This document shows, piece by piece, positions 1-45,390 of a stretch of DNA of 45,390 nt. How positions within the stretch are numbered: the stretch's first letter is position 1; the number at the start of each line of letters is the position of its first letter. The translations under genes and the position numbers were made by a program. Source of the DNA: Abditibacteriaceae bacterium (GTDB taxonomy: Bacteria > Armatimonadota > Abditibacteriia > Abditibacteriales > Abditibacteriaceae); the NCBI GenBank assembly GCA_031425655.1, contig JANPJS010000026.1, forward strand, positions 1 through 45,390, in the 5' to 3' direction. The notes beneath the pieces are model-generated. The model made no database searches, had not been told where the DNA came from, and saw nothing but the letters and a program-made list of their open reading frames with translations.

Positions 1-1
1 C

Positions 2-391
2 GCCAGTGTTATTTTGCGCCGCATTGCGCGCGTAGCCGATCCGAAACCGGCGGCGTTTTTTCCCGGCTGGCCGCGACAGGATTTGCGCGCCGGCAGTCTG
101 GCGTTAGTCTTCGAGGTTGTCCCCGCTTTGGCGCAGGGCACAGTAGATTTCCGAGGAATGTTCGCCGAAAACGACGCGGGAGTTCCGCTCCACGACGAGA
201 ATAGAATCGCTCTCGAAGCAGGCGACGTGACCGGTTCGAGCAAAGGCAAAGGCTGGCTGCGCACGATGCTGCTGCATCCGCCGTTGCCGGGTGCCAAAAG
301 CCTGCGCGTTCAGGTTGTCGTGGACGAAACGCGAGCGACCGGAAAAGAAGCCACGCTGCTTTTCCCCGATGTGCCCTTACCTACACCTTGA
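2..391 (+). CDS. Hypothetical protein, C-terminal part (gene begins before the window)
   Basis: The frame of ORF 14..391 is open back to position 2. It ends at TGA 389-391, convergent with tatD. No recognised motif. Confidence 0.5.
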   Translation, partial: ASVILRRIARVADPKPAAFFPGWPRQDLRAGSLALVFEVVPALAQGTVDFRGMFAENDAGVPLHDENRIALEAGDVTGSSKGKGWLRTMLLHPPLPGAKSLRVQVVVDETRATGKEATLLFPDVPLPTP

Positions 392-393
392 CT

Positions 394-1188
394 TCAAGCC
401 AGCCCGAACAACCGCCGCGCGTTCTCGCTGGTGATTCGCGCGCATTCTTCGACGCTGATGCCGTGCAATTCGGCAATCGTGGCGGCAACGCGCGGCAGAT
501 AAGATGGCTCGTTGGTTTTGCCGCGAAACGGGACGGGTGCCAAATACGGCGCGTCGGTTTCAATCAGCAATCGGTCGAGCGGGCAAAACTGGGCTACATC
601 GCGCACGCTCTGCGCGTTTTTGAAAGTTACAAGCCCGGTAAAGCCCAGATAAAAACCCAAATCCAACACGCGCCGCGCGACTTCGAGCGATGAGCCGAAG
701 CAATGAAACACGCCCGCAATATCGGGAAACTCGGCCATAATCGCCGGCAGTCGTTCGTCGGCTTCGCGGTTGTGCAAAACCACGGGCATTTGCAGTTCGC
801 GCGCGATTTCGAGTTGCATTCGCAGCACTTTTTCCTGCACGGCGCGCGTGGCGCCGGGATGCTGCGAATGCGTTTCGTCGTAAACGAAATCCAGCCCGAT
901 TTCGCCAATCGCGACGACTTCGGCGTTGTTGACTAAGGTGCGCAGCAGTTCATCGGAATTTTCGTCCCATTCAAGCGCGCGCTGTGGATGCACGCCCGCT
1001 GTCGCCCACATCGAAATGCCACGCAAGCACGCACGTTTCGCTTGTTCCAGCGCCGCTCGCGACGATTCCAGCGCATCTCCGATGTTGAGAAACGCCGTCA
1101 CTTGCGCGTCGCTCGCGCGTTGCAAAACGCCGTCAAAATCGGCAGCGAGTTCATCGGAGGTTAGATGACAGTGTGAATCGAAAAACAC
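394..1188 (-). CDS. tatD: TatD family metal-dependent DNase
   Basis: Motifs DSHCHL, GVHP, AIGEIGLD, LHNRE, FHCF, LLIETDAPYLAP, NEP. The true start is probably GTG at 1188; the ORF-track extension to 1290 is translated repeat DNA. Confidence 0.93.
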   Translation of the reverse strand: MFFDSHCHLTSDELAADFDGVLQRASDAQVTAFLNIGDALESSRAALEQAKRACLRGISMWATAGVHPQRALEWDENSDELLRTLVNNAEVVAIGEIGLDFVYDETHSQHPGATRAVQEKVLRMQLEIARELQMPVVLHNREADERLPAIMAEFPDIAGVFHCFGSSLEVARRVLDLGFYLGFTGLVTFKNAQSVRDVAQFCPLDRLLIETDAPYLAPVPFRGKTNEPSYLPRVAATIAELHGISVEECARITSENARRLFGLA

Positions 1189-1280
1189 GATAGGTGGATA
1201 GGTGGTTTGGTGGATAGGTGGTTTGGTTGTTGAGTGACGCCATTTAACCACCCAACTACCAAACAACCAAACCACCCAAC
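1189..1280. repeat. 8-mer tandem-repeat palindrome (GATAGGTG/GTTTGGTG x6, then CACCCAAC/AACCAAAC-type x5)
   Basis: Six G-rich octamers at 1189-1236, loop ACGC, then five complementary C-rich octamers at 1241-1280. Fills the whole intergenic gap. Confidence 0.85.
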
Positions 1281-1282
1281 TC

Positions 1283-2350
1283 CTACGCAATCTCCACTTC
1301 GCGGCCTGTTTCGGCGCTTTTGTAAAGGCCTTCGAGCATTTTCATCATCGTAACGCCTTGCGTTACGTCGGGGTCGGGCGTTGTGTCGTTGAGGATGCAA
1401 TCCACGAAATGGCCGGTTTGCCCGGCCCAGTTATCGGCTTTTTCGAGAGTCAACGCGATGCTGGCCTCGGCGCCGTTGATTTCTTTATAAATCGAAGCTT
1501 TGTCTTGCCAATCCCAGTCGAGGCCGCCTTCGGTGCCGAAAAGACGGCACCACGTCGTGTTGCCGCGATTGTGCAGCGCCCACGAAACTTCCAGATTGAT
1601 CGTCAGGCCGTTGTCGAAGCGAATCAGACCGGCGGCTAAGTCTTCCACGTCGAAAGTGCCTTCCAAATCACGAGCGCCCCACGCGCCCAAACCTTGTTGG
1701 CGCGGCCCAAATTCGGCGTAAGTCACGCCCGAAACCGCGACTGGATTCGGCTTGCCGGCCAGCCACCACGCGATGTCGAGCAAATGCACGCCGATGTCAA
1801 TGAGAGGGCCGCCGCCGCTGAATTCTTTGGTGGTGAACCAGCCTCCGTAGCCGGGAATGCCCTTTTTTCGCAGAAATCCGGCCTGCGCGTAATAAACGCG
1901 GCCCAATTCGCCGGATTCGACCAGTTTTTTCAAATAGCGCGACTCGGCGCGAAAGCGACTGACCTGCCCGACCATGCACTTTTTGCCGGATTTCGCTGCG
2001 GCGTCGGCCATCGTTTGCGCTTCTCTTGCGTTCATGGCCAAAGGCTTTTCGCAGAGAACGTGCTTGCCCGCTTCGAGGCAGTCAATCGTAGCTTGGGCGT
2101 GCAGATAATTCGGCAAACCGACCGAAACCGCGTCTACGCCCGCCTTTTCGAGCATCTCGCGATAATCGGCGTAGATTTGGATGCTTTCCAAGTCGAGGTC
2201 TTTGGCGACTTGCGTGGCGCGCTCGATATTCACATCGCACAAAGCCACGATTTTGGCTTGCGGCACTTGTTTGTAGCCGCGCAAATGCGATTGTCCGATG
2301 CCCGCGCCGATGACGCCGATTTTCACTTGCTCCGACGGTTGACTGACCAT
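1283..2350 (-). CDS. Gfo/Idh/MocA family NAD(P)-dependent oxidoreductase
   Basis: N-terminal Rossmann IGVIGAGIG, HVLCEKPLA, GGGPLIDIGVHLLD. Confidence 0.93.
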   Translation of the reverse strand: MVSQPSEQVKIGVIGAGIGQSHLRGYKQVPQAKIVALCDVNIERATQVAKDLDLESIQIYADYREMLEKAGVDAVSVGLPNYLHAQATIDCLEAGKHVLCEKPLAMNAREAQTMADAAAKSGKKCMVGQVSRFRAESRYLKKLVESGELGRVYYAQAGFLRKKGIPGYGGWFTTKEFSGGGPLIDIGVHLLDIAWWLAGKPNPVAVSGVTYAEFGPRQQGLGAWGARDLEGTFDVEDLAAGLIRFDNGLTINLEVSWALHNRGNTTWCRLFGTEGGLDWDWQDKASIYKEINGAEASIALTLEKADNWAGQTGHFVDCILNDTTPDPDVTQGVTMMKMLEGLYKSAETGREVEIA

Positions 2351-2407
2351 GAAATTGAAAATCCTTTGGGAAAATTTGTCGCGGAATTGAGTTGCATTTT
2401 AACAAGT

Positions 2408-2554
2408 TGCTGGATGCTGGATGCTGGATATTTGATGCTGGATATTCGATTCAGAGCATCGAGCATCGAGCATCGAGCATCGAGCATCGAGCATCGAGCA
2501 TCGAGCATCGAGCATCGAGCATCCAGCATCCAGCATCCAGCATCCAGCATCCAG
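2408..2554. repeat. 7-mer tandem-repeat palindrome / VNTR (TGCTGGA x~5; GAGCATC x10; CAGCATC x4)
   Basis: TGCTGGA-type units at 2408-2442, GAGCATC x10 at 2454-2523, CAGCATC x4 at 2524-2551. The left arm is complementary to the right arm. Lies between divergent genes. Confidence 0.92.
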
Positions 2555-2582
2555 AACACCCGCTATACTGCGCGCCGAACCG

Positions 2583-4109
2583 ATGAAGCCTTGCTCCGCT
2601 GCCGCGCGCTTTTTGCCGCGTTTTTATTTGCCGCTGATCGTGGCGCTGTGCTGCGTGCAAACGTGGCGGCCTTTGGGCGGCGGCGACGATTTTTGGGCGC
2701 ACGCGGCCATCGGGCGCTGGATCGCACAGCACGGCGCCGTGCCGCAGCGCACGCTGTTTTTGTGGGGCGATAATCAGCCGTGGATCGCGCATTCGTGGGG
2801 CACGCAGCTCTGGTTTTATGGATTCATGAAAATCGGCGGAGAGCGCGGCGGGCCATATTTGGCCCTGCTTTTTGCCTGCGTGATGCTTTCGCTGTGCTTC
2901 GTGCTTTTGTGGCGCGAATGGGCGCGGCGCGGGCAAATTTCCACCCTTACCATGCTGTTTTTCGCGCTTGCGACCGTCTGCGCCCAAACGCGGGCGCGGC
3001 CCCGGCCCGAACTTTTTTCGAGCGTATTCTTCACGATTCTGCTGGTTTATTTGCTCGACACCAAGCGGCGCAGCGGTTTTTCGTGGCGCGATGGCGCACT
3101 TGTTTTGATGTTCGTGGCGTGGGCGAATCTGCACGGACAAGTCGCCGCCGGGCTGCTTTTGCTGGCACTGACCGCACTCTGCGATGCGGCGCAGGCGCGG
3201 TTTGGCGGAGCTGACTGGAAACCGGCAAGGCGCTCCGGCGCCGTGCTTTTGGCGTGCGCTTTAGCGATAAATCTCAACCCGTATGGCTGGCATTATTGGA
3301 GCGCATTGCGGCCTGTGGGCGGGCCGATGTTCGCGCACATTGACGAATGGAAACCTTTCTGGAAAGCGCCGGCACTGGATATATTCTTTCCCGCCGCCGC
3401 ATTCGTGCCGGCGCTTTTTGCGCTGATCGCATGGCTGGGCACTACGAAGCGGCGTTGGGCTTACGGCGCGTGGCTGATCGTGTGGATGGCGCTGCTTTTG
3501 ACGGCGCGCCGCTATTTGTGGATGCTGTCGCTCGTCAGCCTCGCGGTTTTGGCGGCTCATGCCGAAGCCATCGCGCCGCAAGTGTTTTGGCGTGCGCTGC
3601 GCAGCGTTTTGTGGAAAGAAAAAGGCGCTGCGGAGATTCCAGCGCTTTGGCGGCTCGCGGCTCGCGGCGCGACGGTCGTTTTTCTCGTGGTGGTCATCGC
3701 GCGGCAGACTCCGCAGGCGTGGCTGCACCGCGTGCCGCGCGCCGTTTCGGAGCGATTGCCCGGCCCCGCCGCCACGAAACTGATGCAAATGGCGAAGCGG
3801 CGTCCGGGCCTGCGCGTTTTCAACGATTACGAGTCTTCGAGCTATTTGCAATGGCGTTGCGCGGGCGCGCCGCCGCTGTTCATTGACCTGTTAAACGCTT
3901 ATCCCGACCGGCTTTTATTCGATTACTTTGATATTCTCAAAGCCAAGTCGAAAGGCCGAAAAATGTTGGCCGCGCGCCGCGTGAACTGTGTTTTTTTGCG
4001 GCGGCATAAGCCCAAAGAAAGTCTGGCGAGCTTCGCCAAATATCTCAACGCGAACCCGTCGTGGCGCCGCGTTTACGCGCGCGACGCGACAATCTGGCTG
4101 AAAAAGTGA
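2583..4109 (+). CDS. Polytopic membrane protein, putative GT-C fold glycosyltransferase
   Basis: Many TM segments. Acidic DD in the first external loop (GDDFWAHAAIGRWI), plus RPELFS, WANLHG, NPYG and a C-terminal soluble domain. Adjacent to the YfhO-like gene. Confidence 0.65.
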   Translation: MKPCSAAARFLPRFYLPLIVALCCVQTWRPLGGGDDFWAHAAIGRWIAQHGAVPQRTLFLWGDNQPWIAHSWGTQLWFYGFMKIGGERGGPYLALLFACVMLSLCFVLLWREWARRGQISTLTMLFFALATVCAQTRARPRPELFSSVFFTILLVYLLDTKRRSGFSWRDGALVLMFVAWANLHGQVAAGLLLLALTALCDAAQARFGGADWKPARRSGAVLLACALAINLNPYGWHYWSALRPVGGPMFAHIDEWKPFWKAPALDIFFPAAAFVPALFALIAWLGTTKRRWAYGAWLIVWMALLLTARRYLWMLSLVSLAVLAAHAEAIAPQVFWRALRSVLWKEKGAAEIPALWRLAARGATVVFLVVVIARQTPQAWLHRVPRAVSERLPGPAATKLMQMAKRRPGLRVFNDYESSSYLQWRCAGAPPLFIDLLNAYPDRLLFDYFDILKAKSKGRKMLAARRVNCVFLRRHKPKESLASFAKYLNANPSWRRVYARDATIWLKK

Positions 4110-4278
4110 TTACCTCAGGTTGCCACCTATGGTCAATTTTGGAGTGCGCGAGCCTGTTCGCGCTTTTTTTAGCCGACTTGTCGGCGTCAAATCTCAAGAA
4201 AAAGGGTTTATGCCGACAAGTCGGCTCTGGAAAGCGACGACAAGTCGCCGCACTCCATAGGTAGCAACCTGGGTTAAT
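4109..4278. mobile_element. MITE/REP-like element with 24-bp terminal inverted repeats and internal hairpins
   Basis: Left end ATTACCTCAGGTTGCCACCTATGG vs reverse complement of the right end ATTAACCCAGGTTGCTACCTATGG (21/24). Internal IR pairs GCCGACTTGTCGGC/GCCGACAAGTCGGC and TGGAGTGCG/CGCACTCCA. Confidence 0.7.
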
Positions 4279-4279
4279 T

Positions 4280-6724
4280 ATGAGACTGGCAAGCCGCAAT
4301 CCCGCCATCAGGCGCCGCACGCGAAATTTGGGCTTGTTGGCGGCTCTGGTCATTCTGGCCTATTTGCCGGCGTTGGCCGGTTTATGGGCCGGTGCGTGGC
4401 CGTTTCACGATGACGCGATCACGCTTTTCAACGTCTGGCGCGGCTTGGGACGCGAAGCGCTGCGTTCGGGCGTTATTCCGCTGTGGAATCCCTACACTTT
4501 TTGCGGAATGCCGCTCGCGGCCAACAATCAGACTGCGTATTTTTATCCTCCGAACCTTCTCTACTGGTTTTTGCCGATGTCGCCGGCGCTGCTTTTCGAC
4601 GCGATTTTGCACAATATCTGGCTGGCGTGGGGCGCCTATGCGCTGGGACGCGCTCTGAAAATGAGTCGCAGCGCCGCGTTTCTTACGGCGCTGGCGTTCG
4701 CTTTAGGTGGCGCGGTTTCGGCGCATATTTATAACGGGCATATGACGTGGCATACGGCGCGTTCGTGGCTGCCGTGGGAATTGTGCGCGCTGCTGCTTTA
4801 TTTGCGTGGCGGGCAGAGACGCTACGCGATTGCCTTCGCGCTGTGCGTTGTGGCGCAGATTGCCAGCGGTTATTTGCCGATTATGGTGCTGTCGCTCGCG
4901 CTGTGCGTGGGACTTGTGGTGGCGTGGGCGCTTACGCATCGCGCGCCGCGAATGCCGCGCGGTTGGCTCGGCGTGGCGGCGCTGGTGGCGGCATTATGCG
5001 GCTCGCTCAGCGCGGTTTTTATCCTGCCGATGTTGGAAGTAAGCCGCCTTTCGGTGCATGGCGACGGTTTGGAATTTGAAGCGGCTACGGCGTTTTCCGG
5101 CTCGTGGGCTACGCTGGCGCGCCTGCTTTTGCCGGGGTTTTTCGGCAACAATAATTTCCAGTGGAGCATCGCGGGTGTGCCGCACGAAGAAGCCGGCTCC
5201 ATCGGCGCGCTGCCGCTGCTGCTGGCTTTGGGCGCACCCTTTTTAGCGCGCCGTGCCGGGAAAAAAGGGCATCCGGCGCTGTGGTTTCTGTGCGCGCTGC
5301 TGCCCATCGCGGTGGTCATGGCGATGGGCCGTAATCTGCCGTTTTATCGCGTGGCTTTCGATTATTTGCCCTTCGTCAGCAAAACGCGCGTGCCGGTGCG
5401 CTGGATGGAGTTGTTCTATTACGCCTCGGCGCTGCTGTGCGGTTTTTCGTTCGATGCCCTGATTCATCGGCGCAGCGCCGGAGCACGCGCCGAACGCACA
5501 TTTTCTTGGACACTGGGCGTGATTTGCGCGCTGTGCGCCGCACTTTTTGCCCTCGTGGCACTGAGTTCTCCCGCTGCGGAATTCTGGCTGGGCCGCGCGC
5601 GAATCGCGCTGGCGAACGCTGTGCCGGATGCCGCCCAATTGATCCGCTCTGCCTCGCAATTGCACGGCGACGCACTTCTCGAATCGCTACTCGTCGCGGC
5701 GTTTTTAGCCGGCGGAATCTATATTTTTGCGAAATGGCGCCACGCAAATGCCGCTGCGGCGCGCCGCTGGGAGCGCGTGATGCTGGCGCTGATTGCCTTC
5801 GATTTGCTGAGCCTGTTCTGGCGCTCGGCCAAGCTCATCGCGCCTCAACCGCTGCGTGCCTATTTTATCTGGCCCAAATCTCTGGCGGCCCGCTTTGACA
5901 AAGAACAGCGATGGGAAACGAGCTTTGAGAGCGGCATTATCAACCTCGCCGCTTTGGATCATATCGCGGTTTTCAACGGCTACGATGCGCTGGGTCAAAA
6001 GCGGTTTTTCGATTTCGCCATTGCCATCGAAGGAAAGTCGTTCTGGACGGCGATGTATCAAGTGCCGCAGCACTCGCCGCTGCTGCGTGTGGCGAGTGTG
6101 AGCCATACGATTTCATCGCGCGACGATGCGCCGAAAGTGCACCGCGAATTCGCCGGCTATCGTCCGCGTTTAATGGCCCGCGAAGGCGATTATCACTTGT
6201 GGCAATGGGACGGCGCATGGCCGCGCGCCTACGTCACGCGCAACTTGCACCGCGCGCCGGAAAGCGCGCAACTGCCGCTGCTGGAAACGCTGTCGCGACG
6301 CGATTTTGAAGCGCAACGGCGTCCGGCGGTTGTCGCGCCCGGCACGTTTTCCCCAATTAAAAACACGCCGCTTGCGTCCGGCGAAAGCGTGCGCGACTGG
6401 AATTTTTCGTGGAATCGGGTTGCGCTCGCAACGCAGGCTAATGCGCCGTCGCTTTTGGTTTTCAGCGATGCGTATTTTCCCGGCTGGCGCGCTTTCGTCA
6501 ACAAACGCGAAACGCCGCTTCAACCGGCGAATTTTCTGTTTCGCGGCCTCGAAGTGCCGCGCGGCCAATCGCGTGTCGAGATGGTTTATGAGCCACAAAC
6601 TTTTCGTGTGGCGCTGTTTATTTCGCTGTGCGGATTAGCGGCGTTAGGTGCATTGGGCGCCGCCCAATTCACAGCCAGAAACAGCCGCAAAGCGCGCCCG
6701 CCAAAATCAACCACGCCGAATTGA
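4280..6724 (+). CDS. YfhO family membrane protein (GT-C-like glycosyltransferase)
   Basis: PLWNPYTFCGMP...YFYPPN, multi-TM core, C-terminal LVFSDAYFPGWRAFVN...ANFLFRG...YEP followed by a final TM helix. Confidence 0.85.
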   Translation: MRLASRNPAIRRRTRNLGLLAALVILAYLPALAGLWAGAWPFHDDAITLFNVWRGLGREALRSGVIPLWNPYTFCGMPLAANNQTAYFYPPNLLYWFLPMSPALLFDAILHNIWLAWGAYALGRALKMSRSAAFLTALAFALGGAVSAHIYNGHMTWHTARSWLPWELCALLLYLRGGQRRYAIAFALCVVAQIASGYLPIMVLSLALCVGLVVAWALTHRAPRMPRGWLGVAALVAALCGSLSAVFILPMLEVSRLSVHGDGLEFEAATAFSGSWATLARLLLPGFFGNNNFQWSIAGVPHEEAGSIGALPLLLALGAPFLARRAGKKGHPALWFLCALLPIAVVMAMGRNLPFYRVAFDYLPFVSKTRVPVRWMELFYYASALLCGFSFDALIHRRSAGARAERTFSWTLGVICALCAALFALVALSSPAAEFWLGRARIALANAVPDAAQLIRSASQLHGDALLESLLVAAFLAGGIYIFAKWRHANAAAARRWERVMLALIAFDLLSLFWRSAKLIAPQPLRAYFIWPKSLAARFDKEQRWETSFESGIINLAALDHIAVFNGYDALGQKRFFDFAIAIEGKSFWTAMYQVPQHSPLLRVASVSHTISSRDDAPKVHREFAGYRPRLMAREGDYHLWQWDGAWPRAYVTRNLHRAPESAQLPLLETLSRRDFEAQRRPAVVAPGTFSPIKNTPLASGESVRDWNFSWNRVALATQANAPSLLVFSDAYFPGWRAFVNKRETPLQPANFLFRGLEVPRGQSRVEMVYEPQTFRVALFISLCGLAALGALGAAQFTARNSRKARPPKSTTPN

Positions 6725-7829
6725 TTTTCGTGTTCAGCAGAACGAGCAAAGCGCAGAACGCGAGGGCTAAAGACAGTGGCAAAAATACACTTTTCGGCCA
6801 CAAGGCGTGAACCGCAAGCTGCCACGTCACGGCTGCCATGAGAGCCAGCGAGGCCGCGTTTACAGCGTCCAAAAAAGCGCGCAGCAGCGGCGAGGTTTTG
6901 GTTTTTTCGAGCAGACTTGCCAGCAGTCCGACGAAGAAAAACGACGGCAAAAAGATGCCGAGTGTAGCCGCCAGAGCGCCCGGCAAACCTGCGATGACGT
7001 AGCCGATGAAGGTCGCGGTCGTGAAAACCGGCCCCGGCGTCATTTGTCCGACGGCGACGGCGTCCAGCAATTGTTTATCGCTGATCCAGCCTAATCGTTC
7101 CACTAAATCGCTGCGTAAATAAGCCAGTAAAACATAGCCGCTGCCGTAAATAATCGAGCCGATTTTGAGGAACACGAAAAACAGCCCGGCGACTTTATTG
7201 GCCACCAGCGATGGCGCTGCAATCAGGAAAATCGCGGGCGAGATTTTGGTGGTTTTATCCTCACTCGGCCCGTCGCGCGGCGCAGGTTTTCGCTGAGAAT
7301 AACCAAGCATCAGCCCGGCCAGCGCCGCCAAAGCGATGATCGCCAGTTCCGGCACGCCGCTGATGTGCAGCGCAAGCGCGCCGACTGCGACTGCGATGGC
7401 AAAAGTCGTTTTCAGCGCGGTCGCGGCGAATTTCCATAAGGCCACCGCGACAATGGCCACGACAACCGGCGCAATGCCGCGCAGCACCGCTTCGACAGCG
7501 GGCAGAGCGCCAAACTTTTGATAAAACCACGCGATTGCTAAAACGATTAGCACCGCCGGCAAAATGAAGCAGGCGCCGGCTACCCAAAGCCCGGCGCGTC
7601 CGGCGCGCTGCTGTCCGATATACATCGCCAGTTCGGTCGAATTGGGGCCGGGAATGATATTCGTCGCGCCGACCAAATCGAGAAACTGCTGCCGGTTCAG
7701 CCATTCTCGCTTTTGCACGAATTCTTGTTCCATCAGCGCGATATGCGCCGCCGGCCCGCCGAAACTGGTAGCGCCCAGCCGCAGAAATATCAGCGCCAAT
7801 TCGCGCAGACGATGCTTGTGTTCAGACAT
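6669..7829 (-). CDS. chrA: Chromate efflux transporter (CHR family, long form)
   Basis: FLRLGATSFGGPAAHI, IIPGPNSTE; second half FLKIGSIIYGSGYVL, QMTPGPVFTTATFIGY. Its 3' end overlaps the YfhO gene by 56 bp. Confidence 0.93.
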   Translation of the reverse strand: MSEHKHRLRELALIFLRLGATSFGGPAAHIALMEQEFVQKREWLNRQQFLDLVGATNIIPGPNSTELAMYIGQQRAGRAGLWVAGACFILPAVLIVLAIAWFYQKFGALPAVEAVLRGIAPVVVAIVAVALWKFAATALKTTFAIAVAVGALALHISGVPELAIIALAALAGLMLGYSQRKPAPRDGPSEDKTTKISPAIFLIAAPSLVANKVAGLFFVFLKIGSIIYGSGYVLLAYLRSDLVERLGWISDKQLLDAVAVGQMTPGPVFTTATFIGYVIAGLPGALAATLGIFLPSFFFVGLLASLLEKTKTSPLLRAFLDAVNAASLALMAAVTWQLAVHALWPKSVFLPLSLALAFCALLVLLNTKINSAWLILAGALCGCFWL

Positions 7830-7889
7830 GAAGGTCTATTTTAGCGAACGGAATTTAAATGGAAGTAGTGAAGTAGACTTTTAGGCAAT

Positions 7890-8288
7890 ATGAAGGAACG
7901 AATTTTAAGTTTTCTCTTTTTGGCTTTGTGTGCCGGAGTTTTGATCCGCTGCTTGTATTGGCTTTGGTGGCTGCATCCTTTGGCCTTAATTGCCGGTTTG
8001 TTAATTATCGCACGACTATCATGGCAGCTTTGGGATTCGTGGCGTAAAGACAAACGCTGTGAGCGTGAAGGTTATAGGGTTGTGTTTATCCCTGGGACGA
8101 GAACAGGGGAAGAGCCATCGCAGATCACTTACTCTGAAGGAGAGAAATCCATAGATTTAAAAGTTTTCAGTGGTAAGGTTGCATTTCCTTCGCGAGTCGC
8201 GTGGACACGTATGCCTGATTGGGCGAAAGAGCGCCGCGAGGAGATTATCAGTCGCGTTGGGCAGCGATACCCGCATTTGGTGGATTGA
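7890..8288 (+). CDS. Hypothetical protein with two N-terminal TM helices, AT-richer than flanks
   Basis: 132 aa ORF filling the gap between chrA and the ATPase gene; hydrophobic N-terminus; visibly lower GC. Confidence 0.6.
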   Translation: MKERILSFLFLALCAGVLIRCLYWLWWLHPLALIAGLLIIARLSWQLWDSWRKDKRCEREGYRVVFIPGTRTGEEPSQITYSEGEKSIDLKVFSGKVAFPSRVAWTRMPDWAKERREEIISRVGQRYPHLVD

Positions 8289-8297
8289 AATAACAAA

Positions 8298-9104
8298 ATG
8301 CCCCATCTCAAAGCCATCTCGAAGAAACCCGGCGCGGCGCGCGATGACTTTTTCCCGTTCAATATCCCCGCTGTGCGCCACTTGGAGCGCATCGAATTTC
8401 ACCAGCCTGTGACGTTTTTCGTGGGCGAAAACGGGTCGGGGAAATCCACGCTGCTCGAAGGCATCGCGACGGGAATTGGCGCTGCGACGGTCGGCGGCGA
8501 AGATGTAGAGCGCGACGAAACGCTTGATGCCATGCGCGGACTGGCCGATCATCTGCGTTTTGAGTGGCGTAAGAAAACCGGGCGCGGGTTTTTTCTGCGC
8601 GCCGAGGATTTTTTCAATTTTTCGCGGCGACTGCGGCAAAATCAGGCGGAATTGCAAGCCATTATCAGCCGCTACGAAGACGAACTGCGCGAAAACCCGC
8701 AGGACGAAGGCATCAAGCGCGCCATCGGTTACATTCGCGGGCAAAAGGACGCCATTATTCGGCGCTACGGCGAAAATCTCGATGCCAATTCGCACGGCGA
8801 AAGCTTCATGAAAGTCTTTGAATCGCGTTTGGTGCCGGGCGGACTCTATTTGTTGGACGAGCCGGAAGCCGCACTTTCGCCGCTGCGCCAACTCGCGTTT
8901 TTGTCGCAAATGAAAGCGATGGCCGCGCAGCAATGCCAGTTCATTATCGCCACGCATTCGCCGATTTTAATGGCCTTTCCCGACGCCGAAATTTATAGTT
9001 TCGATTCGCAGCCCATCGCGCCCGTGGCCTACGATGAACTCGAACACGTCACGCTGACGCGCGCCTTTTTAAGCGATCCCGGCGCGTTTTTGCATCGCTT
9101 GTAA
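8298..9104 (+). CDS. Stand-alone ABC-type ATPase (COG3910/AAA_21-like)
   Basis: Walker A GENGSGKS, signature-like SHGESF, Walker B YLLDEPEAALSP, H-loop ATHSP. Confidence 0.88.
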   Translation: MPHLKAISKKPGAARDDFFPFNIPAVRHLERIEFHQPVTFFVGENGSGKSTLLEGIATGIGAATVGGEDVERDETLDAMRGLADHLRFEWRKKTGRGFFLRAEDFFNFSRRLRQNQAELQAIISRYEDELRENPQDEGIKRAIGYIRGQKDAIIRRYGENLDANSHGESFMKVFESRLVPGGLYLLDEPEAALSPLRQLAFLSQMKAMAAQQCQFIIATHSPILMAFPDAEIYSFDSQPIAPVAYDELEHVTLTRAFLSDPGAFLHRL

Positions 9105-9110
9105 TTTTTA

Positions 9111-9266
9111 TCTCTCGCAAAGACGCACTCGTTTATGTCTCTCGCAAAGACGCAAAGGCGCAAAGAACGGCGCGAAGAAGATGAAGGCATTTTAAGTCGA
9201 ACCCCTCTTGAAACGCTAAACCTCTTTGCGGCTTGGCGTCGGGCGCCCTCTGGGCAGGACGAGAGA
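9111..9266. repeat. REP-like palindrome (TCTCTCGCAAAGACGC family) with duplicated left arm and interrupted right arm
   Basis: TCTCTCGCAAAGACGCA at 9111 and 9138. The right arm CTTTGCGGCTTGGCGTC...CGAGAGA (9224-9266) is interrupted by GGGCGCCCTCTGGGCAGGA. Same family as 18009-18110. Confidence 0.8.
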
Positions 9267-11144
9267 CTATTTTGGGCGTAGCCATTCGCGCAACGGGCGA
9301 AGGTCGGCGCGTTTGCACAAATCTTCGTTGAGAATTTGCGCGGCTTTGGCCCGCGACCATTGCGGCGTTTTGCGCCAGAGAATGACGTGCGGATGATCGT
9401 AATAAGTCAGCGATTCTTCAATGTTATCGTCGGGAAATTGCATTCCGAAAAGCTGCGGATAGGACGTGAAATCCTTTACTCTTTCAAAACCAAGTTCGCC
9501 GGCAAAGAGCGCGCGATAATATTCGGTGGCTAAAGGCCAGCGTTGCGGCACGCGCGGAATGATGCCCCAGACGTGATTCGACGAGCTAAAAATCCACTCG
9601 GCGCGATCTAAAGAATCCAGCAGTTTTTCGCGCTTTTCAAGCGTGTCGTGATTGAATAAATCGAGGTCTATTTGCTCTAAACCGCGCGCATCGCCGATGG
9701 GCAGAGCGTCGTCCCACGCGGTTTCAATCGCCACCGGCGTGCCCGGCGGCACGTTCGCCCAAATCCAGCGCGTGGCTTCCATGCGCGTGTGCGGGCGCGA
9801 GTAAATTCCCGTTGTCGCCGCGCACCACAACAAGGTCGAAAGCGGCACAAAGGCAATCACACCAAGCGCCCACGGCTTGCGAAAGCGGCGCACGAACGCG
9901 ATGAGAAACCACGCTGCCAAGAGCATTAAAAACGGCGTCATCACCAGATAATAGCGCGCAAATTTGGAATATTGCCCGCCGTAGTAGCCGAAAACCATCA
10001 GGCACCACAGCGCGGCGAGTGACGAATGACGAGTGACGAGTGACGAATGACGCCAGCGGCGCGCGGCTAAAGCCATTCCGCACGCGCCGGCCAGCAAAAT
10101 CGGCCAGCCAATCGCCCACAATGCCAAATTCCGCAGCGGCCAGATGTAGTTGGCGTGTCCGAACCATTGCCAGTTCCACGGCGGGTCAATATCGCCGCGC
10201 GAGATCCCCGTTTGCTCGGCGAACGAAGCCCAGAACGACACTTCTTTCCTGGTCGGATTCAATCGCACTTGCGCCGGTCGCACATCGAGCAAACCGCCGA
10301 GCGTGAGGGCATCGCCTTCGCCGCGAAAAGCGATTGGATTCAGCACGCGGAACGTGCAGAAAGCGACGAATAAAAGCAAGAACACGGCAAAGGCGCCGCC
10401 TGCGATTTTTCGCCACTTTCGCCAATCGCCGATGGAAAATAGCGCTGCCAAAACAACTATCGGGCCGAAAAGCAGCGCCGAAATTTTACAAGCCGCCGCT
10501 GCGCCGAAAAACAGGCCGGCGAGTAAAATAGCCCTCCCCCGACCCCTCCCGGAGGGAGGGGAGAACTCCTCCCCCGCTGGGGGAGGTTGGGTGGGGGACA
10601 AGAAGCACAGCGCCCAGAAAGTGGCCGTTACGAAAAATGCGGCGAATGTGTCTACTACGAAAAAATGCGCCTGCTGAATATGCAGCGGCACGAGAGCTAA
10701 AAGCGCCGCCGCAAAAAGTCCGAGGAGCGCGCCGCCCCAACGCTTTCCGATGAGAAAGACGACCAGTAATGTCAACGAATCGAAAAGCGCCGATAAACCG
10801 CGTCCGACCAGCAAAATATCGTTGTAATTATCGCGGTTCGGCGCGCCGTTTGTGCCCGGCAGTCGCGCGGCGACGGCTTTCGTCAATGTGAGCGGAAACT
10901 GGCCGTAAATGAAGAAATCCACTTCGCGGTTGAACGGGTTGAGCGGCGAAACATTGGTGTGAAAATAGTCGCGCGCCGAGGCCGGCCAGTCGAGTTTGGG
11001 CACCGTCATCGTCAGGAAACGCTCGTCGGGATGCAGGTGCGCGCCTTCGTCCCAGTTGAGATTGTAAAAGCGGCAGGCGATGCCGAAAACAATCAAAGCC
11101 AGCAATACGATATGAGCCGCGCGGCGCAGAGCAGGGGAGAACAT
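9267..11144 (-). CDS. GT-C fold glycosyltransferase (family 39/PMT_2-like)
   Basis: HLHPDERFL first-loop motif, YGQFPL, QQAHFFVVD, AACK, multi-TM, C-terminal soluble domain (WDDALP, YDHP). ATG at 11144 follows a TGCTATAAT box. Confidence 0.85.
   Translation of the reverse strand: MFSPALRRAAHIVLLALIVFGIACRFYNLNWDEGAHLHPDERFLTMTVPKLDWPASARDYFHTNVSPLNPFNREVDFFIYGQFPLTLTKAVAARLPGTNGAPNRDNYNDILLVGRGLSALFDSLTLLVVFLIGKRWGGALLGLFAAALLALVPLHIQQAHFFVVDTFAAFFVTATFWALCFLSPTQPPPAGEEFSPPSGRGRGRAILLAGLFFGAAAACKISALLFGPIVVLAALFSIGDWRKWRKIAGGAFAVFLLLFVAFCTFRVLNPIAFRGEGDALTLGGLLDVRPAQVRLNPTRKEVSFWASFAEQTGISRGDIDPPWNWQWFGHANYIWPLRNLALWAIGWPILLAGACGMALAARRWRHSSLVTRHSSLAALWCLMVFGYYGGQYSKFARYYLVMTPFLMLLAAWFLIAFVRRFRKPWALGVIAFVPLSTLLWCAATTGIYSRPHTRMEATRWIWANVPPGTPVAIETAWDDALPIGDARGLEQIDLDLFNHDTLEKREKLLDSLDRAEWIFSSSNHVWGIIPRVPQRWPLATEYYRALFAGELGFERVKDFTSYPQLFGMQFPDDNIEESLTYYDHPHVILWRKTPQWSRAKAAQILNEDLCKRADLRPLREWLRPK
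10017..10051. repeat. Intragenic 7-mer tandem repeat (GAGTGAC/GAATGAC x5), read as RHSSLVTRHSSL
   Basis: Five direct heptamers inside the glycosyltransferase CDS; the ORF remains open. Confidence 0.8.
10532..10598. repeat. Intragenic REP-like double hairpin, read as SPTQPPPAGEEFSPPSGRGRGR
   Basis: Hairpins CCCCTCCC-GGA-GGGAGGGG and CCTCCCCC-GCT-GGGGGAGG. Similar style to the intergenic elements at 32380-32530 and 40332-40526. Confidence 0.75.
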
Positions 11145-11151
11145 CAAGCGA

Positions 11152-11160
11152 ATTATAGCA
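11152..11160 (-). promoter_or_regulatory. Extended -10 promoter (TGCTATAAT), 7 nt upstream of ATG 11144 (leaderless-type)
   Basis: Perfect TGnTATAAT on the minus strand; no Shine-Dalgarno between the box and the ATG. Confidence 0.65.
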
Positions 11161-11244
11161 ATTTCGGCGCAGTCGCCGTGTAGTGTGAAAAGCGCTAAAA
11201 TGAGCGCGGTTGTTTAGCCTTAATTTCATGGGACGCTGACTTTT

Positions 11245-13308
11245 ATGCCTGTTTATTTATCATCGGCCACTCTTGGCAACGAAGAAACTTTAGTCACGCT
11301 GGGCGAATCGGGCGAGATCATGGCGTGGTTTTACCCGCAGAAAGACCACGCGCAAAATATCCACGAATGCCTGCCGTGCATTTACGATGGCGAGCCGGGA
11401 CAAGGCCGCCGATTGTGGAGTTATGACGGCGCGTTTACTCGCCATCAAGCGTATCACGGCGATTCCAACGCGGTCGTCACCACGCTGCGCTCGCAGGAAC
11501 TGGGACTAAAAATCGAATTTACCGACGTGGTGCCCGACGGCATTCCCGCTCTGCTGCGCCGCATCACGGTGCGCAACCTCGGCAAAAAACCGCGCTCGCT
11601 GGGCGTTTTTCTTTTCGCCGATTGGAATATGGGCGGCATTCGCACCGGGAATTCGCTGTTTTTCGATCATCAAAAGCGCCTGCTCATTCAAGGTCATCAC
11701 GACGTGACATCGGTCATTGGCGGTGATGCGCTGGAAACGTGGCATTGCGGCAAAGCCGGCAAAGAATGGGGCCACAACTCACTTTATGCGCTCGATAGCG
11801 GCACGCTCGGCTGCGCCAACATGGAACTGGGCGACGTGAACTGGGCGCTGGGTTTTCGCGCGCAGATGCAACCCGGTCAGACAATCACGCGCACCATTGT
11901 GATGACGATGGGCAAGACGCAAAAAGACGCTGTGGCAACGTGGGAAACTGCGAACGCGCGCACTTTCGACCAGCATCTCAAAGCGCGCGTCAAGGCCGAC
12001 GAAGTCTGGCTGAAGCCCGGTTTGAAAACGCTGCGAAATCAGGCCGCGCTGCCAACTGAGCTTTTCGCCGCTTACAAACGCTGTCTGCTGGCTTTGCCGC
12101 TGCTGTGCGGGCCGGAGGGCGTGGCTTTGGCCGCGCCGGAATTTGATTTCGAGTTCATCGCGTGCGGCGGTTACGGCTACTTTTGGCCGCGCGACGGCGG
12201 CGAATACGTCAGCGGCCTGATTGACGCCGGCTATCCCGAACTCGCGGCCAAAATGTTCGATTGGTGTGCCCGCCATCAAGACGAAAGCGGTTTGTGGCAT
12301 CAGCGTTATTTTTTGAACGGCGAACCCGGCCCAAACTGGTGTTTGCCGCCCGATACCTTGCAAATTGACCAGGTCGGCGCAGTGTTGTGGGCTTACGGCA
12401 AATGGATGGAGTCGTGCAACGCCGCGCCGCTGCACACGGCGTTAGACGTTGTAATGCAGGCGGAATCGGAAGCGTTGAAAGCGTCGGCGGGAGTTAGCAA
12501 AAAGCGCGCGTCCAAAGTCGAAAAGATGGCGCTCGAAAAACTGCGCGAAAATCCCGATGAAAATGTCCATCACGAAATGGTGCGGAAAGCAGCGGATTAT
12601 CTGCTTTCGCGCCTGACCGACAAGGGCGTTCACGGCAACGCTTTCGACACCTGGGAAACTTTCATCGGCAGCTTTACTTATTCCAACGCTTCGATTTACG
12701 CGGCGCTTAAAGTCGCCGGCGAAGTGCTGGGCGACGAAAAATACAGCGACGGCGCGCGTCGCGTCAAAGCCGGCGTGCTGAAACATTTCGTGCGCGGCGA
12801 CGAAAAATATCGCTATTTAGTGCGCGGTTTCAATAGTGAAGGTGGCCCGGACGACATCGTGGATTCGGCCTCATTGGGCGCCATCGAGCCGTTCGGATTG
12901 CTTGATTTGAACGATGCGGACGATCTCAAACTCGCCGAAGGCACGCTGCGCGAGATTTCCAACCGCCTCGAATGCGATTGGGAAGGCGGACGCGCCATTC
13001 GCCGCTTCGAGTGGGACGCCTACGTCGGCGGCGTTCCGGCCTGCGTTAACACGCTGTGGATGGCGCGGTGCAGTCTGAAGCTGGCGGCGCGCCTGCGCGA
13101 ATTGGGCCGCGCCGACGAAGCCGATTCACTGACGCGCAAAGCGCAAACTTATTTAGTCACGGTTTTACGCCGCGCCACACCGACCGGACTTTTGCCCGAA
13201 TTGATGCAAGGCCCAACCGGACAGCGTTACTGGGCCGCGCCGCACGGCTGGGCGATGTCGAGCTTCGTGGCGGGCGTTTTGGCGCTGGCGGAGCAGAAGG
13301 GCCAATAA
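11245..13308 (+). CDS. Glycoside hydrolase family 15 (glucoamylase-like)
   Basis: YGYFWPRDG, WHQRY, QIDQVG, DTWE, RRFEWDAYVGG, TLWMA, LLPEL, PHGWA: (alpha/alpha)6 GH15 pattern with an N-terminal beta domain. Confidence 0.88.
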   Translation: MPVYLSSATLGNEETLVTLGESGEIMAWFYPQKDHAQNIHECLPCIYDGEPGQGRRLWSYDGAFTRHQAYHGDSNAVVTTLRSQELGLKIEFTDVVPDGIPALLRRITVRNLGKKPRSLGVFLFADWNMGGIRTGNSLFFDHQKRLLIQGHHDVTSVIGGDALETWHCGKAGKEWGHNSLYALDSGTLGCANMELGDVNWALGFRAQMQPGQTITRTIVMTMGKTQKDAVATWETANARTFDQHLKARVKADEVWLKPGLKTLRNQAALPTELFAAYKRCLLALPLLCGPEGVALAAPEFDFEFIACGGYGYFWPRDGGEYVSGLIDAGYPELAAKMFDWCARHQDESGLWHQRYFLNGEPGPNWCLPPDTLQIDQVGAVLWAYGKWMESCNAAPLHTALDVVMQAESEALKASAGVSKKRASKVEKMALEKLRENPDENVHHEMVRKAADYLLSRLTDKGVHGNAFDTWETFIGSFTYSNASIYAALKVAGEVLGDEKYSDGARRVKAGVLKHFVRGDEKYRYLVRGFNSEGGPDDIVDSASLGAIEPFGLLDLNDADDLKLAEGTLREISNRLECDWEGGRAIRRFEWDAYVGGVPACVNTLWMARCSLKLAARLRELGRADEADSLTRKAQTYLVTVLRRATPTGLLPELMQGPTGQRYWAAPHGWAMSSFVAGVLALAEQKGQ

Positions 13309-13433
13309 ATGTCGAATGTCGAACAAGGAATTTTGAATGCCGAATGGGGCGGGTGCTGCACGGAAGGGCCGATGAATATCGAATAACGAACAAGGAATTT
13401 TGAATGTCGAATGGGGTGGGTGCTGGACGGAAG
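13308..13433 (+). repeat. Two 59-bp direct repeats built from heptamers (AATGTCG/AACAAGG/AATTTTG); the second copy contains the RBS and ATG of the four-helix-bundle gene
   Basis: 13308-13366 vs 13375-13433, 53/59 identical, period 67. Confidence 0.88.
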
Positions 13434-13802
13434 TTTGATCTCGAAGAGCGGCTGATTGGCTTTTCGTGCCAAATCATAGACATTGTGGAGGCGCTACCGC
13501 CGACGCGCGTTGGCAATCACATCGCCGGGCAACTCATTCGCTCCGGCACATCGCCAGCGCCCAATTACGGCGAGGCCCAGAGCGCCGAATCGCGCGCTGA
13601 TTTCATTCACAAAATGAAAATTGCTCTCAAAGAATTGCGTGAGACGCGCGTTTGGCTGCTGATCATTCAGCGCAAGGATTTGGCGCCACGCGTGACCAGC
13701 AACGTGGAATGGGCCGTCAAAGAATGCCACGAATTGATTTCCATATTCGTAGCCAGCATTAGCACGGCGCAAAGCAAATTAAAGGCGGCACCGGGCCGTT
13801 AA
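13404..13802 (+). CDS. Four helix bundle protein (TIGR02436 / 23S rRNA IVS protein-like family)
   Basis: DLEERLI.F...QLIRSGTSPAPNYGEAQSAESRADFIHKMKIALKELRETRVWL is characteristic of the family. Confidence 0.92.
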   Translation: MSNGVGAGRKFDLEERLIGFSCQIIDIVEALPPTRVGNHIAGQLIRSGTSPAPNYGEAQSAESRADFIHKMKIALKELRETRVWLLIIQRKDLAPRVTSNVEWAVKECHELISIFVASISTAQSKLKAAPGR

Positions 13803-13811
13803 AGTCATGTG

Positions 13812-13898
13812 AACCGCAGAATATCGAACAAGGAATGTTGAATGTCGAAGGCGCTAACCGTTCGACATTCGATATTCCTTGTTCGACATTCTGCGGTT
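13812..13898. repeat. Heptamer-built palindrome downstream of the four-helix-bundle gene
   Basis: AACCGCAG-AATATCG-AACAAGG-AATGTTG-AATGTCG-AA, loop, then TT-CGACATT-CGATATT-CCTTGTT-CGACATT-CTGCGGTT. Same units as the upstream repeats. Confidence 0.9.
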
Positions 13899-13947
13899 TT
13901 GACCGATAAACCCGGCGCGCATCGTAACATTTCATTAAAATTAAATC

Positions 13948-16575
13948 GTGCTTTCCGTTTCCACCGAACTCCTGCCCGCGCTCCACGAAGTCTTCGGGTT
14001 CAGCGAGTTTCGCGCGCTGCAAGAAGACGCGGTGCAAGCCGCCGTTGATGGGCGCGATGTCTTAGTTGTCATGCCGACCGGGGCCGGCAAATCGCTGTGC
14101 TATCAATTGCCCGCCGCGCTGACGCCGGGCGTGACTTTAGTCGTTTCGCCGCTGGTTGCGCTGATGCGCGATCAGGTTACGGCGCTTCAAGCGCGCACCT
14201 CGTTCGGGCAAAACGGCGTGGCTTATCTCAACTCGCTGCAAACTTCGTCGGAACAATTTGAAATTTTAGACGCGCTGGGCGAAGGGCGTTTGCGCCTGAT
14301 CTATGTCGCGCCCGAACGCTTTCGCTCGCAGGCGTTTTTAGAAGCACTGCGCGGAATGCGGTTGGCGCGTTTTGTCGTGGATGAAGCGCACTGCATTTCG
14401 GAATGGGGCCACGATTTCCGCCCCGATTACCTGCGACTTCGTGAGGTTCTGCCGACTCTTGGCACGCCGCCTTTGATGGCCGTCACGGCTACGGCGACAC
14501 GGCGCGTGCAGGATTCCATCGTGCGCAATCTGGGGATGCGCGAACCGGAAATCCTCGTCGGCGGCTTCAACCGGCCCAATTTGCACTTCGCCGTCAAACG
14601 CTGCCGCACCGACATCGAACGCGAAGAACTGCTGGAACGCGCGCTGCCCAAATTGGCCTCAATGGGCGGCAGCGGCTTAATCTACGCGCCGACACGCAAA
14701 ATGTGCGAACGCTTCGGCCAAATCGCCGAGCGTGTTTTGGCGCAGCAAGGCAAGCGCGCCGGGGTTTATCACGCCGGTTTGGAAGGCTCGTATCGCAACT
14801 TGATGCAGCAATCGTGGATCGAAGGCGAAACGCACACGCTGGTTGCGACCAACGCTTTCGGCATGGGCATTGACAAGCCGGATGTGCGTTTCGTGGTTCA
14901 CGCCGGCTATCCCGATAGCCCCGAAAGTTACTATCAGGAAGCAGGCCGCGCTGGGCGCGACGGGCGCAAAAGCCGATGCGTAGTCTTAACTTCGCCCGGC
15001 GACCGGCGATTGCGCGAATACCTGATTGACAACGATGCGCTGACTGCTGTGGACGTGAAAAACGCCTTTCAGGGCTTGGTCGCGCAGGCTCTCGAAGGCA
15101 TGGCGCAGGTGCCGCGATTGTGGTGGAAACAGCAATTCGATTGGAACGACACGAAGGTGCGTTTAACGCTGGCCGAACTCGAACGGCGCGGCTTAATCGA
15201 GCGGCTTGGCGAACGCGCCGACACTCAATCGCTGCGCGTTTTGCGGCGCGATTTCCCCGCAGAGATTTTCAAGCTCATCACGCAGGACATCGAGCGTCAG
15301 CGCGAAGAACGCTATCGCCGCTTGGACGAAATGTTAGCTTATTGCCGCACCACGACTTGCCGCCGTCAGATGATGCTCGATTATTTCGGCGACCTGGAAT
15401 CCACGCCGGATGAAGGGTTTTGCTGCGATAATTGCGAAAATCCGCCCGCCGCGCCGGTTGAGCAAAGTCAGGCGCCGCGCGGGCGTGTGAATTTTCCGTC
15501 GCCCTTCGACCGGCAGAGTATTCACCACATTTTGCAAGCGCTGGACGCGCTGTGGCCAACGGTCGGCAAGGCCAAGCTGAACCAGATTTTGCGCGGCGCC
15601 AATTCCAAAACGCTCGAAAAATTCCGCTCCGGTTCATGCCCGCTTTTCGGCGCCTTGCGCGGCTCGTCGCGTGAATCTGTGGAAACGTTTCTGGTGCGTC
15701 TTATCGAACACGGTTTGCTGCATCAAGGCGACGAAGACGAGTATTTCGTGTGCCGCGTCACGGCGGCGGGGCGCGAAGCGTGGCAAATGCAGGCGCCTCT
15801 CGACATCGCGCTGCCCGGCGCGCCGCGCGTTGCTTCAAGCACAAATCGCAACGGCACAACGCCAAGCCGCGATGCTGTTTTGAGCGACGGCGAATCCGAT
15901 AAAGTCTTCGAGAAGCTGCGTAACTGGCGCTGGGCGCAGGCGCATTCCGAGAACGTGCCGCCGTATTGCGTGCTGACCGACCGCACGCTGCATGACATCG
16001 CGCGGTTGCTTCCCCAGGATACCGTCGAACTGCGCGCGGTCGTCGGCATCGGCGATGCGAAATTACAAAAATACGGCGCGGCGGTTTTGGGCGTGTTGAA
16101 AGGTGGGGCTGTGCGCCCTGCGATTGAAATCGCGGCTCCGGGCGTCGCAGACTCCTCCGGCCATCGGCCTTCGCCGCCGGAGCCTCTAAGTGCGGCGTCG
16201 GCGAAGTCCAACGATCGGCGCGTAGCGCCCGGAGCCGCGATTTCAATCGCCGCGCCGCAAAGCGCACTTGCCAGCGCCGAAGACACTTATCTGCTATTAC
16301 AAGAAGGGCAAAGCGTCGAAGAAATCGCCGCCGCGCACGGATTGAAAGTCAGCGTGGTCTGGGGCCATCTTGCGACGCTGATTCAAGACGAGTTTCTCGA
16401 AGAAGCCGCGCTGGAAGCGTTGATTCCCTCCGAAGTGCGTTCTCGTGTTGAAAAAGCGATGGACGGCGCAACCGAAAATGGCGGCTTGCGTCCGGTTTGG
16501 GAATCGCTCGGCGGGCAGATTGATTACGGTTTGATTCGCTGCGTGGCCGCGTGCCGCAATCTCGCGCGAGGCTAA
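13948..16575 (+). CDS. recQ: RecQ family ATP-dependent DNA helicase (Zn-binding, RQC, HRDC, C-terminal HTH)
   Basis: MPTGAGKSLCYQ, VDEAHCISEWGHDFRPDY, TATAT, ATNAFGMGIDK, YYQEAGRAGRDG, CRR...CCDNC, HRDC (VPPYCVLTDRTL...GIGDAKLQKYG). Confidence 0.95.
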   Translation: MLSVSTELLPALHEVFGFSEFRALQEDAVQAAVDGRDVLVVMPTGAGKSLCYQLPAALTPGVTLVVSPLVALMRDQVTALQARTSFGQNGVAYLNSLQTSSEQFEILDALGEGRLRLIYVAPERFRSQAFLEALRGMRLARFVVDEAHCISEWGHDFRPDYLRLREVLPTLGTPPLMAVTATATRRVQDSIVRNLGMREPEILVGGFNRPNLHFAVKRCRTDIEREELLERALPKLASMGGSGLIYAPTRKMCERFGQIAERVLAQQGKRAGVYHAGLEGSYRNLMQQSWIEGETHTLVATNAFGMGIDKPDVRFVVHAGYPDSPESYYQEAGRAGRDGRKSRCVVLTSPGDRRLREYLIDNDALTAVDVKNAFQGLVAQALEGMAQVPRLWWKQQFDWNDTKVRLTLAELERRGLIERLGERADTQSLRVLRRDFPAEIFKLITQDIERQREERYRRLDEMLAYCRTTTCRRQMMLDYFGDLESTPDEGFCCDNCENPPAAPVEQSQAPRGRVNFPSPFDRQSIHHILQALDALWPTVGKAKLNQILRGANSKTLEKFRSGSCPLFGALRGSSRESVETFLVRLIEHGLLHQGDEDEYFVCRVTAAGREAWQMQAPLDIALPGAPRVASSTNRNGTTPSRDAVLSDGESDKVFEKLRNWRWAQAHSENVPPYCVLTDRTLHDIARLLPQDTVELRAVVGIGDAKLQKYGAAVLGVLKGGAVRPAIEIAAPGVADSSGHRPSPPEPLSAASAKSNDRRVAPGAAISIAAPQSALASAEDTYLLLQEGQSVEEIAAAHGLKVSVVWGHLATLIQDEFLEEAALEALIPSEVRSRVEKAMDGATENGGLRPVWESLGGQIDYGLIRCVAACRNLARG

Positions 16576-16586
16576 AAAAGAAATTC

Positions 16587-16720
16587 ACCGCAGAGAACGC
16601 TGAGGACGCAGAAAAGACATTGAGGTAGTAGGATTGAGATGAGGTCAGCGACGCGATTTATCTTCAGTATTGAATTCGTCTATCTCTCAAAATCTCTGCG
16701 CCCTCCGCGTTCTCTGCGGT
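16587..16720. repeat. REP-like palindrome (ACCGCAGAGAACGC family)
   Basis: ACCGCAGAGAACGCTGAGGACGCAGAAA vs reverse complement of 16693-16720 ACCGCAGAGAACGCGGAGGGCGCAGAGA (25/28). Another left arm lies at 45341-45373. Confidence 0.85.
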
Positions 16721-16739
16721 TGATAAAGAAAGGAACATC

Positions 16740-18005
16740 ATGTCCGATAATGGAAACGCCGCGTTGAACGGTGCGGCGACGGAAAATGCAATTCGTAACG
16801 TGATTATCATCGGCAGCGGGCCGTCGGGCTACACCGCCGCGCTGTATACGGCCCGCGCCAACTTGTCGCCGCTGCTCATCGCGGGCAGCACCGATCAGGT
16901 CACATCGCGCATCAAGGGCGGGCAGCTCATGTATACCAGCGACATCGAAAACTTCCCCGGCGCCATCGAAGACCCCAACGCCGGCGTGGACGATTTGAAA
17001 GGCCTGAGCGGCCCCGATTTGATGATGCGCATGGAAATGCAGGCGCTGCACTTTGGCGCCGAGATGCTTCAGGAATTCGTGACCGAAGTGGATTTATGCT
17101 CCGATCCCGGCGGGCTTTACACGGTGAAAACCGAAGAAGGCAAAGAATTCAAAACGCGCGCCCTGATTATCTCGACCGGCGCCTCGTCGCGGCGCCTGGG
17201 CATTGCCGCCGAAGAGCAATTTTTCGGCACCAGTGTTTCGACCTGCGCGACTTGCGACGGCGCGCAGTTTTCGCGTATGAAAGCCGTCGTTGCGGTCGTC
17301 GGCGGCGGCGACAGCGCGATGGAAGAAGCCAGTTATTTAGCGCGCTTGTCGGGCATTCCGAAGGTGTATATTGTCCATCGCCGCGATGAATTTCGCGCCT
17401 CGAAAATTATGCTCAAACGGGCGCAGGACAATCCGAAAATCGAATTTCTATTGCATAAAGCGGTTTCGGATATTGTAGGCAAGCCGCATCCTTTGGCCGC
17501 GACCAACAAGTTTTTCGCCGACAAAGAAGTGATGGCCGCCGCCGTTCTCACCGACACCCAAACCGGCGAAACCAGCGAATTGCCGCTCGACGGTCTGTTT
17601 GTGGCTATCGGCCACGTTCCGAACACCGATTTGTTCAAAGGCCAGCTTAAAATGGACGAAACCGGCTATCTGGAACACGACCGGCGGATGCGCGCCATCC
17701 CGTCGCCCACTTGCGTGTCGCCCAAAATGCAAAGTCTGGAAAAAGTGCCGGGCGTTTTCGTGGCCGGCGATGTGGCCGATCATGTTTATCGCCAGGCGAT
17801 CACGGCGGCGGGCATGGGCTGCATGGCGGCGATTGAAGCCGAGCGTTATTTAGCCGAAAAAATGGCCGAAGCCGAAGGCCTGGAGCCGGGCGCCGTCAGC
17901 CTGACACCCGAAGCCATCGCGCAAAGCCATTGGAGCAGCGAACGCGACAACGGCGAGGCGCCGGTCATTGAACGCGTCGCCGAAGCCGCGCACGAAACGA
18001 AATAA
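16740..18005 (+). CDS. trxB: Thioredoxin-disulfide reductase
   Basis: IIGSGPSGYTAA, GGQL, ENFPG, redox CATCDG, VGGGDSAMEEA, HRRDEFRAS, AGDVADHVYRQAITAAG. SD AAGGAA upstream. Confidence 0.95.
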   Translation: MSDNGNAALNGAATENAIRNVIIIGSGPSGYTAALYTARANLSPLLIAGSTDQVTSRIKGGQLMYTSDIENFPGAIEDPNAGVDDLKGLSGPDLMMRMEMQALHFGAEMLQEFVTEVDLCSDPGGLYTVKTEEGKEFKTRALIISTGASSRRLGIAAEEQFFGTSVSTCATCDGAQFSRMKAVVAVVGGGDSAMEEASYLARLSGIPKVYIVHRRDEFRASKIMLKRAQDNPKIEFLLHKAVSDIVGKPHPLAATNKFFADKEVMAAAVLTDTQTGETSELPLDGLFVAIGHVPNTDLFKGQLKMDETGYLEHDRRMRAIPSPTCVSPKMQSLEKVPGVFVAGDVADHVYRQAITAAGMGCMAAIEAERYLAEKMAEAEGLEPGAVSLTPEAIAQSHWSSERDNGEAPVIERVAEAAHETK

Positions 18006-18008
18006 TGG

Positions 18009-18110
18009 TCTCTCGCAAAGACGCCAAGTCGCAAAGGACAAAGAAGAAGAGGACTGCTAACTACCGAATTTTCTTACTTCCTCTTTGCGACTTGGCGTCT
18101 TTGCGAGAGA
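18009..18110. repeat. REP-like palindrome with perfect 28-bp arms (TCTCTCGCAAAGACGCCAAGTCGCAAAG)
   Basis: 18009-18036 is the exact reverse complement of 18083-18110. Confidence 0.93.
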
Positions 18111-18126
18111 TAAACAAGGAGCCGAA

Positions 18127-19371
18127 GTGCCAGAAGAAAAAATGGTAGACGTTGAGATTCACCCGGAGCAAATCGAGGACGCGGCAGCGCACGATGCGAT
18201 GGTGAATTTGGGCGATGCGCGCGTGCAATTGACCGACGACCCGAACTCCGTTTCTCCTTTGCACGCCGAAAGCGTCGAAACGCCAGTGACTGACGATGGC
18301 GTGCCCAAAGACGATTTTCCGGTTCCGTATCCGCACGAAAACGAGCTTTTCGACTGCACTATCATCGGCGGCGGGCCGACGGGCCTTTTTGCCGCGTTTT
18401 ACGCCGGTTTGCGCGAAATGAGCGTGAAAATCGTGGATTCTTTAGGCGAACTCGGCGGACAGGTCACGGCGCTTTATCCCGAAAAATACATCTTCGACGT
18501 GGCTGGTTTTCCGCAAATCTTCGGCAAAGATTTGGTCGCGGCGTGCGTCGAACAAGGTCTGCAATTCGGCCCGACGGTGTGTTTGGGTGAGAAAATCGAG
18601 ACTTTGGCGCGCGAAGACGACGGCACTTTTACGCTGCATTCGTCGCGCGGCGCGCATCGCACCAAAACCATCATTATCGCGGGCGGCGTGGGCGCTTTCG
18701 CGCCGCGCAAACTGGATTCTCTGGCCGAACTGGACGCGCTCGAAGGCACGAGCTTGTTTTATTTCGTGAAAAGTATCGAGCAGTTTCGGGGCAAAAATAT
18801 TCTTATCGTGGGCGGCGGCGATAGCGCGCTGGATTGGGCATTAAATCTTGAACCGCTGGCTAATCACATTACCCTTGTGCATCGCCGCGACAAATGGCGC
18901 GCTCACGAAGATTCGGTCAACAAATTGATGCGTTCGTCCGTTGATGTGCGCGTATTTCACGAAATCCGCAGCGTGCAACAGCAAAACGGGCAGTTGCAGG
19001 GCGTGACGATTTATCACAACAAAACGCAGGAAGAAACCGAGTTACATCTCGATGCGATTATTTTGAATTTGGGATTCGTGGCGAACATCGGCCCGATTCG
19101 AGAATGGGGCTTGGAAATCGAAAGCGGCGGCGTGGCGGTTGATCCCGGCACGATGGCGACCAGTATTCCCGGCATCTTCGCGGCGGGCGACATCGCGCGC
19201 TTCAAAGGCAAGCTAAACCTCATTGCGACCGGCTTTGGCGAAGCCGCCACTTCTGCCAACTATTGCAAAAACCACATTGACCCGCACAGCCGCATTTTTC
19301 CCGGCCATAGCTCCGAAAAGTCCGACGAAGCCAGAGCGCACGAAGCGCAAGCGGTGGCCGGCGCGGTGTAA
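18127..19371 (+). CDS. TrxR-type ferredoxin--NADP+ reductase (YumC-like) with acidic N-terminal extension
   Basis: IIGGGPTGLFAAFYAGLR, LGGQVTALYPEKYIFDVAGFP, GGGDSALDWA, HRRDKWRAH, KLNLIATGFGEA, PGHSS; no CxxC. GTG at 18127 follows AAGGAG. Confidence 0.9.
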   Translation: MPEEKMVDVEIHPEQIEDAAAHDAMVNLGDARVQLTDDPNSVSPLHAESVETPVTDDGVPKDDFPVPYPHENELFDCTIIGGGPTGLFAAFYAGLREMSVKIVDSLGELGGQVTALYPEKYIFDVAGFPQIFGKDLVAACVEQGLQFGPTVCLGEKIETLAREDDGTFTLHSSRGAHRTKTIIIAGGVGAFAPRKLDSLAELDALEGTSLFYFVKSIEQFRGKNILIVGGGDSALDWALNLEPLANHITLVHRRDKWRAHEDSVNKLMRSSVDVRVFHEIRSVQQQNGQLQGVTIYHNKTQEETELHLDAIILNLGFVANIGPIREWGLEIESGGVAVDPGTMATSIPGIFAAGDIARFKGKLNLIATGFGEAATSANYCKNHIDPHSRIFPGHSSEKSDEARAHEAQAVAGAV

Positions 19372-19405
19372 ATTGCCGCTGCTGAGTCGTCAGAGGAATA
19401 AGTAG

Positions 19406-19441
19406 AGCGGGCAGCTTCGATGAAAAAGCTGTCCGCTTTTC
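19406..19441 (+). terminator. Probable intrinsic terminator
   Basis: AGCGGGCAGCT...AGCTGTCCGCT stem followed by a T-rich tract, downstream of the FNR gene. Confidence 0.5.
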
Positions 19442-19530
19442 ACTTTTCAAGTGATTTTGGAGAAAAATATGCGTTTTTTCCTTGAGTCGCGGCCTAAATT
19501 CGTCATATTAAACGCGAAAGGGATTGCTTG

Positions 19531-20400
19531 ATGGAAGATTTAAGCGCGCTGCGTCAGGTGCCGCTCTTTTCGCACATGAGCGACGAGGATTTGCGCGAGA
19601 TTCTCGCGCTGATGACGCCTGCCGACTTTGCGCCCGGCGCGGTTATTATCCGCGAAGGCGAGCCGGGCGACGATTTTTTCGTGCTGGTGCAGGGCCGCGT
19701 GCATATTTCGGTTCACGCCGCCGATGGCAACGATCTGATAATCGGAGAAGCCGGGCCGGGCGGGTTTTTCGGCGAGCTTTCGATGCTGACCGGCGAGCCT
19801 CGCTCGGCGCGCGTGCAGGCCGGCGAAGCCACACAAACGCTCAAACTAAGCCGCGAGGCTTTTTTGGAATTCCTCGAAAAGCATCCTCAGGCCGCGATTA
19901 CCGTGTTGATGGAACTGGGACATCGCTTGCATCGCACCGATTCGCTGCTGCGCCAGAGCGTGAGCCGCAACGTCAACGAGATTGACGACGAGCGCCTCAC
20001 AACCGGCCTGCGTTTGGCGAATCTGGTGGTTGGCTGGGCCGGCAGTATGCCGTTTCTGCTGCTGCACACGGTCGGTATCTCGGTCTGGCTGATGCTCAAT
20101 CAACCGTGGTTTCCCGGCGAAAAATTCGATGACGCACCTCATAGTATTTTGGCGCTCATTGTCAGCCTCGAAGCCACGCTGCTTTCGATTTTTGTGCTGA
20201 TTAGCCAAAACCGCGAAGTCGCAAAAGATCGTCTTGCGGCAGAGATTGACCATCAAATCAATACCAAATCCGAAGTTGAGATTGGCCTGCTTTTGCGCCG
20301 AGTGGACGAACTCGAAGCCGTCACGCGCCACCACGCCGAAGAGCAAAAACAACTTTTAGAACAGGTCGCAGGGCAAAATCATAACGCGCGCCGGGTATAA
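19531..20400 (+). CDS. Cyclic-nucleotide-binding domain fused to DUF1003 membrane domain
   Basis: cNMP fold (LRQVPLFS...IIREGEPGD...FFGELSMLTGEPRSARV) followed by DUF1003-type (GSMPFLLLH...LIVSLEATLLSIFVLISQNR...DR...D...N.KSE). Confidence 0.88.
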   Translation: MEDLSALRQVPLFSHMSDEDLREILALMTPADFAPGAVIIREGEPGDDFFVLVQGRVHISVHAADGNDLIIGEAGPGGFFGELSMLTGEPRSARVQAGEATQTLKLSREAFLEFLEKHPQAAITVLMELGHRLHRTDSLLRQSVSRNVNEIDDERLTTGLRLANLVVGWAGSMPFLLLHTVGISVWLMLNQPWFPGEKFDDAPHSILALIVSLEATLLSIFVLISQNREVAKDRLAAEIDHQINTKSEVEIGLLLRRVDELEAVTRHHAEEQKQLLEQVAGQNHNARRV

Positions 20401-20408
20401 TTTAGGCG

Positions 20409-21701
20409 ATGACCGATTCGCTTCTGATTCAACCTGTAACGCGGCCCGTGAACGGCAACGTGCGCGTGCCCGGCTCCAAAAGCATCACTAATCGCGCGCT
20501 GATTTTAGCGGCTCTGGCCGATGGAATTTCGCATCTGGAAGGCGCTCTTTTCTCCGATGACACGCTTTATATGAGCGAATCGCTGCGCTCGCTCGGCATC
20601 GCGGTTGAAGCCGATGCCAGCGCCGAAAGTTTTGAAGTTGAAGGTCGGGGCGGGCGCATTCCGGCGGGCACGGCACAGCTTTTCGTCGGCAATTCGGGCA
20701 CGGCGTCGCGTTTTTTGACGGCGCTCTGCGCGCTGGGCAGCGGCCCGTATTGCCTCGACGGCGTGCCGCGCATGAGAGCGCGCCCGATTCGCGATTTACT
20801 TTCGGCTTTGCAACAGCTTGGCGTTGCGGCGCGCGACGAAAACGGCACCGGCTGCCTGCCCGTTGTTGTCGAGTCGCAAGGCTGGCGCGGCGGCAAAACC
20901 ACGATGCGCGGCGATGTCAGCAGCCAGTTTCTTAGCGCCCTGCTTATGGTCGCGCCGCTTTCGCAAAATGGTATCGAAATCGAAATCGAAGGCGAGCTGT
21001 TTTCCAAGCCGTATATCGAAATCACGCTGCGCATGATGCAACAATGGGGCGCCGTTGTCGAACACGATGAAATGTGCCGCTTTCGCATTCCCGGCGGCCA
21101 GAAATATCGCGCGCAAACCTACGTCATCGAGCCGGATGCTTCGGGCGCCAGTTATTTTTGGGCGGCGGCAGCCATTACCGGCGGACGAGTGCGCGTCGAA
21201 GGCATCGGAAACGCGGCTTTGCAGGGCGATGCGGCGTTCGTGGACGTGCTGGAACAAATGGGCTGCGAAGTCGAGCGCGGCGATGATTTCATCGAAGTGC
21301 GCGGCGTGCAGCAATTGCGCGGTGTCAACGTGGATATGAACGCGATTTCCGATACCGTGATGACTTTGGCAGCCATCGCACCGTTTGCCGACGGGCCGGT
21401 GAACATTCACAACGTCGCGCACATTCGCCACAAAGAAACCGACCGCATTCACGCCCTTGTGACGGAACTGCGAAGGCTCGGCGTCACCGTGGATGAACGG
21501 CCCGACGGCTTGACGATTCATCCTGCGAATCAATTAAAACCGGCGCGAATCGAAACTTACGATGACCACCGCATGGCGATGAGCTTCGCTATTACCGGAC
21601 TGCGCGCTCCCGGCGTCGAGATTCTCGATCCCGGCTGCGTGGCCAAAACGTTTCCCGACTTTTTTCAGCGGTTGGATAAACTCTGCGCCAACGCGCGCTA
21701 A
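20409..21701 (+). CDS. aroA: 3-phosphoshikimate 1-carboxyvinyltransferase (EPSP synthase)
   Basis: PGSKSITNR, GNSGTASRF, SSQFLSALL, SKPY, EPDASGA, RHKETDRI, DDHRMAM, KTFPDF. Confidence 0.97.
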   Translation: MTDSLLIQPVTRPVNGNVRVPGSKSITNRALILAALADGISHLEGALFSDDTLYMSESLRSLGIAVEADASAESFEVEGRGGRIPAGTAQLFVGNSGTASRFLTALCALGSGPYCLDGVPRMRARPIRDLLSALQQLGVAARDENGTGCLPVVVESQGWRGGKTTMRGDVSSQFLSALLMVAPLSQNGIEIEIEGELFSKPYIEITLRMMQQWGAVVEHDEMCRFRIPGGQKYRAQTYVIEPDASGASYFWAAAAITGGRVRVEGIGNAALQGDAAFVDVLEQMGCEVERGDDFIEVRGVQQLRGVNVDMNAISDTVMTLAAIAPFADGPVNIHNVAHIRHKETDRIHALVTELRRLGVTVDERPDGLTIHPANQLKPARIETYDDHRMAMSFAITGLRAPGVEILDPGCVAKTFPDFFQRLDKLCANAR

Positions 21702-21710
21702 AGGATTTTT

Positions 21711-22931
21711 ATGCGATTAACAGGCATGGGCAAACTTGTCATCTTCCTTTTGGCGCTGGGACTGGGCTTTGGCGCCTTCAATTTTTTGCGTCAATCGAAA
21801 GCTCCGGGCGGTGCGGGCAACGGCGGTTTTCCGACGGTCAATTTTCCCGGCTCGTCAACGCCTTCCAGCAATAATTCCCCCGAAGGCTCCGGCGGCGAAA
21901 ATTCGGGCGCGGGTGGCGTGGAAATCGTGCTGCTGACCAGCGCTTCCAAAAAAGGCTGGGTCGAAGAAGAAATTGACAAATTTAACGCGAAATACAGCGG
22001 TCAATATCAGATTCGCACGACGTTCGCCGAAACGCGCGAAGCCATGCATTCGATTCTTAACGGCTCGAAAAAGCCGGTTTTGTGGAGTCCGAGTAACACG
22101 ATCTGGGTGGCGCGTTTGGATGAAGTCTGGATGCAGCGCAACAGTCGTCACATCGTGGATATGAACGATAGCGGTGTCTTTCGCAGCTATTTTCGCACGC
22201 CTCTGGTGTTTCTGACCACCAGCGCCAAAGCCGGCTTTTTGAAATCGCAATTGAGCAGCGCCAACGGTTGGCAGAACTTGCGAAAACTGTGTTCCGGGCA
22301 GCAAAAAGCGCCGTGGGGCAAGTTTCGTTTTGCTTGCGCTGATCCGCTATCGGCCAACAGCGGCCTGATGACGCTGGGCGCGATGCTCTTCGATTATGGC
22401 CAGCAAAGCGGCATGAGCCAGAGCTTTGAAACTTTGGCGGCCAGCGGCGGATTCGGTGGTTATTTGCAGGGCATCAAAAAAGGAATTGTCTTCGACAGCG
22501 ATGCCAAAGCTGGCTCATCGGCGCTTTTCAAGGCGTTTCTCAGCGATCCGGGCCGCTACGATGTGATTACCGCTTATGAAGCCAATGCGCTGGAAGCCGC
22601 GCCGACGCATCGCAGCCTCGCGGTGATTTATCCGCGTCCGACCACGGTTTCCGAACACGCCATCGCGCTTTTGCAGGCTGATTGGGTTAGTGCGCAGCAA
22701 GCGGCGGGCGCGCGGGAATTCATGCGCTTTTTGGGCAGCGAAGAATCGCTGCGCGACGGCTTAAAATATCATTTTCGTCCGGTGCGCGCCTCGCAAACCA
22801 CGACGATCAATCGAGAAATCGCCAATTCCAGCGGTCAGGGTTTTCAGCAGGATTACGCCGCCGCCGAACTGCCGCCTTATAAGGCGCTAAACGTGGCTAA
22901 TAACCAGTGGCGTCTCATCATCGGCGGCTAA
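21711..22931 (+). CDS. Membrane-anchored extracellular solute-binding protein (vWA-associated SBP type); no cognate permease in window
   Basis: N-terminal TM helix, Gly/Ser linker, then PVLWSPS, RTPLV, FACADPLSANSG, YEANA, VIYPRPT, HFRP, consistent with a type II periplasmic-binding fold. Confidence 0.75.
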   Translation: MRLTGMGKLVIFLLALGLGFGAFNFLRQSKAPGGAGNGGFPTVNFPGSSTPSSNNSPEGSGGENSGAGGVEIVLLTSASKKGWVEEEIDKFNAKYSGQYQIRTTFAETREAMHSILNGSKKPVLWSPSNTIWVARLDEVWMQRNSRHIVDMNDSGVFRSYFRTPLVFLTTSAKAGFLKSQLSSANGWQNLRKLCSGQQKAPWGKFRFACADPLSANSGLMTLGAMLFDYGQQSGMSQSFETLAASGGFGGYLQGIKKGIVFDSDAKAGSSALFKAFLSDPGRYDVITAYEANALEAAPTHRSLAVIYPRPTTVSEHAIALLQADWVSAQQAAGAREFMRFLGSEESLRDGLKYHFRPVRASQTTTINREIANSSGQGFQQDYAAAELPPYKALNVANNQWRLIIGG

Positions 22932-22984
22932 AAGTCTTCGCCTCAAATTGTCTTTTCGTCCCGACAATCTAATGCGGGTTTGCT

Positions 22985-24640
22985 ATGAAAGATTCGCGTC
23001 GTCTCGAAAATGAGGCCGGCATTTCCAAATTACCCTCACTTGACACCGAACTGCTGGCAGTCGCCGTCAATAGCGCGGCGGTGGGCGTGGCGATTACCGA
23101 TGCGCGCCTGCCCGACAACCCGGTTATTTACATCAACACCGCTTTCACGCGCATGACGGGCTATGAAACCGAGGACATAATTGGCCTGAATTGTCGTTTT
23201 CTTCAAGGCGCCGAAACCGATCCGGCGGCGGTAAATCGCATTCGCGGCGCCATTGCTACGCGGGAACGATTCACGCAGATTCTTCTGAATTACTCCAAGG
23301 CGGGCCGTGCTTTTTGGAACGAACTGACTATCGCGCCGGTTTTCGATGCCGAAGGCGTGGCAACGCATTTTATCGGCTTCCAAATGGATGTGACGGCGCG
23401 CATCGAAGCTGAAGCGCGGGCGAGGTCTGCGCTGGTCGAAACTCAAAAAGCTCGCGCCGAAGCCGAACGAGCCAACGCCGCGAAAAGCGAATTTCTTTCG
23501 CGCATGAGCCACGAGTTGCGCACGCCGCTCAACAGCGTGCTGGGATTCTCGCAACTGCTGGAAATGGACGACTTGGAAGAACAGCAGTTGGAACAAGTCG
23601 CTTATATTCTCACCGCCGGGCGCCATCTTTTGGCCTTGATTGACGAAGTTCTCGATTTGGCGCGCGTCGAGGCCGGGCGGCTGGTTTTAACTTCCGAAGC
23701 CGTGCCGATTCACGAAATCGTAGATGAAACATTATCCATCGTGAAGCCTTTGGCGTGGCCGCGCAACATTAGTCTCTCTGCCGAAGAAATTCCCGCCGCC
23801 GCTATCGTTTGGGCCGACCGCCAACGCTTGCAGCAGGTTTTGCTGAACCTCGTTTCCAACGCGATCAAATACAATCGCAGCGACGGCACGGTTGTGGTGC
23901 GCTGCCACGAAGATAATAGTGGCGCTGCGCCGTGCTGGCGTCTCGAAATTTCGGATACCGGGGCGGGCGTTCCTGAAGACAAGCGCGCCAAGCTGTTTCA
24001 GCCCTTCGAGCGTTTGGGCGCCGATAAATCCGAAGTCGAAGGCACCGGCTTGGGCTTGGCGGTCTCGAAGCGCATGATGGAAGCGATGGGCGGCGAAATT
24101 GGCCTCGAACCGCACGAAATCGGAGTCGGCAGCACGTTTTGGGTGAATCTGCCGGCCTTGACGGATGAAAAAGAGGCCCATTCGCACGAAATCGCCGCCG
24201 ATTCCATGCGAAAGGCCGCTTCGACACCTCAGCCGACGCTGCGCAAAGTGCTTTACATCGAAGACAATTCCGCCAATTTTCATTTAGTGAAATCGGCTCT
24301 GGAACGCATTCCCGGCCTGACTTTGCTATCGGCTGAAAAAGCCATGCCCGGACTGCAAATGGCGCGCGACGAGCAGCCGCAACTGATTTTGCTCGACTTG
24401 GATTTACCCGATTTGAGCGGGGAAGAAGCGCTGGTGCAGTTGCAAGCCGATGAGCGAACTGCCGGCATTCCCATTTTCGTGGTCAGCGCCGATGCCACGG
24501 CGCTGACTATCGAGCGTCTGCGCCGGGCCGGTGTGCGCGATTATTTCACGAAACCGCTTGATGTGCGCCCGTTTATGGCCGCAGTGAGCGAGGTTTTGGG
24601 CTTGGGCGGCGAGGCATCAAACAAACGGACTTTTGAGTAG
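22985..24640 (+). CDS. LOV(PAS)-HisKA-HATPase-REC hybrid sensor histidine kinase
   Basis: LOV signature GLNCRFLQG with DNPVIYIN, LLNY, FWN, FIGFQ. H-box FLSRMSHELRTPLN, N-box NLVSNAIKYN, G boxes DTGAG and GTGLGL. REC domain IEDN...LLDLDLPD...SAD...KP. Confidence 0.93.
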   Translation: MKDSRRLENEAGISKLPSLDTELLAVAVNSAAVGVAITDARLPDNPVIYINTAFTRMTGYETEDIIGLNCRFLQGAETDPAAVNRIRGAIATRERFTQILLNYSKAGRAFWNELTIAPVFDAEGVATHFIGFQMDVTARIEAEARARSALVETQKARAEAERANAAKSEFLSRMSHELRTPLNSVLGFSQLLEMDDLEEQQLEQVAYILTAGRHLLALIDEVLDLARVEAGRLVLTSEAVPIHEIVDETLSIVKPLAWPRNISLSAEEIPAAAIVWADRQRLQQVLLNLVSNAIKYNRSDGTVVVRCHEDNSGAAPCWRLEISDTGAGVPEDKRAKLFQPFERLGADKSEVEGTGLGLAVSKRMMEAMGGEIGLEPHEIGVGSTFWVNLPALTDEKEAHSHEIAADSMRKAASTPQPTLRKVLYIEDNSANFHLVKSALERIPGLTLLSAEKAMPGLQMARDEQPQLILLDLDLPDLSGEEALVQLQADERTAGIPIFVVSADATALTIERLRRAGVRDYFTKPLDVRPFMAAVSEVLGLGGEASNKRTFE

Positions 24641-24688
24641 AATAGAATCCGTCGCGCGGGAAGCATAATCACCCAGAGCGACCTTTCC

Positions 24689-25675
24689 ATGACCGTGCGC
24701 AATCGCTACGCAGAAGCGTTCAAAGAAGAATTCAATATTATAGGTTTGGCTGGTGCCGTTGCCCTTGCGGCGGCAACCTTGAACCCGCTGCTGATTTTGC
24801 CGGCGTTCGTGCTCGAAGCCGCCTATCTGATATTCGTTCCCGATTCGAGCTGGTATTCCAAACGCCTTTCCGCGCGCCACGACGCCGACATCGAAGCGCA
24901 GCGCGCCCGCATCAAAGCACAGATTTTTCCGACCTTGCGTCCGGCGCTGCAACAACGCTTCGAGCGCCTCGAAGAAGTGCGCCGCCAAATCGGCACTATC
25001 GCGTTAGACGAAAAAACGTGGTTTCACGAAGTGCTGCGAAAACTCGATTTTCTGCTGGATAAATTCCTGCAATTCGCCGGCAAGGAAGTGCAGTTTCGCG
25101 CTTATTTGCAAACGCTTTTAGCCGAAGCGCGCGGTGAACCCGATCCGATTGCGAACGCCGCGCAAATGCAAAAACCGCCGCGTTCCGGCCCGTGGCTCGA
25201 TGAAGCCTTCGCTAATGCGCCGCGCCGTGGCCGCAATTCAATGTCTACTCGCACGGCGCAAGGCCCGGCGGCACCACGCAAAACGCCCATCGCGCGGGAA
25301 GAAGCGGCGGACAAATGGGTGCAGGAAACCGTGGCCGAGGTGCAGAAATACTACGACCGCGATTTGCAGAATTTAAGCGACTTATTGCGCGACGAATCCG
25401 ATGAAGGCACGCGCGCCGTGCTGGAAAAGCGCGTCGAGGTGCTGAACCGGCGGCGCGATTTCATCGGCAAAATCGGACGCATTTTGCTCAATCTCACACA
25501 CCAGTTGGAATTGCTGGAAGACACGTTCGGACTTATCAGCGACGAAATTCGCGCCCGTCCGCCCGAACAAGTGTTGGCCGACATCGAAGACGTGGTAACG
25601 CAGACCAACACCATGACCGAAGTGCTGGAAGAAATGGCGCCTTACGAGCAATCGCTGGCGCGGCTAATGAATTGA
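24689..25675 (+). CDS. Hypothetical protein: N-terminal hydrophobic hairpin plus long helical/coiled-coil domain
   Basis: 328 aa; residues ~17-50 hydrophobic, remainder charged and helical. First gene of the PspA/AAA cluster. Confidence 0.8.
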   Translation: MTVRNRYAEAFKEEFNIIGLAGAVALAAATLNPLLILPAFVLEAAYLIFVPDSSWYSKRLSARHDADIEAQRARIKAQIFPTLRPALQQRFERLEEVRRQIGTIALDEKTWFHEVLRKLDFLLDKFLQFAGKEVQFRAYLQTLLAEARGEPDPIANAAQMQKPPRSGPWLDEAFANAPRRGRNSMSTRTAQGPAAPRKTPIAREEAADKWVQETVAEVQKYYDRDLQNLSDLLRDESDEGTRAVLEKRVEVLNRRRDFIGKIGRILLNLTHQLELLEDTFGLISDEIRARPPEQVLADIEDVVTQTNTMTEVLEEMAPYEQSLARLMN

Positions 25676-25744
25676 GAATTGAGAATGCAGAATGAAGAAA
25701 TACGATTCGCACTTTCTAAATTCTTCATTCTACATTCTTAATTC
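25669..25744. repeat. 7-mer tandem-repeat palindrome (GAATTGA-type x4, then TAAATTC/TTCATTC-type x4)
   Basis: GAATTGA GAATTGA GAATGCA GAATGAA GAAA, spacer, TTTC TAAATTC TTCATTC TACATTC TTAATTC. Overlaps the upstream stop codon. Confidence 0.85.
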
Positions 25745-25758
25745 CCGAAGGAACTGCC

Positions 25759-26622
25759 ATGAGTTTGCAAAATATAATGCGCAAAGCCGCCGGGCTTTTG
25801 GTGGAAATTCCGCCCGAAGACTCGTCTGCCGCGTCGGAAAATTCGGGCGCTTCGTCGGCGGGCGAAAAAGGGGCGCGGCCTGCGCCAGACATTGACGAAT
25901 TGCTCGCCGTCGTGCGCGGCCCTAAAGCGGCGTCATCCGGCGGCACTTCGTCGGCGCCGGCCAAGACAGGCGCGGCTTCGACTGCAACGGCGGCGCAATT
26001 GGCGCAAGCAGGCACCGGCCCGAACCTCGATCAGATTAAAAACGCGGCGGCGGGCGCAGTGAATCCCGGCGGGTTCGTGCAAGGCGCGCCGGCGCAAGGC
26101 GGCGGGCCAATTGTCGGCAGCGACGGCAAGTTGAAAGTTTCCGTCGTTTACGATGCTGCCGGTGTGCCGCCCTCGCCGTTTTCCGCTGAGCAGGCGCTGG
26201 AACTGATTCATGCCATGCCCGCCGATTTGCCGCTCGCGGTGCGCCGCCAAACCGTGAAAGCCACGCTGGTCGCCATTGGCCAAACCATAGGGGCCACGCC
26301 GCAAACCATCGTCGCCGATGCCACGCGCAAAGCCGCCGCGCTCGAAGCGTATCTCAATGCCTACGGCAAAAAAAGCGAAGAGTTCGTCGGCAAGATCGAA
26401 GGCGAAATCAAAACGCTCGAAGCGCAAATGGCCGAAAAGCGCAAAGCCATCGAAGTCGCAAAACTGCGCGTGGACGACTTGGCCAAGTTTTGCGACCGCG
26501 AAGCCGAGCGTTTGGACGAGGTTTTAGAATTTTTCAGTCTCGATGTAGGATCATCCAAATACGCGGCGGATGCGCCGCCGGTCTCAGCTAATCCAGCCGG
26601 CCCTGATCCGGGGCAAAAGTAA
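25759..26622 (+). CDS. Hypothetical protein: amphipathic N-terminal helix, low-complexity linker, C-terminal coiled coil
   Basis: SD AAGGAA. MSLQNIMRKAAGLLV N-helix, Ala/Gly/Ser/Pro linker, heptad-rich C-terminus (KIEGEIKTLEAQMAEKRKAIE). Confidence 0.8.
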   Translation: MSLQNIMRKAAGLLVEIPPEDSSAASENSGASSAGEKGARPAPDIDELLAVVRGPKAASSGGTSSAPAKTGAASTATAAQLAQAGTGPNLDQIKNAAAGAVNPGGFVQGAPAQGGGPIVGSDGKLKVSVVYDAAGVPPSPFSAEQALELIHAMPADLPLAVRRQTVKATLVAIGQTIGATPQTIVADATRKAAALEAYLNAYGKKSEEFVGKIEGEIKTLEAQMAEKRKAIEVAKLRVDDLAKFCDREAERLDEVLEFFSLDVGSSKYAADAPPVSANPAGPDPGQK

Positions 26623-26643
26623 AAAGTCGTTCAAGGAGTCATC

Positions 26644-27414
26644 ATGTTTAAACGCATCTCGAATCTCATTAAGGGATTCCTCGGTTTGTTCGTGTCGGGC
26701 ATGGAGCGTCAAAATCCGCGCGCCCTTCTCGAAGTCGAAAAAGAAAATTTGCGCGCCCAGATTGCCCGCTACAACCAGGGTTTGGCCTCGCACGCCGCGC
26801 TGTGCGAGCGTTTGATGTCGCAGGTGAAAAAGCAGGAAGCCGAAGAGCGCGACGTGCGCGCCAAAACCACGGCGCATTTGCGCGCCGGAAACCGCGAAAT
26901 GGCCGCTTCGTTGGCTCTGCGTCTGCAAAGATTGACCAGTGAACTGACGGAAAACCGCAAGCAATTGGAAGGTGCCGAAGGCACCTACAAAGATTTGGTT
27001 AAAGCGCGCGACGTGACCGTTGACGCAGCAAAATCGAAGATCGAAGCGTTGAAATACACCATCGGCGACTTGGAAATCAAAAAAGCCACGGCGGAAATGA
27101 CCGAAATGGCGTCCGGCATGATATCCAGTATCGGCGGCAGCGGCGATACGCTTAATCGCCTTGAAGAAATGGTCGGCGAAGAGCGCGACCAAGCCGCAGG
27201 CCGCGCCCGCGTGGCCCGCGACAGCCTGAACGTGCATGAATTCGAGATGAAAGAAGCCGAGCAGGACGCGCTTGCCGATCAAGCTTTGGCCGACTTCGCC
27301 GCCAAAGAAGGCATCGCCCTTGATCCGCGCCCGGTCGCCGGCGGCATTTCCGCCGACGATCCTATCGCCGCTGACGCCGCCAAAACCATGGGGCCGATTT
27401 CAGAAATTAATTGA
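26644..27414 (+). CDS. PspA/IM30 (Vipp1, ESCRT-III-like) family protein
   Basis: Amphipathic N-helix MFKRISNLIKGFLGLF, E.QNP.ALLE hinge, long helical hairpin, LNRLEEMV...AAGRARVA C-terminal segment. SD AAGGAG. Confidence 0.85.
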   Translation: MFKRISNLIKGFLGLFVSGMERQNPRALLEVEKENLRAQIARYNQGLASHAALCERLMSQVKKQEAEERDVRAKTTAHLRAGNREMAASLALRLQRLTSELTENRKQLEGAEGTYKDLVKARDVTVDAAKSKIEALKYTIGDLEIKKATAEMTEMASGMISSIGGSGDTLNRLEEMVGEERDQAAGRARVARDSLNVHEFEMKEAEQDALADQALADFAAKEGIALDPRPVAGGISADDPIAADAAKTMGPISEIN

Positions 27415-27483
27415 GAGTTTTGAGTTTTAAGTTTTGAGTTATCGGATTGAAACTCAAAACTCAAAACTCAAAACTCAAAACTC
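27415..27483. repeat. 7-mer tandem-repeat palindrome (GAGTTTT x~4, then AAAACTC x4-5)
   Basis: GAGTTTT GAGTTTT AAGTTTT GAGTT, ATCGGATTGA, AACTC (AAAACTC)x4. Fills the PspA-AAA intergenic gap. Confidence 0.92.
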
Positions 27484-27486
27484 TTT

Positions 27487-29181
27487 ATGCTGACTCCGCC
27501 ATCGCAAATCGTCCCGACGACCGTGCTGCCCGATTGGGCGAGCGATTTGGTTACGCTTTACGAAAGCGTGGCGGCGAATCAGTTCGTGCTTTACGGCAAC
27601 GTGCATGACCGCATGGTTTTGCCGCTCGGCAAAGGCGAATTAGGCGGATTGACGGATTTTCTGCTGCGCGTTTTGATGCCGCGCTTCGACGTGATTTTGT
27701 CCTACGATTTGGGCAACGGCATTCGCATCGAAAAGGGCGGCGAGATTTTCACGCAATGGCCTGCTTTCAAAGAAAACCAGCAGTTGCCGAAAACGCCGCG
27801 TGCCGCCATCGAAACTCTCACGCATTATTTTCGCTACGCGGCGAATTTGGGCCGATTAGGGCGGGGCAAGAAAACGCAGGTTGGATGTTTCATCAAAGCG
27901 GCGCATTTGGTGGCTCCGGCCTCGCCCGGCTCGCTGAATTACGACTTGAACGCCCTTGCGCTGCTGATGCGCGATTGGGCCAACGATTCGCTGCTGATTG
28001 AACACGATCTGGCTACTTTTCTCATCGCCGATAACCTCAACGATTTGCATCCGCTTTTGGTCACGAATCCGCGCGCCGCGCTGCTCAAAGTGCCGCTCCC
28101 GCCGCCCGAAGAATTGACGCGCGCTTTTTCGCTATTGGCGCCGGCTTTTCCCGTCGCGCTCTCGAATTACATCGGCGATTTAAACCGTCCGGCGCAGCAG
28201 TTGGCGGGCGCGTCGCTGGGTTCGGTGGAAACCATGCTCAAAACGCGCGAGCATAAACGCGAACCTTTGACCGATGCCGATTTAGTCGCGCTGAAAAAGC
28301 AGCTCATCGAAAAAGAGTGCAACGGACTGATTGAATTCATCGAATCGAAGCGCACGTTAGACGACCTTTACGGGCAGGAAAAAATCAAGCTCTGGCTGCG
28401 GCAGGACATCACGTTGTGGCAGCAAGGCGAAGTTCAAGCGATGCCGATGGGCTATTTATTGTGCGGCCCGGTCGGAACGGGCAAGACCTTCATGGTCGAG
28501 TGTTTGGCGGGCGAGGCCGGCGTTCCCGTCGTGAAAATGAAGAACTTCCGCGACAAATGGGTTGGCAGCACCGAAGGCAATTTAGAGAAGATTTTTCGGC
28601 TTTTGCAAGCGTTGGGCCGCTGCTACGTTTTCATTGACGAAGCCGATCAAGCGTTGGGCAAGCGCGATGCTGGTTCGGGCGATTCGGGCGTGTCGGGCCG
28701 CATTTATTCGATGATGGCCGAAGAGATGAGCAATCCGCGCAATCGCGGCAAAATCATCTGGGTTTTGGCGTCGAGCCGGCCCGATTTAATTGAGGTAGAT
28801 TTAAAGCGTCCGGGCCGCGTGGACGTGAAAATTCCGCTTTTCCCGACCACGACCAAAGAAGAAGGATTCCGCTTGATTCAAGGTTTGTGCAAGCGGCGCG
28901 GCATGGAAATTCCCGATGACGCTTTTGCTGAATTGTCGCCGCAGATTCCGCATTTGCTGACGCCCGGCGCCGCCGAAGCGCTTGCGGTCAAGGTTTATCG
29001 TGTGTCGCACGTCGAAAAACAAAGCGCGTTGGAAGCGTTGCGCGATAGCCTCGAAGATTATCAAAATCCTGTGCCGTCCGAGGTGCTGGAATTTCAAATT
29101 CAATTAGCCGTGCGCGAGGCCAGCGACCTCGAATTTGTTCCGGCTTCGCTGCGCGGTGTGCCTTCGGCGTCGCGCGTTTGA
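27487..29181 (+). CDS. Classical-clade AAA+ ATPase with a degenerate N-terminal AAA-like domain
   Basis: Walker A GPVGTGKT, pore loop KWVGSTE, Walker B VFIDEAD, ASSRPD, Arg finger LKRPGRVD. N-half begins FVLYGNVHD and lacks an intact P-loop. Confidence 0.9.
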   Translation: MLTPPSQIVPTTVLPDWASDLVTLYESVAANQFVLYGNVHDRMVLPLGKGELGGLTDFLLRVLMPRFDVILSYDLGNGIRIEKGGEIFTQWPAFKENQQLPKTPRAAIETLTHYFRYAANLGRLGRGKKTQVGCFIKAAHLVAPASPGSLNYDLNALALLMRDWANDSLLIEHDLATFLIADNLNDLHPLLVTNPRAALLKVPLPPPEELTRAFSLLAPAFPVALSNYIGDLNRPAQQLAGASLGSVETMLKTREHKREPLTDADLVALKKQLIEKECNGLIEFIESKRTLDDLYGQEKIKLWLRQDITLWQQGEVQAMPMGYLLCGPVGTGKTFMVECLAGEAGVPVVKMKNFRDKWVGSTEGNLEKIFRLLQALGRCYVFIDEADQALGKRDAGSGDSGVSGRIYSMMAEEMSNPRNRGKIIWVLASSRPDLIEVDLKRPGRVDVKIPLFPTTTKEEGFRLIQGLCKRRGMEIPDDAFAELSPQIPHLLTPGAAEALAVKVYRVSHVEKQSALEALRDSLEDYQNPVPSEVLEFQIQLAVREASDLEFVPASLRGVPSASRV

Positions 29182-29279
29182 AGCCGGCGGCACGCGAAGC
29201 GCAGTCGAAGCGTTGGCAAATCGCTGAAAATTGAAATCCGACGCTTCCACGGCGCCGCGCTGTCTATAGTTCCCCGTTC

Positions 29280-32200
29280 ATGGCTAATCCAAGAGAGCTT
29301 CCTCCCGGTTTTCGTCTGCGCCAAACCTTAACTGGCCACGGCGATTCTATTTCACAAATAACGTGGTCGGCGGACGGCAAAGCCCTCGCCTCCAGTTCGG
29401 CGGATTTAACGGCGCGCACCTGGGATATTAAAACCGGTGCGCCGCTGCACGTTATGCGCGCCGTGGAAGCCGGCGTTTCGTGCGTGGCGTGGTCGCCCGA
29501 CGGCAAAATGCTCGTCACCGGGCAGGACAACGGCGGCATCAAACAATGGGACGCCGAAGGCCATTTGCTGCTGGCGTTCCGCGAGCATAACGCGATGGTT
29601 TTTCGCGTGGCGTGGTCGCCGACCGGCGATTTCTTCGCTTCCGCTTCCGCCGATAACACCATTCGTCTCTGGGATTCCGACAGCGCCCGCATGACGCGAA
29701 TGCTGCGGATGCCGTCGGGTCAGGCTTTGGACGTGGCATGGTCGCGCGACGGAAAAATGCTGGCGGCGGCCTCTTCCGAGGGCACGATTCGCGTTTGGGA
29801 TGCCGCCGGAGATCGCTTATTGCGCTCGGTCGCTTCGGGCAGTGACGCCGTTCTCGGTATCGCATGGGCGCCGGGAAATCGCCTTTTGGCGGCGGCCTCG
29901 GCAGATCGCATGGTGCGCCTGTGGGATCCGGAAACCGGGCAATTGCGCCATATGCTGCAAGGCGATGTCGAGCCGATTACCAGCCTCTCGTTTTCGCAGA
30001 ATGGCCGCATTTTGGCCGGTCGCACGCTGAACGGCGCCTTGCGCTTGTGGCGCACCGACACTTGGGAAACCTTGCCGGGCTTCCCCGAAACCGGGACTGC
30101 GAGCTTGTTTTCCGTCGGCGTGGCGTTCTCGCATCAGGACGACGTTTTGGCGTTTGTGGCCGACGATGGCCGTATTATCGAGTTGTGGGACGTGGACATC
30201 GAAAAGCTGCGCGCTTCGGCGGGCAGCATCAAAACGGTGCATTACACCAACGCCAAAGTCGTGCTGGTCGGCGATAGCGGCGTCGGCAAATCCGGCTTAG
30301 GTTTGGTGCTCACCGGGCATGGTTTTACACCAACCGAATCCACGCACGGGCGCTACGTTTGGCGCTTTGAAAACGAGCAAGTTGAAATGCAGGACGGTCG
30401 CCGCGAAAAGCGCGAAACCCTGCTCTGGGATTTGGCCGGCCAACCGGGTTATCGGCTCATTCATCAACTGCATTTGAACGAGATTGCGGTCGCGCTTCTG
30501 GTATTTGATGTGCGCTCCGAAAGCGACCCGTTTTCCGGCGTGCGCCACTGGGATCGCGCGCTGCGCCAAGCACAAAACGCGGCGGGCATAGACGCGCTGC
30601 CTTTGAAAAAATTCCTCGTCGCGGCGCGCTGTGATCGCGGCAGTGTCGGCGTCAGCCGCGAGCGTCTTGAAGCGTTTTTGGCGCAAAATGACTTCGACGG
30701 CTACTTTGAAACCAGCGCCAAAGAAGGCTGGGGCGTTGCCGAATTGAAGCGCGCCATGTTGGCCGCGATTGACTGGGACAACCTGCCTAAAGTTTCTTCG
30801 ACCGAGCTTTTTCAACGCATCAAAGACTTTTTATTGGTGGAAAAGCAAGGCGGGCGTCTGCTCACGACCGAAGACGATTTATTCATGGCGTTTCTGCGCT
30901 CCGGGCAGGCGCCGATGCATACCGACGACCTGATAGATCAATTTGAAACCTGCATCACTTTGGTCGAATCGCAGGGCTTGATTCGGCGCCTCAGCTTCGG
31001 CAACATGGTGCTTTTGCAGCCCGAACGCATTGACGCTTATGCTTCAGCTCTGGTCAATGCCGTCAAGAATGAGCCGGACGGCACCGGCACCATTCTCGAA
31101 GACTGGGTTTACGCCGGCAAGTTTCCGATGTCGAAAGAGGAACGGCTGCCCAACGTAGAGCAGGAGCGCCTGCTGCTCATCGCCATGATGGAAGACCTGC
31201 TGCGTCACGAAGTCGCCTCGCGCGAGTCAACCGCCGACGGAATGCTCTTAGTGTTTCCGTCGCAGTCTACGCGCGAATATCCCGATTTGCGCGATCCGTC
31301 CGGCAAAAGCGTGACTTTCACCTTCGAGGGGCCGATTGCCAATGTTTACGCCACGATGTGCGTGCGTATTTCGCACAGCGGCCTTTTCGAGCGGCAGGGA
31401 ATGTGGAAAAACGCCGCGACCTACAAAGCCGGCGACAGCGGCATTTGTGGCATGGCGATGCAGGAATTGGAAGAAGGCAAGGCCGAGCTTTCGCTGTTCT
31501 TCGATGAAAATGCCGGCGACGAATCGCGGATGCAGTTCGAGGAATTCGTTTCGGCGCATTTGCAGCGGCGGGCTTTGCCCAACAGCATTGTGCGCCGCCG
31601 CGTTTTTGCTTGCTTGTCTTGCGGCACGCCGTTAACCGATATGCAGGTGCGGCGTCGTCGGGAACGCGGCTTCGACTGGATCGAATGCAGCGTTTGCGGT
31701 GCGAATGTGCCTCTCGGCGACAAGGACGCGCCGGCAGTTTCACCGCTGCGGCCCACAGCCGTCTTCCAGATGGATCGCTCCGCCGATGCCATCCGCGACT
31801 TTGAGGCCGGTTTGGTTTCGGCGGCAGGCGAAGTTCGCACGCAGAGCTTCAAAACCTGGGCCGGAGGCCGGCACACGACGTTGGCCATCGTTTTCACCGA
31901 CATCGTCGGCTCGACGACCATTGCCAATCAGATCGGCAACGAAGGTTTCAATCAAGTGCTGAGGGGCCATTACAAAGTTGGTCGCCAGCACGTTGAAGCG
32001 CAGGGCGGCTATCTTATTAAAACCATCGGCGATTCGTTAATGGCGGCTTTTTACACGGTTTCGGATGCCTTAGCCGCCACCTTAGCAATTTACGAGCAGC
32101 CCGGTGATGAGCGCCTTAACGTGCGGGCGGGAGTCCACGTCGGCCCGGTTCTCATCGAAGATGAAGACGCTTTCGGCACGATGGTAAACTTCGCATCGCG

Positions 32201-32369
32201 CGTGGTTGATTCCACCAAATCCGCCGAAGTGCGCCTGTCTAACGCCGCTAAAGACCAACTCGAACGCGAAGAATCTCTCGATGTTTCGGCATTGGAATGG
32301 ACGGCGCATCCTCATTGTGAAATTCGCGGTTTCGACGGCGATTACACGCTGTGGACGGTGAATACGTAA
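29280..32369 (+). CDS. WD40-Roc(GTPase)-COR-Zn ribbon-class III adenylate/guanylate cyclase (Roco-like protein)
   Basis: About 7 WD40 repeats (GH...WS.DG...LAS.S.D.T.R.WD). G1 GDSGVGKS, G2 TESTHG, G3 LWDLAGQ, G4-like ARCD, G5 ETSAK. CLSC...CSVC. Cyclase motifs FTDIVGST, KTIGD, RAGVHVG, DAFGTMVNFASR. COR is inferred from position and length. Confidence 0.88.
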   Translation: MANPRELPPGFRLRQTLTGHGDSISQITWSADGKALASSSADLTARTWDIKTGAPLHVMRAVEAGVSCVAWSPDGKMLVTGQDNGGIKQWDAEGHLLLAFREHNAMVFRVAWSPTGDFFASASADNTIRLWDSDSARMTRMLRMPSGQALDVAWSRDGKMLAAASSEGTIRVWDAAGDRLLRSVASGSDAVLGIAWAPGNRLLAAASADRMVRLWDPETGQLRHMLQGDVEPITSLSFSQNGRILAGRTLNGALRLWRTDTWETLPGFPETGTASLFSVGVAFSHQDDVLAFVADDGRIIELWDVDIEKLRASAGSIKTVHYTNAKVVLVGDSGVGKSGLGLVLTGHGFTPTESTHGRYVWRFENEQVEMQDGRREKRETLLWDLAGQPGYRLIHQLHLNEIAVALLVFDVRSESDPFSGVRHWDRALRQAQNAAGIDALPLKKFLVAARCDRGSVGVSRERLEAFLAQNDFDGYFETSAKEGWGVAELKRAMLAAIDWDNLPKVSSTELFQRIKDFLLVEKQGGRLLTTEDDLFMAFLRSGQAPMHTDDLIDQFETCITLVESQGLIRRLSFGNMVLLQPERIDAYASALVNAVKNEPDGTGTILEDWVYAGKFPMSKEERLPNVEQERLLLIAMMEDLLRHEVASRESTADGMLLVFPSQSTREYPDLRDPSGKSVTFTFEGPIANVYATMCVRISHSGLFERQGMWKNAATYKAGDSGICGMAMQELEEGKAELSLFFDENAGDESRMQFEEFVSAHLQRRALPNSIVRRRVFACLSCGTPLTDMQVRRRRERGFDWIECSVCGANVPLGDKDAPAVSPLRPTAVFQMDRSADAIRDFEAGLVSAAGEVRTQSFKTWAGGRHTTLAIVFTDIVGSTTIANQIGNEGFNQVLRGHYKVGRQHVEAQGGYLIKTIGDSLMAAFYTVSDALAATLAIYEQPGDERLNVRAGVHVGPVLIEDEDAFGTMVNFASRVVDSTKSAEVRLSNAAKDQLEREESLDVSALEWTAHPHCEIRGFDGDYTLWTVNT

Positions 32370-32379
32370 GTCAATGTCT

Positions 32380-32530
32380 TTGGAGTCGTATGAAAAGTCC
32401 CCTCCCCTTGCTGTTTAAGGGGAGGGTTAGGGTGGGGTTCTGCTGGTCTCTTTAACCCCATCCCCGGCCCTTCCCCTTGATACGGCAAAGGGGAAGGGAG
32501 TCGCCGCCACTTTTCAGACTATTTCTTAGG
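32380..32530. mobile_element. MITE/REP-like element with AGTC..GAAAAGT-type ends and internal CCCTCCCC...GGGGAGGG hairpins
   Basis: Ends GGAGTCGTATGAAAAGTCC and CCACTTTTCAGACTATTTCTTA. The reverse complement of the right end matches the left end of 40332-40526. Confidence 0.7.
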
Positions 32531-32536
32531 AGTCGT

Positions 32537-33226
32537 ATGAAAACAGTTGTCAGTCAGTCTCGAAATTTAGCGATGCACAATGCTCGGCGAGCCTCAAGAA
32601 GCGCTTTTACACTGGCCGAACTTCTCGTTGTAGTCGGAATCACGGCGCTGTTGGCGGCGTTGCTTTTTCCGGCGTTTTCAATGGCGCGGGCGCGCGGGCG
32701 CCAAACGGTTTGTGCCTCGAATCTGCGTCAAATCGGGCAGGCGATGGCCATGTATACCAGCGATTTCGAGCGATTCCCGCGCGGTCTTGACCCTGCCGAT
32801 AAATTCACGCCGGAAATCTGGCAAAACTTCCCCGGCGGCTTGGAAATCATGGCCGAAACGCCGCTTCTCAATGAAGTGATGGCGCCTTACGTCAAATCCG
32901 CCCAGGCCTGGAACTGTCCCGCCGACACCGGTTTCGATATTTGCGATTCCACCGGCATACCGCTCGACGCGCGCCCAACGTGTTACCGCAAATACACCAT
33001 GAGCTACTTTTACCGCACGGAATTGATGCTGCGCGAAAAAGCCAGCGAAGACCTGCCTCAAGTCTCGAAAACGCACGTTCTTTCGGACGCCGCCGGTGCC
33101 TGGCACGGCGCGTCCGTAGTCAACTTATTGCAAGGTCGCCGCTATAACATTCTCTATGCCGATTCGCACGTCAAAAGCGTCAGCGGTGAGGGTTTCGATA
33201 TGCTCTGGGCGATTCCAGTTGAGTAA
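32537..33226 (+). CDS. Prepilin-type N-terminal cleavage/methylation domain protein (DUF1559-like)
   Basis: AFTLAELLVVVGITALLAALLFPAFSMARARGRQTVCASNLRQIG; C-terminal WH...NILYADSHVK (H-X9-DG variant). Start is 32537 or 32573. Confidence 0.88.
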   Translation: MKTVVSQSRNLAMHNARRASRSAFTLAELLVVVGITALLAALLFPAFSMARARGRQTVCASNLRQIGQAMAMYTSDFERFPRGLDPADKFTPEIWQNFPGGLEIMAETPLLNEVMAPYVKSAQAWNCPADTGFDICDSTGIPLDARPTCYRKYTMSYFYRTELMLREKASEDLPQVSKTHVLSDAAGAWHGASVVNLLQGRRYNILYADSHVKSVSGEGFDMLWAIPVE

Positions 33227-33247
33227 AGTGACGTGTTTTTCTTATAG

Positions 33248-33559
33248 TCAGCGGACGTTTTTGTAGCCTTGCCAGAGTAGGGCGGCGTCCCAGCCCATCA
33301 GCAAAAGCGCGATACCAACCGTCCAGAGCGCGCTTTTCGCCGGCCACGCGATAGCCGCCATAAACAACGCGGCAATTTCGGCGAAAATCGCCAAAACCGA
33401 AAACGCGACCAATAAATACGGCCCAACTTCCGTCCAGACCACATCGTTTTGAAAAATCAGGCGCAGCACAAAATAAACGCCCATCGGCGCGATCCATCCA
33501 AAAACTGCGACCCACAGCGCCCACAAGCCGTTCGGAGTTTCTGTATCATTACGACTCAT
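33248..33559 (-). CDS. Small hypothetical membrane protein (3 TM)
   Basis: ATG at 33559 after AAAGGA; 103 aa with three hydrophobic segments. Confidence 0.65.
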   Translation of the reverse strand: MSRNDTETPNGLWALWVAVFGWIAPMGVYFVLRLIFQNDVVWTEVGPYLLVAFSVLAIFAEIAALFMAAIAWPAKSALWTVGIALLLMGWDAALLWQGYKNVR

Positions 33560-33577
33560 TAAAATCCTTTTTCTACG

Positions 33578-33697
33578 TTTTAATGGAACACGGAGCTTCG
33601 CTACACGGAAACGACGCAGATTCACACGGATTTTTTAGGATTGATCTGTGAAAATCCCTGTCGTTTCTGTGTAGCGAAGCTCCGTGTTCCATTAAAA
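33578..33697. repeat. REP-like palindrome with 38-bp arms (TTTTAATGGAACACGGAGCTTCGCTACACGGAAACGAC)
   Basis: 33578-33615 vs reverse complement of 33660-33697: 37/38 identical. Confidence 0.92.
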
Positions 33698-33716
33698 ACT
33701 TGTGCTCATAAAATGT

Positions 33717-34118
33717 CTACGTCAAATCCATAAACGGATTCCACGCGACTTCCCATAAGAAGCCATCCGGGTCGGCGAAATAGCCGGAATAGCCGCCCCA
33801 TTCGGCCTTGCGCGCCGCTTTGACCAAGCGCGCTCCGGCTGCCACGGCGTGATTTAAAGTTTCGTCCACGGCTTCAGGCGATGTGACGTTGTGCGCGATA
33901 GTAAAACCGGCGAAGGCGTTTGGCGAGGTGTTTTCCACTTGCGCGTCGGCGGCGAGATGCTCGCGCGGATAAAGGGCCAGCACCACGCCGCCCATCGGGA
34001 AAAATGCGATGCCGTCGAAGTCGCCTTCGGGCACAAGGCCCAAGCCATCACGATAAAATTGCAGGGCGCGCTCCAAATCGCCGACGCCTAAGGTAATTAA
34101 GCTGATTTTCGCTTTCAT
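33717..34118 (-). CDS. VOC/glyoxalase superfamily protein
   Basis: ISLITLGVGDLERALQFYRDGLG...WGGYSGYFADPDGFLWEVAWNP. Confidence 0.93.
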   Translation of the reverse strand: MKAKISLITLGVGDLERALQFYRDGLGLVPEGDFDGIAFFPMGGVVLALYPREHLAADAQVENTSPNAFAGFTIAHNVTSPEAVDETLNHAVAAGARLVKAARKAEWGGYSGYFADPDGFLWEVAWNPFMDLT

Positions 34119-34190
34119 GTCAGGCAGTTTAGCCGCGTTGCGCCGCTAAGATTGCGAGCATGGCCCGGCCATCCTGCTAAAATCTTAGCG

Positions 34191-34946
34191 ATGCGTGGTG
34201 TGCGGTTTATTATGAAACGCTGGTTTTTGCTGGTTTTGCTGAGCGGTTTTTTAGTCTGGGGCGCGAATCGTCTGCGGGCGCGCACCGATGACGGCTGGAA
34301 TCTCGTGGCGCCCGGCGTCGAGATGCGCACGCTGCGTTCTCCCGGTGAAAACGGCGCGCCGGTTGTGGCGCTTCGCACTGCGCCGAATCGCGTTCATATC
34401 GCCGCCGATGCCGGCGCGCCGGGCGCGCAGCTCGAAGCCGAGGCATGGCGACGGCGCGGTGGCGCCATGGCTGCGGTCAACGGCGGTTACTTCGATGCCG
34501 CCTACAAGCCTCTTGGTCTGCGCGTTGCCAAAGGCCGAAAACTATCGGCTTTGCACGGCACGATGTGGGGCGTTTTTTCCATCCGGCGCGACAAAGCGAC
34601 GATTGTGGCAACCGAAGCCTTCAAAATGCACCGCGACATCAGCGAAGCGGTGCAATGCGGCCCTCGTCTTGTGGAAAACGGTCGGGTCAAGCAGCTAAAA
34701 ATGCAGTGGGCGCGGCGCACCGGCATCGGCATCACGCGGCGAGGAAAAGTAATTATCGCGGTCGCCGACGGCGAAATGTCGCTTCCCGATTGGGCCGCGT
34801 TGTGGGCCGCGCCGGACGGCCTCAATTGCCCGAACGCGCTCAACCTTGACGGCGGCCCGTCTTCGCAACTCGCGCTCAAAACGGCTTCGCGCCAAGTGAA
34901 TTTACGATCGGGCCGCCCGGTTTCCGACGCGATTTTGATCCGCTAA
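34191..34946 (+). CDS. Phosphodiester glycosidase (NAGPA-like) family exported protein
   Basis: Signal/TM segment, AAVNGGYF, QCGPRLV, RRTGIG, ALNLDGGPSS. Start is 34191 (7 nt after TGCTAAAAT) or 34212. Confidence 0.85.
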   Translation: MRGVRFIMKRWFLLVLLSGFLVWGANRLRARTDDGWNLVAPGVEMRTLRSPGENGAPVVALRTAPNRVHIAADAGAPGAQLEAEAWRRRGGAMAAVNGGYFDAAYKPLGLRVAKGRKLSALHGTMWGVFSIRRDKATIVATEAFKMHRDISEAVQCGPRLVENGRVKQLKMQWARRTGIGITRRGKVIIAVADGEMSLPDWAALWAAPDGLNCPNALNLDGGPSSQLALKTASRQVNLRSGRPVSDAILIR

Positions 34947-34961
34947 TCGGTTTCAGCTTTC

Positions 34962-36911
34962 ATGCACTTCATCATCGGCACCGCCGGGCACGTTGACCAC
35001 GGCAAAACCACGCTTATTCGCGCGCTCACCGGCATCGAAACCGACCGTTTACGCGAAGAAAAAGAGCGCGGTTTGTCTATTGTGCCCGGTTTCGCCCATC
35101 TCACGTTGCCGCCGATTGCCAAAGGCGCCGAGCGCATAGTGGGAATCGTAGACGTGCCGGGTCACGAGCGCTTTTTGAAAAATATGCTGTCGGGCATCGC
35201 GGGTGTGGACGTAGCGATGTTAGTCGTGGCCGCCGACGAGGGCGTCATGCCGCAAACGATGGAACACTTGCGCGTGCTGGAATTGCTGCGCATCCGGCGC
35301 GGCGTGCTGGTGCTGACGAAGTGCGATGCGGTGGACGAGGAATGGCTGGCTTTGGCGCGCGAAGATGTGCGGACGCGCTTGAAAGACACGCTTTTTGGCG
35401 CTGTGCCGCTGATCGAGGTTTCGGCGCAAAGCGGCGCCGGGTTAGAAGAATTAAAGCGGATTTTGGCTCGTTTGTGTCACGAACTCGAATCCGAATCCAA
35501 GAAACTCAATAATGAACGTCCTTTCCGCTTGGCCATTGATCGCGCCTTTACAGTCAGCGGCTTCGGCACAGTCGTGACGGGTTCAGCGGCAGATGGCACC
35601 GTGACGGTCGGCGATAACCTCGATGTGTGGCGACCGGGCCGCGAACGGCCCCAAACGGCGCGGGTGCGCGGTGTCGAAGTGCATGGCAGCGCGGCTTTAT
35701 GCGCCGAGCGCGGCCAGCGCACGGCTCTCAATTTAGCCGGCACCGACTTGGACGAAGCCTCGCGTGGCGGCACCCTCGCTCATCCGGGAACGCTGCGCGC
35801 GGTTCGTCAAATCGAAGTGTCGCTGCAATGCGTTTCCGACGCGCCGCGCGCCTTGAAAGACAAAGCGCCGCTGCGTTTGCACTTCGCCACCAGCGAACTC
35901 GAAGCGCGTTTGTCGCTGCACTCCGGCACACGCTTGCAGCCGGGCGAAGAAAGTTATGCGCGCCTGCACTTAGACGCGCCACTGGCGTGTGCGCGCGGCG
36001 ACCGCTTCGTGCTGCGCGAAGTCGCTACCGAGCGTGTGGTCGGTGGCGGTTTGGTTTTAGATTTGGTGACAGGCGCGGCGCGTTTGCCACGCTCGCGGGC
36101 GCTGGAGTTTTTGCAACCTTTGCACCACGCTGTCGAGAAAAATGACGATATTTCCATCACGCAGATTTTGCTGCGGCGTGCCGGCGCGGCAGGAATGGAA
36201 CTGGCGCATTTGAAACTGGAATTGCGTCGTCTCGACTTAACATTTGTGCTGCAATCGCAGCCAAGCGTGCTGTGGCGCAGCAACGCGGGCGACGACGCGA
36301 TTCTGCTTCATGCCCAAGTCGCAAACGAACTGCGTGAACGCATCACGCAAACGCTCGGTGACTTTCACGCGCGCGAACCGCTGCAAAGCGCGATGAACCG
36401 TGAAGTTCTGCGCGCTACTCTGCCGCCGCAACTGCCGAGCGTCGTATTCGATGCGCTATTAACCGCGTTAGCGTCTGCCGGAAAAATCGCTCTCGAAGCT
36501 GCCGGCGCGCGTTTGGCGAACCATAAAATAACGCTGAAGGAAGACGAAGCGCATCTTAAAAAGCGCATCGAAGATTTGGCCTTTCAAGCGGCATTTCAGC
36601 CCTTGACCGCCGATGAATTAGTCGCCGGAGCCACGCAAAACGCCTCCGAAAGCGAGATGGCGCGTCAATTATGCTTCGCTTTGCTGCGTGACGGCACTTT
36701 AATCCGAGTCGGCGACTTCGCCCTTTCTGCGCGACGGTTGGAAGAAGGCACGATTTTGCTGCGAACACATCTTCAGGAACATTCCACGCTCAGCGTGGCG
36801 CAGGCGCGCGAGGTTTTGAACTCGACGCGAAAATGGCTGGTGCCGCTCTTGGAACACTACGACCGCATCGGCGTGACGCGGCGCAGCGGCGACGTGCGAA
36901 TTCTGCGCTGA
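34962..36911 (+). CDS. selB: Selenocysteine-specific translation elongation factor
   Basis: IIGTAGHVDHGKT, DRLREEKERGLSI, DVPGHERFLKNM, IDRAFTVSGFGTVVTG; C-terminal winged helix STRKWLVPLLEHYD...TRRSGDVR. Confidence 0.95.
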   Translation: MHFIIGTAGHVDHGKTTLIRALTGIETDRLREEKERGLSIVPGFAHLTLPPIAKGAERIVGIVDVPGHERFLKNMLSGIAGVDVAMLVVAADEGVMPQTMEHLRVLELLRIRRGVLVLTKCDAVDEEWLALAREDVRTRLKDTLFGAVPLIEVSAQSGAGLEELKRILARLCHELESESKKLNNERPFRLAIDRAFTVSGFGTVVTGSAADGTVTVGDNLDVWRPGRERPQTARVRGVEVHGSAALCAERGQRTALNLAGTDLDEASRGGTLAHPGTLRAVRQIEVSLQCVSDAPRALKDKAPLRLHFATSELEARLSLHSGTRLQPGEESYARLHLDAPLACARGDRFVLREVATERVVGGGLVLDLVTGAARLPRSRALEFLQPLHHAVEKNDDISITQILLRRAGAAGMELAHLKLELRRLDLTFVLQSQPSVLWRSNAGDDAILLHAQVANELRERITQTLGDFHAREPLQSAMNREVLRATLPPQLPSVVFDALLTALASAGKIALEAAGARLANHKITLKEDEAHLKKRIEDLAFQAAFQPLTADELVAGATQNASESEMARQLCFALLRDGTLIRVGDFALSARRLEEGTILLRTHLQEHSTLSVAQAREVLNSTRKWLVPLLEHYDRIGVTRRSGDVRILR

Positions 36912-36992
36912 CTCCAAAGTCGGAACGGGATTTGCGAAAGGCCAGTGTCGCCCATCCAATGCGCTTCGAGCGCCGGGGGCAGGGAGAAAACG

Positions 36993-37760
36993 ATGAGCGA
37001 TACACCTTTTGATCGGGATTTGAACGACACGACGGACGCACACCTGCCGGCCTCGGAAGTGGCGGGCGCGCACGACAGCGACGGAACTCTGGGCCGCGTG
37101 TCCGGCACCGGCTCCGGCGCGATTTCCGGCGGCATCATCGGCGCTGCGATGGGCGGGCCGATTGGTGCCGTCATCGGGGCCGTCGCCGGCGGCGCGTTAG
37201 GCGCTGCAGCCGGTGATGCGGCGCATCACATGGGCGATGACCACGACGATGTCAACGTCGAAACCGGCAGCGACGGCGAATTGGGACGCAACGCCGGGGC
37301 TGGTGCGGGCGGACTTTCCGGCGCGATTGTGGGCGGCGCAGCAGCCGGGCCGATTGGTGCTGTAGTTGGCGGAGTGGCGGGCGGTATGCTCGGCGCTGGT
37401 GCTGGTGACAGTGCTAAAGACATGGATGGCTCTACGGATGACGCGGTCACGGACGCGCCGCTTTACGCTTCCAGCGGCCCTTCGTTTTCGGGAGGCACCG
37501 AAGTTTCCGGCACGCCCGCAGTTTTGCCGGGAAGCGCCGGAATGACGACCGGTTTGCCGGGCATGGCTTTCCCGGTCACGGTGCCTGCGGACAACCCGGA
37601 TTACAATCCGGGACTGCCCTCGGAAAGCGCCGATGCCGACACGCGCGGCACGATGGAACGCCTCGCGGATGCCGCAACCGGCGATGCTGTGGACGATAAT
37701 ACAGGCCGCGTCGTTACTGATGCCGATGGCCGTCCTCTGACGACGCCACGCACGTTTTAA
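36993..37760 (+). CDS. Acidic protein with two tandem glycine-zipper segments
   Basis: SD GGGAGA. Duplicated DG.LGR..G.G.G..SG.I.G....GPIGAV.G.VAGG.LGA.AGD.A motif. Confidence 0.8.
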   Translation: MSDTPFDRDLNDTTDAHLPASEVAGAHDSDGTLGRVSGTGSGAISGGIIGAAMGGPIGAVIGAVAGGALGAAAGDAAHHMGDDHDDVNVETGSDGELGRNAGAGAGGLSGAIVGGAAAGPIGAVVGGVAGGMLGAGAGDSAKDMDGSTDDAVTDAPLYASSGPSFSGGTEVSGTPAVLPGSAGMTTGLPGMAFPVTVPADNPDYNPGLPSESADADTRGTMERLADAATGDAVDDNTGRVVTDADGRPLTTPRTF

Positions 37761-37775
37761 GTAAATGAGTCGAAG

Positions 37776-37809
37776 AAAAAGGAGCAAGCTTTATGCTTGC
37801 TCCTTTTTT
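37776..37809. terminator. Bidirectional intrinsic terminator
   Basis: AAAAA-GGAGCAAGC-TTTAT-GCTTGCTCC-TTTTTT between convergent genes. Confidence 0.85.
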
Positions 37810-37921
37810 GTTTAGGTGTTTTTCAATGTCGCCGAGTGCGGAAGCCAAAGTGAGGGACGAGCGCTGAGATATTGACAGCCGTATGTAGAGTCTCGTTAGG
37901 TTGCTGTTGATGGCCTTCGAT

Positions 37922-38395
37922 TTACAGGAGTGAACCATCTAAATCAGCTTTGATTTGTGCTATACGTTCTTCCAAATCTTCAACGTAATCTTCGGGAACA
38001 TTCTCCTTACGACATTGATTCCAAAAACGCGCCGCCTGAAAGACGAACTCATAACTTAGCTCTAACGATTTCAATATATCCGTCCAAAACGCTTTACGTA
38101 TTTCAGGTGGATGACATGGCCCATCACGCCCATCCTCAAACCTATCAGGCACGACGACCATTAAATCATACGAATTAATCCCTAATGCTTGTGCTTTGGC
38201 TTCATGCGCCTTACGTTCATCCCAGTTATCGAACCAGTGTTCACCAACATCGTTATCCATCGTAAACAATCGACCAATCCAGACAACCGGATGCCACTCA
38301 GTTAAGTTCAGTCGGTCGTTCAATTTGCTGAACTCATCTGTAACCAAAAACGCATCAAGTTCTTCGATATATTTGAACACGCGGATATTGGGCAT
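37922..38395 (-). CDS. Hypothetical protein, AT-richer than flanks
   Basis: 157 aa from ATG 38395 (MPNIRVFKY...), Trp/acidic-rich. TAAAAT lies 7 nt upstream. Confidence 0.7.
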   Translation of the reverse strand: MPNIRVFKYIEELDAFLVTDEFSKLNDRLNLTEWHPVVWIGRLFTMDNDVGEHWFDNWDERKAHEAKAQALGINSYDLMVVVPDRFEDGRDGPCHPPEIRKAFWTDILKSLELSYEFVFQAARFWNQCRKENVPEDYVEDLEERIAQIKADLDGSLL

Positions 38396-38482
38396 AGCAT
38401 CTATTTTACAGAATTGCCTTTTCTCTTCGCTTTCGGGTGACGTGATGTATTCGCCTTGTAAACAGGTCGTGAAACGACCTTG

Positions 38483-38518
38483 AAAAACAGCCCGCATCTT
38501 TCGATGCGGGCTGTTTTT
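38483..38518. terminator. Intrinsic terminator for the upstream minus-strand genes
   Basis: AAAAACAGCCCGCATC-TTTC-GATGCGGGCTGTTTTT perfect stem with A/T tails. Confidence 0.85.
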
Positions 38519-38804
38519 AGTCTTCGGCGCTTTCGGTTGGTTCGGCGTCGTCGCCGCTGACTGGTGCCGAAGAGCCTTGTTCCGGGTTAGCCGCTGAAGG
38601 CCGGAGATGCTGGGTCTGCGATTCGACGACGCCTGCCACCTGGCGCCTTTCCATGCGCCCTTCGCCACGACGCTGATCGTTCAAATCATCCAATCGCGCG
38701 CCGGCATCTTGTTTTTCGGTGCGTTCGCCGCCTGTTACATCGGCGCCGGCGGGGGCGGGCATTTCCTGCGCGGTGTTTTTCGTGCCTCCGGTTGTGTCTT
38801 GCAT
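38517..38804 (-). CDS. Small hydrophilic, probably disordered protein
   Basis: SD AAGGAA; 95 aa, charged/Gly/Ala-rich; co-oriented immediately downstream of the PRC-barrel gene. Confidence 0.65.
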   Translation of the reverse strand: MQDTTGGTKNTAQEMPAPAGADVTGGERTEKQDAGARLDDLNDQRRGEGRMERRQVAGVVESQTQHLRPSAANPEQGSSAPVSGDDAEPTESAED

Positions 38805-38819
38805 GGTATTCCTTTCGTT

Positions 38820-40223
38820 TCAGGGCTGCGGCATCGTCACGGTTTCAACTACGACGGGCGAGGGCGGAATAATCGTGGCGGCGTCCAACAAAACGTCCAA
38901 TAAACCGGCTTCGCGGGCGCGTTCGATGGCCGAATGCGTGATAATCTCGCCTTCGACGACAATCGGGCTGTCGTTGCGATCTAAAACGGTGCGCGCGGCG
39001 TGCAAACCGGCAGCCGCATCAATGCGTTTTTGCAAGGCGAGTTGCTCTTGCTCTTCGCGCTTAATTTGCGTGCTGCCGCCCCACTCCTCGACGCGCTCTT
39101 TCATCGTAGCGAAGAGGTCGGTCGCTTGCTCGCGCGCGGTTTCGACACCACGTTGCGCCGCGCCCAATCCCGCCGCCGCGATGAGTTCGTTTTCCTGTTC
39201 CAAAACGCGCGCTTCAGCCATAACTTCATCAGTGATGATTTCGCCTTGAGCGATAAGAACAGAGCCGTCAGCGCGCGAAACGGTGCGACCCGCCGCTTGG
39301 CCGATGGCTGCCGCCGAAGCTTTAGCTTGCACGTTCTGTATCGGCCCGGCGCCTTCACGCGGCCCCGAAAGCCTGTCTTTGGTGGTCGTATAAGTTGAAG
39401 CGGCTGTCGCTTCGATGGCAGACAGCGTCAGCGCGCCCAAAATGCCGGTTTCGCGGGCGCGCAACGCCATTTCCGGCGTGATAACCTCGCCGATATGCGC
39501 CAGCACGTCGCTTTGGCCTGCGACGACTTCATTGGCAGGCAATTTCACTTCTCGCCCGGCGACACGGCCCGTCACCCATTCCTGCTGTCGCTCCGCCGAA
39601 GCGTGCGAAACCTGTGAATACAGTTGCTCAGCGCGTTCGCGGGCGCCGCCGACTAAGTTCTGAAAACGCTCGTTTGCGGCAATCGTCGTCTGGTGCCAGC
39701 TTCCGTCTTGAAACGAGCGCGGTTCCATTTGCTTGGCGGCTTCGGGCGGCACGAAAGCCACGTCTTTACCGATTTGCACACTGTCCACTGCCGGCATGAA
39801 TCGCTTGCCGCGCAGGGTGTCGGACATAAAACCGCCGGACACTTCGTAGCCCACGACGTGGCCGCTGCCTTCGTCAATGAAAACGTCGGCCATAGTGCCG
39901 AGCATCTGGCCGTCCGTAGTCATAATGCGCGTGCCGGCCAATGAGGTTTGGCGCTGCGCCACTTCGCTGATGCGCTCGTCGTCGCCGGCCTTGATCTTCG
40001 AGGCCGCGCTTTGCACGATAATCGCGTGCGGCCCCACCGAAACGACTTCGCGCCACGGCACGACCTGAGACTGGATGAAGCCGAATAATTCCTTTTCCGC
40101 AAGCACGATGGCGATGAGTTCATTGGCGTCGTGATCGAAAATTAAGTCGCGCGCTTTGCCCAAAGCGACGCCGTCGCTTTGAGAAACGATATTGAGTCCG
40201 ACGAGTGTTTGTGCCTTCCGCAT
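38820..40223 (-). CDS. PRC-barrel domain protein
   Basis: ATG 40223 after AAGGAG. Two PRC barrels (LVGLNIVSQSDGVALGKARDLIFD...VPWREVVSVGPHAIIV; LAGTRIMTTDGQMLGTMADVFID...GYEVSGG) plus three C-terminal repeats (G..A.R.V...G.VL...GEIIT....RARE.G.L). Confidence 0.85.
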   Translation of the reverse strand: MRKAQTLVGLNIVSQSDGVALGKARDLIFDHDANELIAIVLAEKELFGFIQSQVVPWREVVSVGPHAIIVQSAASKIKAGDDERISEVAQRQTSLAGTRIMTTDGQMLGTMADVFIDEGSGHVVGYEVSGGFMSDTLRGKRFMPAVDSVQIGKDVAFVPPEAAKQMEPRSFQDGSWHQTTIAANERFQNLVGGARERAEQLYSQVSHASAERQQEWVTGRVAGREVKLPANEVVAGQSDVLAHIGEVITPEMALRARETGILGALTLSAIEATAASTYTTTKDRLSGPREGAGPIQNVQAKASAAAIGQAAGRTVSRADGSVLIAQGEIITDEVMAEARVLEQENELIAAAGLGAAQRGVETAREQATDLFATMKERVEEWGGSTQIKREEQEQLALQKRIDAAAGLHAARTVLDRNDSPIVVEGEIITHSAIERAREAGLLDVLLDAATIIPPSPVVVETVTMPQP

Positions 40224-40290
40224 GGTTGGCTCCTTGAAGTGTGACAAGTGAATGTGCGCCGCAGTAAACGGCAAATGAAGGGCCAACTCA

Positions 40291-40321
40291 AGTGCGGAGT
40301 GACGAGTGCGGAATGCGGAGT
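40291..40321. repeat. Short 7-mer tandem repeat (AGTGCGG-type x4)
   Basis: AGTGCGG AGTGACG AGTGCGG AATGCGG AGT. Confidence 0.6.
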
Positions 40322-40331
40322 TTTCTGGTTT

Positions 40332-40526
40332 TAAGAGACAGTCTAAAAGTGGGCGGCGTGGCTCCTCTCCCCTTTTGGGGAGACGGGCGCCCTCTGGGCA
40401 GGTGGTGAGGGGTCGAACCGCGAAGCGGTTCTTAAAACAGGAGGAGAAGAGCCGCTTCGCGGCTTGACCCCTCACCCTAACCCTCTCCCCAAAAGGGGAG
40501 AGGGGACTTTCCAGACAGCTTCTAAG
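40332..40526. mobile_element. MITE/REP-like element, same family as 32380-32530, opposite orientation
   Basis: Ends TAAGAGACAGTCTAAAAGTGG and GGACTTTCCAGACAGCTTCTAAG. Long internal IR CTCTCCCCTTTTGGGGAGA...GGTGAGGGGTC / GACCCCTCACC...CTCTCCCCAAAAGGGGAGAG. The end overlaps the TAG of the L,D-transpeptidase gene. Confidence 0.75.
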
Positions 40527-41334
40527 GCCGAATAAGAACCGGCGTGCCGAATTTCGTGGCCGCGAAGAGTTCTGCGATTTCTTTATCGGTGAGCGCAACG
40601 CAGCCGGCAGTCCAATCGGGGCTGCTTCGCTCCTGCATTTTGCGTTGCGCGAATTTTCCGCCCGTGCCGCCGTGGATGCCGACCCAGCCGCCTAATCGGG
40701 TGCGCCACAACGGCGCGCCGCGCGCTGCCAAGCGTTGCCGAATGATTTGATATTCGCGCCACGAAATGACTTTCGAGTTCACAGCGCGTGTGGCGTCGGG
40801 CAAAGCCGGGTAACTGAGGCCGAGAAATATGTGAAACGCCGAATCTTTGGCGTTGCGCGAGCAAAGATAAAACTGGCCTTCGGGCGTGCGTCCGTCGCCC
40901 TGCGCTTGCTTGTGGCCTGCAGGGTTGGAGCCAAGCGCCGCGCGATAGGTTTTCACCAGAACCTCGCCATTAAACAATTCCAGCGTGCGTTGCGCTTTAG
41001 TGACCACAATGCGCGCTTGAGGCAAGGGAAGCGGCAGTTTCAAGCGCGTTATCGCAGCGCGCAGCGATTCCGCAGGTTTTGCAGTCGGCGTGGCGGTGGG
41101 TGTCGGGAGCGGGGTGGGAACGGGAATGTCGGCGCTCGATGGAACTTGCAGCGCGATGCTGGGAGCCGGCGGCAGGAGTTCGATGACGCGGCGTGCGTTT
41201 TCCATGTCGCATGACTCTGTCGGCAGCGCGTTATCCTGCGCGTGCAGAGCAGAAGGCGACAAACCGCCTGCGAAAAGGAAAACAAGGCCGCCTGCGACGC
41301 AAAGCGCACGCAGGCGGGAATGAGAATACATCAT
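40522..41334 (-). CDS. L,D-transpeptidase (YkuD domain) exported protein
   Basis: Signal peptide, PT-rich linker, IVVTKAQRTL, GDGRTPEG, LSYP, catalytic GIHG...WTAGCVAL. Confidence 0.9.
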   Translation of the reverse strand: MMYSHSRLRALCVAGGLVFLFAGGLSPSALHAQDNALPTESCDMENARRVIELLPPAPSIALQVPSSADIPVPTPLPTPTATPTAKPAESLRAAITRLKLPLPLPQARIVVTKAQRTLELFNGEVLVKTYRAALGSNPAGHKQAQGDGRTPEGQFYLCSRNAKDSAFHIFLGLSYPALPDATRAVNSKVISWREYQIIRQRLAARGAPLWRTRLGGWVGIHGGTGGKFAQRKMQERSSPDWTAGCVALTDKEIAELFAATKFGTPVLIRP

Positions 41335-41351
41335 ACGACGTGTCGAATGCT

Positions 41352-41621
41352 TTAAAACGGTGCCTGACGAGCTTTCAAGGCTTTGGAAAAGATGCGGCGC
41401 AGCTTTTCTTCGGTAATCGGGTTGGTGGCGCGATTGCCGCCGTCCACGGTAATGACGGGAATGTGATCGCTTAACCGCTCTTTGAGCGCCGGATCGTCGT
41501 CAATATCCACTTCTTCGACGAGAAATTCATAGTCGTCACGAAGCGATTCCATTTGCAGCAAGGCGGTTTCGCATAACTGGCATCCGGTGCGGCTGTAAAG
41601 ACGAACGTGCAGGGTATACAT
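41352..41621 (-). CDS. Glutaredoxin-like protein (DUF836 type)
   Basis: LYSRTGCQLCE (CxxC), EVDID, IPVITVDG. Confidence 0.85.
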   Translation of the reverse strand: MYTLHVRLYSRTGCQLCETALLQMESLRDDYEFLVEEVDIDDDPALKERLSDHIPVITVDGGNRATNPITEEKLRRIFSKALKARQAPF

Positions 41622-41624
41622 GGT

Positions 41625-42284
41625 TCATTTGCCTTTGCCGCGCAGGATGATTACTTTTTTCAACGTGTCGTCCTGGCGCAGCTTGAGCACGACATCTTTG
41701 CCCGCCACGACTTTGCCGAACACGGTATAACCGCCGCCCGACGTGTCGAGAAAGTAAGTGGGGTCGAAGGTGATGTAAAACTGGCTGCCCGCCGAATTGG
41801 GGTCGCTGGTGCGCGCAGCAGCGAGAACCATTGAGTCGTGCTTGAGATTGTTGTTTTCGCGCGGGACTTCGTAGCCCGGCCCGCCCATGCCGGCGAATTG
41901 GCGCGTGGTCGGCACTTTGGTCAACGGGTCGCCGCCTTGAATGATGCGGCCTTGTCCCGGCCCGATCAGTTCGGCGAAACGGTGAAACGAAGTCTTGTCA
42001 TAAAACCCGATTTTCGCCAGATTGAGGAAGCTTTTGACGTGCATCGGTGCGGCGCTGCCGTCGAGTTCGATGACGATGCCGCCTTTGGACGTTTCAAGGC
42101 GCACACGCGCTTTGGCGGGCGCTTTGGCCGACGCAGAAGGCGGCGCGACTTTGACGTGCGCCAAAGCGCGGCTCAGTGCTTCGGGCATTCCCGGTTTGAC
42201 CGGGTTTACGACGCGGTAACTGGCGGCGAAAACCGCGCCGGCCAGCGCGCAAGTGAGAGGTAAGGCGATGAGAAAGCGTTTCAT
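41625..42284 (-). CDS. Cyclophilin-type peptidyl-prolyl cis-trans isomerase with signal peptide
   Basis: Start MKRFLIAL at 42284. LETSKG.I, FYDKTSFHR, IIQGGDP, GGPGY, AARTSDPNSAGSQFYI, GYTVFGKV. Confidence 0.92.
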   Translation of the reverse strand: MKRFLIALPLTCALAGAVFAASYRVVNPVKPGMPEALSRALAHVKVAPPSASAKAPAKARVRLETSKGGIVIELDGSAAPMHVKSFLNLAKIGFYDKTSFHRFAELIGPGQGRIIQGGDPLTKVPTTRQFAGMGGPGYEVPRENNNLKHDSMVLAAARTSDPNSAGSQFYITFDPTYFLDTSGGGYTVFGKVVAGKDVVLKLRQDDTLKKVIILRGKGK

Positions 42285-42292
42285 AACTAAAT

Positions 42293-42523
42293 TCAGGCAG
42301 CGGGCGGTTCTTCGTCCGTGACGACGACTTCGACCGGCTTTTCCGGCGTTGTCCACAGCGCCGGAGCGTTGCGGCGATAGCGATCCAGGCCGTAGCAATC
42401 GCGGCACATGATGTTGTTCAGTTCAAAAGGAACGTGGCGCAGTTCGCGTCCACATTGTCCGCAGTGCGCCCGTGTGACTTGATAGGCGGGGCGGTTTTCC
42501 TGCAAAAGAGGCTTGTCGGCCAT
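42293..42523 (-). CDS. Small Zn-finger protein (CxxC-x15-CxxC)
   Basis: ATG 42523 after GGGGAG; CGQC...CRDC; 76 aa. Confidence 0.7.
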   Translation of the reverse strand: MADKPLLQENRPAYQVTRAHCGQCGRELRHVPFELNNIMCRDCYGLDRYRRNAPALWTTPEKPVEVVVTDEEPPAA

Positions 42524-42724
42524 AGATAATTCTCCCCGGCAGTGTTCGAAAAACGTCCGGCTTCGCGCTGGCCGGCGCCGCGAAGCCTTTTTGATTATAC
42601 CGGCTCGCACCGCGCCGGTCACGACTTTCTTCGCTGAAATCACAGCCAAAACCAATTTTTTGTGTCATAAATAAGTCATTCGATTCGTTACTGTGCAACA
42701 AAATATTCTTGAAGGAAAGACCTG

Positions 42725-45340
42725 ATGCGCTTTGTATTTTCCCGATTTTCGGCCCGCTTAAGCCCAGTTTTGCTCGCTGTTTGCGTGAGTTTCGGCTCCT
42801 TCGGGCCGGTTGCGGCGCAACCCACTTTAGGTGGGGCGCCCGCCGACACGCGGCCTAAAAGCCCGTTCCCCGATTTAATTTTCGCCAATAGCCCGCTGCT
42901 TTCCGCCATCGCGCGCGGTGATGTGGCGGCGACCAAAGATTTGCTGGAAAAAAATCCCGAACTGCTGAATCAACAGCATTCCTCCGGTTATTTGCCGCTG
43001 GGCGTGGCGGCACGCATTGGCAACAAAGAACTGGTGCAACTGCTGCTCGAAAAAACCCCGGATTTGACGATGGCGGCACGCGGCGGCTCGTATGCTCCTC
43101 TTGCGATGGCGGCGCAAAGCGGCAGCAAAGAAACCGTGCAATTGCTGCTCGACAAAGGTCTCGACCTCGCCACGCACGGTTCGACGGCCATTACCAGCGC
43201 CGTAAGCGCCGGAAACAAGGAAATGATCGCCTTTTTAGTGACCAAAGGCGCCGATCTCGACAACTCGCGCAGCGGTTATTCGCCATTGCAAAGCGCGATT
43301 CAAAACGGCAACAAAGAAATGGTGGCGTTTCTGTTGGAAGCCGGCGCCAATGCCAACGGGCGCGGACGCGGCGGCGAATATTCCTCTTACAGCAGCACAT
43401 CACCGCTGATGTCGGCGGTGCAAAACGGCAACAAGGACATCGTGGCGATGTTAGTCGCCAAAGGTGCCGATATTCTCGCTCAGGTTCGCGGCGAAGGCCA
43501 ATCGGCGCTCAGTTACGCCATTTCCTCGAATCGCAAAGACATGGTCGAAGCCATGTTAGCCAAGACTATAGACCTCAACGCCAAAGACCGGCGCGGCCAA
43601 ACCGTTTTGCATACAGCGATGGCCGTTACCGGCTACGGAACCGATACCATCGAGTTGATTTTGGACAAAGGCGCCGACCCGAACGCGCGCAATCAGGCCG
43701 GGCTGACGCCGCTGCATTTGGCGGCGCAAAGTGGCAATGCGGCTGTGGTTTCGGCGCTGATGGCCCACAAAGCCGATGTCAAAGCCAAAACGCGCATGGG
43801 CGACACGCCGTTGCATCTGGCCGCCGGCGCCAATCAGGCCGCCGTTGGTTTGGCTTTGCTGGAAGCGGGCGGCGAGCCGGACGCGCGCAATTATCGCGGC
43901 GATACGCCGTTGCATCTGGCGCTGCGCGGCAAATCCAACGCGCCGGGCCGCGATACGGAAGCCGCGCAAAATTTCCGAGTCACGCTGATTAACAAAGCCG
44001 ACGTGAACAGCAAAGATCAATTCGGTTTCACGCCGCTGCAATTGGCGCTGCTGGGCCGTCAAATTTCACTGCGCGATGCGGTTTTGGCGCGCAAGCCAAA
44101 AATTGACGGCACCACGGCGGTTTTCGATGCCGCCGCGCGCAACGATGCGACCGAACTTAAAAAGCTGCTCGACGAAAAGCCGTATCTAACCTTTATGCGT
44201 TTGGCCAGCGGCATCACGCCGCTGCACGTCGCGGCGCAGTGGGGCGCCAAAGACAGCGTGGATTTGCTGCTGAAAAAATTCGCCGACCTCAACGCGCGCG
44301 ATGCCGAAGCCGTCACGCCTTTGCTGCGCGCTTTACGTCCCGACACCGGCCCGGCCAACAGCGATGCGCGCGAAATCGCCACCTTTCTATTGACTAAAGG
44401 CGCCGACCCGACTCTTGTGGACGAAAGCGACAACGGCGTTTTGCACGCCGCCGTGCAACGCGGCGACAAAGACCTCGCGGCGCTGCTGCTGGCCAAAAAA
44501 GTAGACCCCAACGTGCGCAACAAAACCAATCAAACGCCGCTGGAACTCTTGTTTCCCGGCGGCGGCGGCGAATACATTCCGCAATCGGCGCGCCGCGCCG
44601 CGTTGACCGCAACGCTGGATAAAGAAGCCGTGCGCGCCTTAGCCACGCTGCTGATCGAAAAAGGCGCCGACATCACCACCAACGACATCTCAGGCAACAC
44701 GCTGCTGATGCGCGCCGCCAGTGGGCACCAGAAAGACCTGACGACGCTGCTCATCGAAAAAGGCGCCGATGTCAACGCGCGCAACAATCAAGGCGAAACC
44801 GCGCTTTCACGTCTGGCTTCCAGCGGCTACGGGGCTACCAGCAACAGCGCGATGATAGACGTGGCCAAACTGCTGATTGAAAAAGGCGCCGATGTCAACG
44901 CCAAAACCCAATACAACGACACGCTTTTGCTGCGTGCTTTGGGCAATTCGGCCACGGATTTCGCCAAATTGCTGATCGAAAAAGGCGCCGATTTAAACGC
45001 TTCGTCACAAGGCGGCGACAATGCGCTGGTGCGTATTATTTCGTCGGGCAACAAAGAATTGCTGACGCTGGCCATCGCCAAAAAAGCGAATTTGAACGCG
45101 CGCGACGGCAGCGGCTATACGCCTCTGATGCGCGCCGCGACTAACGCCAACAAAGAAATGGTGCAAATGCTGCTCGACAACGGCGCTGACGCCAACGGCA
45201 AAATGCTGTCGGGCCACACGGTTTTGGATGTCGCCATGCGCAATCGCAACAACGAGATTATCGAACTGCTGAAAGCCGGCGGCGCCAAAGAATCGGGCCT
45301 CAAAAGTGTTCCGGGCATGAATCGCGGCGGCGACTTTTAA
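42725..45340 (+). CDS. Secreted ankyrin-repeat protein (about 20 or more repeats)
   Basis: SD AAGGAA, N-terminal signal peptide, many G.TPLH.AA..G....V..LL.KGAD.NA repeats. Confidence 0.93.
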   Translation: MRFVFSRFSARLSPVLLAVCVSFGSFGPVAAQPTLGGAPADTRPKSPFPDLIFANSPLLSAIARGDVAATKDLLEKNPELLNQQHSSGYLPLGVAARIGNKELVQLLLEKTPDLTMAARGGSYAPLAMAAQSGSKETVQLLLDKGLDLATHGSTAITSAVSAGNKEMIAFLVTKGADLDNSRSGYSPLQSAIQNGNKEMVAFLLEAGANANGRGRGGEYSSYSSTSPLMSAVQNGNKDIVAMLVAKGADILAQVRGEGQSALSYAISSNRKDMVEAMLAKTIDLNAKDRRGQTVLHTAMAVTGYGTDTIELILDKGADPNARNQAGLTPLHLAAQSGNAAVVSALMAHKADVKAKTRMGDTPLHLAAGANQAAVGLALLEAGGEPDARNYRGDTPLHLALRGKSNAPGRDTEAAQNFRVTLINKADVNSKDQFGFTPLQLALLGRQISLRDAVLARKPKIDGTTAVFDAAARNDATELKKLLDEKPYLTFMRLASGITPLHVAAQWGAKDSVDLLLKKFADLNARDAEAVTPLLRALRPDTGPANSDAREIATFLLTKGADPTLVDESDNGVLHAAVQRGDKDLAALLLAKKVDPNVRNKTNQTPLELLFPGGGGEYIPQSARRAALTATLDKEAVRALATLLIEKGADITTNDISGNTLLMRAASGHQKDLTTLLIEKGADVNARNNQGETALSRLASSGYGATSNSAMIDVAKLLIEKGADVNAKTQYNDTLLLRALGNSATDFAKLLIEKGADLNASSQGGDNALVRIISSGNKELLTLAIAKKANLNARDGSGYTPLMRAATNANKEMVQMLLDNGADANGKMLSGHTVLDVAMRNRNNEIIELLKAGGAKESGLKSVPGMNRGGDF

Positions 45341-45373
45341 AATTCACCGCAGAGGACGCCGAGGGCGCAGAGA
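45341..45373. repeat. Left arm of an ACCGCAGAG-family REP-like palindrome (cut by the window edge)
   Basis: AATTCACCGCAGAGGACGCCGAGGGCGCAGAGA matches the arms at 16582-16720. Confidence 0.75.
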
Positions 45374-45390
45374 ATCCAGACACGGAGACA

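Follow-up and report, generated by a model that had tools for sequence, protein, structure and literature searches.

The window analysed here is the whole stretch of 45,390 nucleotides taken from contig JANPJS010000026.1 of an Abditibacteriaceae bacterium. The features on which this work is centred are the following:

21711..22931, + strand: membrane-anchored solute-binding protein (SBP_bac_11; PF13531, E 1.6e-13) with an N-terminal hydrophobic segment
22985..24640, + strand: PAS-histidine kinase-receiver hybrid (Pfam domains), between the solute-binding gene and gene 1
24689..25675, + strand: gene 1 (328 aa), putative two-helix membrane hairpin and cytoplasmic helical bundle (profile homology, structure model)
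25676..25744, no strand assigned: AT-rich hairpin with 7-nt periodic arms (z -6.1)
25759..26622, + strand: gene 2 (287 aa), amphipathic-helix and coiled-coil protein (model, gene linkage to gene 1)
26644..27414, + strand: gene 3 (256 aa), PspA/IM30 of the bacterial ESCRT-III superfamily (PF04012)
27382..27396, + strand: C-terminal tail motif K-T-M-G-P of PspA, residues 247-251 (conservation across aligned rows)
27414..27484, no strand assigned: AT-rich hairpin with 7-nt periodic arms, of the same repeat family as 25676..25744 (z -8.3)
27487..29181, + strand: gene 4 (564 aa), tandem AAA+ ATPase (PF00004, profile matches, motif residues)
29280..32369, + strand: WD40-Roc GTPase-adenylate/guanylate cyclase protein (Pfam)

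The first-pass annotation had described four co-oriented genes separated by 21-83 bp and lacking the usual PspA partners. Both points were borne out: the four open reading frames are separated by 83, 21 and 72 bp, and no Pfam match to PspF, PspB, PspC or Lia proteins was obtained among the nine proteins scanned around the cluster. The solute-binding gene had been overlooked and belongs to the same conserved neighbourhood as a detached upstream member, since its homologues occur in 18/80 ATPase loci and 14/41 gene-1 loci, and it lies immediately 5' of gene 1 in loci L001, L113, L119, L135, L138 and L139. The kinase was rejected as a member because it is missing between the solute-binding gene and gene 1 in L001 and precedes gene 1 only in the same-genus locus L003. 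The WD40-Roc-cyclase gene was also rejected, being present in only three of the 80 ATPase loci (L001-L003), which are the closest relatives. The two intergenic hairpins are strong, but they belong to a repeat family found throughout the genome, with 237 periodic stretches of which 89 are of the GAGTTTT type, and were therefore discarded as operon-specific signals. Promoter and terminator scans stayed at chance level, and PADLOC returned only generic AAA, WD40 and cyclase matches.

This type of gene cluster is already known from genome comparisons published in 2024, as had been supposed. Ravi et al. (2024; PMC11237479) described in silico a dyad of PspA and an "inactive classical AAA + classical AAA" protein (examples AEY64321.1, OGG56892.1, and CBH24266.1), in operons with a "SIG+TM+Snf7" protein, coiled-coil proteins and, optionally, PBPB+OmpA, permease and ABC ATPase genes. 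The analogy with ESCRT/Vps4 was also drawn there, and ATP-dependent remodelling was proposed but left untested. The present cluster is the Abditibacteriaceae-type copy of this neighbourhood: PspA adjoins an ATPase of two modules, the first of them dead, accompanied by a transmembrane helical partner and an extra coiled-coil protein, and a binding protein and ABC transporter are found in the operons of its relatives. It differs in that the binding protein-OmpA, permease and ABC orthologues are on other contigs of the same genome (C227 and C276), and in the SBP_bac_11 gene upstream. In the available text of that paper, the gene-2 family of this phylum, a split into two modules and the PspA tail motif go unmentioned. 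Literature searches, in which subscription journals were mostly uncovered, found no experimental study of this system, nor anything on it in the XpaC/TelA operon literature.

The ATPase carries an intact classical AAA module in its second half (PF00004, residues 323-449), with K333, the pore-loop W358, D384-E385 and R441/R444. The KWVG pore loop and RPGR Arg finger reported earlier are both located in this domain, and the motor residues vary little or not at all across 57 aligned rows. The N-terminal half holds another AAA module that had escaped the first-pass annotation; it is degenerate (about residues 14-282), without the Walker A lysine or the Walker B DE, and its profile matches p97/VAT at E 2.3e-4, while the comparison of one half with the other by hhalign was not significant. 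The proposed kinship with Vps4 was not supported. The ATPase scored 70.6 bits against the CDC48 model, 61.6 against FtsH, 55.7 against PAN and only 30.9 against CdvC. No MIT match was obtained at E<=0.5, and Vps4 was missing among the best 60 of 271 structure sequences; the best sequence matches of both modules among solved structures were Cdc48/p97/VAT. The identification of this ATPase as Vps4 was rejected on these grounds. With Vps4/CdvC it shares a classical-clade AAA motor with an aromatic pore loop, paired with a polymer of the ESCRT-III superfamily, but it differs in its two AAA modules, the lack of MIT, and an RPGR finger region of the Cdc48/FtsH/PAN type. The tandem layout is shared with Cdc48/p97/VAT. 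An N-terminal substrate domain is absent, since the start of module 1 falls within the first 30 residues; that module has neither Walker motif, and the 70.6 bits lie far below the CDC48 cut-off of 802.

Gene 3 is the sole PF04012 match in the genome (40.5 bits, cut-off 33.9). The profile of its family aligns lengthwise with Vipp1 structures (E 2.8e-15, positions 1-233), and its amphipathic helix 0 has a moment of 0.66 and a net charge of +3 over residues 1-18. The predicted pairing of PspA with the ATPase was confirmed as conserved. Of 80 ATPase loci, drawn from about eight phyla, 60 contain PspA; where more than 1 kb of DNA is available upstream, it is present in 57 of 68, the other 11 having no PspA within 8 kb. 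A survey of 301 genomes from the phylum detected a close PspA orthologue in 28 and a close ATPase orthologue in 28, with 27 genomes common to both (27/29), and the two were co-inherited even where they are unlinked. In a second, very distant branch (identity of 26-30% for PspA and about 29% for the N-terminal half of the ATPase) the ATPase adjoins PspA in 17/25 loci and shares the genome with it in 25/25. By contrast, none of the 24 genomes with a generic-type PspA carries the ATPase.

These dedicated PspA proteins have in common a short motif at the end of the protein, after a variable linker, in which M249 is conserved in 98% of 53 aligned rows. It was found as [KR]-x-M in 81/85 and 23/25 of the ATPase-linked PspAs of the two branches and in 0/24 of the other PspAs, with a background frequency of about 7%. 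The motif was defined post hoc, after viewing the alignment, and the stretch searched for it was extended from 20 to 45 residues once a first control count (6/38 rows at 20 residues) had been made. Moreover, in a quick tree (where the L001 motif label is a false match, lying upstream of the true site) the motif-bearing PspAs are divided between two clades and those of the generic type occupy one, so that the counts equal about one or two evolutionary events rather than dozens. In agreement with a motif that follows the ATPase, the PspA of genome G010 (93% complete) is a close one that lacks the Met, and no ATPase match was obtained in that genome. Against it, three same-genus relatives retain the ATPase with Q-G/A-L-G-P in place of the motif. 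The K-T-M-G-P tail is put forward as a candidate ATPase-recognition motif. In the Vps4/CdvC systems, the MIM is likewise a conserved short motif on the flexible C-terminal tail of ESCRT-III.

The contact between PspA and the ATPase expected by the first-pass annotation found weak backing from structure prediction, in which ATPase residues 10-560 were modelled with PspA residues 190-256. The complex scored 0.56, compared with 0.01 for the best of three controls, and the runs agreed in at least 87% of the contacts, with a partner pLDDT of at least 68. Among solved pairs, 116 of 157 reach the score mark used, against 2 of 215 mismatched pairs; since only 18 of the 157 reach it at 0.60 or under, as do both of the mismatches, a score of 0.56 lends weak support to binding of the ATPase by the PspA tail. 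Such binding would suit an adaptor equally well as a substrate. The ATPase may accordingly be read as a Cdc48-like extractor or assembly chaperone of membrane proteins, with the transporter, the gene-1 protein or membrane proteins that are damaged as its clients, and with PspA as its adaptor or inhibitor through the tail rather than as its substrate, comparable to PspA holding PspF in E. coli. The closeness to Cdc48/p97/VAT structures agrees with this, as do the 11 loci without PspA nearby and the distant-branch ATPases found beside flotillin/NfeD genes or unrelated genes, which make other clients of the ATPase possible. We nevertheless consider this reading unlikely: the ATPase tracks PspA far better than it tracks gene 1 (shared in 26/64 genomes) or gene 2 (24/55), and 24 of the 51 genomes holding genes 1 and 2 have no ATPase of this family.

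Gene 1 was correctly described as a membrane-anchored helical protein, in which roughly residues 15-49 form a hydrophobic helical hairpin; its model (pLDDT 82) continues into a long C-terminal hairpin and then two short helices. It matches the transmembrane/coiled-coil family of PspA-ATPase operons in other phyla (hhalign 92.5%, E 4.9e-7), whose members fill the transmembrane slot in binding protein-OmpA/permease/ABC/PspA/ATPase operons; a search with gene 1 retrieved 2605 clusters at E<=0.001. By position and homology, gene 1 probably belongs to the family of the "SIG+TM+Snf7" protein. The Snf7 label itself was not confirmed: structure sequences searched with the gene-1 family profile yielded coiled-coil noise but nothing of Snf7, and the CHMP4B hairpin (Z 7.2, rmsd 3.0, 76 aligned) ranked 38th among generic helical matches. 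In language-model features the nearest named cluster was PF25587 (0.87, with the family on 40% of the members, a lead only), and the PF25587 (PspM) HMM matched neither gene 1 nor 11 divergent relatives. A PspA with an adjacent two-TM helical partner is also found in the mycobacterial ClgR-PspA-PspM(Rv2743c) system; however, the table of Ravi et al. as available (PMC11237479) lists no ATPase linked to it.

Gene 2 agrees with its earlier description as an amphipathic-helix and coiled-coil protein: an N-terminal amphipathic helix (hydrophobic moment 0.45-0.50) is followed by a disordered linker and a small helical domain, and the protein includes one 80-residue coiled-coil helix and a conserved C-terminal LEFFSLD segment (monomer model pTM 0.57). 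Gene 1 is present in 51/51 genomes with full-length gene 2, and upstream of it in 47/47 metagenome loci with room. From these data we infer that gene 1 is the membrane anchor and gene 2 its partner. The comparison of both proteins with ESCRT-III, XpaC and TelA folds, suggested earlier, gave no clear match. Foldseek returned 0 matches at E<=0.001 for either model. In the VIA fold search, the best match of gene 1 was a designed helical protein (Z 12.3, rmsd 9.2, 170 aligned) and that of gene 2 a plain coiled coil (Z 6.5, rmsd 1.6, 55 aligned); no ESCRT-III, XpaC or TelA chain stood out, a result that is compatible with such folds. Neither protein had a Pfam match to XpaC (PF10112) or TelA, and Pfam scans of 103, 104, 26, 34 and 11 relatives gave scattered coiled-coil matches only. 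Profile comparison with XpaC/TelA gave 0.3% and 0.2%, a weak test with a single target (one XpaC and its downstream TelA-like neighbour), XpaC homologues being rare in the genomes searched (0/5, and 1/61 over the cut-off).

These results bear on the proposal that the four genes form a self-contained repair or scission machine, with gene 1 and/or gene 2 as further ESCRT-III-type subunits that co-polymerise with PspA, and the ATPase as a Vps4-like enzyme that remodels the co-polymer. Ravi et al. (PMC11237479) label the gene-1 family as divergent Snf7, the C-terminal hairpin of gene 1 and the amphipathic helix of gene 2 would suit such subunits, and several of the family's genomes have the four genes side by side. 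Comparison with the PspA family profile (hhalign), however, gave gene 1 only 3% and gene 2 13%, and the gene-2 model shows a single long helix in place of a hairpin, so that gene 2 as a second ESCRT-III subunit is not supported; gene 2 occurs in only 3/80 ATPase loci, and the ATPase is closer to CDC48 than to CdvC. The machine as proposed is thus quite improbable. Co-occurrence of the four genes was detected in 23 genomes, 21 of them in one family.

The cluster is, instead, composed of two modules: the PspA-ATPase pair, and genes 1 and 2, whose companions are either a solute-binding protein or an ABC transporter with an OmpA tether. In metagenome loci, gene 2 has a binding protein-OmpA gene upstream in 28/30 cases and PspA downstream in only 8/34, and the 41 gene-1 loci contain the OmpA fusion in 25, the permease in 24, PspA in 14 and the ATPase in 9. 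Together with the near confinement of the four-gene set to one family, this pattern would also fit a unit devoted mainly to solute sensing or uptake (binding protein, OmpA tether, permease, and ABC ATPase), to which genes 1 and 2 are accessory, and a separate stress pair of PspA and ATPase that joined the operon in some lineages and is co-regulated with it, with no physical link. This view is considered unlikely. The recurrence of a membrane-anchored partner beside PspA was upheld, members of the gene-1 family being PspA neighbours in several phyla where the binding proteins differ (37/68 ATPase loci); gene-1-like proteins are also present in the distant branch and beside generic PspA (6/14 loci), all ten ATPase-less genomes tested keep an unlinked PspA, and in this genome it is the transporter genes that moved elsewhere, genes 1 and 2 remaining next to PspA.

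On balance, the system is best read as an envelope-stress system with an effector module (PspA and the ATPase) and an anchor or sensing module (genes 1 and 2 and the binding protein), to which we assign a probability of roughly 0.55. Considering the domains, motifs, gene linkage, co-inheritance and motif distribution described above, the ATPase most likely grips the PspA tail and recycles PspA polymers. PspA, by analogy with its family, would bind the inner membrane face through helix 0 and polymerise. The ATPase would form a double ring, with the dead module 1 as docking or entry ring and module 2 as motor; it may recognise the C-terminal helix and [KR]-x-M tail of PspA, as in the predicted contact, and thread the subunit through its aromatic pore loop, leading to disassembly and turnover of the polymer. 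The role of Vps4 would then be performed by a Cdc48-like enzyme that is not Vps4. PspA rods have an ATP-linked plasticity of their own (PMC11746142), and a motor may therefore be unneeded. On the membrane side, the hairpin protein and the coiled-coil protein could form a scaffold coupling the periplasmic binding protein (that at 21711, or binding protein-OmpA with the permease and ABC ATPase) to PspA recruitment, a role that may be that of PspBC, LiaI or PspM elsewhere.

The question on which this operon bears is how bacterial PspA/Vipp1 polymers are dismantled. According to the available text of two sources, a Vps4-like ATPase appears absent in bacteria (2025 review, PMC7619361) and ESCRT systems with both genes are limited to the archaea and the eukaryotes (PMC10936438). 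New here are a short PspA tail motif whose occurrence follows that of the ATPase in two branches very distant from each other, a prediction of binding with weak support, and the split between effector and anchor/transporter modules. A bolder reading, which remains tentative, is that of a bacterial equivalent of Vps4 by convergence, a Cdc48-like double-ring ATPase in which the dead module replaces MIT and reads [KR]-x-M on a dedicated PspA clade, driving ATP-dependent polymer turnover, while the hairpin and coiled-coil proteins relay a signal from the periplasmic binding protein to nucleate the polymer. If true, bacteria would have a convergent ESCRT-III/ATPase machine whose recognition code is defined, in a domain from which such an ATPase is, according to reviews, apparently absent. 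The tail motif, found here only in motor-linked PspAs, offers a direct handle on how bacteria might dismantle PspA polymers.

Four open reading frames on the + strand, separated by gaps of 83, 21 and 72 bp, were confirmed as the first-pass annotation had read them, and the nearest relatives are Abditibacteriaceae.

24689-25675, + strand, gene 1, membrane-anchored helical protein
25759-26622, + strand, gene 2, amphipathic-helix/coiled-coil protein
26644-27414, + strand, gene 3, PspA/IM30 protein
27487-29181, + strand, gene 4, AAA+ ATPase

The annotation's description of each product was also upheld. Gene 3 scored 40.5 bits as PspA/IM30 (cut-off 33.9) and is the sole match of this kind in the 97% complete genome; its family profile aligned with Vipp1 structures over positions 1-233 (E 2.8e-15). 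The classical AAA module of gene 4 is intact, and its Walker A K333, KWVG pore loop, Walker B DE and RPGR are invariant or nearly so across 57 aligned rows. Gene 1 encodes a membrane hairpin of two helices together with a helical bundle, and its family comprises 2605 clusters at 50% identity. Gene 2 encodes an amphipathic first helix and a single 80-residue helix. No Pfam family matched gene 1 or gene 2.

AT-rich hairpins with 7-nt periodic arms were observed at 25676-25744 (z -6.1) and 27414-27484 (z -8.3). Genome-wide, 237 stretches with this periodicity were counted, 79 of them with a reverse-complement partner nearby under a strict test; the hairpins resemble families of short tandem heptamer repeats. 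A 1029-aa fusion of a WD40 propeller, a Roc GTPase and a nucleotide cyclase (29280-32369), followed by a prepilin-type gene, adjoins the ATPase only in same-genus relatives and is split into several ORFs in one locus (L003). Further upstream, 16740-19371 holds what we take, from the translations, to be two neighbouring thioredoxin-reductase-like flavoprotein genes.

Relatives of the ATPase were confirmed in 141 cases, and the best 80 of these 141 loci were fetched; they span Armatimonadota/Abditibacteriota, Acidobacteriota, Verrucomicrobiota, Planctomycetota, Sumerlaeota and Elusimicrobiota, among others, and PspA was present in 60 of them. Neighbours were counted in the 68 of these 80 loci with more than 1 kb upstream: PspA was found in 57 (and missing from 11), the gene-1 family in 37, a solute-binding protein (SBP) in 18, an SBP-vWA protein in 16, a binding protein-OmpA fusion in 15 and gene 2 in only 3. 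Two layouts recurred, the first being SBP-vWA, SBP, PspA, TM protein and ATPase, and the second binding protein-OmpA, permease, ABC ATPase, TM protein, PspA and ATPase. The latter is the gene set published by Ravi et al. (2024; PMC11237479) from in silico work. The operon is real and conserved, and its kind was already known from that genome comparison; the gene-2 family may likewise be listed in its supplement or web application. Since gene 1 is homologous to the TM protein of the second layout (92.5%, E 4.9e-7 in a profile comparison), it is assigned by position and sequence homology to the 'SIG+TM+Snf7' protein of Ravi et al., the comparator being the TM protein of these operons. The Snf7 label was unconfirmed in a profile comparison with the PspA family, which gave 3%.

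Variants of these clusters were also seen. A tandem ATPase of a distant branch (L165:4436-9031) has NfeD-like and flotillin genes upstream of it instead of PspA, and two gene-1-family paralogues occur per cluster in five loci (L260:1337-3023, L190, L191, L194 and L207). Distant gene-1-like membrane proteins adjoin generic PspA (PspA outside the ATPase-linked branches), with no ATPase, in 6 of 14 loci (L277, L282, L285, L286, L289 and L294); PspA may have a widespread, as yet unnamed anchor in the gene-1 family.

The annotation had proposed a self-contained four-gene machine, and the co-inheritance of the genes was surveyed in 301 genomes of the phylum; these genomes are related, and therefore the counts are patterns and not independent tests. 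Genes 1 and 2 were each matched in 67 genomes, gene 1 in 62 once five weak rows were dropped and gene 2 at full length in 51 (E<1e-60), all of which contained gene 1. PspA gave 94 matches with 28 close orthologues (E<1e-80), and the ATPase 38 with 28 (E<1e-70); the close orthologues shared 27 genomes, with one of each alone. All four genes were found together in 23 genomes, 21 of them from the window's own family. A broader ATPase profile matched 75 of the 301 genomes but left 24 of the 51 carrying genes 1 and 2 unmatched, and generic PspA was encoded elsewhere in all ten ATPase-less genomes of this type that were tested. Gene 2 was present in 30 of 41 gene-1 loci (L001 and 40 others picked for their long contigs), binding protein-OmpA in 25, permease in 24, SBP in 14, PspA in 14 and ATPase in 9. 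In metagenomes (80 of 87 gene-2 loci examined), gene 1 lay upstream of gene 2 in 47/47 loci with room, binding protein-OmpA was upstream in 28/30, PspA was found downstream in 8/34, and the ATPase occurred in 5/34. The system consists of two modules rather than one four-gene machine. The annotation's co-polymer machine is improbable; two modules that are co-regulated yet physically separate seem only slightly less doubtful.

The SBP gene at 21711 is a detached upstream member of the system, with a hybrid kinase gene in between. In the same genome, a binding protein-OmpA fusion was located on contig C227, and a permease and an ABC ATPase on C276. The PAS-kinase-receiver hybrid (22985-24640), which separates the SBP gene from gene 1, is absent from this position in locus L001, and a phosphodiesterase-family gene occupies the matching position in L112. 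Shorter gene-2 paralogues, followed by a TIM-barrel gene, were found 3' of an SBP gene in four loci without gene 1, PspA or ATPase (L170, L171, L173 and L174), which suggests a direct link between the SBP and gene 2.

Kinship of the ATPase with Vps4 was not supported. No MIT domain was found. The N-terminal half forms another AAA module, which is dead: p97 and VAT were matched (E 2e-4) by a profile built from 43 N-halves, and both Walker sites are replaced. The two halves compared directly gave no significant match. NCBIfam scores were 70.6 bits for CDC48, 61.6 for FtsH, 55.7 for PAN and 30.9 for CdvC, and Vps4 was absent from the best 60 of 271 structure sequences. Therefore, the ATPase is not Vps4; it is what Ravi et al. 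term 'inactive classical AAA + classical AAA'. A 2025 review (PMC7619361) describes a Vps4-like ATPase as apparently absent in bacteria.

In the PspA alignment a variable linker follows the final conserved helix, and beyond it lies a K/R-x-M motif, with M249 in 98% of 53 rows; we liken this motif to a MIM motif. Of 85 distinct close orthologues, 81 carry it within their last 20 residues, against a background of about 7% of long ORFs. Controls were 40 weaker matches, of which 3 with open ends were excluded and one proved to be a close orthologue, together with 3 loci fetched earlier. They included a distant branch of 25, in which the motif, defined after the fact, was found in the last 45 residues of 23, the span searched having been widened after a first count of 6/38 at 20 residues. 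The ATPase adjoined 17 of these 25 and was encoded in all 25 genomes, three of the counted ATPases having been part of the search profile. Fourteen generic PspAs among the controls, and ten further ones, had neither motif nor ATPase. In a quick tree the motif-bearing PspAs formed two clades and the generic ones a third, and the motif therefore reflects one or two events, kept over a long branch. In one genome (G010) the close PspA lacks the Met, and the ATPase was not matched there; three same-genus relatives kept the ATPase with a changed motif. That PspA serves instead as adaptor or inhibitor, the ATPase acting on other clients, is unlikely, though the least so of the alternatives.

A complex predicted for ATPase 10-560 and PspA 190-256 scored 0.56 (best control 0.01), with contacts agreeing at 87% or more and a partner pLDDT no lower than 68. 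Of 157 solved pairs, 116 reached this mark, but only 18 of the 157 did so at 0.60 or below; of 215 mismatched pairs, 2 reached it, both at 0.60 or below. The prediction, which gives no interface, weakly supports binding of the PspA tail to the ATPase.

From the observed domains, linkage and motif distribution and this predicted binding, we infer a mechanism to which we give a probability of about 0.55. PspA would coat the membrane under stress, the ATPase would dock on its C-terminal helix and tail, and the active ring would extract PspA subunits, giving turnover as Vps4 does with ESCRT-III (the Vps4 mechanism following PMC11746142). Gene 1 would anchor or nucleate PspA, gene 2 would be its lineage-specific partner, and a periplasmic binding protein would supply the signal.

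A literature search found no experimental work on this system. A specialist familiar with the 2024 paper would be unsurprised by the cluster; the tail motif makes the disassembly of PspA polymers directly testable.
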